64,000 bases of DNA from Neoconidiobolus thromboides FSU 785. Lineage: Eukaryota > Fungi > Entomophthoromycota. The translations under genes were made by a program, and so were the position numbers. The stretch spans positions 1 through 64,000 of the forward strand of contig MU626314.1 in the NCBI GenBank assembly GCA_025603075.1, in the 5' to 3' direction. Under the pieces are notes generated by a model. It was not told the DNA's origin. It made no database searches and saw nothing but the letters and a program-made list of their open reading frames with translations. How positions within the stretch are numbered: position 1 is the first letter of the stretch; every line of letters starts with the position of its first letter. Below, one piece after another: positions 1 to 64,000 of this stretch.

Positions 1-457
1 ATATCGCTTTGTCAGTCCCATGGTTAATTATACCATAATAATCGCTTAAGCTGTTGTGTTCTCGAGTTCAGAGGAAATCAATCCCACATTCTTAGTTTGA
101 TTTGCTATGAGAATTTCTAGCTCCATCCAAAAGAATATTATCTTCTCATTTTGATATTTATACTTTTCAGAGTATAAAAGAGTTTACAGAGTATAGTAGT
201 TCGAGGCTTTTTAACTGAATTATTCCCTGATATCTCGAACATTTAATAAAGCCACTAAGTTTTCTTAATAGTATTTTACGTAGATTTTACATTAGTATTG
301 TCTATTCTATTTGTCTTACATAGTCCATAGCCTATTATACGTTGTTGTTCATAATTCAAGTCTATCTTAGTCACATAAACTAAGACCTTTCGACTTATAG
401 TGTAGTCAACCCAGTAATAGCTGTTCTTGACTCCAACCACTGAGTCCAGATTTCACA
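1..457 (-). mobile_element. Solo LTR copy 1 (far end cut by the window edge by about 6 bp)
   Basis: Reverse complement of 11364-11827 over its whole length; TTTCACA terminus at 451-457. The TSD cannot be checked because of the window edge. Confidence 0.85.
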
Positions 458-1534
458 TAGCTAAGAAAAATTCATTTATATAAATGATTTTTATTTTACA
501 ATACAAATTAAAATATAAAATCCTAAAAATCAAAAGCCAATCATGAGTACTTTTTAAAAGCAATATTTTAATGGGGATTGTCAGTATAAAAGTTGCTTTT
601 TTCTGAAGCTAATTTGTTGGTTTAATTTATAAAAAAAGTAGTCTATTATCTTGATAAAGAATAGACTGTAAAGCTAAATAAACTACTTTTATAAATAGCT
701 CTTTATGAAGAATGGTCACAATTAAATAAGGCAACGAATTTAAATAAAGCTGATAATAAATGTTGAATTTTACTTCTTTACATTAAAGAGCAACTTTTAA
801 GGCCAAACTTTGAATCAGTTAGTTTCAAAAACAGCAGATAAGCCACAATAATGCCTTTAAAGTTGTATAATTTTACACCAGAAGTTTCCCCAAAAATAAT
901 GCTTGCTTAATCTAGTTGTGTTTTTGTCATGTTTAAGGGTAAGAAGTAAAAGTGAGTTTTCAAAATCATATTATACTTTAATAAATTCATAAAACAATAG
1001 TCAAAAATTCATAAGCATTTAGCCCAATTTGAAAATTAAAGTTTAGTTAAAAAGTATATTATAGATAACCTTGTTAGTTTTGGTCTTTTCCATTAAAAAT
1101 TATAATTAGTTAAATAAATGTTTAGATATAACACGAAATAGCCAATAGGATTTGCTTTCAAAGCTTTTGTAATAATTTATGAAATCATAAAGTAAATTAA
1201 ATGAAAAACTGTGCTTATGATTGGAGGATATTACGTTAAATTCTTCCTGCCACTTTTTAGAACTCGATTGACTGATGTCAATTGGGTTTATCTTATATAC
1301 TAAACCCACTTTTTATTTGCGAATATTTTTCATTAAAGTAGTTTAATTACGGTTTATTCTTAAAATAAATAATTTAAAAATCAAACACTATGGGTGTTTG
1401 AAATAGTAGGAACCTTGAAAACTGTAATAGACTACCAGAAAATTAAAATTCTCAAAAGTTATATGTAATCATTAAATTATTAAAATTGATTTTAATCATA
1501 GGCAAAATTATCAAAAGAAGCCGAAAAACAGAAC

Positions 1535-2218
1535 TTAATTATAGTTAGTTATAAAATGAATGTTATGTACTCTAGAAGATGGTGAGGGTGAGGTCAAATT
1601 AAAAATCTTTGGCAGTGCGTTAGTAAGGGGTGGTAAATTATCAAGCCTCCTTATGTTCAAGCTTCTTTCATTATTTTGTGAGCTAGGAGACTCAGAAGAA
1701 TATTCTGAACGAGAGTAAATGGAACTAGAAGCATCAGAAATTTGACTAGAGTGGCTTGGTATTTTAACCAAGGTAGGTAAGTCCAAGCTATTTAAACTTG
1801 GAAGTGTAATTTGATTCTTTTTCATTTTATGACAGGATCTTGCAGACTCTGAATATGGGGAAGAGTATGGTTTACGTTGGCTTGATTCTTCTTCAGTGCT
1901 TTGGAATTCATTAAATAAGGGGTGATTATGGAACATGTTTTTACCACCACGAAATTCCCATTGACCACTCTTATTACGAAATAGCACTATTTTCCAATTG
2001 CACTTGCAACGATCACTATTTCTATTGCGCTTCTTTAAAAAATTATCTTTCTTTGAATCAGGGATACCCTCTTTAGAGCAAACAATATAAATAGCAGCCA
2101 ACTTTGAAGTACGGATGCGTATGCTAAAACCACAAGACTTAGCTAGGTTTTGACAAAATAAGATAGCATCTTCAGAAGTTGAGAATGATTTTGAGAAGAT
2201 TGGATAAAAATTTATCAT
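1535..2218 (-). CDS. FAR1/AFT-like (WRKY-GCM1 superfamily) zinc-finger DNA-binding protein, paralog A, 227 aa, intronless
   Basis: Motifs GFSIRIRTSK, IYIVCSKEG, RNRNSDRCKCNW and WEFRGGKNMFHNH give the C..C..HxH ligand pattern of the FAR1 DNA-binding domain; Ser-rich tail; two paralogs nearby. Confidence 0.85.
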   Translation of the reverse strand: MINFYPIFSKSFSTSEDAILFCQNLAKSCGFSIRIRTSKLAAIYIVCSKEGIPDSKKDNFLKKRNRNSDRCKCNWKIVLFRNKSGQWEFRGGKNMFHNHPLFNEFQSTEEESSQRKPYSSPYSESARSCHKMKKNQITLPSLNSLDLPTLVKIPSHSSQISDASSSIYSRSEYSSESPSSQNNERSLNIRRLDNLPPLTNALPKIFNLTSPSPSSRVHNIHFITNYN

Positions 2219-2359
2219 TTTACAAAATTTATTCTGAATTTAAATTATTTTTGAAAAAAAAAAATGATGATTAATTTCAGATTCCAATGCTTAAATAGTA
2301 TTACCTTTGATTCAATCTCTGAGATTAATCCTTAGATCGAACTAATTTTAGACATAACG

Positions 2360-2367
2360 AATCGATC
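2360..2367 (-). promoter_or_regulatory. GATCGATT motif about 142 bp upstream of paralog A
   Basis: AATCGATC on the + strand; the same oriented 8-mer lies upstream of paralogs B and C. Confidence 0.5.
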
Positions 2368-4752
2368 TTAAAAATTTGGAGTTTTTGGTTGGTTCCTGTC
2401 AAATTACTCAAAATTACTTCACTATTATAAATAATAAACTTTAATAGAATATATAATTCATTTATCTATTAAATACTACAAAGAATATTGTATATTTTAG
2501 TTTCTACCCTTTATAAATATTACAATAACATACATTCTTAAAACTCAAGCTTGTATAATACCAAGTTGTAAGTTTTAACACTTATTAAATTAAATATTTC
2601 AAACTCCTGAGGGGACACAGTTGGTTAGTTATTTTAATTAAAAATATGCTGATAATAAAAGGTTACATCTTATTGGAATAAATGTTGTAATCATTAGCTA
2701 ACAGCTTTAGGGGAAATCTCACAGCTCCTAAAAATTGAATCGCGAGGATCGAAAAATTTCAATTAAATTTCGATTTTAAGATTCACTCTAAATCCATAAT
2801 TTTTCCACCCCATACTAAGACAAAAACAATGGTCCAAAGAATTTACCTTTTATGGGTTATTTGAATTTTTCTAGATTGAAGCAATCATTACATTTTTAAT
2901 TAAATGTAATAAATAATCAATTACGTTAAGGATAAAAGTACAAATAGTAACCCTGGAAGTCATGTAAGCATTAAATCCCTTATATTATCCCATACTTCAA
3001 TATTCTATATAAAGATCATACAAAAATCCGTGTGATTGATAAATTGAACTAAAGAATCATGTGTAATTGAGCTTCCTTTTACCTCTATTATACTTTATAG
3101 AAGTTTGAAACTTATTAGATTATATAAGCTATTAACTGAAAATATAGGGATCTCACGTTATGATTTGATCTTCTTAGGTTTCATTCTTATCTCTTAAATC
3201 TTTGCAGTGTTGTTTAAAACAGAACTCAGATCTTCATAGTTGTTTAGAGATTGTTATTAGCTTAAATAATTTTGTTAGATTATTATAATGTTACAATAAT
3301 TTATATACCTTGCTATATTACAGAATAGCTTATTATTTATGAACTAGAACTTTTTTATAGGATTAAGGTGGTTGAATAATTTATTCAATTGCTCAATAAA
3401 TAAAGGTGTCTAACCTTACAATTTTTTATTTCACAATTTCATTAGTGCCTGTTTTAATGCCTTTATTAAAATTGATAGCTTAACCAAAAGTTGTAATGAT
3501 TATATTAGTTCTATCTGAATCTAAGATTAACCTTACTATATAGTAAAAATAAATATAATGTTATAAAGATGAATTAGAACCATCGTAAATAAAATAGCAA
3601 AGCAAATACAATAATGTTGATTTACTAGTACTACATTATAAAAAACAATATAAGTAATTCATTACATTTGTTTTACTGCTATGAAGATCAATTTGAAGTT
3701 TTTTATTAAATGAACTCAAGTTGTATGATTTTTAAGACAAGCTCTGCTTTTTGATAGAACTTTTGCCCCAAGTTGTTTTATTAAAAAATTATTGGGCAAA
3801 TAAAGCAAAATAATGAATTTAAGCAAAATTTTGGAGTAAATCTATTAAATTAAAAAATTATAGTAGAGATTATAGAATGAAGCAATTTACGGACTATAAA
3901 TATTCAATTAGATTGAATTAAAGACTTCAAAGATCTAGAATTACATATTTATTAAATATCTATAATACTTATAAATCGACATTTTTAATAGATAGATTAG
4001 CTACATTTTCTTAGTGAAGTAGTATCATATATATAACTATATAAATTCCCTTTACTAAATTTAATCCACACCATGCTTTACCCCCTTTTTTATATTTATC
4101 ATCAGAAATCGTATTTATCTTATTGGCTTATTTCTTACCAAAATGGCATGGTAAATATTTTCAGTTTTATTATTTAAAGTTACTTAATTTTACAATTATA
4201 CAACCACTTAGATTGCCCAAACATGCTATAGTGTTGTTAGTATTAATTACGAAATAGATAATTAAGTTGAAAACTAAACAAATAATCATGCCAATCGATT
4301 TACAATAATACACTCAAATCAGAATAAACTTGGTATTATCACTATCAGTTTAATGAAAAATTGTATTTTTAATGATCAACTAACACTTAGAAGTAAGAAA
4401 AATAAGATTGAATCACAAAAAATTAATAAAAAATACGATGCTTTTTAAAAAAGAGATCTGAACAACTACTTTAATAAAAAGATTAACTAACTGGGTTCTT
4501 AACACCTACTTAACTACCCACCCACCAATTATTTCTCAATCATGATTTAGTTATCTTTTTGTTGACATTAAAGGAATGAATTGAGATTAGATTATTAGCC
4601 AATAAATTGAGTTTATTTTTAATTTAGATAAGGTTTAATTGCACCAAAAATGATGAGTTAAAAGCCTTAAGTAGGTAAAGTAGGAAGGTGGTAAAAAAGA
4701 CAGAAAGTAGAAACAAAGGTCGAAGTTTATCGAGTTTTTTCTAAAAAAATAC

Positions 4753-4760
4753 GATCGATT
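4753..4760 (+). promoter_or_regulatory. GATCGATT motif about 151 bp upstream of paralog B
   Basis: acGATCGATTac; shared with A and C. Confidence 0.5.
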
Positions 4761-4910
4761 ACCTACAACTCCATTAATGAAGAAAATAGGGAGTTTAAAT
4801 CTGTTAATTTATTATTAAAGAAAAATATATATAAACAATCAAAAAGTATATTTTTAAAATTATAATTTTAATTAAATTCGATTTTTTATAATATTTATAT
4901 ATTTAAAAAT

Positions 4911-5534
4911 ATGTATCGTTTCAATAACATTTTAAATAAAAAATTTGCTACTTCCCAAGAAGCTATTGAATACTGTCAATACTTGGCTCATGCATGTGGG
5001 TTTTCTGTAAGGATAAGAACTAGTAAAGCAACTACCATTTATATTGTCTGTAGTAGAGAAGGAAAACCTGATATGAAGGCTGATTTCGGAAAAAAGAGAA
5101 ATAGAAACAGTGATAGATGTAATTGCCAATGGCGTATTGTTCTATACTATAATGAAGATTTACCAAGGAACATGCGTTGGGAATTTAGAGAAGGAAAATC
5201 TATGGTGCATAATCACTCTGTTTTTAATGAATTAACTTATCCTTCTTATACTTGCACTGAACAAGTTTATAATCAGTCATCGAGCTTTATTTCTAATAAT
5301 CCACATATTACAAACAATAATCAAGCACAAAATTTAAGTTATAATCCATTCGGATATAGAGATTCATCATCAAATTGCACAGGCTCAAGTTCACCTTCGC
5401 CTAATTATCTCTCCACTTATACACTGCCACCTATGGAAAATCAATTGAAATTACCACCTATTCATTGGGAAAACTATAACCCCATGCCTAAAAAGCAATG
5501 CTTACCAAACTCTCTTCAATTTATCCTAAACTAA
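4911..5534 (+). CDS. FAR1/AFT-like zinc-finger DNA-binding protein, paralog B, 207 aa, intronless, divergent from A
   Basis: GFSVRIRTSK, IYIVCSREG, RNRNSDRCNCQW, WEFREGKSMVHNH; Asn/Ser/Pro-rich tail ending SLQFILN. Confidence 0.85.
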   Translation: MYRFNNILNKKFATSQEAIEYCQYLAHACGFSVRIRTSKATTIYIVCSREGKPDMKADFGKKRNRNSDRCNCQWRIVLYYNEDLPRNMRWEFREGKSMVHNHSVFNELTYPSYTCTEQVYNQSSSFISNNPHITNNNQAQNLSYNPFGYRDSSSNCTGSSSPSPNYLSTYTLPPMENQLKLPPIHWENYNPMPKKQCLPNSLQFILN

Positions 5535-6873
5535 TAGCCTATCTTTATTTTGATTTTGTTTCATTGAGTGTTTAATTTATTAAAGTTTTTAATTTGTTTA
5601 TCTTTTATAATTTCGTATGTTTATCTTGTTTAAGTTGTAATGATTAGCTAGTATTAAATTTTAAAGTGTTTTATAAGTTATAAATTGTACACTTGTTTTG
5701 AATAAATAAACACTAGTGGCTAAATCAACAAAATTTAAAAAGTTAGATAATTGTTTATAAAATCAAATGAAAAACTAGTAGATTAGTTTAATAACTAAGA
5801 TTTTATTCTTTTCCTTTGGTTATGATTTTATATCATACTTTTGTATTATAAAAATAATATTACACTATTTTAATTCAAATCCTGACTACTTTGGCATTTT
5901 AAAAATTCTGGTAAAATAAAGTTCAAAGCGTTAAATAGCCCATATTAAAAATATTGAAATAGTAAATTTAATATTACTATTAATAAACTTTAAATATGAG
6001 TTTATCTATTCATGTACAAATATATATTATTAAAACAAAATTAAAAATAACTTTAAAAATAGTAATGTAAGCTTAACTAAAAATCATATACTAGGTCTTG
6101 ATATTTGGATTCTTATTAAATTCGATATTATTATAATATTTTTAGTGAATTAAGCAACTATAATCTTTACAATCTTAAAATTATTTTCTGAATAATTATA
6201 GTCTTTTGGCTTTCTATAGTTGCTCTTTGTCCTTTTGAATTTTTCAATTGAAACAATATAATTTATACTTTTAATCATTTATTCTCTCTAGTAGTTAATG
6301 TTTTATAAGAAATTGTTAATTTGTTTAAATTTTTATTCACAGCTAGCAATTAAATACAGCATCTTCATTAGCTAATATAGCAAAAGGTAGTAGTACAATT
6401 AAACAGTTTAATGATAGTTCTAAACAAAATCCTAACGGCTTTCAACAAAATAGCAAAAGGCTACTAAAAATTAAACATACAACATTAATAAAACTTGAAT
6501 AAAAAACTATTAAATAAACAAGTATAGGTATCATAGATTTTAATAATAATTTTATTATAATTTAAATATATCATATAAACTTTTCAGAGTTTTAATAGAA
6601 TAAAGCCATATATGATGGTTGATGTATTAGATTCTTAAATTATTACTTTTTTTTCATTGTAATATTAATTCTAAAATATATTTTAAAATTCTTATTTTGA
6701 TATGAGTTTTTCAAATCTTGACTAAAAAAGAAGACTATTTAACAATGTTTTTATTTTTTTTTCGATTTTCACTATTAAAACCTTTAATGATATCTATATA
6801 ATATTCTGGATTGTAAGATTTTATCTTAACTGTAATTTGATTCTTCCAGTCTTCATATTAGTAGGAGGGCACG

Positions 6874-6962
6874 ATATGGGGCTGTTTTTTTTTAGTTTCA
6901 TTATTTTTCCATTTTTTAAGCGCTATTTATGTGGAAAAATTGTCAGTAAAATTCTTAAAAGC
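6874..6962 (-). mobile_element. MITE copy M1 (reverse orientation, one end truncated)
   Basis: Reverse complement of the ~105-bp consensus; starts ATATGGGGCTG; core AAGCGCTATTTATGTGGAAAAA. Confidence 0.75.
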
Positions 6963-7069
6963 ATAAGGGGATCTACTTTTTTGTTTAAGAGTTTTATTAA
7001 CAATCTTTCCACTCAAATAGCGCTTAAAAGATGGAAAAAGTGATGAAGCCAAAAAAAACATCACTATAT
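6963..7069 (+). mobile_element. MITE copy M2, followed by a further left-end fragment (7066-7090) that shares its ATAT
   Basis: Core TTTCCACTCAAATAGCGCTTAAAAGATGGAAAAAG; ends AAACATCACTATAT. Confidence 0.8.
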
Positions 7070-7389
7070 GGGGATGTAATTTTGTATTTATAATAATTTT
7101 TTAAATGTCAAAATACTTGTGGATCTTGTCACAATTTACCGAGCATAAAAATCCTACATAAAGCAAGTTTATCAAAGTTAAAGCTGATTAAAACATAGTC
7201 TAACTTAACGTATATTAAATAATAGATAGATAGGTAGATTAAATGAACTGAACGGTTATAAAAATCAATACTGGACTATAAAGTCAAATACAAAAGCAAT
7301 AGCCAAACAATAATTTCTTTATTATAGTCATGATCTTGGCATCTAAAATAAGCAAGTTGCTACTTTTGAAAGTGATTTTACTAAAGGGA

Positions 7390-7493
7390 ATATAGGAATG
7401 TATTTTTTTGTTTGAGTTTTATTAACAATTATTCTATTCAAATAGTACCTGAAAAATGGAAAAAGTGATAAAATCAAAAAAATGCCCTCATAT
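7390..7493 (+). mobile_element. MITE copy M3
   Basis: ATATAGGAATG...GCCCTCATAT with a diverged core. Confidence 0.7.
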
Positions 7494-8909
7494 GACAAAC
7501 TTGGGTACACTTTTTACTTGATAACTTAGTTGAAATTTTGTTCAAGTTTTGAAATATTTAAAAAGTGAGTAAAACCGAGAAAAAAAATTCTTATGCAGAT
7601 TATCACAAACACATCATAGAACTTCTCCTTTAAATTTATTGCTACTATCGGTTTTACTCCTAATATTTAATTTTAAATATAAGTATACAGCTACTTTTCT
7701 AGTAAATAAACACTAAAGGAACTGACAAAAGCAAAATACCAATCAAAACAAATCGCATATGGTTTCAAACCCATGGTTTTAATAGAAACATACATGGGGC
7801 ATGTAATTTGTTTTTTATTTGTCACTAAGTAGATTTATCATAATTTTATGTTTATTCTAATAAGAACCTTTTAACTTCATTAAAAGTTTGGAATAAAACT
7901 TCATTCTAATTATTGGTAACAAATTAAAAAATATAAAGATAAATAAATTTTGTTTTAAATTTGAATTTGCATTATTTAACAATTTAATTAAATAACAACT
8001 TAGACGCCAATATACTGAAAATCAACACTATTAATCTCTTTGTTTTTATTACTATTAAAATCAAAACGATATTCCTATTTAATAAAGAAAATAAGATTGA
8101 GTTTTTAAAAATTAAAATTAAAATTAAAATTAAAATGTGTGTAATATTCTAATGATAGGATACTAAAATAACAGTTTCAACTTCCAAGTGAAGTTGACAA
8201 AAGTTTAGTTAGTAATTAATTTATTCTCCAATTAGAACAACTTCGTAAAATTTGCCTTATTGTTTTACTGACAACTTATAACCACTTTTATGATTTTTCC
8301 ATATTCCGAAGGCACACCAAATCAATTATCGCCGATTTGTAGGTTTGCTAGCTATTATTGGTTTTCTACTAAGTAAAAAAGTTGTCATATAAAAAATTAG
8401 CTGTTCTAAAAGAGCTTGTTTTAACTTCAAACTTGAAATTAATCCAGCCATTTAATCACTTTATTTTTCGTCATTTCAAGTTTATTTTCAAAAAGCTATT
8501 CGTAATAAAAGCTTATAATGAATTGAACTCATTTAAAACATGGAGTAGGGGATGAAAATAAGGAGAGAGACAACTTTTAATTTTAAAAATTACTATTTAA
8601 ATTTATTTATTTATTTCTTTCTAAATAATAAATAGCAATATAAGAATTCTCACTAAAAATAATAACGTAAAATAATAACCCAAAGCTATATACTATTGCA
8701 ATTTATTGAACATAATAATGTTATTTTCCACTTTTATATCATTTTACCATGATGAAGTAAGTGATTAACTATGTGTGATAATTATTTCATTTAAGTGTTT
8801 TTTATCAAATGAAATTTAAGTATAGTTATTATTTATAATTTGGGACTATTACCTATATAAGGTAAAGGTACCCTAACTAAGTTAGATGGTAGGATACTTC
8901 AAACTCATC

Positions 8910-8917
8910 GATCGATT
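8910..8917 (+). promoter_or_regulatory. GATCGATT motif about 218 bp upstream of paralog C
   Basis: catcGATCGATTtg; shared with A and B. Confidence 0.5.
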
Positions 8918-9134
8918 TGAATGATAAAGAAAGTAGGATGAAATTTGGGATTCCGATGGAATTAGAAAAAAAAAAAAATAATTCAGATCATAAAACAAAA
9001 AATCCTCGATTCTACTAGCTTCCTCTCTCTTTACTTTTAAATTATTCTTTAAAATTTTCAATTTCGAAATTAAAAAAGATTCAAACTAAATATTCAAGCT
9101 ATTCTATTTCATTTTATTAACTTAATTTTTCATT

Positions 9135-9893
9135 ATGGATAAATTAAATGTCATCTACAAGTGTAAATATAATACCTCCCAAGAAGCCATTGAGCACTGC
9201 CAACTCTTGGCTCATTGTATCGGGTTTAGCATCCGTATCCGTACCTCCAAAGCAAACACCATCTATATCGTATGTTCCAGAGAAGGAAAACCAGAGCAAG
9301 ATAAACCTATTAACAGACGCCGTAACCGATTCAGTGACCGTTGTGAGTGTCACTGGAGAGTTGTGCTTTTTAATGATAGTCATCTGAACCCTAATAATAA
9401 ATGGGAATTCAGAGCTGGTAAATCTATGGTACATAATCATTCTTTATTAACTAGTAAAAATAGCCCCAATAAAGGGGTTAATACTATATTAAAGAGATAC
9501 CCATTCAAACTCATACCTCAACCTCCTATATCTAATACAAATTTACCATCTTTGAGTACAATATTAAATGAAATGCCCTATCATCGTGAAAACAATAAGA
9601 TGGCTTATAACAAAGACCATTATAACAACGATCCCATTGAAATAAATTATAGTTGTCCTAGTACTGAGGGTACTATCAATGCTTTTAACTCACCAGTTGA
9701 AAAGACGTTATGCGATAAGTCCATGCTTACCTTGCCACCTTTATTCACAAGTGAAAAGGCATGCTTTTCTATTAACAATAACTTTCATCAACTTCCTATT
9801 CAAAATTTTAAACAGTTTGGTGAGATCATGTCGTTAGACTTATATCGTGAACGCTCTAGAACATATCCTACAATCCAAGATTTATTAAATTAA
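9135..9893 (+). CDS. FAR1/AFT-like zinc-finger DNA-binding protein, paralog C, 252 aa, intronless
   Basis: GFSIRIRTSK, IYIVCSREG, RNRFSDRCECHW, WEFRAGKSMVHNH; tail ends TIQDLLN. Confidence 0.85.
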   Translation: MDKLNVIYKCKYNTSQEAIEHCQLLAHCIGFSIRIRTSKANTIYIVCSREGKPEQDKPINRRRNRFSDRCECHWRVVLFNDSHLNPNNKWEFRAGKSMVHNHSLLTSKNSPNKGVNTILKRYPFKLIPQPPISNTNLPSLSTILNEMPYHRENNKMAYNKDHYNNDPIEINYSCPSTEGTINAFNSPVEKTLCDKSMLTLPPLFTSEKACFSINNNFHQLPIQNFKQFGEIMSLDLYRERSRTYPTIQDLLN

Positions 9894-11363
9894 GTGTATA
9901 TAGGTGGTTGATTATCTTCTCAGTTAATTATGGTGGCTATTGATAGGAAATAAATTTATGTGCCCGTTGCCATTTTTTCAAAATAAAATATATCTTTTTC
10001 TATACATGTGCTAACGCTTTTTATTAAATTTATTTTTTGTAAATGTACTTTAATGCTTCAATAATTTTTTTGATAAAAATGTGATCTGAAAGTTTTCTCC
10101 TCGTATTTTTAATGAATCATGTTATTGGTTTAATTACGAAGAAAAGGAATCGGATCTTAAAAACATTAAACTTACAAAGTGAGTATTTGCTTATCGTAAA
10201 AATTAGATCAACATAAACCAATCAAATAACTTGGCTATACCTTGAGATTTGTTATTGTAATTGTTCTATCAAATTAAACTGGTTTTATTTTCGTTTTTTG
10301 TTTCTTTTATGAAAAACTTAGCTTAGCTTTCATCATAAGAAACAAAGTGAAAATATTTTTTATCATTACAACATAATTATAAAAAAAAGGGTAGTCTCAA
10401 TTAAAAGTTGCCATTTTCTTTAACCTCTTTTTCTAAATTTATAATTTCTACCCTTTATTAAATCAAATAGGTTTATCAAAATCTATTCTCAAATAGCTTA
10501 TCCTCGCTTGATCTTTTTATAATTTTTTGATTATTAGATTATACATTAAATGCTCAATTCCTGTATAATATCTGAACACTTTATATATATTATAAAGAAA
10601 TAATTATAAAAAAGGAGTGTTATCCATGATTTATCAACTTCTATCGAATAACTTATCCTTTAATAAATCGCATATTTGCAAAACTTGTTTTATAATGTAT
10701 TGACATTTTAGAATATGCTTGTATTGATGACCATCTAAGTATAAATCCCAAGATTTTCATGCAGCAATTAATAGTTGTCCAGTTTTATATCCAAACTTAC
10801 ATGTGGCTTGCATTATACTCAATTTTAAAAAAATACATTAAAAAGCTGACTTTGAAATTGTAAATATATTACTAAAAGGGAATTACCATAAAATAAGCAT
10901 AAGCTATCTGATATGAAAATAGATTGCGTTGATAAAAGGTTACATTTATTTATTAACATCAAACCAAAGTCTATATAAAACCTTTGGGGAACAGTATCTA
11001 TTATTAGAATAAAGAGTTTGAGTATAATAAGTTGAAAATTCTGCATACTTGATTCAAATGAAGCAGAGTTTATTTGAAAATAGTTTTTGGAGCTGTTTAC
11101 TCAATAATCGCATCATTGCTAATACTTTTAGGTTCAAAATTTCATTTGTGATAAAATTTGAAACTGTCATATAGAGGGATATCTAAGTTAGTTTTATCTT
11201 TATCTAATTTTTAAATATTTTGTATTTTAGAAACTTTACTTAACTTTATAAAAGTAAATTTTTTATCAAAAAGTAAAATACTTAACAGTTTTGAGTTATT
11301 TTACTATAGTACATATTATAAATCAGTAGAGTTTTTATTAAATTCAATAAAAATTGCTATATT

Positions 11364-11827
11364 TGTGAAATCTGGTACTCAGGGTTTGGAGTCAAGAACA
11401 GCTATTGCTGGGTTGACTACACTATAAGTCGAAAGGTCTTAGTTTATGTGACTAAGATAGACTTGGATTATGAGGAATAGCACGTAATAGGTTACAAGCT
11501 ATATAAGACAAATAGAATAGACAATACTAATGTAAAACCTATGTAAAATACTATTAAGAAAACTTAGTGGCTTTATTAAATGTTCGAGATATCAGGGATT
11601 AATTCAGTTAAAAAGCCTCGAACTACTATACTCTGTAAACTGTTTTATACTCTGAAAAGTATAAATATCAAAATGAGAGGATAATATTCTTTTGGATGGA
11701 GCTAGAAATCCTCATAACAAATCAAACTAAGAATGTGGGATTGATTTTCTCTGAACTCGAGAACACAACAGCTTAGGCGATTGTTATGTTATACTTAACC
11801 ATGGGACTGACAAAGCGATATTTCACA
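11364..11827 (+). mobile_element. Solo LTR copy 2 (464 bp)
   Basis: TGTGAAA...TTTCACA termini; homologous to 1-457 and 20698-21160. No TSD (flanks are ATATT and GGCAA). Confidence 0.85.
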
Positions 11828-12089
11828 GGCAATACTACTGTAAAATCTGTAAAATATTATCAAAAAGATTTACTGGCTATACTAAAGGTACAATATCAGG
11901 GAACAATTCAATTAAAGAGTCTCAAGTTATGTTGAAGAATCTCTTTTATACTCCAGCAAGTATGGATATCAAAATGAGAGGATAGTATTCTTTGCGATGT
12001 GAAGTTAGAAGTTCTCACAGTAAATCAAAATCAAAGGTTCAGGATCAATTGTGTCTGGACTCAAGAACATAACGACTTAAGTGACTATT
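11828..12089 (+). mobile_element. Older, diverged fragment of the same LTR family abutting copy 2
   Basis: Shares ATATCAGGGAA, CTCTTTTATACTCC and ATATCAAAATGAGAGGATA with the 3' half of the LTR; both termini are missing. Confidence 0.7.
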
Positions 12090-12195
12090 ATATGGAGACC
12101 TATTTTTTTGTTTAAGAGCTTTACCAACAATTTTTCCACTCAAATAGCGCTTAAAAGATGGGAAAAGTGATGAAGCCAAAAAAACACCCCCATAT
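12090..12195 (+). mobile_element. MITE copy M4
   Basis: ATATGGAGA...ACACCCCCATAT; intact core TTTTTCCACTCAAATAGCGCTTAAAAGATGGGAAAAG. Confidence 0.8.
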
Positions 12196-13354
12196 AATCA
12201 ATCATGGAGCTAACAAATACAACTGGTAATAGTGCTATTTATTAGTTTTTGTTTTTTACTTTATCGTGAAATTGTTTAAACATTTAATAGAAATAATATA
12301 AAGCATATAATTAAAAAAATTAATTATTTAAAAAAACAATCAAAATAAATATTTTAATAAAAAATTAATTTCAAACTTTCTAAATTTAACTAGTCACATG
12401 TTATAGACTTACAAATTCAAAAACTTAAACTTTGGATTAATTTCTAGATAAATTCTGAAACCAATTAAGATATCCCCATATACTACTGTATGTTAAATAT
12501 AGCCAGTTTGTTTATTGACAATAGCAAGGATAAGCAATTTATAATCAGATAAACATTAGCAACTTTAATGTATTGCTAAATTTTATATTGATAGTAGGTT
12601 GTTTGAGATATAAAAAATATAAAAATAAAGGATATTATATATTTAGTTACAAACAAATTATCCTAAATAATATAAGGATGCACCACAGGCTCTATTTTAT
12701 AGGATGTTTAATCCCAATAGCTTATTGTTTATTATAGCTAGTAATAATAATTTGATGAAAAAACCTCTTAACTTGGATAATAATATGAACATTGGTATAA
12801 GCGTTACTGAATATAAAGGTATAGGATTAGGTAATAAATTGACTCTCTAGCGGATACATGGTAATATTCAAGACGGAAAAAAAGAAACCTCTTTATTTTA
12901 GTACATTTTATATGGCTCTTAAAAAGTTCTGGCATTATCAAGGAAAATATAAGCTAATATTTGAAATTAAATTAACTAGTAAATAACATTGAATACCACT
13001 ATCGGTAATTGAAGTATATAACTTTAGATAATAAATTTCTATTTTTTATTACAAATTTATTTTATCTTAATAAAAGCGCTTTTAATATAATCCCTTTTAA
13101 AATATATAAGTACCAATCATTAACAATATAGCTTTAAATTATCATGAATCGTAAAAGATATTCATATTCCATGTATATGTAAAATAAGATCCTATTAATT
13201 ACTCTGCATTTGGATTATAACTTAAATCAAGTAATGTTTTTGAACACTATTTACATTGCTCTAGAAAATTATACTCATTTTAATAAGCGGCTCAGTCAAA
13301 ATAGATTCAAATGAAAGATAGCTATTGAGCATGTAATAGATTATATGATGTAGC

Positions 13355-13459
13355 ATATTAGGGTGTTTTTTTAGTTTCATCATTTTTTCTATTTTTAAGC
13401 GCTATTTGAGTGGAAAAATTGTTAGTAAAATTCCTAAATAGAGAAATACATGCTCATAT
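13355..13459 (-). mobile_element. MITE copy M5 (reverse)
   Basis: Core AAGCGCTATTTGAGTGGAAAAATT; ATAT at both ends. Confidence 0.75.
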
Positions 13460-14277
13460 TTATTAGGTATTTTCGCATCTTTCATTTTAGGCAAAAAAAA
13501 GTGGCAGGCATATCATTAGCTACAATAAGAAATAAAATTTTATTTAATAGAGGGTTAATATTTAATGAATAGTCTTGGTTAATATTTTAAAACTTTTTAT
13601 TTAGTTAAAATAATAATATCAATTTAAATTTCATTTTTTTAATAATAAAATGCCATTTAGTTATTTCAAAAAGCTTCAAAAAAAAACGAAGCTATTAAAA
13701 ACAAATTACCGCTTTTTAGCCTATTTTATTTTTGTCTGGAATTCTTTTTAACTATAAATATCAAAGTTTAAATCAAGAATTAACTTTTGCTTCAACACTT
13801 TCCAGTATAAAAATGAAGTAGGTAACGTGTACTTGAATCTGAGGTTTAATTTCAACTAGATGGTAGTAAATCCACACTAAATAAAAAGATTGTTTTAGGA
13901 GTAATAGATATAAAGATGCATTACAGAGTTTATTTTGACGTGTTTGGCTCAAATGGCAAAGGAAACAAGCCAAGGGCCGGCTCAAGATCAAAAGAAAGTC
14001 TACGGAGGCCTCATATCAGGGGAATGCTAGTGCCACTTTGAATCATTCTATTCAGTAGTTTATGCATAATTTTTTTTACTATATTTTATTTAGTTTTATA
14101 GTACTGATGGTCTAGTAGAGGTGAACTGGTTTTAGGTTTTAGGATAAAATCAAGTATTAGGAAATAGGTAATACTACATAATGCTTTTGTAGTCTATCAA
14201 ATTAGATAGCATTAATATGACTTTTATTTCTTTTATTGCTATTTTGTTATTAATTAGAGTTTTTCTATTTTGATATA

Positions 14278-14650
14278 GGGCTTTTGTAATACCCTTTTTT
14301 ACTTCTAAAAATAACATGGAATATAAAATATAGCCATATTCATGCTCTAATTGTATTTCGTACAAAGCGTTCCTAGTTGTATTACTAAATTTTAAAAAAC
14401 AGTTCCAACAATAAAACAGCTAAATAAGAGTAGACTTACATAACATGGTCTTGATTATACGTTGTGGCTTCTTTCATTTAATATCTGTAGAAATACAATT
14501 GTAAAAGTTAATATTTAGATCTCATCATCAAGAAAAGGATAATTAGCTTTAAAAGAATAGAATTTAAGAATATACTTTATCCTTTGTAAAATGGGGACCC
14601 TTCCAATAAAAATAAGAGTGTTTTAATGTAAAAGATTGTGTCACTGAAAA
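14278..14650. repeat. Diverged direct repeat, copy 1 (decayed coding-like on the minus strand)
   Basis: Shares ATATAAAATATAGCCATA and AATAAAAATAAGAGT(G/A)TTTTAATGTAAAA with 15438-15878. Confidence 0.6.
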
Positions 14651-15437
14651 AATTAAAACGATGAATTGTTTCAGTACCTTTCAATATAAAATTAGAGTTA
14701 GTAAAATGTACTCAAAATCGAAATCTGAGTTCAGCTAACTAAAGATCTCTTAATTTGTTAAACTATTTTAGTATCAAAAGAAAGTTTTATATAAAACTCT
14801 AATAGTATAAAGGATTATTAAATATATTATTTGAATCTATCAAGTCAAGTCGATAATTAATAAGATAATTCTAAATATAATTGATATAGGTAATTAACCG
14901 AAATTATTTAATAAAGTATAACCAATATAAAACCAAAAAATATAAAAGGGAACACAACAGCAAACTTATAAAAATATAAACTATTCTAGAAATAACAAAA
15001 ATGAACACCTATAGAATACTTTATTCTTTAGTGTATTTAATTCTAGTAGCTTGTTCTTATTATGCCTTGTAATGACAGAATAACGAAACCCTATAGTTTA
15101 AGCAGCAGCTCAAATACCAGAAGAAGTAAACTAATTACCATCTCAGAACAAAGGAAATTCTTAGAAATCGCTAAAAATATCAGTTAGGATGCTAAAGATG
15201 TCATCAACTATTATATTGGGTAACTTCAATATAATATTGTAAATGTAGTTAGCTAATTTTTTGAAAATTAGTTAATGAACCAAAATGGAACTAACTTTGG
15301 AGCTCAAAAGCAATTTAATATCAACATCTAACATTAAGTAATGTTCTCATAATTTATAAACTAAATGGTTTTACATATAAAATTTATTTGAATATTTTCA
15401 TTTTTACCTTTAATTTAAAAAATATATATTTTGATGT

Positions 15438-15878
15438 AATGCTTTTACAATACTTTTATACTGCTTTTAGAGCAATCAATATAAAATATAGCCATACTTG
15501 TTTTATAAATATATACTATACAAAGTTTTTCTAATTACGTTAGATATGCTTTTACAAATATCAATATGGTCGAATTTCTTGTACGATGTTTTTTTATAAA
15601 CAATATAATCCTAATAATAGGTACTTCCCCTATAATAGACTTGAAAAACTTAAATAATATAGTAAGCGAAATGGTATAAGTAAAAGTCATGTATTTTTTT
15701 GATTTTCATAAGTGAAAGATTCTGATATAAAAATTGGTATATAAATCTTACCATTAGAATGAAACAAATGAATCTAATAAAATAGAGTTCTAAAAAAAAG
15801 CACCTTATCTTTTATAAAATGAAGATACTTCTAATAAAAATAAGAGTATTTTAATGTAAAAAGTCATCCTGTTGAAAA
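15438..15878. repeat. Diverged direct repeat, copy 2
   Basis: Collinear blocks matching 14278-14650; the minus-strand translation has in-frame stops. Confidence 0.6.
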
Positions 15879-16254
15879 ACCAAGGCAGCGGAGTTGGGTC
15901 AACACCTTTTAGTACGAGGTCAAGGCAAACGAAATATTAAATTTTGGACTCTGGTATCACCTGATTACAAATCTTGTGATTAATAAAAATATTTTATATT
16001 GAAAAAGACTTGTATACACTAATTAAATAAAGCATTAATTTATCCATTATTTAAATTTATTAAGCAGATCTATAATTAACAAAAAAATCCATCTATAGTT
16101 AATGAACATATTTAATAGAATCATTTAATTAATTAGTAATATTATAAAAAATAATAAACAAAGACTAGTCTGGAATGAAAAATATAAAAGCGGATGATAG
16201 CAAACCTACACTTAAAAAAGATAAAAAGTTATTCTGAGAATAACAAACTTCAAA

Positions 16255-16485
16255 ATGGTCTATAGGCTTTACCTTTTAGCATATTTGATTCCAATCGTTT
16301 CCTCTTATGTTATGAATTACAATGGTGGAATAGCTGAACCTAATGCTAATGGAGTCGATGAATTCTTTATAGCAGCTAGAAATTCAATTAGCAATCTAAG
16401 TGAGCCACAAGTTGCTTCTGATAAAAATTTCCCAAGTACTTATCTTAATGCTCTTGAGAATGCTAGAGCTACCTTTAATCATTAG
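16255..16485 (+). CDS. Small secreted protein, 76 aa, unknown function
   Basis: N-terminal hydrophobic signal-like MVYRLYLLAYLIPIVSS; CAAAATG start context; TATAAAAG about 70 bp upstream; codon composition is coding-like against an AT-rich background. Confidence 0.6.
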   Translation: MVYRLYLLAYLIPIVSSYVMNYNGGIAEPNANGVDEFFIAARNSISNLSEPQVASDKNFPSTYLNALENARATFNH

Positions 16486-18041
16486 ATTGAATGATATATA
16501 CATTATTGTATAATGTAGCAATTGGGTTTTTTAATAATCTAGTGGTAGAGTATGATATATTAACTTTAAAATTTGAAACGCTTTTTGATTTTAATAAATA
16601 ACAAATGTTGGATAATATCTTAATAGCTTGTAAAGTAGATTGTATTTAAGCCATAATTTTTGTTTTGCTGAATATTATTTTATTTGTGATTTGTATTGCT
16701 ATTAATTCCATAAGAAACACAAAATAAATACTTATTACTACAACCAAGGTTCGAACCTAAAAGAAATATCAAATGATGGTTATTATCCCAATATATTTGA
16801 CTATATAAATCTAATATTAAAACCAAATATCAAAAATAGTGTTAATTTTAATTATATAAAGTTAACACATTTAATAATAATAAACAGTTGATATAATAAT
16901 ATTTAATTGATCTTAAATAATTAATGGTGTAATGGAAACAAATTGACATTAAATAATGGACAATGAGAGCCTTCCTATTCTTTCTTTCAATAACATTAAG
17001 TTCAAGTTGTATTTAAAGTTAACATCTTAACTTTGATTGAATTCATATATTGATTGTCATGTACAATGTTGCTAATAAAAAAGATTGATTGTTAAATTTA
17101 AGTTTGACAAGTTTATTTTTATAATTATTAAAAACAAAAATAAGGCCAATATACATTTAAGTATAATAACAAATTTAATTTGAAAGCTGATAAATCGAAC
17201 AAAAATAATTTGTTAAAAATATGTAATTTTTAAATAATAGCAAAAATCGAATTAATACAAAAATATAAAAAATTTGATCAAAACAATTCAATAGAGTATT
17301 AATTTTGCTCAAAAAATGTCCAAGTTAATTTTTAAACAGACATACGACTTTCTAATTGGTTATTTCTTGAAACAGTGGGAGTACTAATTTTTAGTGAAAT
17401 TTAATTTAACTTATTAGGTTTTATATTTTCAAAATCTTGTTATAAAATGATGGGTTGAAAAAAAACAAATATTAAAATAATAATTCATAAAATTATATAG
17501 CTTTCGGGGATATAGTTATTTCATCGATAGAATCAAAAGTTTAGATCGGGTTGTACAAATAAAATGAAGATGCTAGGACCTTGAACAAAATTGAATGATC
17601 AAAGGTCTTTGAAAAAAATAGTGGCTTAAAATTGAATTTCCGTTAACCTACCAAAAAACAATGTGTCGAAAAAAATACTCTAGAAAAAGTATTGTGTCAA
17701 AAAAGGATGAATTTAATAGAGAAATTAAAGGCCAAGACCAATAATGTGGTTTATTTATAAAATAATCGACCATTTCTACAGGATAAATCACTAAATATGA
17801 AATCAAAGCTTAGTTGATGAAATTTTAACTTTTCCCCTGAAAACATTGACAAATTAAATATTGGTGTAAAAGTGATGTAGTCTATTCTATTGGAAAATTC
17901 TAAAATTTGTATAAAATTGCAATCCAAAATTTAAGAATAACCGAAATGAATAGATTTGGAATAAAAGGAAAAATAGATAGACCAAGAATTATCTTTATTT
18001 AAGAAAACAAATATCAATTAATTTATCTAATATACACAAAG

Positions 18042-19508
18042 ATGGCTTCCAATAATATAACCCCAACGATTGCTCCAGCTAATGAAATAAAAACTGAAGT
18101 AGCTACTTATGATGATAAAGATAATGGTGAACATGGAAAATTCAAATTCATCTTATCCTTGTTAAAGAAGGTGATTGGAGTGACGGATATTATTAGCATG
18201 TAAGTTTAACTACTACTAACTATTGGAAATAACCTGTAACTTTATTTAACAGGAGAATCTCATTACCTTCACAAGTCTTAGATCCCATTCCTAATTTAGA
18301 ATACTTCAACTGGTTAGATCGTCCTGATTATTTTGCTTGTATAAGTGAACCAGAAGATCCTAAAGAACGAATGTTGGCTGTATTAAGATATTCCTTTACA
18401 CGTTATTTGAAATATCATGTATGTTTTATTATCTACAATATCATAGATTATAACATCAGCTAATTTTACTTATCATTATAGGAAAATAAAATAGTGAAAC
18501 CATATAATTCTATCTTGGGCGAGTATTTTACTTGCAAATGGAATACCACTTCACCTATAAGTGGTAGAGAGATAACCATAAATATGTTAAATGAACAAAT
18601 ATCACATCATCCACCAGTCTCCGCTCTTTGGTATGAATGCCCAGAAACAGGGGTTGTTGCTCAAGGAAACGATCATATTACAGCTAAATTTACAGGTACT
18701 AGTAAGTGAGCTTTAGTATTTATTAGATTGCTTTTATATTGATTTCTTTTTACAAAATAGCTGTCAAAGTCATACCTGGTGAATTAGCAAGAGGTATTTA
18801 TATTACATTGAGAAATCGAGATAATGAAGAATATCATTTAACTCATGGTTCCGCTTATGTCCAAGGGTTTTTATCAGGTTCACTCGGAGTCGGCTTGGCT
18901 GATTCAGTAGTTATATCTTGTCCTGCAACTAAATTAAGAGCAGTTATTGAGTTTAAACCAGAGGTAAAAAGATATTATTATATTATTAAGAATGAGTGGA
19001 TATTGATATTTTAATCTATTTTTAGAAATTTTTTGGTAAAAATAAATTTGGTGTAGATGGTGCTTTGTTTCAGTTCAATCCTACATTTACTACTAGTACT
19101 ACAGAGGCTGATCTCCCACCAAGTAATTTTAAATTAAGTGATATCTCAAAATCGGATCTCATCTGTAAAATAAATGGAAGTTGGAGGGATAAGATCTACC
19201 TCGAAACCTCAGCCAAAGAAAAAGAAATTTTAATTGATTTAAACGGGCTCAAACCATTACAAAAAATAATTAAACCCATGGAAGAAATGAGTGAATTGGA
19301 ATCTAGAAAAGTATGGAAGGAGGTTACAGACAATATTTTAATCAAAGAATTTTCAAAGGCTACTAAAGCTAAAGTACACATTGAAGATATTCAAAGAGAC
19401 AAAGCTAAAAAAAGGGGAGATACTCCTTGGGAACCTACTTTCTTTTATTCAAAAGAAGACGAGCAGCATAAACAGCATTTAAAACCTGGGGTTGATATTA
19501 ATTATTAA
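18042..19508 (+). CDS. Oxysterol-binding protein (short ORD-only Osh/ORP type), multi-exon
   Basis: Spliced reading gives MRISLPSQVLDP, KPYNSILGEYF and EQISHHPP (OSBP signatures); GT-AG introns. Confidence 0.9.
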
Positions 19509-20061
19509 AGAGGGGGTGGGGAATGGTACTATTTGTCTATAAGTAAATTAATTTTAGTATAATATAATATAATATATGTATATAATTTTAGATCTTTCGA
19601 TCTTTTTATTTTGAGTAATAAAAATAAGAACGTATATATGAAAATTAGTATTAAAATTTTATTTTTCTTTGTATTGATGTAATCTTATAATTCAACTTCT
19701 TTGTCTGTCTACATTTTAATAAAGTAATAGAATTAGTGGGTTTATCTGTTTTACTATATAAGCTCCTTTTATCTATCAATCACTTTAGCGAATAAATAAA
19801 ACTGTTTTATAAACTTATGTCATTATCTGATGATAAGATTTAAAGGATGAGATTAATACATTATACAGGTTTATTCACTTACTATATTAATAATATTGGA
19901 AACTTTCAAATCGCAATGGAAAACCAACTACTTTTAAAAAGTCCAGTTTTAAACTAAAGCTTAATTTTTAATAAACAAAAATATGAGAAAAATATATGAA
20001 ATATATTAAGCCAATGTAGTATACATAATAAGTTATGTTAAAAAGCGATAAGAAAAATACT

Positions 20062-20168
20062 ATATGAGGATGTATTTTTGTACTTAAGAATTTTACTAAA
20101 AATCTTTCCGCTCAAGTAGCACTTAAAAAATGGAAAAAGTAATGAAACCAAAAAAAACATCCCCATAT
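20062..20168 (+). mobile_element. MITE copy M6
   Basis: ATATGAGGATGTATTTTT...AAAAAAACATCCCCATAT terminal inverted repeats. Confidence 0.85.
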
Positions 20169-20582
20169 ATACTTATTTAAAATTTCAGAACTTCAATTCC
20201 TTTATTGTTTCTTTTCAATATTAGGTTTAATTTTATCAAAAATTGAATTTTAAGCTTTAGTTTAAAAAGCTGAAAATAGTCTTGGTTTTTTATGAATTTA
20301 AGCTAGCTTTTAAAATTGAGCTTTATCTACTGAAAACCCTTCAATATTGTTAGTTGAATTAAAACCAAACTTTGGAAGTAATTCATTTTTTTTAGTTTTA
20401 ATTTTCTACTATTTGTAAAAGATTTAATGCTTTGAAATAATAAATTGTCAATTACCTATAACTTAATTTATTTATTAATATCATTTATTAGTTTTACAAT
20501 AGAATAGAAATAATTATCAGAACTTAAATTAGAAAGTCATCTATATTTAAAAATAAAACCTAATAATTAAATATTATATAAA

Positions 20583-20689
20583 ATATGTGGGAGTGTTCTT
20601 TTTATTTCATTACTTTCTCTATTTTTGAGCGTTATTTAAGTAGGATAGCTGTTGGTAAAATTCTTAAACAAAAACATATATACCCATAT
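20583..20689 (-). mobile_element. MITE copy M7 (reverse)
   Basis: Reverse complement of the consensus, ATAT at both ends. Confidence 0.75.
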
Positions 20690-20690
20690 G

Positions 20691-21262
20691 ATATGGGTGT
20701 GAAATCTGGTACTCAGTGTTTGGAGTCAAAAACAGTTATTGCTTGGTTGACTACACTATAAGTCGAAAGGTCTTAGTTTATGTGACTAAGATAGACTTGG
20801 ATTATAAAGAATAGCACCTAATAGGCTATAGACTATATAAGACAAACATAATAGACAATACCAATGCAAAATCTACGTAAAATACTATTAAGAAAACTTA
20901 GTGGCTTTATTAAACGTTCGAGATATCAGGGAATAATTCAGTTAAAAAGTCTCAAGCCATTATGTTTTAGAATCTCTTTTATACTCCGATAAGTATAAAT
21001 ATCAAAACGAGAGGATAGTGTTCTTTGAGACGAAGATAGAAATTCCATTAACAAATCAGAATAAGAGCACGGGAATAATTGTCTCTATGATCGAGAACAC
21101 AACAGCTTAGGCGATTATTATGCTAAGTTAACCATGGGGTTGACCAAGCGATATTTCACAATGGGGATGTTTTTTTACGTCTAAGGATTTTACTAACAAT
21201 TTTCCACGCAAATAGCGCTTAGAAGATGGAAAAGTAATGAAGCCAAAAAAAAACCCCCAATA
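20691..21262 (+). mobile_element. MITE copy M8, split by the solo LTR at 20698-21160
   Basis: ATATGGG, then the LTR, then ATGGGGATG...AAACCCCC. Removing the LTR and one ATGGG restores a ~105-bp MITE. Confidence 0.8.
20698..21160 (+). mobile_element. Solo LTR copy 3 (463 bp) with 5-bp TSD ATGGG
   Basis: TGTGAAA...TTTCACA; ATGGG at 20693-20697 and at 21161-21165. Confidence 0.9.
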
Positions 21263-21525
21263 ATCATATTAATTTTTACCTATATTAAAGCTATAATTGA
21301 TAATAATGCTATTTGTTAGTTTTTGTTTCCTGTTTTCTTTAAGACATTAATTTTATACATTGTTTAATTAAATTTAATTTTAGATAGACTATATTTAATA
21401 ATGTTCTTTCAGCTGAATTTGAATTTAAGCTTGTGTTAAAGTTCTTATTATTACTATTATTATTTAAACATAAAATTAAAGCATCAATACATTTAATATT
21501 TTATTGAAAATTAAAATTACTTAAC

Positions 21526-21643
21526 ATATGGGGATGCATTTTTTTGTTTAAGAATTTCACTAAGAATTTTTTCGCTCAAACAGTACTTAAAAAATGGAAA
21601 AATTGCTAGTAAAATTCTTAAGCAAAAAGATACATCCACATAT
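21526..21643 (+). mobile_element. MITE copy M9 (rearranged, both ends are left-type)
   Basis: Left arm runs to TGGAAAAA, then the reverse complement of the left arm ending ACATCCACATAT. Confidence 0.75.
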
Positions 21644-22069
21644 ATTCTGACTGAAAGTCACTTTCAATAGTACAAAAAGCAAACTTTAATGATCAAGAGT
21701 CACTCCTAAGAAGCAAAAAGTTAATAAAAAAATATTAATCTAATAAAACAATTTTTTTTAACTAACTCCTTGTACTATTAACCTTCAATATTAAAATCAT
21801 TATAATAAGACAAACACTTTAATACTCAAGAATCACTAAAATTAACTTTTTTTGAATATTAAGTATAACCCATTTTAATAACCTAAGATTAGCCATAAGT
21901 AATGGATTTCCAACTATGTTGAGACTTTAATAACTAGCATTTTTATTTTAGATATATCAATTCGTTTCTTTCACTCACCAATAGTATCGTGACCAACTTG
22001 AGTATCTACTTATTACTAATTATACTCAAATTAATGAAAATAAACCTAAAAAGTAGAATAAATTTTAGA

Positions 22070-22176
22070 ATATAGGAATGTATTTTTGTGTTTAAGAATT
22101 TCATTAATAGCTTTTCCACTCAAATAGTGCTTAAAAAATGGAAAAAGTAATGAATTCAAAAAAAACACTCTCATAT
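22070..22176 (+). mobile_element. MITE copy M10
   Basis: ATATAGGAATG...ACACTCTCATAT; core TTTTCCACTCAAATAGTGCTTAAAAAATGGAAAAAG. Confidence 0.8.
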
Positions 22177-22342
22177 AATTAAAAATATAATGAATCAATT
22201 AATTGTATGGAATTTAAGCTGCAATCAGTAAGTACACATAAATTAACAATTAGATGAATATAAAAACACTTTTAAACCTTTATCACTTAATATATTCTTA
22301 TTCTGTGAATAACGTTCAACTTCGATATACGAATAAAGATCA

Positions 22343-23029
22343 ATGGTTCTGAAATTAATTTCACTAACTTTCCTACTTTCCACGATCTCCGCTTTATCTA
22401 TAATCCCTAATATTGGATCCATCTCCCTTCTCAATTCCTTGGAGACTTCATTACCAACTGATTTCTGTCGTCATACTCTATCCCATTATAACCCAAGTCT
22501 TGTGGCTTTAATATTCAATTTAACTTCTGGAGAATGTAACTCTTGTTTTAAAGTGACTAATAATAATGGGAAATCAATGTATGTGAGGGCTATAGGGAAA
22601 GCAGAGAGTGGTATTAAGGTGAGTGAGGAAGTGTTTGAAAAATTAGTTGATGGAAATGAATCAAAATTTCAAGTGAAATGGGAAAAAGCAAATGATAAGA
22701 AATGTAATATGATGGATAAAATAGGGGATGGAAGGAAGTATAAAAATCGTGGAATGAGAGAGAGGGCTAAGAATGAAGTTGATAATGATGGGAATGATGT
22801 GATTGTTGTTCATATTCAATCGAAATCATTGGTGAAGATTAAATATATGGGAATCGATGATAGTGAGAGTGCTGGTAAAGATAAGGATGATAAGGCTATG
22901 AAATTAGGACTTCGCAATAGTAAACCAGAAGAAGGAGATAATGAAAATAATTTGATTTATCAAGAGTTACCAAAAATTAGTGGCATTAGGAATACTCGAA
23001 TTGATATTAAATTCATATTTGATGAATAA
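22343..23029 (+). CDS. Secreted protein with a degenerate RlpA-like double-psi beta-barrel (expansin/loosenin-like) domain and charged tail, 228 aa
   Basis: Signal peptide; GECNSCFKVTNNNGKSMYV...SEEVFEKL...VKWEK pattern resembles DPBB, but the usual Asp residues are absent. Confidence 0.6.
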   Translation: MVLKLISLTFLLSTISALSIIPNIGSISLLNSLETSLPTDFCRHTLSHYNPSLVALIFNLTSGECNSCFKVTNNNGKSMYVRAIGKAESGIKVSEEVFEKLVDGNESKFQVKWEKANDKKCNMMDKIGDGRKYKNRGMRERAKNEVDNDGNDVIVVHIQSKSLVKIKYMGIDDSESAGKDKDDKAMKLGLRNSKPEEGDNENNLIYQELPKISGIRNTRIDIKFIFDE

Positions 23030-23654
23030 ATCTTTAATTAACAATATTATAAATGTTGAACATTTGTAATATTTGATTAATAAATACATTAGTGATTTAT
23101 AAACTGAGCAGTTATTGTTTTTATTTAATATTTAACCTTATTTTTATTATATCATATTATAAAAATATTAATTGTATATATTATATATATTATATTGTAT
23201 TCTATTCCATATATATACTTAATGATAAATTTTATTATTATTGTTTATATTATTATAATAAACATTAGTTTTTTGATAAAAAAATAAAAAAATATTAACA
23301 ATTATATTATATTTAAATGTTAAAACTATTAAATAATAAACTTGCCATAGCAATTTAATCATTATTATTAAGATAGTTTTAAGTGTACTATATTATTATT
23401 AAAATAAAAACAAAGCTCAATAGTCTTATATAAAATCAATATTCTCTCTATTTATAAATTTTGAATATTTTAGTTCAATTTCAATTTCAATTTCTCTAAA
23501 AACACGAAAATTTAATAGTGACTTTCTTTTATTGATTTTTCAACCAATTAACAAGTCCAATTGATTCAATTGTCGAAATTTTAAATTTTAAAATCTTAAT
23601 TCAAAAAAGATTCACTCTCTCTATTATTATCAACTATTAATTCTATATATTATA

Positions 23655-26630
23655 ATGGGTCATTTAGCTATTGTAGCAACATGTTCATTAAATCAATGGA
23701 GCTTAGATTTTACTGGCAATTTAAGAAGAATTAAACAATCTATTATACAAGCTAAACAAAAAGGAGCAAAGTTAAGAATTGGTCCAGAATTAGAAATAAC
23801 GTAAGAATATTATTTATATTGATATATAGAATATAGAATATAGAATGTATTCCTATTATTAGTGGCTATGGATGTCAAGATCATTTTTTGGAAAGCGATA
23901 CTTATCTTCATGCTTGGGAATCTTTATATGAATTATTATCAGATGAATCACTTTATGACATTTTAATTGATGTAGGAATGTAAGTATAAATTAACTAATA
24001 AGAGTAATGATTTGAATTGAATTTTATTTAATAACTTAGGCCAGTACGACATAAAAATGTGAATTATAATTGTCGTGTATTTTTTTATAATAGTCAAATA
24101 TTATTAATTCGACCCAAACAATGGTTAGCCAATGATGGTAATTATAGAGAAATGAGATGGTTTACTCCTTGGTTACAACCTCATTTTATTGAAGATCATT
24201 ATTTACCTAGAATTATTAGAGAATTAAAAGGACAAGTAAGTAAAGAAAAGGAAATTAGTTTTTTTTTTAAAATTTATTATTTATAGGAAACAGTTCCATT
24301 TGGTGATGGTGTTATTTCTACTTTAGACACTTGTATTGGGGTGGATATGTGTGAAGAATTATTTACTCCTAATAGGTAATTTTATTATTATTAAATAAAT
24401 AAATTTTAATATAAATAATAGTCCCCATATCCACATGGGATTAGATGGTATTGAAATATTTACAAATGGTAGTGGTTCTCATCATGAATTAAGAAAATTA
24501 CATAAAAGGATTGAGCTAGTTAAAGGAGCTACTACAAAGGTAATAATAATAATGATACATATATTTAATAGACTTAAATTAATTAATAATTTATTTAATA
24601 TTTTTAGAGTGGTGGTGCTTACCTTTATGCTAATCAAAAAGGGTGTGATGGAGATCGAGTTTACTATGATGGTTGTTCAATGATTGCATTAAATGGGGAA
24701 CTATTAATTCAAGGAAGCCAATTTTCATTGGATGATGTAGTAAGTTATTTAATTCTCCTCTTTAAACAAAAAGCGTACAGCATACAACATACAACATACA
24801 ACTAAATACAAATAATATCTGAGTAACTAAATTTAATTTTAATCTAGGAAGTTTTAATAGCTACCGTTGATTTAGAAGCTATTCGTACTTATCGTACAAG
24901 CTTTAAAGCAAGATCATTACAAGCAGCTAATACTAAAAAATATCCAAGAATTAAGGTCAATTTTGCATTGTCAATTAATAAACCAATTCCCGGTTTAAAA
25001 CCCAGTAAACCCCAGCTACCAAGGTATCATACACCAGCAGAAGAAATTAGGTAAACAAGTTTTTATGAGTTGATAAATATATATTAATATATTTATTATT
25101 ATTATTATCATTATCAGTTTAGGGCCAGCTTGTTGGTTATGGGATTATTTGAGACGATCTAATCAATTAGGTTATTTTTTACCATTAAGTGGAGGATTAG
25201 ATTCTTGTTCAACTGCAGTTATTGTAGCATCTATGTGTGATTTAGTAATTAAAGCATGTAAAGAAAAAAGTAAGTTAATTTGTAATTTAACTGATCAGAT
25301 ATATTTATTTAAACTTTATTTTTTTATTATAGATGAAATTGTAATCAATGATGTTAAAAGAATTACTGGTTGCATACCAAAAACCGGTAAAGAATTGGCA
25401 AAGTAAGTAGTTTTTTTATTATGCACTTTATTTTTTATATTAAATTTTTAATCAATCCCAATAGCCATATTTTCCACACGGGTTATATAGGAACTGCACA
25501 TTCTGGTACAGCAACTCGACAAAGAGCTGCTAAATTAGCCGAAGAAATAGGAAGGTAAGATTTTTTTATTCACTTATATCATATTATATTATATCATATC
25601 ATATCATATGATTCATCTCCCTAATAATATCAATCCAGTCTAATATATACAAATATAGTTATCATTTAGATTTCAATATGGATAATGTAATCAGTAGTAT
25701 TCTTGCACTATTCACTTTAGTGACTGGAAATACACCAAAATTTTCAGTACATGGAGGTAGTAATGCAGAAAATTTGGCTTTACAAAACATTCAAGTAATA
25801 GTCATTATAGCCTAATACAACTACGACCATTAATTTTTTTCTATTTTAGGCACGAATGCGAATGGTATTATCTTATTTATTTGCCCAATTATTACCATGG
25901 TGTCGAGGCAAGGTAGGCGGATTATTAGTCTTAGGTAGTGCCAATGTAGATGAGAGTTTACGTGGTTATTTTACTAAATATGATTGCTCCTCAGCTGACT
26001 TAAATCCAATTGGTTCGATTTCTAAATTGGACTTAAGAATGTTTTTAGAATATGCTCATCAAGCTTTAAAGTTGGATTCGTTACCTAGGTAAGTTTAAAA
26101 AATCAAAAAAGAAAAGTTGAATATATTTTTTTTTATCAACAATTAATTTTTTCTATTTTAGCTTTTTACAAGCTCAACCTAGTGCCGAATTGATCCCAAC
26201 AATAATTAAAGAAGGAGAACTTTCGTGTGGTGAACAACTTGATGAAGCTGAAATGGGTATGACTTATAGCGAACTTTCTATCTTTGGTCAATTACGAAAA
26301 ATTGATAAACTTGGGCCTTACTCTATGTTTTTAAAATTAATATCAGAATGGGGAGATCAATCTAGCTTAAGTGAAATTGCAGTTAAAGTAAAACGGTTTT
26401 TCTTTTATTATGCAATTAATCGACATAAAATGACCACTTTGACACCAGCTTATCATGCGGAACAATATTCCCCGGATGATCATAGGTTTGATTTAAGGCC
26501 TTTTTTGTATAATCCGAAATTTGATACACAATTTGAGAAGATTGATAAAGTGGTTAAACAGTTTGAAGAAGACGAGAAAGTAAAGTCAAAAAATGAGAAA
26601 GTAATAGAGAATGAGAAAAAGGAGATGTGA
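23655..26630 (+). CDS. QNS1: Glutamine-dependent NAD+ synthetase, multi-exon
   Basis: N-terminus [26 protein letters not shown]; [12 protein letters not shown]; [11 protein letters not shown]; [20 protein letters not shown]; [21 protein letters not shown]-type C-terminus. Confidence 0.95.
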
Positions 26631-27218
26631 AATTAGATTAAATGATTTTTTTAAAATAAAAATTTAAGACAAATTATTAAACTGAGATCCTATTACTTAT
26701 TTTTTAAAATTCAATGAGAATGTACATTAATATTCTGAATTATCACTCAATAATATATAATTTATTTAAAATAGTATAATATATAAACTTTAAATATTAT
26801 TACATTTATTCGAAAAATTAGTCAACTTCTATAGCTATAATTTAATAGCATTTAGTGAATTTTGTGAAAATTCTCTAGGAACTTTTACTAAATTGGGCAA
26901 TTTTAAAATGGAACAATGTTCAGTTATTGATACTTTGAATAGAATACAATACAAATTGCTTTTGTTGATAAATTTTTATTAAATTATATAATTATATAAT
27001 AACATAATTTCTTTAAATACATATATATACTTATATTATATATATAAAATCGAATAATATAAAATATATAATAAGAAATTTTGATTTTCTAATTAGTAAT
27101 TTAAGTTTACCAAGTTTATTTAAGCCAATTAAAATTATTCTAATAAAAATGAAGTCATTCAAGAGAAAAAATAATTGACTAAGGTTCCAAATATTTTTTT
27201 AAAGTTTATAATTGAAAA

Positions 27219-28042
27219 ATGAGTTGGTAAACTAACTATTTGTATTAAATAATAACAAGTAATAGCAGTAATAATATAAATTGCAATAGGAAAGGATTTA
27301 AAAAAGCAGTCGATAGATTACCTCATAATTTAAAATCCAAAGTTGGGTTATCAAAAGGTAATATTGATATCTAACATTGAAAATTTATAATTTTAATTAA
27401 ATTCATTCGGTTTTATTTATTTATTTATTTATTTATTTATTTCTATTTTATTTTTAGGTGGTATTTCTCAAGATGAAGATTTTGAGCTATATGACAGTCG
27501 ATTACGTGGTATGGAAGAAGATTTTGATTTATTTTTAGGTCAATTAAATCAATACCGTAGTTGTGCTAATGGTAAATTAATTTATATTGATACTGTTAAC
27601 ACAAAAATTAATTAAACTGTGTTTTTATATAGCATTTTTAAATCATCAATATGAAATTTCAGTATTACTTTCATCATTATATGAAGCTATTGGTGATAAT
27701 GATAAAGCTAATATTCAGTCTGAATTTAAAAGAGCTATTTTATTATATTTAGAAACTTCAACAAGTATTAAAGTTACTGTTTCAGATTTATTAGTAAGTT
27801 GATAAAAATAATATAATATTTTTATTAATCTGTTTTTTATTAGTATCAATTAGATGATAGAGTAATTAAACCAACTACTGAAGTTGTATCAAATTTGAGA
27901 AGTATTCGTAAATTGATTTTAAAGAGAGCTCATAAATTAGTTGATTTAAACCGACATAGTGAAGTAGTTACTAAATTAAATAGTAAAGTCAATAGAGATG
28001 TTTCAGATGAAAAGAAATTATATAAGGTAAATAATAATAGTC

Positions 28043-28087
<45 letters not shown>

Positions 28088-28962
28088 TCATTATAATTAT
28101 GATTATGTTAATAAACTAATCTTGTTTTAATAGTATGAACAATTAACACAAATAGCAGATCAAGAATATAGTCAAATTAATGAGATATTATTAAATGATT
28201 TACCTAAATTGTTTGATTTAAAAAATGAATTTTTATATCCAATATTTATAATAAGTTTTCAAATACAACATCAAGTTAGTAGTATTTATTTTGAATCTAT
28301 GAGTCAATTAAATAAATTAAATCAATTAGATTGGAACACAAGTCCAATACAAGGCTTTGAACTAAAAAAACAAAATTATGAGCATTTATTTACTAAAATT
28401 GATTTCTTATCTAATTCTATTGGTCGTAAAGCAAGTTCTAATTTTATGGATCGATTAAAAGCAAAATCCGAAGAATCAAATAGTAGATTATCAATTAATA
28501 ATGAAAAAGATAACAATTTAAGTGGTCATCGTAACCGATTTGGGTCTATCTCTACAACAACTTCTAGTAATAATAATAGCAATAATAGTTTATTAGTACC
28601 AAAATCATTATCTCATCAACGATCTGTATCTAATCCAATTAATTTACAACCCCCACCAGCTTATAATTTAAGTGCACCAACTTCACCTATATTAAGAAAA
28701 GCACCACCACCACCTGCACCTAAATTACCTAAAGCTAGAGCACTTTATGATTATAAAGCTCAAGAAGTGGGTGATTTGGAATTTATGGAAGGAGATATTA
28801 TTGATGTTATTAAAAAAACTAATAGTAACGAAGATTGGTGGACAGGTAAATTAAAAAGTAAAATTGGGGTATTTCCAGGTAATAAAGAAATAGATTTTTA
28901 TTATTACAGGATAAATATTGATTATATTGTATTCTTTAGCTAATTATGTTGAATTGATTTAA
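27219..28962 (+). CDS. RVS167: N-BAR + SH3 amphiphysin-like protein, multi-exon
   Basis: Spliced N-terminus MSWKGFKKAVDRLP; helical BAR region; Pro-rich linker; canonical SH3 ALYDY..EDWWTG..GVFPANYV. Confidence 0.85.
28044..28086. repeat. (AAT)n microsatellite in an RVS167 intron
   Basis: Direct reading of the sequence. Confidence 0.95.
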
Positions 28963-31355
28963 GAACAATGGGAAGAAGATAAGTTTGAGAAAGATTTTAA
29001 TTGAGTTAGAAATATGAAAGTAAAAGATATTATGTTAAATTATTATAAGAAAATTTTGAATTTTATTTTTATTATTAATTTTTAGATTGAATTTTATTTT
29101 TATTATTAATTTTTAGATTGAATCTTAATTTACAGTATAATTTTTAATAAAATTCTTTTTGTTTTAAGAAATCAAATTTCAGAATTTCAGTTCAATTGGA
29201 AATCTTTAAATTTATTAAAATTAAATTCTTTGCCCAAAAAATTAATAATTTTATGTGCATACACTTGAGTTGCATTTTATTCACTTTATTTTATTCATTA
29301 ATTTATGTGGTAAATTTTATTATTCTTTTTTTATATTTCAACTTGATAAGTGGTGAGGTTTAAAAATAAAAAGCATAATAAAAATATTAAATTATTTCAT
29401 TAAACATTTCAACTTATAAGCGGTGATGCTCAAAAAAAAAGTCCAAAAATAAATGAATTTAGTAAAAAGAGATTAAAAGTTAGCGGTATTTTATTAATAA
29501 AGAAAAGTAATAATTTTATTATTATCAAACATTTGAGCCATTATTTTCAAGCTTAATTTCTTTTAAAATTGAACTAAATTCAAACATTAAAGTTATCTTT
29601 ATCACCTTTATTGAAATTAATAAAAAAGAAAATGTAATAATTCTCCTTTTTTTGATAGTTTTAGCGAATATAAAGAAGTTACAAATAAAATATTTGACAA
29701 TTCCTTTTTCTCTTTTTATAAAGTAAAATGAAATCAGTATTTAGACTTTAAATTATTTTAATCTCATCTTAGTAATTTCAACTATTAAAAATAACTAAAG
29801 TTTTTATTAAAAAATGAATAAATTTTATTTGCATTTATAATTATTAAAAGATTTATTAAAAGATTTAAAAAATATCTCAATAATTAAACTCTATTACTAT
29901 TATTATTCAACTAAAAAAAATAGTTAACTTAGTTAAGTTAATTCAACAAATAGTAACAGTTATTAATAGTAATACTTAACTGAATTGTATATTTAAAATC
30001 AAAATTTATTTTTTTCAAAAACTTGTTTATTAATTAATTGGCAGTTAATAGAATTAAGATAACAATTTTTAAATTTTTTAAATAAAAATAAAATTTAGAA
30101 AAAACAATTCCTAAACTATACTTAGTTAAATGTAATATGATATATGATATATGATATATGTATTATTAGTATTAAAATAGAATTTAATAGGTAAAAAAAT
30201 GAAAAATCATTATTAAAAAAGATTCTATTTATTATTGTTTCGAATAAAGCCTAAATACAGAATAATAATTAATATCTTGGCAAAAATGAAAGTAATTAAT
30301 TAAGATACTTATTATTAGGTATTTGGTTTATTTAATATAATTTACCAAATGATATGAATATCACTGTAATTATTTGATAGCATATAATCAAAATCGATTA
30401 ACTTTAAAACTTAATAATTTCTTTAAACATTCAAACTACTTGAATGTCATAAATAAATGTTAAATAAAATCATTAAAATGTTCTATTAAATAATACTTTA
30501 ATTTTCCATCACTAATTAAAGCTAATAAAATTTAAGGAAATTTAATTGTAAAAAATCAACAAGTAAAGAGAGATGACATCACTTAATTCAAAAAAACTCA
30601 AACAAATTGCCAATTAAAATTAAGGGTCATTGTTATCACTATTTTATCTTGATTGTTTAAAAGAGTCTTCTAATCTATTTTGTTTTAATTTAATTTAATT
30701 TAATTTAATAACAAAGTAAAATAGAAAGTATAGAATATAAAATAAACTTCAACATGAGGCTAATAATAGCAGTTAAAACAATTTTTTTAATTAAACTAAC
30801 TTTTATTTTTATTTTGGCTAATTGGACAATTAATACTGTGCTTAAAGTAGGGGAACTTTGTATAAAAATATTCAAGTTAATTTGTTCCAATTATATTTGA
30901 TTCGATTCTTTTTATTGGTCTATTTTTATTTTACCATCTGAAGTGCTTACTTTTTTAAGCCTAAAATAAAAAAGCGTGTTATTTTAATATAAAAAATTAC
31001 TATTTTTTTAAGAAATTGAATCTGGAAGTAGTTAACTAATAGTAACTGTTGATTGGATAATAAAATAAATATAGAAAGACCCAATCTTTTTTTCCCAATT
31101 TTACATAAAAGAAAATTCAAACCACTCAATTAATTTGTAGTACCCCACGATTAAACAACATAAAATTTAATTATTTAGATTTAGGAATATTTTATAAAAT
31201 AAAAAATTAATGACATTACTTTTATCTTTTTATCTTTTTTTTATTTAATTTTTTTAATTTTCTTTTATAAAAAATTATCATTTCATTTAGTTTAATTTAT
31301 TCAATACTTCCTTAATTCATATTCTATATATACATACCTCTATTGATATAGCTAT

Positions 31356-31474
31356 TTACAACTTACAACATATAATATATAATATATAACATATAATATA
31401 TAATATATAATATATAACATATAGTATATAACTTATAGCTTACAACTTACAACTTATAACTTACAACTTACAAT
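31356..31474. repeat. Period-7 composite tandem array (TTACAAC / ATATAAT / ATATAAC variants, about 17 units) just upstream of the BEM1-like ATG
   Basis: Direct reading; the phase is kept across the variant units. Confidence 0.85.
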
Positions 31475-31488
31475 TAAAATAAGTGATT

Positions 31489-32022
31489 ATGATGTTATCT
31501 AATGATCATGGTAAAACAACCCCTACTAATTTTACAATTACTACAAGTAATACTAGTAATTTTAAAAGTTATTCAGTAGTAAGAGCAATTCAATCTCATC
31601 AAGCTCGGAGCAATCAAGAATTTACTTTTGAATTAGAAGATTGTTTTTATATGCAAAAAATGAGCAATAATAAAGATTATTTGCAAGTAATCCATCCCAA
31701 AACTAAACAAATAGGATTAGTGCCAACATCGAAATTTGAAATGATTAAAAGTACCACTCCAAGTAAATCTAGTTTAAGAAATCAATATAAACCTAGTAAG
31801 ACTATCCTGGCTTATGTATTAATTAATTGTCATAAATTTAAAGCAGATGATTTAGAGGCATGTAGAGGGGATCCAATATTGATATTAGAAGATGTTGATG
31901 AACATTATTATTTAGCTAAATTAATTGGGAAATTAGGTTTACCTGGTAAAATATTAAAAGAAAATGTGGAAATTAAAGAAGAATTATTACCATCAGCTCC
32001 AACTTTAACTTCAAGTTTTGAA

Positions 32023-32086
<64 letters not shown>

Positions 32087-32994
32087 TAGCTGTTAATTTA
32101 AAAAAAAATAATAGTACAGGTTCAACTCAACAAAGAAATGTAATTAATGAAAGAAATAAACCTAGTTTATCTCGTCGTTCAGAATCTACACCAAATGCTC
32201 AAATTATTTCTACTATTGATGGACTTTCCGATCAATTATCTAACTGGGGTATTTTAAGTAATGATCTTAATAATCAATATAATTCAGATGAACATCACAT
32301 ACTCGATTTCAATAAAAATATAATTCCAATTGCATCCATTCTTGTAAATCAAGTTATTAACAAGAATATAATTGAATTGTTAATATTATATAGTGATTCT
32401 AGTAATCAAATAGTTCATTGTAAATCGGAACAATTACAACAGATGCATTTAAAATTATTAGAACAATTTCCCAAGGAAGCTGGCTTAACTGGGGAAGAAA
32501 GAAAACTTCCATATATTCCTACATTGGAAGAAGGACAAGCTATTAATCAACAATTTATTTCTGAACTAAAATTATATTTTATTCATTTATTAAATGTATC
32601 TAGTTATATATTAAAAAGTGATTGTTTAATTGATTTTTTTCAACAAAATCAAATTAAAATGGACAAAGGAATGAAGGAATTGAATTTAGAAGATACAACA
32701 GTAAAGAGTAAAAATAAATTAGTGACTAGTGAATGTACTCAGCGATTAAATAATTACGGTCAAATTAAAATTAAATTACAAAGTAATAACGATATGATGG
32801 CTTTTTGGTTGAAAGGAGAAGAATTAACTTTAGATATTTTATTCAATAAAATCAAAGAAAGACTTGGTTGTTTACCAAAGTCTATCTGCTACGTTAATCC
32901 TGAAAATGGTAAGAAGTCTCCTTTAGATTCATTTGAAAACTTAAAAATAGCCGTAGAACTTAATCCATCCAAATTATTTTTGGTAGCTCAATAA
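31489..32994 (+). CDS. BEM1: Bem1/Scd2-like polarity scaffold (SH3-SH3-polyAsn-PX-PB1), intronless, divergent
   Basis: Domain order plus LAKLIGKLGLPG (Bem1 AKPIGRLGGPG), LLEQFPKEAG..ERKLPYIP (PX) and IKIKL (PB1). First ATG is at 31489; 20-Asn tract at 32023-32082. Confidence 0.8.
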
Positions 32995-34018
32995 ATAAGT
33001 TAACGGTAACTTTGAGTTCAATTGTATATTTCATTCCCATTTTTTATTTTAAAAATCATTTAATAGTCCTTTGACCTTATCTCTACCTCTTAATTTTCAT
33101 TTAAATAAATCAATCTTTTATTATTACTTGAATTTTTTAAGGGATTAATAATTTTTTATGGTGCTATTCAGAATAATATTGAAGAATAATCAATCTATTA
33201 TTATTATTATTTTAAATGATTAAATTAATTTAACTTAACTTAACTTAACTTAACTTGAACTATATTAAATAATCAATAATAAAATAAGTATTAAAATTAC
33301 TAGCATTAACTAGTTAACTGATAGTGAGAATAATTGTCCTTTTATTAGAAGTATTTTCCCCCTTGAAAATTCACATTGAGAAGATAATTGCATTAATCTT
33401 GAATTTCAAAACTATTTGAGTTTTTTTTACTAATCTAAATTAAGTAAAAATTCTTTTGAAATCTTCAGCAGCACAAAAAATAATCGAAAGAAGTATGATC
33501 GAAAACAAAAAACAGTTTCCACATTGTATTGTCCTATCTCTAATTTTATTAGTTTCCACTTGAGTTTGAGTTATTAAAGAATAAGTAGCATAATGAGGTG
33601 AAAGTATAAAGTTGATAATAATAATCAACATTTAATATTTAGAGCTAAATAATTTAGAAAATGGGTAATTTAAGTTATGTCACATAAGCGGAAAATGGAA
33701 TGAAAAAAGGAGTAAGAGTTATATTGAATTAGTAAAAAATAATATACGAAAATTTTATAATTCAAAGTAGAATAGGATAATATTAAGGTTAATCAGATTA
33801 TTTATTGAATGTAATGAGCTATCGTTGATAAACAATTAAATATTAAAAAGATAACTTTTATTTAAAAATAAAAGGGAATTATTATAGGCTAAATGTCCTA
33901 TAAAGTGGTTAAATTGAATTAAATCAAGCGGAAGCTAAGATAAAAAGGAGATAATGATTTTATGTAAATATAAATATAAATATAAATATAAATATAAATA
34001 TAAATAATAATAATAAAT

Positions 34019-34123
34019 AATAGAGGGTATATTTCCTTGGTTGAGAATTTTGCTAAGAATTTTTCCACTCAAATAGTGTTTAAAAAATGGAAAAGCTAAC
34101 AAAACAAAGGAAACGTTCTTATT
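34019..34123 (+). mobile_element. MITE copy M11 (diverged)
   Basis: Core TTTTTCCACTCAAATAGTGTTTAAAAAATGGAAAAG; termini are eroded. Confidence 0.65.
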
Positions 34124-34467
34124 AAATTTTTATAATTCAAAAGACAATAAGGTAAATTAAACTAAGTTATTAGCATTTATTGGGGCCTAAAAAATAGATC
34201 GAAAAGAATTTGAGGGACCAAATTAATTATAAAATCTTTTGATATGCTTTTTTTATGAAAAAGTTCGATTCTATATCAGAAAAATCGTCACTATTATAAT
34301 TATAACAATTGTTTCTTAGTCCTAAAAAAATAGACATACGAAATAAGAAATAAGAAACAAGAGGTATATTTTTTATTTTATATATCAAAAACAAGCAAGG
34401 AATAGAAGTTCAAAATCACATCTTCACATCCTTTTCCTAGATCTAATCTTAACTTGTTTAAAAATTA

Positions 34468-34574
34468 ATATGGGGATGTATTTTTGTGTTTAAGAGCTTT
34501 ACTAATAATTTTTCCACTCAATTAGCACTTAAAGGATGGAAAAAGTAATAAAGCCAAAAAAAACATCTCCATAT
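34468..34574 (+). mobile_element. MITE copy M12
   Basis: ATATGGGGATGTATTTTT...AAAAAAACATCTCCATAT. Confidence 0.85.
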
Positions 34575-35281
34575 GCTACTTATTCCCAGTTTATATTTAA
34601 ATCCCAAGTAATAATGCCAAAATTAGCTATAAGAATGTCAAAGCAAAGATGTTAACAAATTTCAATAATTTAAATGTTGTAAATTAGCATTCTATCAAAA
34701 GTTTAAGTTGAAGATACAGAAAATGATACGAACAAAAGAGATAGAAGTTTCATTCAAATAACATAAAAAAACAATTTTTTTGTTATAGGTTAAATTCAAG
34801 ATAGCTATAAAATTAACTTTAACTAAAAGAAATTTTATCTTTAACTTTTTGTTTGAAAAATTAGTAGATTCTTTTTATATTTTTTTATGCTTAAAAAATG
34901 AATAAAAAGTAAGATTAAAACTATATTACTAAATATCCTTTCTCTAAGATTAACTACTTGAGTATCATGAAGGAATTGTATTTGCTAATTTTTTAGAGTA
35001 AACTTATATTATGACAAAGATTAGTTGTATATATAGTTTTAATCAAAATCAAATCATGATAGATATTGCTCATTAAACTAGTCCTAGATAAACAAAAATC
35101 ATTCTTAGTTAAAAGATAAATCAAAAATTGTTATGCAGTTGAATTGCTCTTTTTTTTTTTTTGCGATATTTGGTACTCAAAGGGTTAAAAATTTTATGGA
35201 ATTTTTTTTAACCAATAACATGTTATTATTTTCAAAACAATTAAATTTCAGAAAATTGAAAAAAAACTTTCATATTTTAAT

Positions 35282-37311
35282 ATGGTTTTAAAGTTAATTT
35301 TATTAACTTTAACTAGAAATTCAATAAATGATATGGTGAAAGTTGATAAAAAGAAATTATTAATTAATAATATGAGATGGGTTAAAGAATATGAAACCAA
35401 AGCAAGGAAAAGTTCGAAAGTATCCTTAAATTCAATAGAAAAGAGTTCATTTAATGTATCGATGGACAACGAGTTCGAAAAACAATGGCTATTGGAACAA
35501 CCGAATTTAAATAATACTGTAAAAATTTATTTAAGATTAAGATCAATTAATTAATTATTTAGAGTGTAGAAACCATTAGTGAAGAAGAACTGAACACATT
35601 GTATAACGAATTATTTCCAAATAATAAGTTGAAACCATCGAAACAGATGTTAGAGGAAGAACTTTTTAGTATTATTGATATTTTAAAAATGAGAAATAAT
35701 AAAATTAGAAAATGGACAAAGGGTATGGTTTATCAAAAGCTACTTACTCTAGCTCAAATAAAAAATAGGAAGGAAATTTCTTTAATATTAATACACAAGT
35801 TTATATTTATTTGCTCAATAGTGAAAAATGAGGAAGCTGCTTTATTAGCTTTAGAAATAATAAATGAAAAGGGAATGCGTATCAATGAAAAGACGTATAC
35901 ACATATGATACAAATATATTCAAATAAAGGAGATTTAGAAAATTGTTTAAAATATTATAAAAGGATGAAAAAGGAAGGCTTGAAGCCTTATGATATGACA
36001 TATTCATTACTCACTAAAGTTTATTCTACATCTGGTAGGCTAGATGAAGCATTTATGATTTATCAAATTATGGAAAAAAAAGGTTTTAATATATCTAAGA
36101 GTACAATGAATTATTTAATTTTAGGTTATATTCAAGCTGGAAAGTTTGATAAAGCATGTGAATTGTTTGACAATATGAGATTTAAAGTTTACCGACCAAA
36201 TATATTAACATATACTATTATGATTAAGGCATGTATTAAACAAAAACTGATTGAAAAAGCATTCGATTTATTTGATTTAATGAAAAAAGATAGAATTGAA
36301 CCTGATTCAATATTTATGAGTAGTTTAATATTAGTTTGCTCTTCTAATAAAGATTATTACAATAAAGCATTGGAGTTATTTGATCAAATTTTGGAATTAG
36401 GATTAGAAATCAATGCACATACTTATGTTGCACTATTGATGAACGCAAGAAGATCAAATGATTTGGGTTATGCACGTAAACTATTTGCCAAATTAATAGA
36501 TTTCAATTTAAATGTAAGAAATATTCGAGTGCCATTACTTAATATATTGGATACTTATTCAACTTACTATCCACTTATTAAAAAAGAAAATAACTATAAA
36601 AGAGAAAATAAATCATTAAATACAGGTGAAGTTATTGAATTGTTAAATGGTGAGCTACCAATAAATAGTGAAGAAATAATTAAAGAAGTAGAACTTATAA
36701 TGATATGGTTTATTAGTCAATATGGGGCTAATCAACTCAAGCATTATAAAATTAAATTATTTCATTCACTGTTGCCTGTACATACAAATTATGGCAATTA
36801 TGAAAGAGCTTTAGAGTTATTTGATAACTATGAATATAAAGAGAATGATCTTTACGTTTTAAATCAAATTATACTTTTATGCTTCAAGTTTGGAAAAAAA
36901 GAAAAGTGTTTTAATTTATATAAGATAATTAATAAAATACTAAGGAGTTTACGATCAAATTCTATATTATCTTCAATAGAAAAAAAAGAATATATGGAAC
37001 AAAATTGTATAACAAATAAACTAGTTTTTGAAACTTATTGTAATTTAATTAATGGATTTTCAAAGTAAGTCGTATATTATAATAAAAATATAAGTTTTAA
37101 TTATTTATTTTGTAGCATAAATGAGTTAGATTTAAGTTTAATGATTTTAAATGAGGCCAATAAAGATAAAACAATCAATAAAAGACTAAAATTATATCAT
37201 TTTAAAGAATTATACATTAATATTCATAAATACGATAAGACGCATTTAAAACCAATAGCATTTGAACTTATACCAGGCCTGAAAAAAGTAATAATGAATG
37301 CTCAGAGATAA
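35282..37311 (+). CDS. Pentatricopeptide-repeat protein, probably mitochondrial, 3 exons
   Basis: Tandem ~35-aa PPR units (TYTHMIQIYSNKGDLENCLKYYKRMKKEGLKP; TYTIMIKAC..AFDLFDLMKKDRIEPD); in-frame splicing at about 35519-35562 and 37066-37116. Confidence 0.85.
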
Positions 37312-37630
37312 AATGGACAAAAGAACAAAAGTTGGAATATAAATTGAGAATTTAAAGCAAATGAAACTACTATAAAAGAGTTATCCTGGTACTAGTTTAT
37401 TATAGAGCTTAATAGAATGTTAATAATTTCGTTGTTAAATAATCATTTAGTTTTTGTAATTAAATAAATAAATATACTTAAATGTTTTTATTTTAACTCT
37501 CCTCCTACTATTGAGCTTAAAATTAAAGTAAATTAATAATTAAATTAATAATTGAATAATAATTTATATACTAAATAAAAATTATTTTTTACAATAAAAT
37601 TGAATTAGTTTTTAATAAAATTAAATAAAT

Positions 37631-40144
37631 CTAAAGATAAGTCACTTTTGGATAAGTATTTCCTTCCATAAAATTTAAATGAGTATGGAAGGTGGGCCAG
37701 TTAAAATTAGTCACATTGTTGGTTGTTAAAATTAATTCAGGATGGTTTTGAGTTATAAATATTAATGTGATACCAAAATTAGATAATAAATTTAATATCT
37801 TGGATTCACTTTGATGGTCTATAAAAGCTGTGGATTCATCCAAAACTATTCAAATTATTAAAAATTAGAGATAACTAAATTAATAATAGAATTACCTGCA
37901 AAAATAGGTTTATGATAAAATAATCGAAGCAATACTAACTTCTGTTGTTGCCCAGGTGTAAGTAAAGTATACCATTGATCAGAGGTATAATAAGAATCTA
38001 ATCCATTTAATTTATTTACAATATCACTTAAGCCAACTTGATTTAATAACTCGTATACTCTATTATCATCTATATTGTTATTATATTAATATAAATTATT
38101 ATTATTATTAAAAATGTAAAATTACTTAGAGCTAAATTGATGTCATCATTTTGGTCTGGGTATATTATTTGATCTCTTAAAGTGCCATGTACAAAATGAG
38201 GCTTTGCTGGCATAAATAGTATTAACTTATCAAAAGTAATATTTAATGGCCATTTGATTTTGCCTAAAAATTTAGTCTTATAGTTGTTAAATACTAGCCA
38301 TTAAATCCAATTACCTGAGGCAGGCTTCCATAGTCCTGCTAATAACTTAACAAATGATGATTTTCCTGAACCTGAAATAAAATATTTAGCTTTATAATGT
38401 GACAAACATGATATTATTTAATTTACCATTGCTACCAGTAATTAAAACATGCTCCATTTGGCGTATGCAAATAGACAAATCTATTACATTCGTTAAAGTA
38501 GTTTATTTTATAAATAATTATTACCTTTAAATAGTAAAGTTCCCTTTGGTGATACACATCGGATATTATCTAATAATATTGAAATGGGTTCACTTATACT
38601 GATAATAAGAATGAATTTAGTATAATTTATTTACAATATTCAAATAAGTTACTTATGATTTTGATTTGTTACTACATCATCACAATTATTTTCAATGACT
38701 TCTAGAGTTTCTAATAATTGACAAATACGTGTAGTATAACCAACAATATCCGAAATAGGAGTTGATTGTTGTATAAGCAAAGTAAATTGATATACTAATG
38801 CCATGGAAATGAAAGCTACCTAAATTTATTATTAGTTTAAAATAAAATAATTCAAACAAATCATTACCAAGCTAATAATGCCACTCAACTCGGCTGGATC
38901 TGTGTTTTTATAAACACCAGAAAATATAGGTATTGCAACAACTAAGTAAGTAATTATGGAACCAAAATAAGAGAAAAATTGTTCATTTACTAAATAATAA
39001 ATAAATATGATAAGTTGTTTGAACAAATAAAGCTTACAATAAATAAAAAAACCCCTATTAATTCTTTCTTTTTGATATCTTAATAATTCATTAAACGTAT
39101 TGGTTATCTCTATCCCTTCTCTTAACTCCCCATTTAATAAAGAAATTTCTTGATGTTGTTTAAGTACATGAATATGATCCGAACTATAAATGTAAACAAA
39201 TGAAAACAAATGGAATAACGTAAATTACCGAAATTGACCTTCATATTTTTCAGTCATAAAAATAAGCTTAGATACTTTACTCATTAGCACTTTACTTATA
39301 AAAGTAGAAAAAACAAAGTAAGCATAAATAGTTAAAGGACCATAATAACCAGCATATTGATATAATCTGTAGGTATAATAGCAGATCAAAAATGGAGATA
39401 AAATAATTACAATTAAAGATTTGCCGAATTTGGTTGTTAATTTATCAATGTCTTGCGCAATTCTTTGATCCCTATAAAATGCTATTAGATGGAACAAAAT
39501 TGAATTTAACCAATTTTTACGGATTATCGATTGTTTTATCGCTTGTTATTTTAAAAAATAAATCTTTTCGAAAATATTTGATTTGAACTTGTTGTGTCAT
39601 ATTCTTTCTTAATACCCATGCTATATACCCTTGAAAATAAAGCAAAATCGACATCAACTAAAAATAAGTAAAAAAGCACATTAGTTAAATAGCTCAACTA
39701 AAAAACAATACATAAAGCTACCAAAGCGGTTAAAAAAATAATCATCATAGCTTTTAAAGCCAACCGATTAAACCCAATAAGATCTTGCTTATTTAGTACT
39801 ACATAAAACTTGCTGGTAAGCAAGCCTGAATAATAGCCTGCTACTTCTTTTAAAGTAGCAATAATCAAAAGAATAGTGGTATTAATTAAAAACGTACGAG
39901 TACCACCGCTTCCTAGTTTTAATAGTCTGTAAAACCTTCTAAAAAACTTTTGGTTCAAGGCAATTTCGGATAAAACTTTGGTTTCCATACTAAAATAAAG
40001 GGTTGGTCTTCTATTTATAATAAAATAAAATAAATACTTTATTTCATTATCCATTGAATTGCTTCTATTATTTAATCTTTCTCCTTCTAACATTATATAA
40101 TCTGGTGGTCTTTCTAGTATATTAAATGGTTCATAGTTCGACAT
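37631..40144 (-). CDS. ABCD4: ABCD-family half transporter most similar in motifs to ABCD4, multi-exon
   Basis: Walker A GSNGSGKSS; signature region [28 protein letters not shown]; N-terminal [14 protein letters not shown] and [13 protein letters not shown] resemble ABCD4. Confidence 0.75.
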
Positions 40145-40445
40145 GTTTAAAGTTGTCCTTTTTAAAAATTTGGAATATTTTTTATAATCAAATTTACACC
40201 TTAAATTTACACTTATAATTTTTATTGGTAAGTTCAATTGAAAATTAAAAGTACAGTAATTAAAATATAAAATGCAAAGGCTAATTATTTAATCATGGTA
40301 ATAATAAATCAACTTTAAAATAAGATAGTAATATTAAGTTTCAATCTATAAAAATTAATAATAACACCAGAATAAAATTCCACTTAAATAATTTTAAATT
40401 TTATGACTATAATAACTTTAACGAAAATACCAAAATAGCATAAAG

Positions 40446-41426
40446 TTATAGAGAATGGCGCATATCAGTGTTATTGGAGCTAGTTCTCGATGGTAGTTCC
40501 AGTGTATTATTGATTATCTTAGTACAAGTAAAGTAAAGGTATACAGTAACTCCGATAAAGGACACTAATGCAAATACAGCCATAACAATCTTGGTTGGGG
40601 AATAAGTGGCTCCATTATCAAGTAAAGACTTAGCACTAGCACCAAGGTAAACGTGAAATAAAAGTTTGGGTAAAGAAAGTGTAGTTGCTAAAATAAATTT
40701 CGTATATGGAATTTTAGTAGCTCCTAGTACAAAGTTCATAATGGTCCAAGGATATGGCGCTACTCTTACCAAAAATAGTAGCTTTAATTTGTTTAGAATT
40801 ATATCTATTAAATAATAACAAAAATTACTTTTGTACCCTTGATTTCAATTGCTTTCATTGCTGCTTCAATATATGTATAATGTGCCAATAATTTTCTTAT
40901 GTATGTTTGGCCATATTTTCTACTTACGACAAAACAAGACGATGCTCCAATAATTCCTCCTATTAATGGTGGTATAAATCCAATTGGGAAATCATAAACA
41001 AAGCCACACAATACAGATACAGTACCATATCCTGGGATTGGTGGGAAGGATGCTATTATTATTAATACAATAGGAATAAGCATACCACTTTAATAAAAAA
41101 GATGAGTAAATTATAATAAAAATAAAAATCACTTACGCATATCCCAATGTTTTTAAGTAGTTGCCCAAGTCTTGCAAACCATTTAATACTTGCTCATGAA
41201 ATAAAATAAACATTAAAACAATGAATGCATTAATTAAAACAAAGATTAAAATTGGAAATATTGATGACCAGTTTTCATAAACATAAAACTTTAAATAATC
41301 AAAACTAATCTCAAACTCTTTTTTCTTTCTAGGCTGAAACTCAATTTCGTTTTGATCGTCGTCTTCCACATTTAAACTTGTATATTGATTATTAATATCA
41401 CGCATCCTTATTGAGTTGTGATTCAT
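40446..41426 (-). CDS. TVP38: TVP38/TMEM64 SNARE-associated Golgi (DedA-family) membrane protein, 3 exons
   Basis: SFPPIPGYG..CGFVY..GGIIGASSCF; VRVAPYPWTIMN; SLPKLLFHVYLG. Confidence 0.85.
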
Positions 41427-41661
41427 TTTTAAGTTCTAATTTCTATATAAAATCCTGCTGATTTTGTTATTTTTAGTATTTATTGGTTCGTTTTTAGACA
41501 CCCTTTCATTTTAATTTATGTTACTAATTTAATTTAAATCCTCCAATAAATTTGTTAGTTATTATTAAGATCAATTGGAGTGATTCGTTATATTCTAGTG
41601 ACCAATAAATTTTCGTTGTTTTTGGCTTAATAAATTATCATTGTTCTTTAAACCGTATAAG

Positions 41662-42105
41662 ATGATATCAAAAGATGAAGAGTATATGGAATTAGCCATT
41701 AAGCAAGCAAACAAATGCAAACCAGTAGATGGAGCATATAGTGTTGGAGCAGTTTTAGTTAATGATGGTGGAATAATAAGTCAAGGATACTCCCGAGAAA
41801 TAGAAGGAAACACGCATGCTGAAGAATGTTGCTTTTTAAAACTAAATGATCAACAAATTAATTATAATCAATGTACTATTTATACCACTATGGAGCCCTG
41901 TTCAGAAAGATTATCAGGTAAAAAACCTTGTTTGAATTGGATTTTAGAGAAGGGTGTTAAGAGAGTAGTTTGTGGCATTAAAGAACCCGATAACTTCGTA
42001 AATTGCAACTCTACAAACTTGCTTTTAGATAACAACATCACTGTAATATACCTTGATGGATTTCAAGATTTATGCTTACAACCTAATTCTCATTTAATAA
42101 AATAG
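41662..42105 (+). CDS. Stand-alone zinc-dependent deaminase of the Rib2/RibD type (riboflavin pathway, probable)
   Basis: YSVGAVLV, GYSREIEGNTHAEEC and TTMEPCSERLSGKKPC match the HAE/PCxxC fold and the Rib2 C-terminal domain; first ATG at 41662. Confidence 0.85.
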   Translation: MISKDEEYMELAIKQANKCKPVDGAYSVGAVLVNDGGIISQGYSREIEGNTHAEECCFLKLNDQQINYNQCTIYTTMEPCSERLSGKKPCLNWILEKGVKRVVCGIKEPDNFVNCNSTNLLLDNNITVIYLDGFQDLCLQPNSHLIK

Positions 42106-42269
42106 TTTTTAAGTTTAGTGCTAATGATCTAAAGCAAATTTATATTATATTGTACATCAATAATCAAATTAGAAAGCAGAATTTGTATAATCAATGCTGA
42201 ATAAAAATAAGAAGATACTTATATTTTTTTATAAAGTACTTTTATTTTATACTGTATTTTCATTATAGT

Positions 42270-43194
42270 TTAAAGTATTGAGTTGTTAATATCTTCAAAT
42301 ACATGTTTAGCCCAACCCCTCCATTAGTTTGCTATAGGAAAACTTTTTGGCTTTTCTTTTATGATTTTTATGTTGATTAGTGAATCATAATTAAAACCTA
42401 GAACAGCTAAATGTAGCAGTTCTTGGATATTTACAGTTAAGTTTCCTTCTTTATTCTTTACTGGTGGAAACTTTGTGATAGGGCGTATATCCCATGGCAG
42501 AGGCTTGTTACGCAATACTCTAACTGTGTTTAGTGGACCTAGACATTGTTTGTCTCCCTTATAGTGATAAAGACATAATTCGCTATATGAACCCATACAT
42601 ACCATAATATTTCAATCGTTAACATATTTTATAGTGTGATAATATTATTTTTGAACTATAAGTTTAATCCACTGATGTTCGATTTTATTCAACGGAAAGG
42701 ATATCGATACTACATTTTCCTCTAATTTATCAAAGCCAATTTTTATTTTTAGTATAGAGGCTAGAAACTCTGGAGTGGAATCTAGTTTGCCTTCGCTGTT
42801 TTTTAAAGTGGATTTTGCGCGAATTAAGAGTAAAAAATAAACATAAAGTATGTATTTGTTGGTTTACTCTCGTTTTGTAAGATTAGGTTTAATACCTCCC
42901 TCTTTAAACTTGATAGCTGAACATCTGTTCCCTAGTAATGAAAAATAGGCTTGAGTATCAAAATTTCTATTTAACTCATTCAATCCATCTTCCATATTAA
43001 AGAACCTATCCTTATATTTACTTTGATATGTAACTATTTTAATGTCACTTTTATGCAATTTCTCTTTCCTAGACCCAGGGGATATACTCTTTAATCAGAG
43101 TGGTCGTTTTTTTGGGAGATGTCATAGCCTAATTTTTAAACATATTTTTCGTTTCAGCTAAAACCCTGCCTACTGAATCTTCATCCATGCTCAT
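42270..43194 (-). pseudogene. Decayed gene of unrecognised family
   Basis: Track ORFs 42864-43058 and 42324-42605 share one frame; about 260 codons carry only 4 internal stops; a frameshifted ATG segment lies at 43194. Confidence 0.6.
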
Positions 43195-43485
43195 TTGATT
43201 ATCTAAAAGTATCTTTTATGTTAACTCAGTCTCTCAAAATTGGTTTTAGTGAATCGTAAAGCAAGGACATTAATATTTTTATCTCATTTTTTGAAAACTT
43301 GTATAGAGCTTATTTGATTGATAAAAGTAGTATAAATAAAGAGTAAGAGAGATACCATTATTAAATCATATGTAGTTATTTTTTTTTATTACTTATCAGT
43401 TCGACAAAAAAATATAATTGGTTAAAATGAAACTTAATTTTGTAGAAGTTTACTTTTTTAAAATTTTTATTAGCAATATTTTAAA

Positions 43486-44052
43486 ATGAGTGAAGAAAAG
43501 TACCCAATTATGGCTACAAAGCCTAATAAAGATAAATCATTGTTAGATTTATTATCTGAAACTCCTTATCCTGCCTTTATTACCTCAGCTGCTTTATTGG
43601 CTTCCTATAGATGGGGTTCAACCAGAGATAGAATATTAATTAAAGGGATGCCAACCAAGTTTTCTATGATTTCTTTTGCTTTTATATATGCTGGCTCTGG
43701 GTAAGTTTTGCTTCTTTTTATTATTTAAAAATGAAGCTATATTATATATGCCAGTTATTGAATCTTTGAAATGATATACTGATTTGAGAATATATAGATA
43801 CGCTTGCATAAAAGGAGATGTATTCAATTCAACTGGGATAGCTACAGGTAAATTTAATATCATTGGAGCACCTAAACTTATTGATAATATTAATCTTTTT
43901 CAGCATGGAGTATATCTTATGGTTTATTAAATTTCGGTAAAGCATTTTCAAGCCCACGTCATCCACTACCTTTAGGATTAGCTTGTACAGTAGCTGCACA
44001 AGGAATAATTTATGGTCAACGTTATTTTAGAGATTATTTGGGATTAGAATAA
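43486..44052 (+). CDS. AIM19: AIM19-like small mitochondrial membrane protein, 3 exons
   Basis: SETPYPA, then spliced GYACIKGDVFNSTGIATAWSISY and PLPLGLA..GIIYG. Confidence 0.7.
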
Positions 44053-44294
44053 TAGTTTTATATTGTTATAAACAGTAAATTTTATTTATTTTTCTTTCAA
44101 TATATGTATATGGCTTTATCTTTAAGTTAATTTTATTTTTATCTATTGTAAATGTACTTTTAACGAAATAATAGCTTTGTAATAATAATTTTAGTCAAAT
44201 TATTATTTTTTAATGACACAAAATAAGACAATTTTTTGATTAATAAAAGTGGTTAAATTTTTACTTATATAACTAAAATATAGAAATAATAAGT

Positions 44295-45016
44295 TTATGA
44301 AAGATAAGCAGCAAGAGCAGCAGCAAAACCAGCAACATCTACTGAAGTAGGGTTGAAAGGAGATTGATCTAAGGAGTAATGGGTGGCCATATAAGTATAG
44401 CAAATCATTGAGAAAGTATGAACAGAGAGTTCATATTTTTCTTTTTTGGCTACACTCTTCAATTCAAACTCCTCTTCTTTTTCCATTTTAATTAATTTTT
44501 GATATTTGATGATAATATTATATAGCTCTACTAAGTTATAAATTAACCATGCTCTACAAGAATATTTTGCCGATAGCATTATAGTTTTTGGACTGACGGG
44601 TAATACTGAGTGAGAGCCTAACCAATAAATATGTTCCAAAGGATAATAAAACAACATGGATACTAATTGTAGTTTCATGGGTAATGTGACATGAGTATTA
44701 TTTGTTAAGGCGCCTTGTAAAGATTTAGCAATTAAAGGTAAACTTCCTCGGAAACGGAATAAAGTACGACTATCACTTATGATTCTAGCTAAGTTCATTA
44801 ATCCAGTTAAATTGGTCATACTTTTTTCACCTACATTGTTCCTAGATTTTAATAAAATTACCATCTTGGTGGAATATTGAATCAACTAAAATAAAAAATA
44901 TTAAACTTTAGTTTATAATTAAATTAAAAAATGAGTACGGCCAAAGCTTTGTCAAATCCTCCAACAGTGTTGAATGCAGCAGTGGCATGGTTTAAGCTAT
45001 CAATTGTATTTTCCAT
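44295..45016 (-). CDS. PEX11: Peroxisomal biogenesis factor 11 family, 2 exons
   Basis: TVGGFDKALA / LIQYSTK; ISDSRTLFRFRGSLP; YYPLEHIYWLGSH; SCRAWLIY. Confidence 0.85.
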
Positions 45017-46562
45017 TTTGATTTTCGGTACTGAATAATTATTTTTCAAAGATGATTTTTGCTTTTTTTATAGTTCCAAAAGGTGTTTTTATATCACATG
45101 ACAGTAACCAAAAGCTAATTGGTGTTAAAGTAATTTGGAGGATCTAATTGCACTTTGTATGGCTACCTATTATAATCATTTATGTTTCTTGTTTTTATCC
45201 CTCATTTATTTAGTTTACGTACTCACAATGATCTTACTTTAACATCTATTGGTACAATTTCAAGGGAGTGTTGACAAACAGCCTTGGTTATTAACTGCAA
45301 TATTAATTTTAACTATTGCTATTTTAATCTATTTTTGAAATATGCATGGATTGAATTTACAGTGATTAAAGATTTTGTCAGTCTAAAAAGTTTGTTATTT
45401 TATGAATAATAAATCAATTAAATGTTGAATACTAAAGGCTTTTATAAGCACATTGTAGTTTTTCATTTTTAATTTCAATATGTCAAAGTTGTGTATACTT
45501 CATTAACAAGTATGAGTTTTATTCTGAATAAAATCTTACTGTTAGTAAGGATATTTCTCCTCTTCTATGAAGACATAAATAATTATACTATCTTAAAGAA
45601 ATATGCTTTTTTATTTTAAGAATGGGAGAAAGTCTAAAGCATTAATTTTACTTATGTTATCTTCCTGGAAATAGCATATAACATACATAAATTTGCAAAA
45701 TTTTAAGCTATGTTTTTGTAAAAGGATTTTATCAAACACTACTTATAAAAGATAGGAGAAATATATTTAAAGTGTATGACAAGGCTTAAAAAAGGTAAAC
45801 TTCCCAACTTACTAACAAACTTTACAAATATATAAGCATTACTAGCAGCTTGGGCACATATCGGTATTTCGAGCTTTTATGTACACCCGAAGCATCTTAT
45901 AATCAATTTTATTGTCATTAACTATTTAACTGACAACTTATTTAGCATTGATTATACAATATAGTTACGTATAAGCATCGCTAAATATTAGTAATGAATC
46001 AAGCTGTTAGATTAGATAAGGTTGAATGTATGCTTATCATTGACGGTGGTTAAAGGTTTCAACTACAATAATTTTTAAATATCTTTTAACTAAACTATGG
46101 AATCAATTTATCAAACAAATTATACAAGCAGGCTCACTATATTATAGTTCAATTTATTAAATAGCGGATAAGTCTATTGATTAAAGATTTTTATTTTTGA
46201 AATTCTATCCAACTTATATATATTTATTAACCTTTTACTAACCCCCATATAGTTAGTAATAAATATTTATTCTTAAATGATTAAGGGAAAGGTTTATTTT
46301 GCATAATAATATATTGGAATTAATTTCCGATAAAATATTTCTACATTTGTCATCAAGCTCAATAGGCTTATTGCTAGAACGCTTAGTAATTTCAATCGTA
46401 ATCCACTTAGTTTATCAAAAAAACAACTTTATTATAATGAGTGTTTAATCTACTAAAATAATTTAAAGGAAATGTGTATTATTTGTATACAATTTAAATG
46501 AAATGCTTAAAATTTTTTTAATTGTCATGATAAAATGTTTATTTACAAGCTTCTAAGTAGTT

Positions 46563-47516
46563 TTAAAGTTTAGCTCTTAGCTGTTCGATTTTCTTATTAA
46601 TATCCTTATTTAAAAACATGTCAAGATTAAAGTTTTTAGAGCCTGGAACAACAGCATATTGATCCATATCAATTCCAGCCTCACGTAGAAGAATTTCATC
46701 AATTATGAAGTTCCCAGTAAAACTATTGTCTTCTTTCGTTAAAATAAGGTGTGCTGAGTCTGCCATGATTTCAGGTTTACGGCTCTTTTCAGGTGCATCA
46801 AAACCCTCAATCATATCAAGTGCTGCCGTCAAAACAGAAGTATATGGCCAAAGCGCATTAACTTTGATGCCATCTCCTTTAAACTCTTCTGACATACCTA
46901 AGACACACATTGACATACCATATCTATTATAATTTAGTTTTTTTCAATAATAAATAATAATTTTTACTTTGCCATGGTATATGGGAGAAAAGAGGAAAAC
47001 CACTTTTCTTCCATGGTTAGTGGAGGCGACATATTCAAAATATGTGGATTTCTACTTTTTTTAAGATGGGGAATGGCATACTAAAAAATAAAAATTTAAT
47101 TTTAATTAAACTTTTAAAATAAAACTTACTTTAGATACTAAATAAGTGCCTCTAGCATTGACTTGATTTAAAAGATCATAACGTTTGGCATCTACTTCTT
47201 CAGTACCTTTCAAATAGATGGCTGAGGCATTATTGACTACAATATCAATCCCACCAAATTCAGCTACCGTTTTGTTTATAGCATTAATAATCTGGTCTTC
47301 AAATCGAATATCGCATACAATAGGTAATGCTTTACCACCAGCTTTTCTAATTTCTTCAGCTGCAGTATAAATAGTTCCAGGTAACTTAGGATGCGGTTCG
47401 GCTGTTTTGGCTAGGATAGCAACGTTAGCACCATCTTTAGCTGCTCGAATAGCTATAGCTAATCCAATTCCTCTTGATGCTCCAGTAATCAATAAATTTT
47501 TTCCTTTTAATGACAT
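46563..47516 (-). CDS. HSDL2: Short-chain dehydrogenase, HSDL2-like (no SCP2 domain), C-terminal PTS1-like AKL, 3 exons
   Basis: ITGASRGIG, AKTAEPHPKLPGTIYTAAEEI, VNNASAI, YTMAK and SRKPEIMADSA. Confidence 0.9.
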
Positions 47517-47791
47517 CTTAATAAGCCGTTATTGGTTTTATTATAAATAATTCAATAGCCAAGTAGAAAATGAAAATTTAAGTTTTTTTTCGAGCTTAGA
47601 AAGATTAATGATGTAAGCATATACTGTAGAATATTTTGCAATGCTAGTTAAGCTAAATTAAGAATTGCCCAATAGAAAAAACTAAGTACAATTTTTTTTA
47701 AAAACTACTCAATTATTTTTTGTTTAAAAGTTTATCATATTAAAATAAATAAATAAATATTGTTGAGAAATAGCAATCAAAATAATTTAAT

Positions 47792-50700
47792 ATGGATACG
47801 GAAACTTCGCAGATCCAATTACATCAACAACTTGATGTCCCAGAGTCTGTAATTACAAATTTAACAAAGAAAAGTAAAAGAGATAAAGATGTGAACCAGC
47901 TCCTTGTAGCTCTTGAAAGCTTTTTTACTGAGAATTCTCTTACCAAAACTAAAGACGAGATCAAAAGACTCAATGAGCAAATAGCCCAGAAGGATATCGA
48001 TTATGGTAGGAATGTTAAAAAAAATAGATTATGGTTTTAATTATATTTGTATAGAACAGGAAATTCAAGATTATCTAACAAAGCTTAAATCTTCGGAAGA
48101 AGAGAAAAAGAAAGTTATTAAGGAAAGTAAAAAGACAGAAAAGAGCTTGAAAGACAAAGGTACTATTTTAAAAAAATCAATTTATCATTCTAACATGTAT
48201 TATCAGTTAAAGAAAACGAAAGTTTAAAAAAGGATTTGGCTGAGGCAAGAGATCAATTGAATTCTATGGTTGAAGAGAAAACGAAGAATCAAGAGCAAAC
48301 TTCGAAATTCAAAGAAGAAAGAGAAAACTTAATCTCTTCACTCGAAGCAAAAGTCCTTGAATTAGAATTAATTAGAAGTAAGTCACATATCACTTAAAAT
48401 ACAAAATATTTATTATTGTAGGTATGTCAGGCAACTCTGAGAAAGATCTGTCTGAAACTAGACAGGAGCTTTCAAAGCAATCCATCATAGCTAATGAGCT
48501 ACGTTCGAGAGTAAATACTTTGGAGGTACTTTATATTCCATTAAAAAACTGGGCAACTAATTAAATGTTTAAAGAATGAAAACCTTGTTTTAGGGCAAAA
48601 CTTAGAAAGCTTTAAGGAACAAACGGATTTCGTACAAAAAGAGTTAGATGAGAAGGTGAAGGAGTTTTCGAATTACAGAATAACAAAGGTAATACAAAAG
48701 AAATGTTTTTCATAATTCTCTAATATTTAATTTTAGTCAACTGAATTATCTAAACTCCAACGAGAAAACGAAAAACTCCAAAGTGAAAGTATTATTTCAA
48801 ATTCAAAGATTGAATCGTTCACTTTACAGGTTAATAGCTTAACAAATGAACTTAAATCTAATGAAGAAAAGAACGTGGAATTAAAGAAGTTGCTCACTGA
48901 AAAAGAGAATGCATTTCAAAAAGAATTGGATGCTAATTCAAGACTTTTAGCTTTGAACAAAGAGAGTATGAATATTTCAAACGAAAGAATTCAAGGATTA
49001 GAAAATGAGATTGAGGAAATTCGAAGTACATTAGCAAATGAACGTGCTGAAAAATCTAATCTAGAACAAAAATATCAACAAAATGACATTAACCTCAATG
49101 AAAAGATTCAATCGTTAGAGAAGGAGCTCGAATCTTATAAAAGTGGTCAGTTTATCCCAGAAAATACTGAAAAATTAATATTATCTGATTCAACCAAGTT
49201 AGTTTTTAGCGCACACAAAACTGGGAAAAGCTTTACAGAAATATATTCAGAGTACATTGAGCTAGAAAAAAAGTTAAATGCAGAAAGAAATAACAGCAAA
49301 AGGTTAAAAGAGATGGTCGATGCCCTTATTAAAGAAATTGAAACAAGTGCGCCATATTTCGAAAAACAAAGGTTAGATTATGATAGAATTGTCAAAGAAG
49401 CCGAGGTTCTCTCAAGCCAACTCAATCAAGCTTTAAAGTCCAAAGAGAATTTATCAATAGACTTTAAAAAAGCTACTGCAAAAGTCGATGAATACAAAAG
49501 ATCCAGTGAGCTCCTTGAGAAAGAAGCAGATACTTTAGCGATTAAAGTTAAGGCATTGTCAATGGAGAACAAGCTATTAAAGAAAAAAGCTTCCTCAACT
49601 GAAAATCAAGACGAGAATCAACTTAATGAGAATGACACTCCTCAAGATCACGAAGAAGTTATTGAATTTACTGAGAAGGATAGGAAAGCAATCCAAGAAT
49701 TTGCAACGAAAATAGATCAAGATGAAAGGATCCTTAAAGAGCAAATCGAGTCACTTGAGAATGCATTCAATGAGAAGAAACTTGAGCTTGTAGAGGACTT
49801 AAAATTAGTTATTAAGCAGCAAGAGGAGAACCTAAAAGTTGCTCGATCTGAAATTGAAATCCTTCAAAAGGCTTCTCAAAATGTTGCAGTTGCTCCAATT
49901 CAAAATACCCAAGCACCGCCATCTTATGAACATATCCAAAACATTGAATCAGAAGAACAAGTTAAAAAATTAAGAAATGAATTGGATTTATTGAGGATAG
50001 AATCACATAAGAATTTTTCCTCTTTACTTAAAAACAATCAAAAACTAAAAGATGAACTTTCTGGAAAGGTGCAAGATTTAATTCATCTTCAAGCACAATT
50101 TAATTTTTCTGAAAGTAAATTAAATTCTTATTTCTATGCTTTTAATAATAATTTATTAAGGTCGATACTCCCTATTAAATCAAAGTTACGGATCTATTCA
50201 AAATGAATTAAAAGAATTGAGAGAAAGAAATAATACTTTAGAAATTAAACTTAATGAAAAAGACAAAATGTATATTCAGGTAAGACAATCAAAATAACAA
50301 AACTTTGATCTAATTTTTTTATAGATCTTAGAAGAATCTAATGACATTAAAGGCCAAAAAGATAAGAATGAAATTATTTTGTCTGGAATTAAGAGAGAAC
50401 TTGAGTTGACCAAGGTTTGATCCTACTTTTGGCTATACTTATAAAGTTACTAATATTATATTAGAATAACACTGAAAGAATGGAGCTAGAAATCAAAACC
50501 CTTAACAATGATAAATCGCAAATAAACGATAGGGTAATTAGACTTCAACTCCAATTAGAAGAAGCCTTCAAACGCGAGTCAATAATTTTAACTCAAAAAG
50601 AGGGAATGATTACTTCTTTAAAAGAGGAAATGTAAGTAAATATCTATATTTAATCAAGTTGTCTAAAGTTTCATAGTGAGCGTGTTAAAAATTCACTTGA

Positions 50701-53700
50701 AGAATCTCAACAAGAGTTAAGTTCCCAAAATATCTATTTTAAAAGGGAACTGAAGGCTCGCCAAGACCGTATTGATTCATTGGTAATATAATTATAATAT
50801 GGATTTTATAATTTTATTTAGTTTAAATAGAATTCGGAAATTGCTTCTATCCGTGCAGAGTTATCAGTATCTAATAGTAATTTAACACACTCAAAAGAGC
50901 GTATAAAGAGTCTTGAAGAAGATAAAGTAAGGCTTGAAGCACTTATTCAATCGTCTTCCAGTTCAGATATTATCACTGAAGAACTTAGCAAACTTCGGTA
51001 TTATTATTTTTGATCTTATTTTATAAAATATTAATTTTCAATTAGCAATGACCTTTCAAACGCGGAAAAAGAACTCCTTCAAAGTAAAACACATCAATCA
51101 GAGCTCCAGAGCTTTGCAAAGGCTAGCGAGGAAGCACTAAAAGCTTTAAGTCTTACTTATGAGGACTATAAAAAGAGTTCCGAAGAGCAAATGCGTATCA
51201 ATGAAAACAGTTATAAATCTCAAATAAATAAGTTAACTGAGATCGAAGAGCGCTTCAATAGCTTGAAAGATGAACATTCAAAATGTATCGATAAGGAAAA
51301 TGAAATGATTTCAGAATCTAAAAAGATCAAAGATGAGTTAAATTCTGAATTAAAGACATTAAAACGAGAGGTTTCTCATTTACAATCATTGCACCAAAAG
51401 AAAGATAAGCAAATAGAAAACCTCAAGACACAGCTTGATTTAAAGACTCAAAATTATGAATCGGAGTTAACCAACCACGCTGAAAAAATTAAGTCAAACC
51501 ATAAAACTAAAAAAGAGAATGAAAAACTACAAAAGGAGGTCCTAGAATTAAAGGTAACTCCTATAGGTTTTTAGTAATTTTATTTAAACGTATTATATAG
51601 ACAAAAGTTGAGCTGGCTAAAGCAGAAAACGATTCCATTGTATTTGATCTTAAGAGTCAAATTGAAACCAACAATTTAACTATTGCAGGATTGGAGCAGA
51701 GGTATGATTTATTGGAAATATTTTATAGTTTAATTAATGAAAATATAGGATTTCCCATCTTACAGCTACGAATGATACTCTTCTAGCTCAAATTGAAAAG
51801 GCTGAGGCAAAGGTTAACACATCTTTTATTTCTGTTATGTCAGAAGAAGAGAATTTAGCCAGTTCAGAGTCAAATACTGTAAATTATGACTTAATAAAGT
51901 ACTTCAAGAAAGAAAAGGAAGTTGTCCTTGCTAGAATTGAAGTTCTTGGAGCTGAAAATAGTCGCATTAAAAATGAGAGAGATAACATTCGTAAAGAATT
52001 AGACCATGTTCGTAATCTATTAAATAACGTATAGTCTTTATTTTTTAGTTAATTAGATAAATAATAATATTTTAGGATGCTAAGAGAGGGCAGGACATGA
52101 ATCAGATTTCTCATCTTAAACAGCAATTAGACGAGAAAATACTTCATTTGAAGCAATTAAACGAAAGTAATATCCATTTAAGACAAGATAATGATTCTCT
52201 TTTGAAGAAAAAGTCCAAACTTGAAGTAAAGCTTATTGATACTGAAAAGCGTTCGTTATCTGTAGATGGTAACTAAATTCAAATACAAAGTTATGTATTA
52301 ATTTTTTTTTATAGCTAAACTCCAAGAGGTTGAAAAAACAATCGAAGAGAAGGATAAACAGATTAGTGATCTTAAAAAAGATAACGAACATTGGATAAAT
52401 CGTGCACAACAAATACTTAATAGTGAGGTATCTTAATTTGATTTTTATTTTCCTTCCTTAACGTTATTTAGAGAGTCGACCCTGCAGATCATCAAAAAGT
52501 TAAAGATGAGCTAGATGCTGCAAACAAAGCTTTATCAGAATCAAAACATTCATTAGAAAAGCTAGACTTAACTGTTAAGGAGCTTGAAGAGGCGAGGAAT
52601 GAATTGAATTCAGTGTCTGTAGCTTTGAAAGAGGCTCAAATTTCTATAGAACAATATAAGCTGGATATCGAATCATTAAAAGCAAATAATAAAAACGAAT
52701 TAACTGATCTAAAGGAAAAGCTTAATAAGCAAGCTAAAATAATGGTTGCGTATAAAAAGAAGCTCCAACAAGTTCAAGCTAATAATGCTCAGCAAGGGGG
52801 TGCTAATAATGCTCAGCAAGGAGGAACGGAAGCATCAAATAAACTTCAAGATAATTACAATGCAGCGCAACAAGAAATTTCCCAGCTTAAGCAGCAAGTT
52901 AGTTCTAGCTCTTTAGAAGTTTCAAAACTTAATCAAGAGTTAGACCAAGTCAAAAAAGAAAGAGCCGAGATCATAACCCGTATCAAGAGTGGTGAAGATT
53001 CTAATCAAAATCAAGGAAATAATGAAAATTTAAAATCATCATTAGAGTCCAAAAATAAAGAGTTAGAAACACTAAACTCAACTATAAGAGTATTACAAGA
53101 GGACAAATCCGTCTTAGAATCTAAAGTTTCTTCGTTGGCGAATGATTCTAAGCTACTTTATGAAAGTATGCGTCTTCTTGTAATTCCAGAAGACAAGAAG
53201 AACGAAACCCCAAACAAGATCTCACAAATTATCAAACTCTATGGTAAATATAAAGTGATGGCAAACTCCCAACCTAAAGACAAGGCCCAGGGATCAACAG
53301 AAGTTAAGGGGGATAGCGTCAAAGGTAAAGCTCAGGGCACATCAGAAGTTAGGGAAGAAAACGACAAACAGGTCCAGGAGTTAGAAAAGGAAATCAGTTC
53401 TCTCAAAGAAGAGTTATCTCTAATAAGAACTAGTTACGACAAACTGGTTACTGATAATCAACTAACTAAAGAAAGTAATCACAAGTTGGCGCATGATATT
53501 GCTAGCCTTCAAACTGTCAATGGTAACCAACTTGAAGAGATTAATAGTTTAAAGGTAGAGCTTAGTGCCAAACTTGCTGAAATTAATTCCCTTTCTCAAG
53601 AAATAGAAAAAGTCACTGAGGAGAAACGGAAGGTAGTTTCAACCTTAGAAATGCGCGGCAAGGCACTCTCAACTAAGCATGTGAATCAATCCAAGAAATT

Positions 53701-54319
53701 ACAAGAAGAAATTTCAGAATTAAAGAATGAAGTGAGTAGATTAAATAATGAACTTAGTGGTTTTAAAGAACCAAACTCAAACCCAGTGGCCATTCCAAAT
53801 CCAAACATGGAATCAAATACATTTTCTGAGCAACTGGTGAATGAAAATATAAATGATAATGGATCAACCAACCTTCATAGGGAACAGCAATCAGAAAGTG
53901 ATAATGTAGACAAAGCTTTGGAAATAAGAAGTTCTACAATACTTCCTAGCTCAACAGATGAAATAATTAATCAAAACTCAGACATCCAAAGTACTCAAAC
54001 TGAAGATGCTCAAATTAGAAATAAAAGAAAATCTCCTGTTCCAGAAAATATCCCAGCCCCCGAAAGTGAAGTATTACATTTAAACAAAAAAGTAAAAGAG
54101 GCTGAAGTTAAGGATGACTCACTTGGAAATGATCCTCAAGCTGTATCAGAAAATAAAAATGAAGCATTAGGTAGTGAGCCTTTAGATGCCCCTGAACAAG
54201 GCACTAAGCCAGTTAATGAAAATGAAGAAGGAGATTTGGAAGTTGAAGGACTTTCGCCTTTACCTGAGAATTTAGACCTAGGAGATTTGTCAGATAATGA
54301 GCCTAACAATGAACAATAA
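47792..54319 (+). CDS. MLP1: TPR/Mlp1-like nuclear basket coiled-coil protein, paralog 1, multi-exon
   Basis: Long coiled coil; QKELDEKVKEFSNYRITK, TQNYESELTNHAE and DLIKYFKKEKEV match TPR/Mlp motifs; acidic tail with KRKSP..KKVKE NLS-like motif. Confidence 0.8.
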
Positions 54320-55082
54320 ATATTAAATGAGTTTGTTTCTTAAAAGTAAATTGATCAGATTGCTACGCAAATAAAAATATACTGTACTTAAAAATATTAA
54401 AATAGTTTATATTTATTTTACTATTGTTAAATTTAAATCTCTATTATATCAACTTCCAGCAGCTTAACTATTTACAAAGAATAATAATAAAAAGTTGTTT
54501 TTAAGATATAAAGTTGTCAACACATTTTAAGATTAAAAAATTTCATTTTCTATAGACGTGTTTTGGACTATTGAAATCAATATAAAATTATCAGTTTCAG
54601 CAAAAAATGCTATCAAAAATAACAGTAACAATAAATTTTGCTTGACTTGTAAAATTATACTATAACGATATAACAAATATAATCGTGATTTTATAAATTT
54701 TTTGAACATTTTTTTGTATTTATGTTAAACCATTAAAGATAATCTAACCTTAGGATCTTATAAGTAAAGTTTTTATACTTTTGACAGCAATCTAAGGCAA
54801 CTTTTAAAGGTTAAACAAAATTAAATCCTGCTATATCATATGAAGCAAACCATTATTATACTTAAAGGACAAGCTTAAACTTATATTCTTATAAAAATAA
54901 CAGGTTAAGTCTAGAGTTAATAAAGTTGCTACATTTGAGCGCTTCAGTTTAGCTATTGTTAGAACTAAGCTATGCATAGAATATTCCAAAATATTACCAT
55001 GATTTGCTTGAATGTAATGCGTAATTTCTAGTTGAATTGTAAAATTAGAATAATATTAGTTTTGAATTTCTATTTTTTTAAT

Positions 55083-58000
55083 ATGAATACAGACATACCA
55101 GAGGTCTCAATTCACACCGAACTTGGAGTTGATGAATCTGTCATTTTAAGTTTGAGGAAGAAATGCAAGCGTGATAAAAACTTAAGGCAATTATTCACTG
55201 CCATCGAACTTTTGTTTTCAGAAGAAGGATCTTATACTAAATTTAAAAGAGAGATCATCGAACTTAATAAACAACAATTAGAAAACAATCTGAAACATTG
55301 TAAGATTATATTTATGCACTGGTAATAGCTAACTTTCTTAGCACAAACTATTAAAACTTTTGAAAATCAAATTGATAAATTAAAATCCGAAAGAGATCTA
55401 TCAAAAATCAAAGAACAAGAAAACAAGGCCAATCTAAAAGGTATAAAAATATGTCTTTTATCATCAAGTTAAATTCACTTTTATACAAATAAAGAAATTG
55501 AAGACTTAAAGGGAAAACTAAAGGATGTAACAGAAAAATTCGTTGAATTCAAAAGCCATGGAGGGAAGGAAAGTTTAATAAGCACTTTGAATTCAAAGAT
55601 CTCAGAATTAGAAGCATCAAAACGTATTAATATATTGTATATAAAAAGAAGATACTAACTAATTGATAGTGACTGTAGAATCCCGTGAAAAAATGTTATT
55701 TGAAATTAGAAAGGAAAATTGTGATCTTAATACCAAAAATAACCAATTAGAGTCAACGCTATCTATTTTGAAAGTATTTTTTTGTGCTTTGATATCTTAA
55801 TCAAACTTACATCTACTTAGGGGAAAGAAAAAATCATGGATCAGAAAGTAATGTTCCATCAAGGACATTCTGATTATCTTCAAAAAGAGCTAGATAATAA
55901 AATTAATGAATTTTCTGAATATAGGGTTCAAAAGGTATATACTTAAACTCAATTTGTAGCTAACTAAAATATTATTAGTCAACTGAAATAACCATGCTAG
56001 GCAGTCAGAATGAAATGCTCCAAAAAAATATTCGGGATTTGATGTCAGATAAGGAAATTTTAAATACTAAGGTTGAAAAATTATCAGGCCAAGTCAAAGT
56101 GGAGGAAGAAAAGATTATGGAGCTAAACAAAGCAGCTAGTGAAAATGAAACAAATTATAAAAAAGATTTGAGCGAAAATTTGCTAATGTCAGACTTTTAC
56201 CAAACAAAAGCAAATAATGCTGACGAGAGAGTTCAAACTTTAGAAGAAAAGCTAGAGAAAGCCGAAACCGCATTAAGAGAGATTAAAAGCGAGAAAGAAG
56301 ATATTAAAGGTAGATATGAATTTAATGAAAAAGAGATGAAAGAAAAACTTTCAACTTTAGAAAGGCAAATCGAAGTATATGAAAACCACCATGAAGCCCT
56401 TGAGCAACTTGATCCTTCATCAGAGATTGGATCATTTAACTTGAATTTAGTAGATCCAAAATCTGGAAAGCCATACGTAAAAATGATTTCAGATTTTTAT
56501 ATACTCGAGAGCAAATTAAAATCTGAAGAAGAAAATTGTTTAAAGTTAAAAGAAATGTTAGACATTTTAGTCAAAGAATATGAATTAAAAGCCTTAGATT
56601 ATGAGAATGTTGAACGGTATTCTGAAGAGCTATTGATTAAGCTTGATCGAGCTTTAACCTCGGAGAAAAGAAGTACAGACCAATTGAAAGAGACATACCA
56701 GAAATATGAAGACTTAACAATGGAATGTATATATATAAAAGATAAAGTTGATAAGCTCGAAATTATTCGTCGATTTTATGAGAACCAGATTGAAGTTCTC
56801 AGTCAAAACACAAAAATTGATGAAAGCATTGGCGAACAGTATCATGCGAATACAACTTTACAGCCTGGAGATACAAACAGTAATGCTATTCGTCTATGGG
56901 GTGACAATGAAATGCAGAATGTTTTAGGAAACAATTTTAAATTGATACGCGGCGATGATGAAGTACAAGATAGAGGAACTAAGTGTGATAATAATTTGAC
57001 TGAAATGGTAAAACTTTCGATTCATTATTAAAACTGATAACTAATAGTTAGGAAATACAAAATATTTTGAAAATTAACCAAGAGTTAAAAATACAAGTAG
57101 CTAATGAGACACAGCGGTAATTTACATTATAAAGCATGATTTTATCTAATTCTTTATAGCTTAAGTGATGCGCAAAAAGAAATTAGAGAACTAAAAAAAG
57201 TTGCAAATAAAGATTATGACTCCTCGATTTGTAATGACATGGATGAAAGTGAGGACGAAAATGAAAATTTACAGATGGACGAGTCTAACCCTGAATTAAT
57301 TGACGTAAAATTAATATACTTTCAATTAATATAACGTATTTATATATTTAGGTTGATTTTAATAAATCAAAAAAAGCACATAATGAGAAGATAGAATTTT
57401 TAAACAAACAAATAGATAAAATGGCTGCAGAAATTAATATAAAAACCGAAAGTATAGCACATTTGGAAGCAAGTTTATTATTCGCGGAAGGTATATATTT
57501 ATTTTTAGATATAAATTGGTATTAATATTTTAGTTCAAAACAAAACGAAAGCTAGTCAGTACGAAACTATAATCGAAGAAGCTGCTGAGTTGAAAGTTAA
57601 AGTTGATAGTTTGAAAGATGAAGTTAAAGAAAAAGATGAAAGATATTACAAAGTAACCCATTTCCCCTTTATTTATTTGTTGTTATTTACTCCTTTAGCT
57701 CAATGAAAATTTTGATAAAATTAGGACTCAAATCGCAGGAGATAAAACCATGCTTTCAGAAAGCACAATTGAAATTGAGTTGTTAAAGGTCGCTAATTTT
57801 TTCTTTATTTTTTAATATTAAAGCCCGAATAGAAAGAGAAGCATAAAACTGAAACAGACTTGATGGAATTAAATAAAGAAAATATTGCGTTTCGTGATCG
57901 TATTGTAGAGTTACAACATAAATTGGAAACTTCCTTAAAAGATACAACTTTAGAGTTGAAACAAAAAGATGAACTAATTGATGCTCTTAAAAGAGAAAGG

Positions 58001-61000
58001 TAACATCATTGCAACCTTATAAAAACATCTAACTTTTATAAAGTGCTGAATTTAAAGGAATATCTGAAAAGTCCAAAAAAGACCTTTTATCTCAAAATGC
58101 ACGACTTGAAAGAGAAATCGATCTTTTTCAAGATCGTGTTAATTCATTGGTAAGTTTTATAAAGATTACTAGTTTGTTTATTTATTTTATGTAGAGCTTA
58201 GAAAAAACCTTGGTTGATGAAAAGCTTTTAGTTGCTGAAAGCGATTTAGCTAATCAGAAAAAGCTTATAAACTCATTAACTTTAGATAAGGAAAAAGTTG
58301 AACAGTTTATAAAATCTTTAAAGAGTACTGGATCAGTCAATGAAATTTTTTTAAGTTTACGGTATTTTTTTGTATTTTTTTGCATTTTTTATCAAATATT
58401 AACTTCAATCAAAGTAATGAATTAGCCGAAGCTAAAGACGAGCTTAAAAGGAGTCGTCAATATCAGTTAAATTTCCAAAACATCTCGAAAGCAAGTGAAG
58501 AGGCACTTGATAAATTATCAGTTGAATTCAAGGAGTATAAATTATCTCAAGAAAATGAGTCAAATAATCGTGATCAAAGTTTTAAACAGCAATTAGAAAG
58601 TTATCAACAGCTAGAAGATCAGTTCAATAAACTAAAAAAAACACATTTGGAATGTCTTGAAAGGGAGGAAAGTCTAGCCAGTGAAATCAATAGAATAAGC
58701 TCCCAATTGACATCAAGTACACTTGATTATCAAGAAAAGGTCAAGGAACTTGAGCTCCTTCGAGGGGAGAAAAACTCTGATTTTGATCATTACCAGAGCG
58801 AAATCCAATTAATTAATCAAAGAATTGAAGAGGAAAGGTCAAAGCATAGTCAAGAAATTAACTCAATATTGTCACTTAAAGAAAAAAATGAAGATCTAAT
58901 AAAAGGAATATCAGATGCTAAGGTAAAATCTAAATATACTATTTACTTTGTTCTAATTTTTATTTAGTCACAACTTGAGATAAAGGATAGTAAACATCAA
59001 GAATTTATTGACAGTTTCAAGAAAGAGCAAGATGATCTATATAAAAAACTTCAGGAAGTAACTTTAAAGTAAGAGGCTTGAATTTTTGTAAATACATACT
59101 AATTCAATTATAGCTATAATACATTAATCAATATAAACGAATCACTTTTGAAACAACGTGAAAAATCAAATTTAACTATAAAAAGCGTGCATTCGCCCAC
59201 TAGTTCTGCAGTAGCCACAGATGCAAAAACGCCTGATGCTGACCAATTAAATTATGACATCATACATCATCTAAGGAGAGAAAAAGAGTTTGCTCTTGCC
59301 AAAAATGAATCCCTTGAGGCCGAAATTAATCGTATTAAAATAGAAAAATCTAATGCTTTAAGAGATTTAGAGTTAACACGTGCATCAATTAATAATGTAC
59401 TTTAATATGTATACATTATACCAAATACTAACTAAAATATAGGATGGTAGCAAAGGGCAAGACTCTTCAAGGTCTTCGTCTATTAGTCAACAATTAGATG
59501 ATAAAATTAAGCAAATTAATCAATTGAATGAAAAAGAAATACACTTAAAGCTTGAAAACCAAAAACTATTGGATGACAAAACAGAATTAGGTTTGAAACT
59601 TCAAGAGTGTAAAAATCGTTGTTCTGATATATCAGGTATTTAGAATTAAAATTTTATTGACCTTTATCAACTTAATTTAATTATAGTTGAACTCCAAAAG
59701 GCCAAGCAATTATTAGAAAATAAGAATGAAAAGATCAAGAACCTTGAGCAAGATAATGAGCGTTGGATCAATCGTGCTCAGCAAATTCTTAACAGTGAGG
59801 TATTTGTCAATAGCTATATTTGTAATTTTATACTTTAACTTTTTAAAGAGGGTCGATCCATCAGAACATGAAAGGCTCAAAGAAAAACTGGAGGTTACAA
59901 ACAAGGCATTAGATGATGCAGAAGGGTCTTTAAAGGGTTTGGATGATCTTAAGAAGCAACTTGAAGAATCTAAAGCTGCCCTAGATTTAAAAAACAGTGA
60001 AATTGCTGATCTTGAAAATAAAGTAGAAAGCCAAAGCAAAATGATAACAAAATATACAACTATATTGACAAGGCTTAGACAACAGAAAAAGCAACTAGGT
60101 CAAGGGATCGCTAAGCAGGAGGAACTCGAAGATTCTAATAGTCAACAGCTTCAATCCACTGACCTTGCTAATCCTGTTGATCCTGAAACGACCTTGCTCA
60201 AAAATACGGTCAATAGTCTAAAACAAGCTAGAATTCGCGACGCACAAATACATAGGAGTCAACAAGATAAGTTGAATCAGGCCAAATCAGTGGAAATTAA
60301 AAAACTCAAAGATGATTTGGAGCAGCTCAGGAAAGAAAAGAATGAATCTGAGGCCAAACTCAAAGAATTAGAAATGAATGGACAAGCCATTGAATCATCA
60401 AAAGATACTATACTTTCATTGGAAGCTAAAATTAAAGACTTGGAATCACAAGTTTCTGCTTATGGTGCCATTGATAAAGAAAAGGCTGGAAACGAAATTG
60501 ACAATAAAATTTTTGCTGATGTGATGCGCCTCTTAAATATTACCAAAGGTGGGAAGGAATCAATACCTGGTAAAATAGCATATCTGATAAAACTTTTCAA
60601 TAAGTATAAAAAAGATAGTAGTAATTTAGAAAGTTCAAATGCATCCAATGATAAAATAGTAAGGGAAAATTTGTTACTTAAAGAGGAGCTTTCAAACATA
60701 AAAGCTGAACTCGAAAATATGAAAAATAGGTTCAATAACCTCCAATCAGATAAAGAAAAGTTACTAAGAGAGATAAATGATCTAAAGGCAGCCCTTGATG
60801 CTAAGATCATGGAACTGGATACTATTATGAAGGAAAAGGAGCAGATATCAGAAAACTTGAAAGAACAAAATAAGGTAACTTACAATGATTATAAAAACCA
60901 AATCAATAGGTATGAGCAAGAAATTTTACAGTTAAAATCCGAAATTAAAACGTTGAAATCGGATACTTTGAACGGTAAAACTAAGGATATTAACCCTCCT

Positions 61001-61501
61001 ATCCTTCTTCAAGAGTCTGTTGATTTAGAGAAACATCATGAGTCAAAGCCACAACTAAGTCAACACCAACATTTAACAAGTATACCAATTCAAAGAGGTG
61101 AATCAACCCCAGCCCAAATTTCGGATTTACCAACTAGTAGTAATACTTTTGTGCTTAGTCCAATCTTTAATAGCTCTAAGAAAAAAATGGAAAGAATCCC
61201 TGATATTGAAATAACCCAAAATGATAACAATCAAATTGGAGATAAAAGAAAATCGCCATCCGCTGATGATAACAATACCCCTGAAATTTTCTCACGTACT
61301 AACAAAAAAACAAAGGAGGATATTGAGCTAAACAATGATGATCAAGCAAAATTAGAAGACTCTACTGAAATTATTAATAGTGATATTGAGGATACCAATG
61401 CACCAATTAGTGAAAGTGACTCTGAAGATGTAGGGCTTTCTCCTATACCTGGAAATTTGGACTTAGATGAGCTGTTGGAGGATGAACCAACAAACACTTA
61501 G
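55083..61501 (+). CDS. TPR/Mlp-like coiled-coil protein, tandem paralog 2, multi-exon
   Basis: Collinear with paralog 1 (KKCKRDKNLRQL vs KKSKRDKDVNQL; IIHHLRREKEF; ERWINRAQQILNSE); matching intron positions; ATG at 55083. Confidence 0.8.
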
Positions 61502-61972
61502 TTTTTAGGGGCCTTTATTAAAGCAAAGATATCCAAGTATTTTATTAAATATTTTAATTATAAAAATTATACTTTGAGTTTGAATTTTCACTTGTATAGC
61601 ATTGGGACCATAAGCTTTTATTTACTAAAAAAACTAAAGTTTTAAATATGAACAATTCAATAGAAATATTGAAATGTGTTAACAATAGTAAAACAATAGT
61701 TGATAGATTAATTGCAACTTTTAAATGAAATAAAGATAGCCAAATACTATCAAAGTATTGCTTTTGATAAAAAATTTAATTCGTTAAGTTTTAAAATTAA
61801 CCAAATTGAACATTCTGAAAATAAATAATATTAACCCTATTTTCAATTTTTATAAACATTGGTTTTTAAAATAAAATTAATAATCTAATCACAAAAACCT
61901 CATTTTAAATGCTAATAAAATTTCAAAATTTCATTTAATTTAAAATACAAAGCTCCCAAAATTTACTAAAAT

Positions 61973-64000
61973 TTAAGTCCATCTAAAAATAATAAATATT
62001 TATCATTGTAAATTTGAATATAACTTACATTCTTATAGTAGCATCATCACTAGCAGAAGCAAACATATTTCCATGAGCTTTATTCCAGCATACTACATTA
62101 ACCATTTTTGAGTGGCCCTTTAAAACGTGAGCTGCTTCTTCTTCATTAACAGTCCATACATAAATATTATTATCTAGTTTATATTAAATCAAGTACAAAA
62201 ATAAACTATTTAAACTAACCTTCACTTCCAGAAAGAACATAATCTCCCTTTGCTCCACCAAAACAGGATCGAATAACATACCTGGTTTGAGCATGTCCAG
62301 TATATCTTTGGATTATTTTATTTTGATCTAAACTCCAAAGATTTAAAAGCTAACAAAAATATATCATATTATTTTAAATAAATTGATATCGATTTACCCC
62401 AGAATCCTTGCGGCTAAATAAAATAAATTCTTCATCATTTGAAAGTGAAATGGAGATAGCATCTTCATCAATTACTCTAAAAATTATTAAATAATTTAAA
62501 ATAGTTATCATTGCTTACTTTATAACTTTTTTAGTTGAAAAATCAAAAATTTTAATTTGATTGTTAGATGTAACAACCATTTTTGAGCTATCTTTAGTTA
62601 GCAAAATATTTGTAACAATTAAATCATCCCAAGTGTATTGTATAGTACCATTGACGTCCTAATAGAAAATTAATAATATGATATTTTACTAGAATAAATT
62701 CAAACCCATAGATAAGTTTTTTTATCGCCACTTGAAGTTATAAAGGAGTGCGAATTAGGGACCCAAACACATGCTGAAATTATTTTTTTATGTTTGTCAA
62801 TAACTTTTAGTAATCTTCCAGACTAAATGATTGTGTCAGTAAAAAAATAAAAATAAAGATAAAATAATAGCAATTACCCTGGCTTCCCAAACCATTGCCT
62901 TGAAATCACTCCCACATGTTAAAATATATTTATCATCAAATGACCAACAAATTAAAGAAACGGAACCTTTGTGTCCTTGTAGAGTATGAATTGTTTTACT
63001 TTCCTTTTAATATTTAGTAAAGTTCATTTCATATCTTTAAAATTACCTCTAAACTCCAAATATTAGCATAGCTATCTTTCGATGCCGAAGCTAAATACTT
63101 TCCATTATTAGAAAATTCAATATGCCAAATCTCATCATCGTGATCATTTATAACCATCGTCTCTTGCAATGGAAATTTTTCGCTTTTAATATTTAATATT
63201 TGATATTCAATGTCTTATCTCATAATAATAATAATAAAAGCTACCTTCCACAACGATGATCACTAAACAAAGAATCACTTGGCTCAGGATTATTATGGTA
63301 GAAACAACTTCGTCTTTGATATCTTACTGCTTGGTTTAAAAGAGTCATTAAACGGTCCCTTGGAATCATCACTGACGCAGGAATATATTCTAGAAGAGCC
63401 TTAGTAAAGACAATGTGTTATTTGAATAATATTACGTTGAATGTCTTCAAGAAGTAAATATCTGGATTGTCCTTCGCTCCCATCCCAATCGGCTTTACTT
63501 TTAATTTTTGAGATATTTTTACAAAAGAGAAGACTAATCAATTAGTTAAGCTTATTTTACTAATTAATATAAATACCTTGCTAAAAGATGAAGTCGATCG
63601 ATATTTATTTCCAATGGAGCAAGCTCATGTTGCAATATATGTACTGCATCTGTGTATTCTCTTTTCTCTAAAAGCTCTAAAAACTTTTGCTGCCTAATAT
63701 AAAACTAAAAAATAAATGACTATATAAAGAAATAGCAATTAGTAGCATACTATGATAGCTTGAACATCATCAACTTCAACCTCTACGATCAAATTTTCCG
63801 CTTCATCCCATTGTCCATTTAAAACACAGTTTCTTATTTGTGCTATCACATCTGATTCTAACGCGATACCAGTTTCTTGTTCTAACTTTTCAGCCGATTC
63901 TCTAAATATGTTAATATAAAATATTAAAATAAAAATGCAATTACAAAAGTCCAGCGTTTGTGAGATATTGGTTAATCAATCTTATTATTTGATTGTTATC
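61973..64000 (-). CDS. WDR26: WDR26/Gid7-like CTLH + WD40 protein (5' end lies beyond the window)
   Basis: QQKFLELLEK (CTLH); PRDRLMTLLNQAVRYQRRSCFYHNN; DHDDEIWHIEFSNNGKYLASASKD; FASASDDATIRIW at the C-terminus. Confidence 0.85.

Follow-up and report, generated by a model that had tools for sequence, protein, structure and literature searches.

Three clustered genes in Neoconidiobolus thromboides for predicted stand-alone FAR1-type transcription factors

In the insert-containing WRKY-GCM1 family, 20 to 70 mostly basic residues separate two conserved cysteines, strand 4 bears a conserved tryptophan and a C-terminal HxH supplies metal ligands (Babu et al. 2006, PMC1702500). MULE transposases use a finger of this FAR1 type to bind DNA ends. 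Among them are the fungal elements Hop and Mutyl, whose insert-type finger belongs to the same superfamily as the domain described below (PMC1702500). Saccharomyces Aft1/Aft2 (Rcs1) and Candida Rbf1 are stand-alone fungal transcription factors of the insert type. The plant proteins FAR1 and FHY3 carry MULE and SWIM domains, and Arabidopsis FRF1 to FRF4 have the FAR1 DNA-binding domain alone, without a transposase core or SWIM finger (PMC6000157). FAR1-type proteins that possess only the DNA-binding domain form an established category (Babu et al. 2006, PMC1702500; plant FRF1-4, PMC6000157).

Here we describe three genes of this category in a 64,000-nucleotide stretch of DNA (the window) from Neoconidiobolus thromboides FSU 785. 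This species is an insect-associated fungus. Gene A (1535-2218, minus strand) encodes 227 amino acids, gene B (4911-5534, plus strand) 207 and gene C (9135-9893, plus strand) 252. Each is a single-exon, ATG-started open reading frame for a FAR1-type finger followed by a disordered tail rich in S, P and N, and the list of open reading frames agrees exactly with the coordinates and orientation of the three intact, intronless genes reported originally. Because their N- and C-termini align with those of homologues from other species, the single-exon models are complete. The original prediction had also presented the cluster as the best candidate in this DNA for an undescribed regulatory system. 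Since the category is known, the three genes do not represent a new kind of system, and we regard their products, by analogy, as predicted stand-alone FAR1-type transcription factors that make up a new subfamily within a kind already known.

The shared N-terminal domain is predicted to bind DNA and occupies 1910-2218 (minus strand) in gene A, where codons 1-103 form two helices and a four-stranded sheet in the predicted structure. Alignments place it at 4911-5228 in gene B and 9135-9452 in gene C (both plus strand, about 106 codons each). Sharing of a domain had been correctly recognized by eye, but its estimated size and identity (about 95 residues, about 60%) are replaced by about 103 residues with identities of 63% (A-B), 52% (A-C) and 61% (B-C) over 102-106 columns. 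All of the motifs singled out at that time, GFS[IV]RIRTSK, IYIVCSxEG, RNRxSDRCxCxW and WEFRxGKxMxHNH, are invariant in the alignment of the three proteins. The loop between strands 3 and 4 is four residues longer in gene B than in gene A.

The Pfam FAR1 profile (PF03101; curated gathering cut-off 28.1 bits) matches all three proteins and is the only Pfam domain found in each. Gene A scores 40.0 bits (E 6.6e-10, residues 21-102), and genes B (30.9 bits) and C (28.8 bits) lie just above the cut-off. A six-frame scan of the 24.6-Mb genome returned only three FAR1 matches, all at this locus (A 41.6, B 31.8 and C 30.3 bits). These scores, together with a fold nearest to the structure of Aft2 bound to DNA, bear out the proposed FAR1/WRKY-GCM1 assignment. 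The AFT profile (PF08731) had been suggested as a check as well, and it gave no match at E <= 1 in the three proteins, nor any in the whole genome. Classical WRKY membership was considered and rejected: the first strand reads (S)[VI]RIRTSK rather than WRKYGQK, the cysteines are spaced by 23 residues, and PF03106 has no match in the three proteins or in the genome, the genome search having been run without a positive control.

In gene A, the putative zinc ligands are C47, C71 (or C73), H97 and H99. The 23 residues between C47 and C71 form a K/R-rich insert, KEGIPDSKKDNFLKKRNRNSDR, and both cysteines are invariant in an alignment of 19 family members. W87, located in the predicted strand 87-91, and the H97-N98-H99 triplet are likewise invariant. 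[quoted passage not shown] The net charge of the domain ranges from +8 to +12 across the three proteins, with gene A at +12.

In an AF2 model of gene A, pLDDT is about 90 over residues 1-100 and the tail is disordered; strands are predicted at 32-37, 43-48, 76-81 and 87-91. According to this model, the domain adopts the four-stranded WRKY-GCM1 fold. The best fold match is the Aft2-DNA structure 4lmg (Foldseek probability 1.00; VIA Z 8.7, rmsd 2.6 A over 75 residues), and the next match scores 5.2. Lower matches include the WRKY structures 9m0k (Z 4.6) and 6j4e (Z 4.3) and the GCM structure 1odh (Z 4.0).

Aft1/Aft2 and Rbf1 resemble the three proteins: their N-terminal finger has a basic insert between cysteines and HxH, a transposase domain is missing, and the rest of the protein is long and disordered. 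However, the structural alignment with Aft has only about 19% identity, and the three proteins lack a PF08731 match, are much shorter (207-252 residues) and have different tail motifs. The iron-sensing Cys-Asp-Cys of Aft was not located downstream of their domain, and their CxC lies inside the finger, in strand 3. The phyletic ranges also differ, with Aft in Saccharomycetales and the present family in Entomophthoromycotina. The plant FRFs and FAR1/FHY3 have the Pfam domain PF03101 in common with our proteins, but FRFs are nested in the clearly MULE-derived plant FRS family, while the proteins closest to our three are FAR1-only. Plant matches are also much weaker (E 1e-4 to 1e-7 for P0020), and the MULE and SWIM domains of FAR1/FHY3 are missing from our proteins.

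Short homologues of 127-259 amino acids occur in Entomophthora muscae, Massospora and Basidiobolus. E. muscae has at least nine, five of them on one contig, and at the loci checked the homologues of Basidiobolus and of another sample sit amid ordinary host genes. Longer FAR1-only relatives are spread across Mucoromycota and chytrids, so that the family, which had been thought specific to this lineage, has members throughout Entomophthoromycotina and relatives beyond. In the tree, the partner of gene C is a homologue from another sample (support 97/95), and an AU test of duplication of the three genes within the Neoconidiobolus lineage gave p values of 0.30-0.65.

Outside Entomophthoromycotina, the closest proteins are uncharacterised FAR1 domain-containing proteins of Mucoromycota (about 112 bits, E about 1e-27 to 1e-20), including Bifiguratus OZJ04347.1, Phycomyces XP_018291837.1 and others from Umbelopsis, Podila and Rhizophagus. 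They too have an N-terminal finger and no further Pfam domain. Unlike the proteins studied here, they are 370-815 residues long, carry an extra conserved block after the finger (consensus ...WNERRFYNRL.EER) and lack the conserved tail motifs, with none ending in LLN. A very long branch (2.76 substitutions per site, 100/100) splits them off. The three genes had been put forward as candidate domesticated transposases, but only three of the 85 nearest outgroup proteins bear a MULE domain, and the two identified ones score about 60-70 bits versus 112 for FAR1-only fungal proteins. A transposase origin, if there was any, is ancient.

Beyond the finger, the 100-150 residues of each tail are disordered and 18-29% identical between the proteins. 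The view that the tails cannot be aligned needs correcting in part: the short motifs LPS[LI]xSL, LPP[LM] and a C-terminal [FYI][LI]LN are kept. The first motif is LPSLNSL in gene A (1784-1804, minus strand, residues 139-145; local pLDDT up to about 72 in the AF2 model), and its counterpart in gene C is LPSLSTI (9543-9563, plus strand). Of 23 core-family proteins, 17 have its general form, LP[SP][LIF]xx[LIV]. Alignments locate the second motif as LPPL in gene A (1625-1636, minus strand, residues 195-198), LPPM in gene B (5424-5435, plus strand) and LPPL in gene C (9732-9743, plus strand). Family comparison identifies the C-terminal motif as DLLN-COOH in gene C (9879-9890, plus strand) and FILN in gene B (5520-5531, plus strand), with the variant HFITNYN in gene A (1538-1558, minus strand). 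An [LI]LN terminus is found in 15 of the 23 core-family proteins versus 0 of 87 next-tier proteins, and gene B ends in QFILN, as does P0023 of Basidiobolus ranarum.

Between the paralogs, synonymous differences in the domain are saturated (pS 0.72-0.83) versus pN of 0.29-0.31, and omega for the B-C pair is about 0.16. Saturated synonymous sites in a conserved domain indicate that the three are old genes under purifying selection.

We consider it likely that A, B and C are old paralogous host genes for small nuclear, sequence-specific DNA-binding regulators of transcription. The label of transcription factor derives by analogy from Aft, Rbf1, FAR1/FRF and WRKY proteins, since our literature search found no characterised protein, whether short or long, in this fungal family. 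In the mechanism we propose, the four-stranded sheet would be stabilised by a single zinc ion bound to C47, C71 (or C73), H97 and H99. The DNA contacts, like those of WRKY, GCM and Aft2, would be made by the invariant strand 1 (GFS-V/I-RIRTSK) and the basic loop that lies between the two cysteines. Since the three proteins have the same sequence in the strand presumed to contact DNA, their recognition sites are probably identical or very similar, and the proteins would probably differ in expression or partners. The tail motifs LPS[LI]xSL, LPPL and the C-terminal LLN would recruit partner proteins.

A candidate cis-element shared by the three genes is the 8-mer GATCGATT, found in gene orientation 149 nt before the ATG of gene A (2360-2367, minus strand), 158 nt before that of gene B (4753-4760, plus strand) and 225 nt before that of gene C (8910-8917, plus strand). 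Only 1.1% of random triplets of 400-nt segments have such an 8-mer in common. This 8-mer was, however, picked post hoc, shows no genome-wide enrichment (691 copies versus 911 for the reversed control) and does not occur in front of the genes checked in E. muscae and Basidiobolus. GATCGAT does occur at -215 upstream of P0019, the sister gene of C in another sample. The 8-mer may reflect a common regulator or mutual regulation among the three genes. An extended version of our reading, which we think unlikely, is that the short Entomophthoromycotina proteins constitute a self-contained module with one DNA specificity (RIRTSK), cross- or autoregulation through GATCGAT(T) and a co-regulator engaged by the motif triad that ends in LLN. 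If so, expansion in the repeat-rich, behaviour-manipulating E. muscae would suggest a lineage-specific role in infection stages or repeat control.

An alternative that we judge improbable is that the proteins, derived from a transposase DNA-binding domain, bind DNA at transposon ends or other repeats instead of acting as gene-specific transcription factors, and that their tail motifs bring in silencing or chromatin factors, comparable to CENP-B/Abp1 and KRAB-ZNF proteins. The genome of E. muscae is very large and repeat-rich, and copy number loosely follows repeat load (at least nine copies there versus three here), but this correlation comprises two genomes. The cluster lies in repeat-rich DNA and the finger type is the one with which MULE transposases bind DNA ends (PMC1702500), yet the genome has no detectable MULE elements to serve as targets, over a long range the closest relatives are FAR1-only proteins rather than transposases, and the flanking repeats showed no match to the shared 8-mer.

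We find it very doubtful that the proteins keep the fold and do not bind DNA, acting instead as protein-interaction adaptors or as dominant-negative micro-proteins that titrate a partner. Their very short length and the conserved linear motifs of their tails would suit such a function, and competition has been proposed for the plant FRFs that have only the DNA-binding domain (PMC6000157). However, conservation is highest in the basic first strand and the basic insert, the elements through which the superfamily contacts DNA. The domain is also strongly positively charged, and the genome encodes no longer FAR1 protein that could be the object of competition.

Copies of a 464-bp dispersed repeat, arranged as an inverted pair at 93%, bracket the cluster and lie outside the gene family: the left copy (1-445) is cut by the contig start, and the right copy (11364-11827) is inverted and of full length with sharp ends. 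The right copy is 93-97% identical over 460-470 nt to seven other copies by blastn, and the genome holds at least 40 further copies at 92-94%, each with sharp ends. Because this element is dispersed genome-wide, we rejected the pair as cluster-specific TIRs. Gene-level TIRs were not found around the three genes, and Pfam detects neither the MULE core (PF10551) nor the SWIM finger (PF04434) in the proteins, whose reading frames end 100-150 residues after the finger; the reported lack of DDE, SWIM, TIRs and TSDs is thereby upheld, and it separates the genes from Hop and Mutyl, as do the single locus and the evidence of purifying selection. Nor was MULE/Transposase_mut detected anywhere in the 24.6-Mb genome. 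A single weak MULE-type candidate proved to be proline dehydrogenase.

Although the domain is typical of MULE transposases and inverted repeats bracket the cluster, the notion that the genes are remains of a deleted Mutator-like transposon, or cargo between the 464-bp repeats with no host function, is largely refuted and extremely improbable: there are only three copies, all at one locus, the frames are intact and the motif set is invariant despite saturated synonymous sites, homologues with matching termini and tail motifs occur in four other genera, and the flanking element is a genome-wide repeat in a genome free of detectable MULE domains.

Finally, the three genes stand out from their surroundings as islands of 33-35% GC versus 23-24% in the intergenic DNA. 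A Logan contig of 928 nt (SRR27216394) is colinear with window positions 9039-9966, which span gene C, with three differences, and it may represent a transcript.

The window covers the opening 64 kb of contig 57, in an assembly of 24.6 Mb and 799 contigs. The original prediction described three intact, intronless paralogs near its start, and an ORF listing returned exactly these in the proposed positions and orientation: gene A at 1535-2218 on the minus strand (227 amino acids), gene B at 4911-5534 on the plus strand (207 amino acids), and gene C at 9135-9893 on the plus strand (252 amino acids). Only 3 to 13 sense codons separate each ATG start from the preceding in-frame stop, and both the N- and C-termini match up with homologues from other species in an alignment. 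Therefore, we regard the single-exon models as complete. The three ORFs are also GC islands, with a GC content of 33-35% compared to 23-24% for the flanking DNA. Their N-terminal domains (approximately 103-106 residues) are 52-63% identical, the remaining tails share 18-29% identity, and all motifs highlighted in the original prediction are invariant across the alignment of A, B, and C. On the downstream side of the cluster, the window contains ordinary host genes, specifically a cerato-platanin-like ORF (22343-23029), an SH3-domain exon (28209-28943), a PPR protein (35599-37068), and PEX11 (44295-44885), the last of which is 99% identical to N. thromboides K502DRAFT_341559.

Proteins A, B, and C score 40.0, 30.9, and 28.8 bits, respectively, against the Pfam FAR1 profile (PF03101), and thus all exceed its gathering score of 28.1, as had been anticipated. 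The accompanying AFT-like label is not supported by the AFT profile, which has no match in these proteins or anywhere in the genome. No other Pfam family, MULE and SWIM included, yielded a credible match in the three proteins. An alignment of 19 family members was used to build an AlphaFold2 model, in which residues 1-100 are predicted with confidence (block pLDDT of about 88-97 except in a basic insert). The model consists of two helices and four strands, followed by a tail that is predicted to be disordered. In Foldseek, plant WRKY domains rank behind 4lmg, a crystal structure of Aft2 bound to DNA, which is the top match (probability 1.00, E 0.013). A second, independent structural alignment against representatives again placed 4lmg first (Z 8.7, rmsd 2.6 Å, 75 residues), with the next row at Z 5.2, WRKY domains at Z 4.3-4.6, and GCM at Z 4.0. 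The relation to Aft2 exists at the level of fold only, since a profile search of PDB sequences gave nothing real; its sole match, NifH, was set aside as a chance hit.

The insert-containing WRKY-GCM1 family has been defined by a basic insert of 20-70 residues between ligand cysteines, a Trp in strand 4, and an HxH motif (Babu et al. 2006, PMC1702500). All three features are invariant in A, B, and C, in the form of C47, 23 K/R-rich residues, C71, W87, and H97-N-H99, with C73 located two residues past C71. The net charge of the domain is +8 to +12. These proteins are therefore members of both Pfam FAR1 and the insert-type WRKY-GCM1 family. They fall outside AFT proteins, classical WRKY proteins, FRS domesticated transposases, and MULE elements, as one defining feature of each was tested and is absent. 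In architecture and predicted function they resemble Aft1/Aft2 and Rbf1 of yeasts, and they are similar to Arabidopsis FRF1-4 in being composed of a DNA-binding domain without additional domains (PMC6000157).

Relatives were identified by a word-index search and an exhaustive profile search, and they separate into three tiers. The core family (E ≤ 1e-45, 127-259 amino acids) occurs in Entomophthora muscae, Massospora cicadina, Basidiobolus meristosporus, and B. ranarum, as well as in Logan and JGI contigs, and is thus not restricted to this species, in contrast to the lineage-specific family originally proposed. E. muscae carries at least nine members. Five of these (locus tags DSO57_1011889 to DSO57_1011902) are on one 492-kb contig (QTSX02002171.1), where two located members are separated by about 260 kb, and the family may therefore be loosely clustered in this species also. 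After a large score gap, the second tier begins at about 112 bits with Mucoromycota proteins of 370-815 amino acids from genera including Bifiguratus, Pilobolus, Choanephora, Phycomyces, Podila, Rhizophagus, and Umbelopsis. These proteins have an N-terminal finger (the FAR1-type domain) and no other Pfam domain. In the long FAR1-only proteins of Mucoromycota (P0024-P0066), the finger is followed directly by a conserved block, WP..V...I..LA.....T..IR..V...FP...WNERRFYNRL.EER, that has no Pfam match and is missing from the short Entomophthoromycotina proteins. The third tier is made up of chytrid proteins in which the finger is C-terminal. Among next-tier proteins, MULE is present in 3 of 85 and SWIM in 2 of 85, and the two identified MULE bearers (70 and 60 bits) resemble double-finger FRS-type proteins. 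FAR1-only proteins with no transposase domain alongside thus occur widely among early-diverging fungi.

A maximum-likelihood tree sets the Mucoromycota group off by a branch of 2.76 substitutions (100/100) and unites A, B, and C with one E. muscae group and the proteins of Massospora and Basidiobolus in a clade supported at 83/99. Gene C pairs with P0019, a sister protein from another sample (97/95), and support on the inner branches is weak. In AU tests, neither the monophyly of A+B+C (p 0.30) nor that of A+B+C+P0019 (p 0.65) was rejected. Based on this distribution and tree, we conclude that the core family is old and common to the whole subphylum.

The tails of A, B, and C are 42-55% S/P/N/T/Q and are predicted to be disordered, yet they carry three short motifs that recur in different genera. 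In 17 of 23 core members, the motif LP[SP][LIF]xx[LIV] follows the finger at a distance of about 35-45 residues, and LPP[LM] is common in the core family and present in all three paralogs. A C-terminal [LI]LN-COOH is present in 15 of 23 core members compared to 0 of 87 next-tier proteins, and gene B and the B. ranarum homologue P0023 both terminate in QFILN. These three motifs look like partner-binding linear motifs.

The analysis shows what the domain is, its fold, its conservation, how many copies exist, and that transposon features are lacking. We consider it likely that A, B, and C are small, nuclear, sequence-specific DNA-binding regulators. In this reading, strand 1 (RIRTSK), which is invariant, and the basic insert would be brought to DNA by a zinc-stabilized sheet, and the tail motifs may recruit cofactors. 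Given that the putative DNA-contacting strand is common to the paralogs, they probably share one target site and would differ in expression or partners. Two other explanations are less likely. One is a DNA binder directed at repeats, which would fit the repeat-rich DNA in which the cluster lies. The other is an adaptor that does not bind DNA, for which the tail motifs would be suited and against which the conserved basic strand 1 and insert and the positive charge of the domain speak.

The weakest rival is a transposon relic, and several lines of evidence concur that A, B, and C are not a transposon. Genome-wide, the FAR1 profile matches exactly three places, as does a profile of the family itself, and these correspond to A, B, and C. 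Profile scans for PF10551 (MULE) and PF00872 uncovered no transposase in the genome, although fragmented relics could escape such scans, and WRKY and FLYWCH profiles had no genome-wide match in searches run without a positive control, making these weak negatives. The one weak PF10551 candidate, on contig 339, encodes an EF-hand-bearing proline dehydrogenase that is unrelated to this family. An inverted-repeat search found no TIRs around the individual genes. A 445-nt, 93% inverted repeat (1-445 / 11377-11821) was considered as the ends of a composite transposon, a reading that was rejected because the repeat is not specific to the cluster and belongs to a discrete, dispersed 464-bp unit with at least 40 near-identical copies genome-wide.

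Nei-Gojobori comparisons of paralog pairs gave a saturated pS of 0.72-0.83 and a domain pN of 0.29-0.31. Because saturation prevented a proper dN/dS calculation for most pairs, pN is given against pS; the sole pair with a finite estimate has an omega of about 0.16. These values indicate that the copies are old and that the domain is under purifying selection, in agreement with the proposal that these are intact genes rather than deleted transposons. Furthermore, homologues in B. meristosporus and in another sample sit among ordinary genes (nucleoporin, RING, Myb, and sulfur transporter; trypsins, amino-acid transporter, and NAD kinase). The proposed domesticated-transposase origin may apply to this clade: Babu et al. 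argue that transposase ancestry is the ancestral state of the insert-type family in general (PMC1702500), but nothing in the tree or homologue comparison places the A/B/C clade beside transposases.

Positions 9039-9966 of the window are colinear with a Logan contig of 928 nt (run SRR27216394), which has three differences: one upstream of ORF C, one synonymous, and one Ala-to-Thr change. It fits a candidate gene C transcript from another strain. For genes A and B, word-index and profile searches returned no contig apart from the genome's own.

The 8-mer GATCGATT occurs five times in the window compared to 0.95 expected, and three copies precede the ATGs of A, B, and C by 149, 158, and 225 nt, respectively, each in gene orientation. 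In a post hoc test, only 1.1% of triplets drawn at random from 400-nt segments of the window had an 8-mer with three or more G/C in common. A palindrome containing GATCGAT, GATCGATC, is present at -215 from the P0019 ATG in an AT-rich sample (L020 1500-1715, ERR10900026 contig), close in position to the copy at -225 of gene C. Genome-wide, GATCGATT is not enriched (691 copies versus 911 for the reversed control), and, for the genes examined in E. muscae and Basidiobolus, it is missing from the upstream DNA except for one copy at -677. We therefore treat this shared candidate cis-element as a lead rather than a finding. We also infer that A, B, and C may be autoregulated.

Regulation of transcription in Entomophthoromycotina, which include insect-killing and behavior-manipulating fungi, is almost unstudied. 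Our searches of the literature, which covered FAR1 in Entomophthora, Conidiobolus, and zygomycetes as well as PF03101 in fungi, returned no paper on this family, and all family members are named "hypothetical" or "FAR1 domain-containing" in databases. We rate the core family as an undescribed subfamily within a known kind of protein. The advance is one of annotation: a family of hypothetical proteins is assigned a domain and a fold, together with a predicted role and phyletic range. The predicted DNA-binding regulators form a compact family that is easy to test, characterized by a conserved finger and three conserved tail motifs and with three members in a small, tractable genome. Also, the existence of FAR1-only proteins without transposase domains tempers the usual assumption that every FAR1 finger reflects a recent transposase domestication.

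The 464-bp repeat is present as an inverted pair with sharp ends as defined by blastn (1-445 and 11364-11827), where the contig start falls inside the first copy, and a degenerate copy occupies 11827-12091. At least 40 copies with 92-97% identity are present genome-wide, and a first look gave 669 candidates in 24.6 Mb. Based on this copy number and identity, the repeat family looks young and high-copy, and it is probably non-autonomous. Direct and inverted copies of a MITE-like unit, roughly 100 nt long, are also present at 6886-7057, 7388-7482, and 12090-12198, with a back-to-back palindrome among them (6904-6959 / 6984-7039, 88% complementary). Elsewhere in the genome, many copies of the 464-bp repeat are adjoined by copies of this MITE-like unit.
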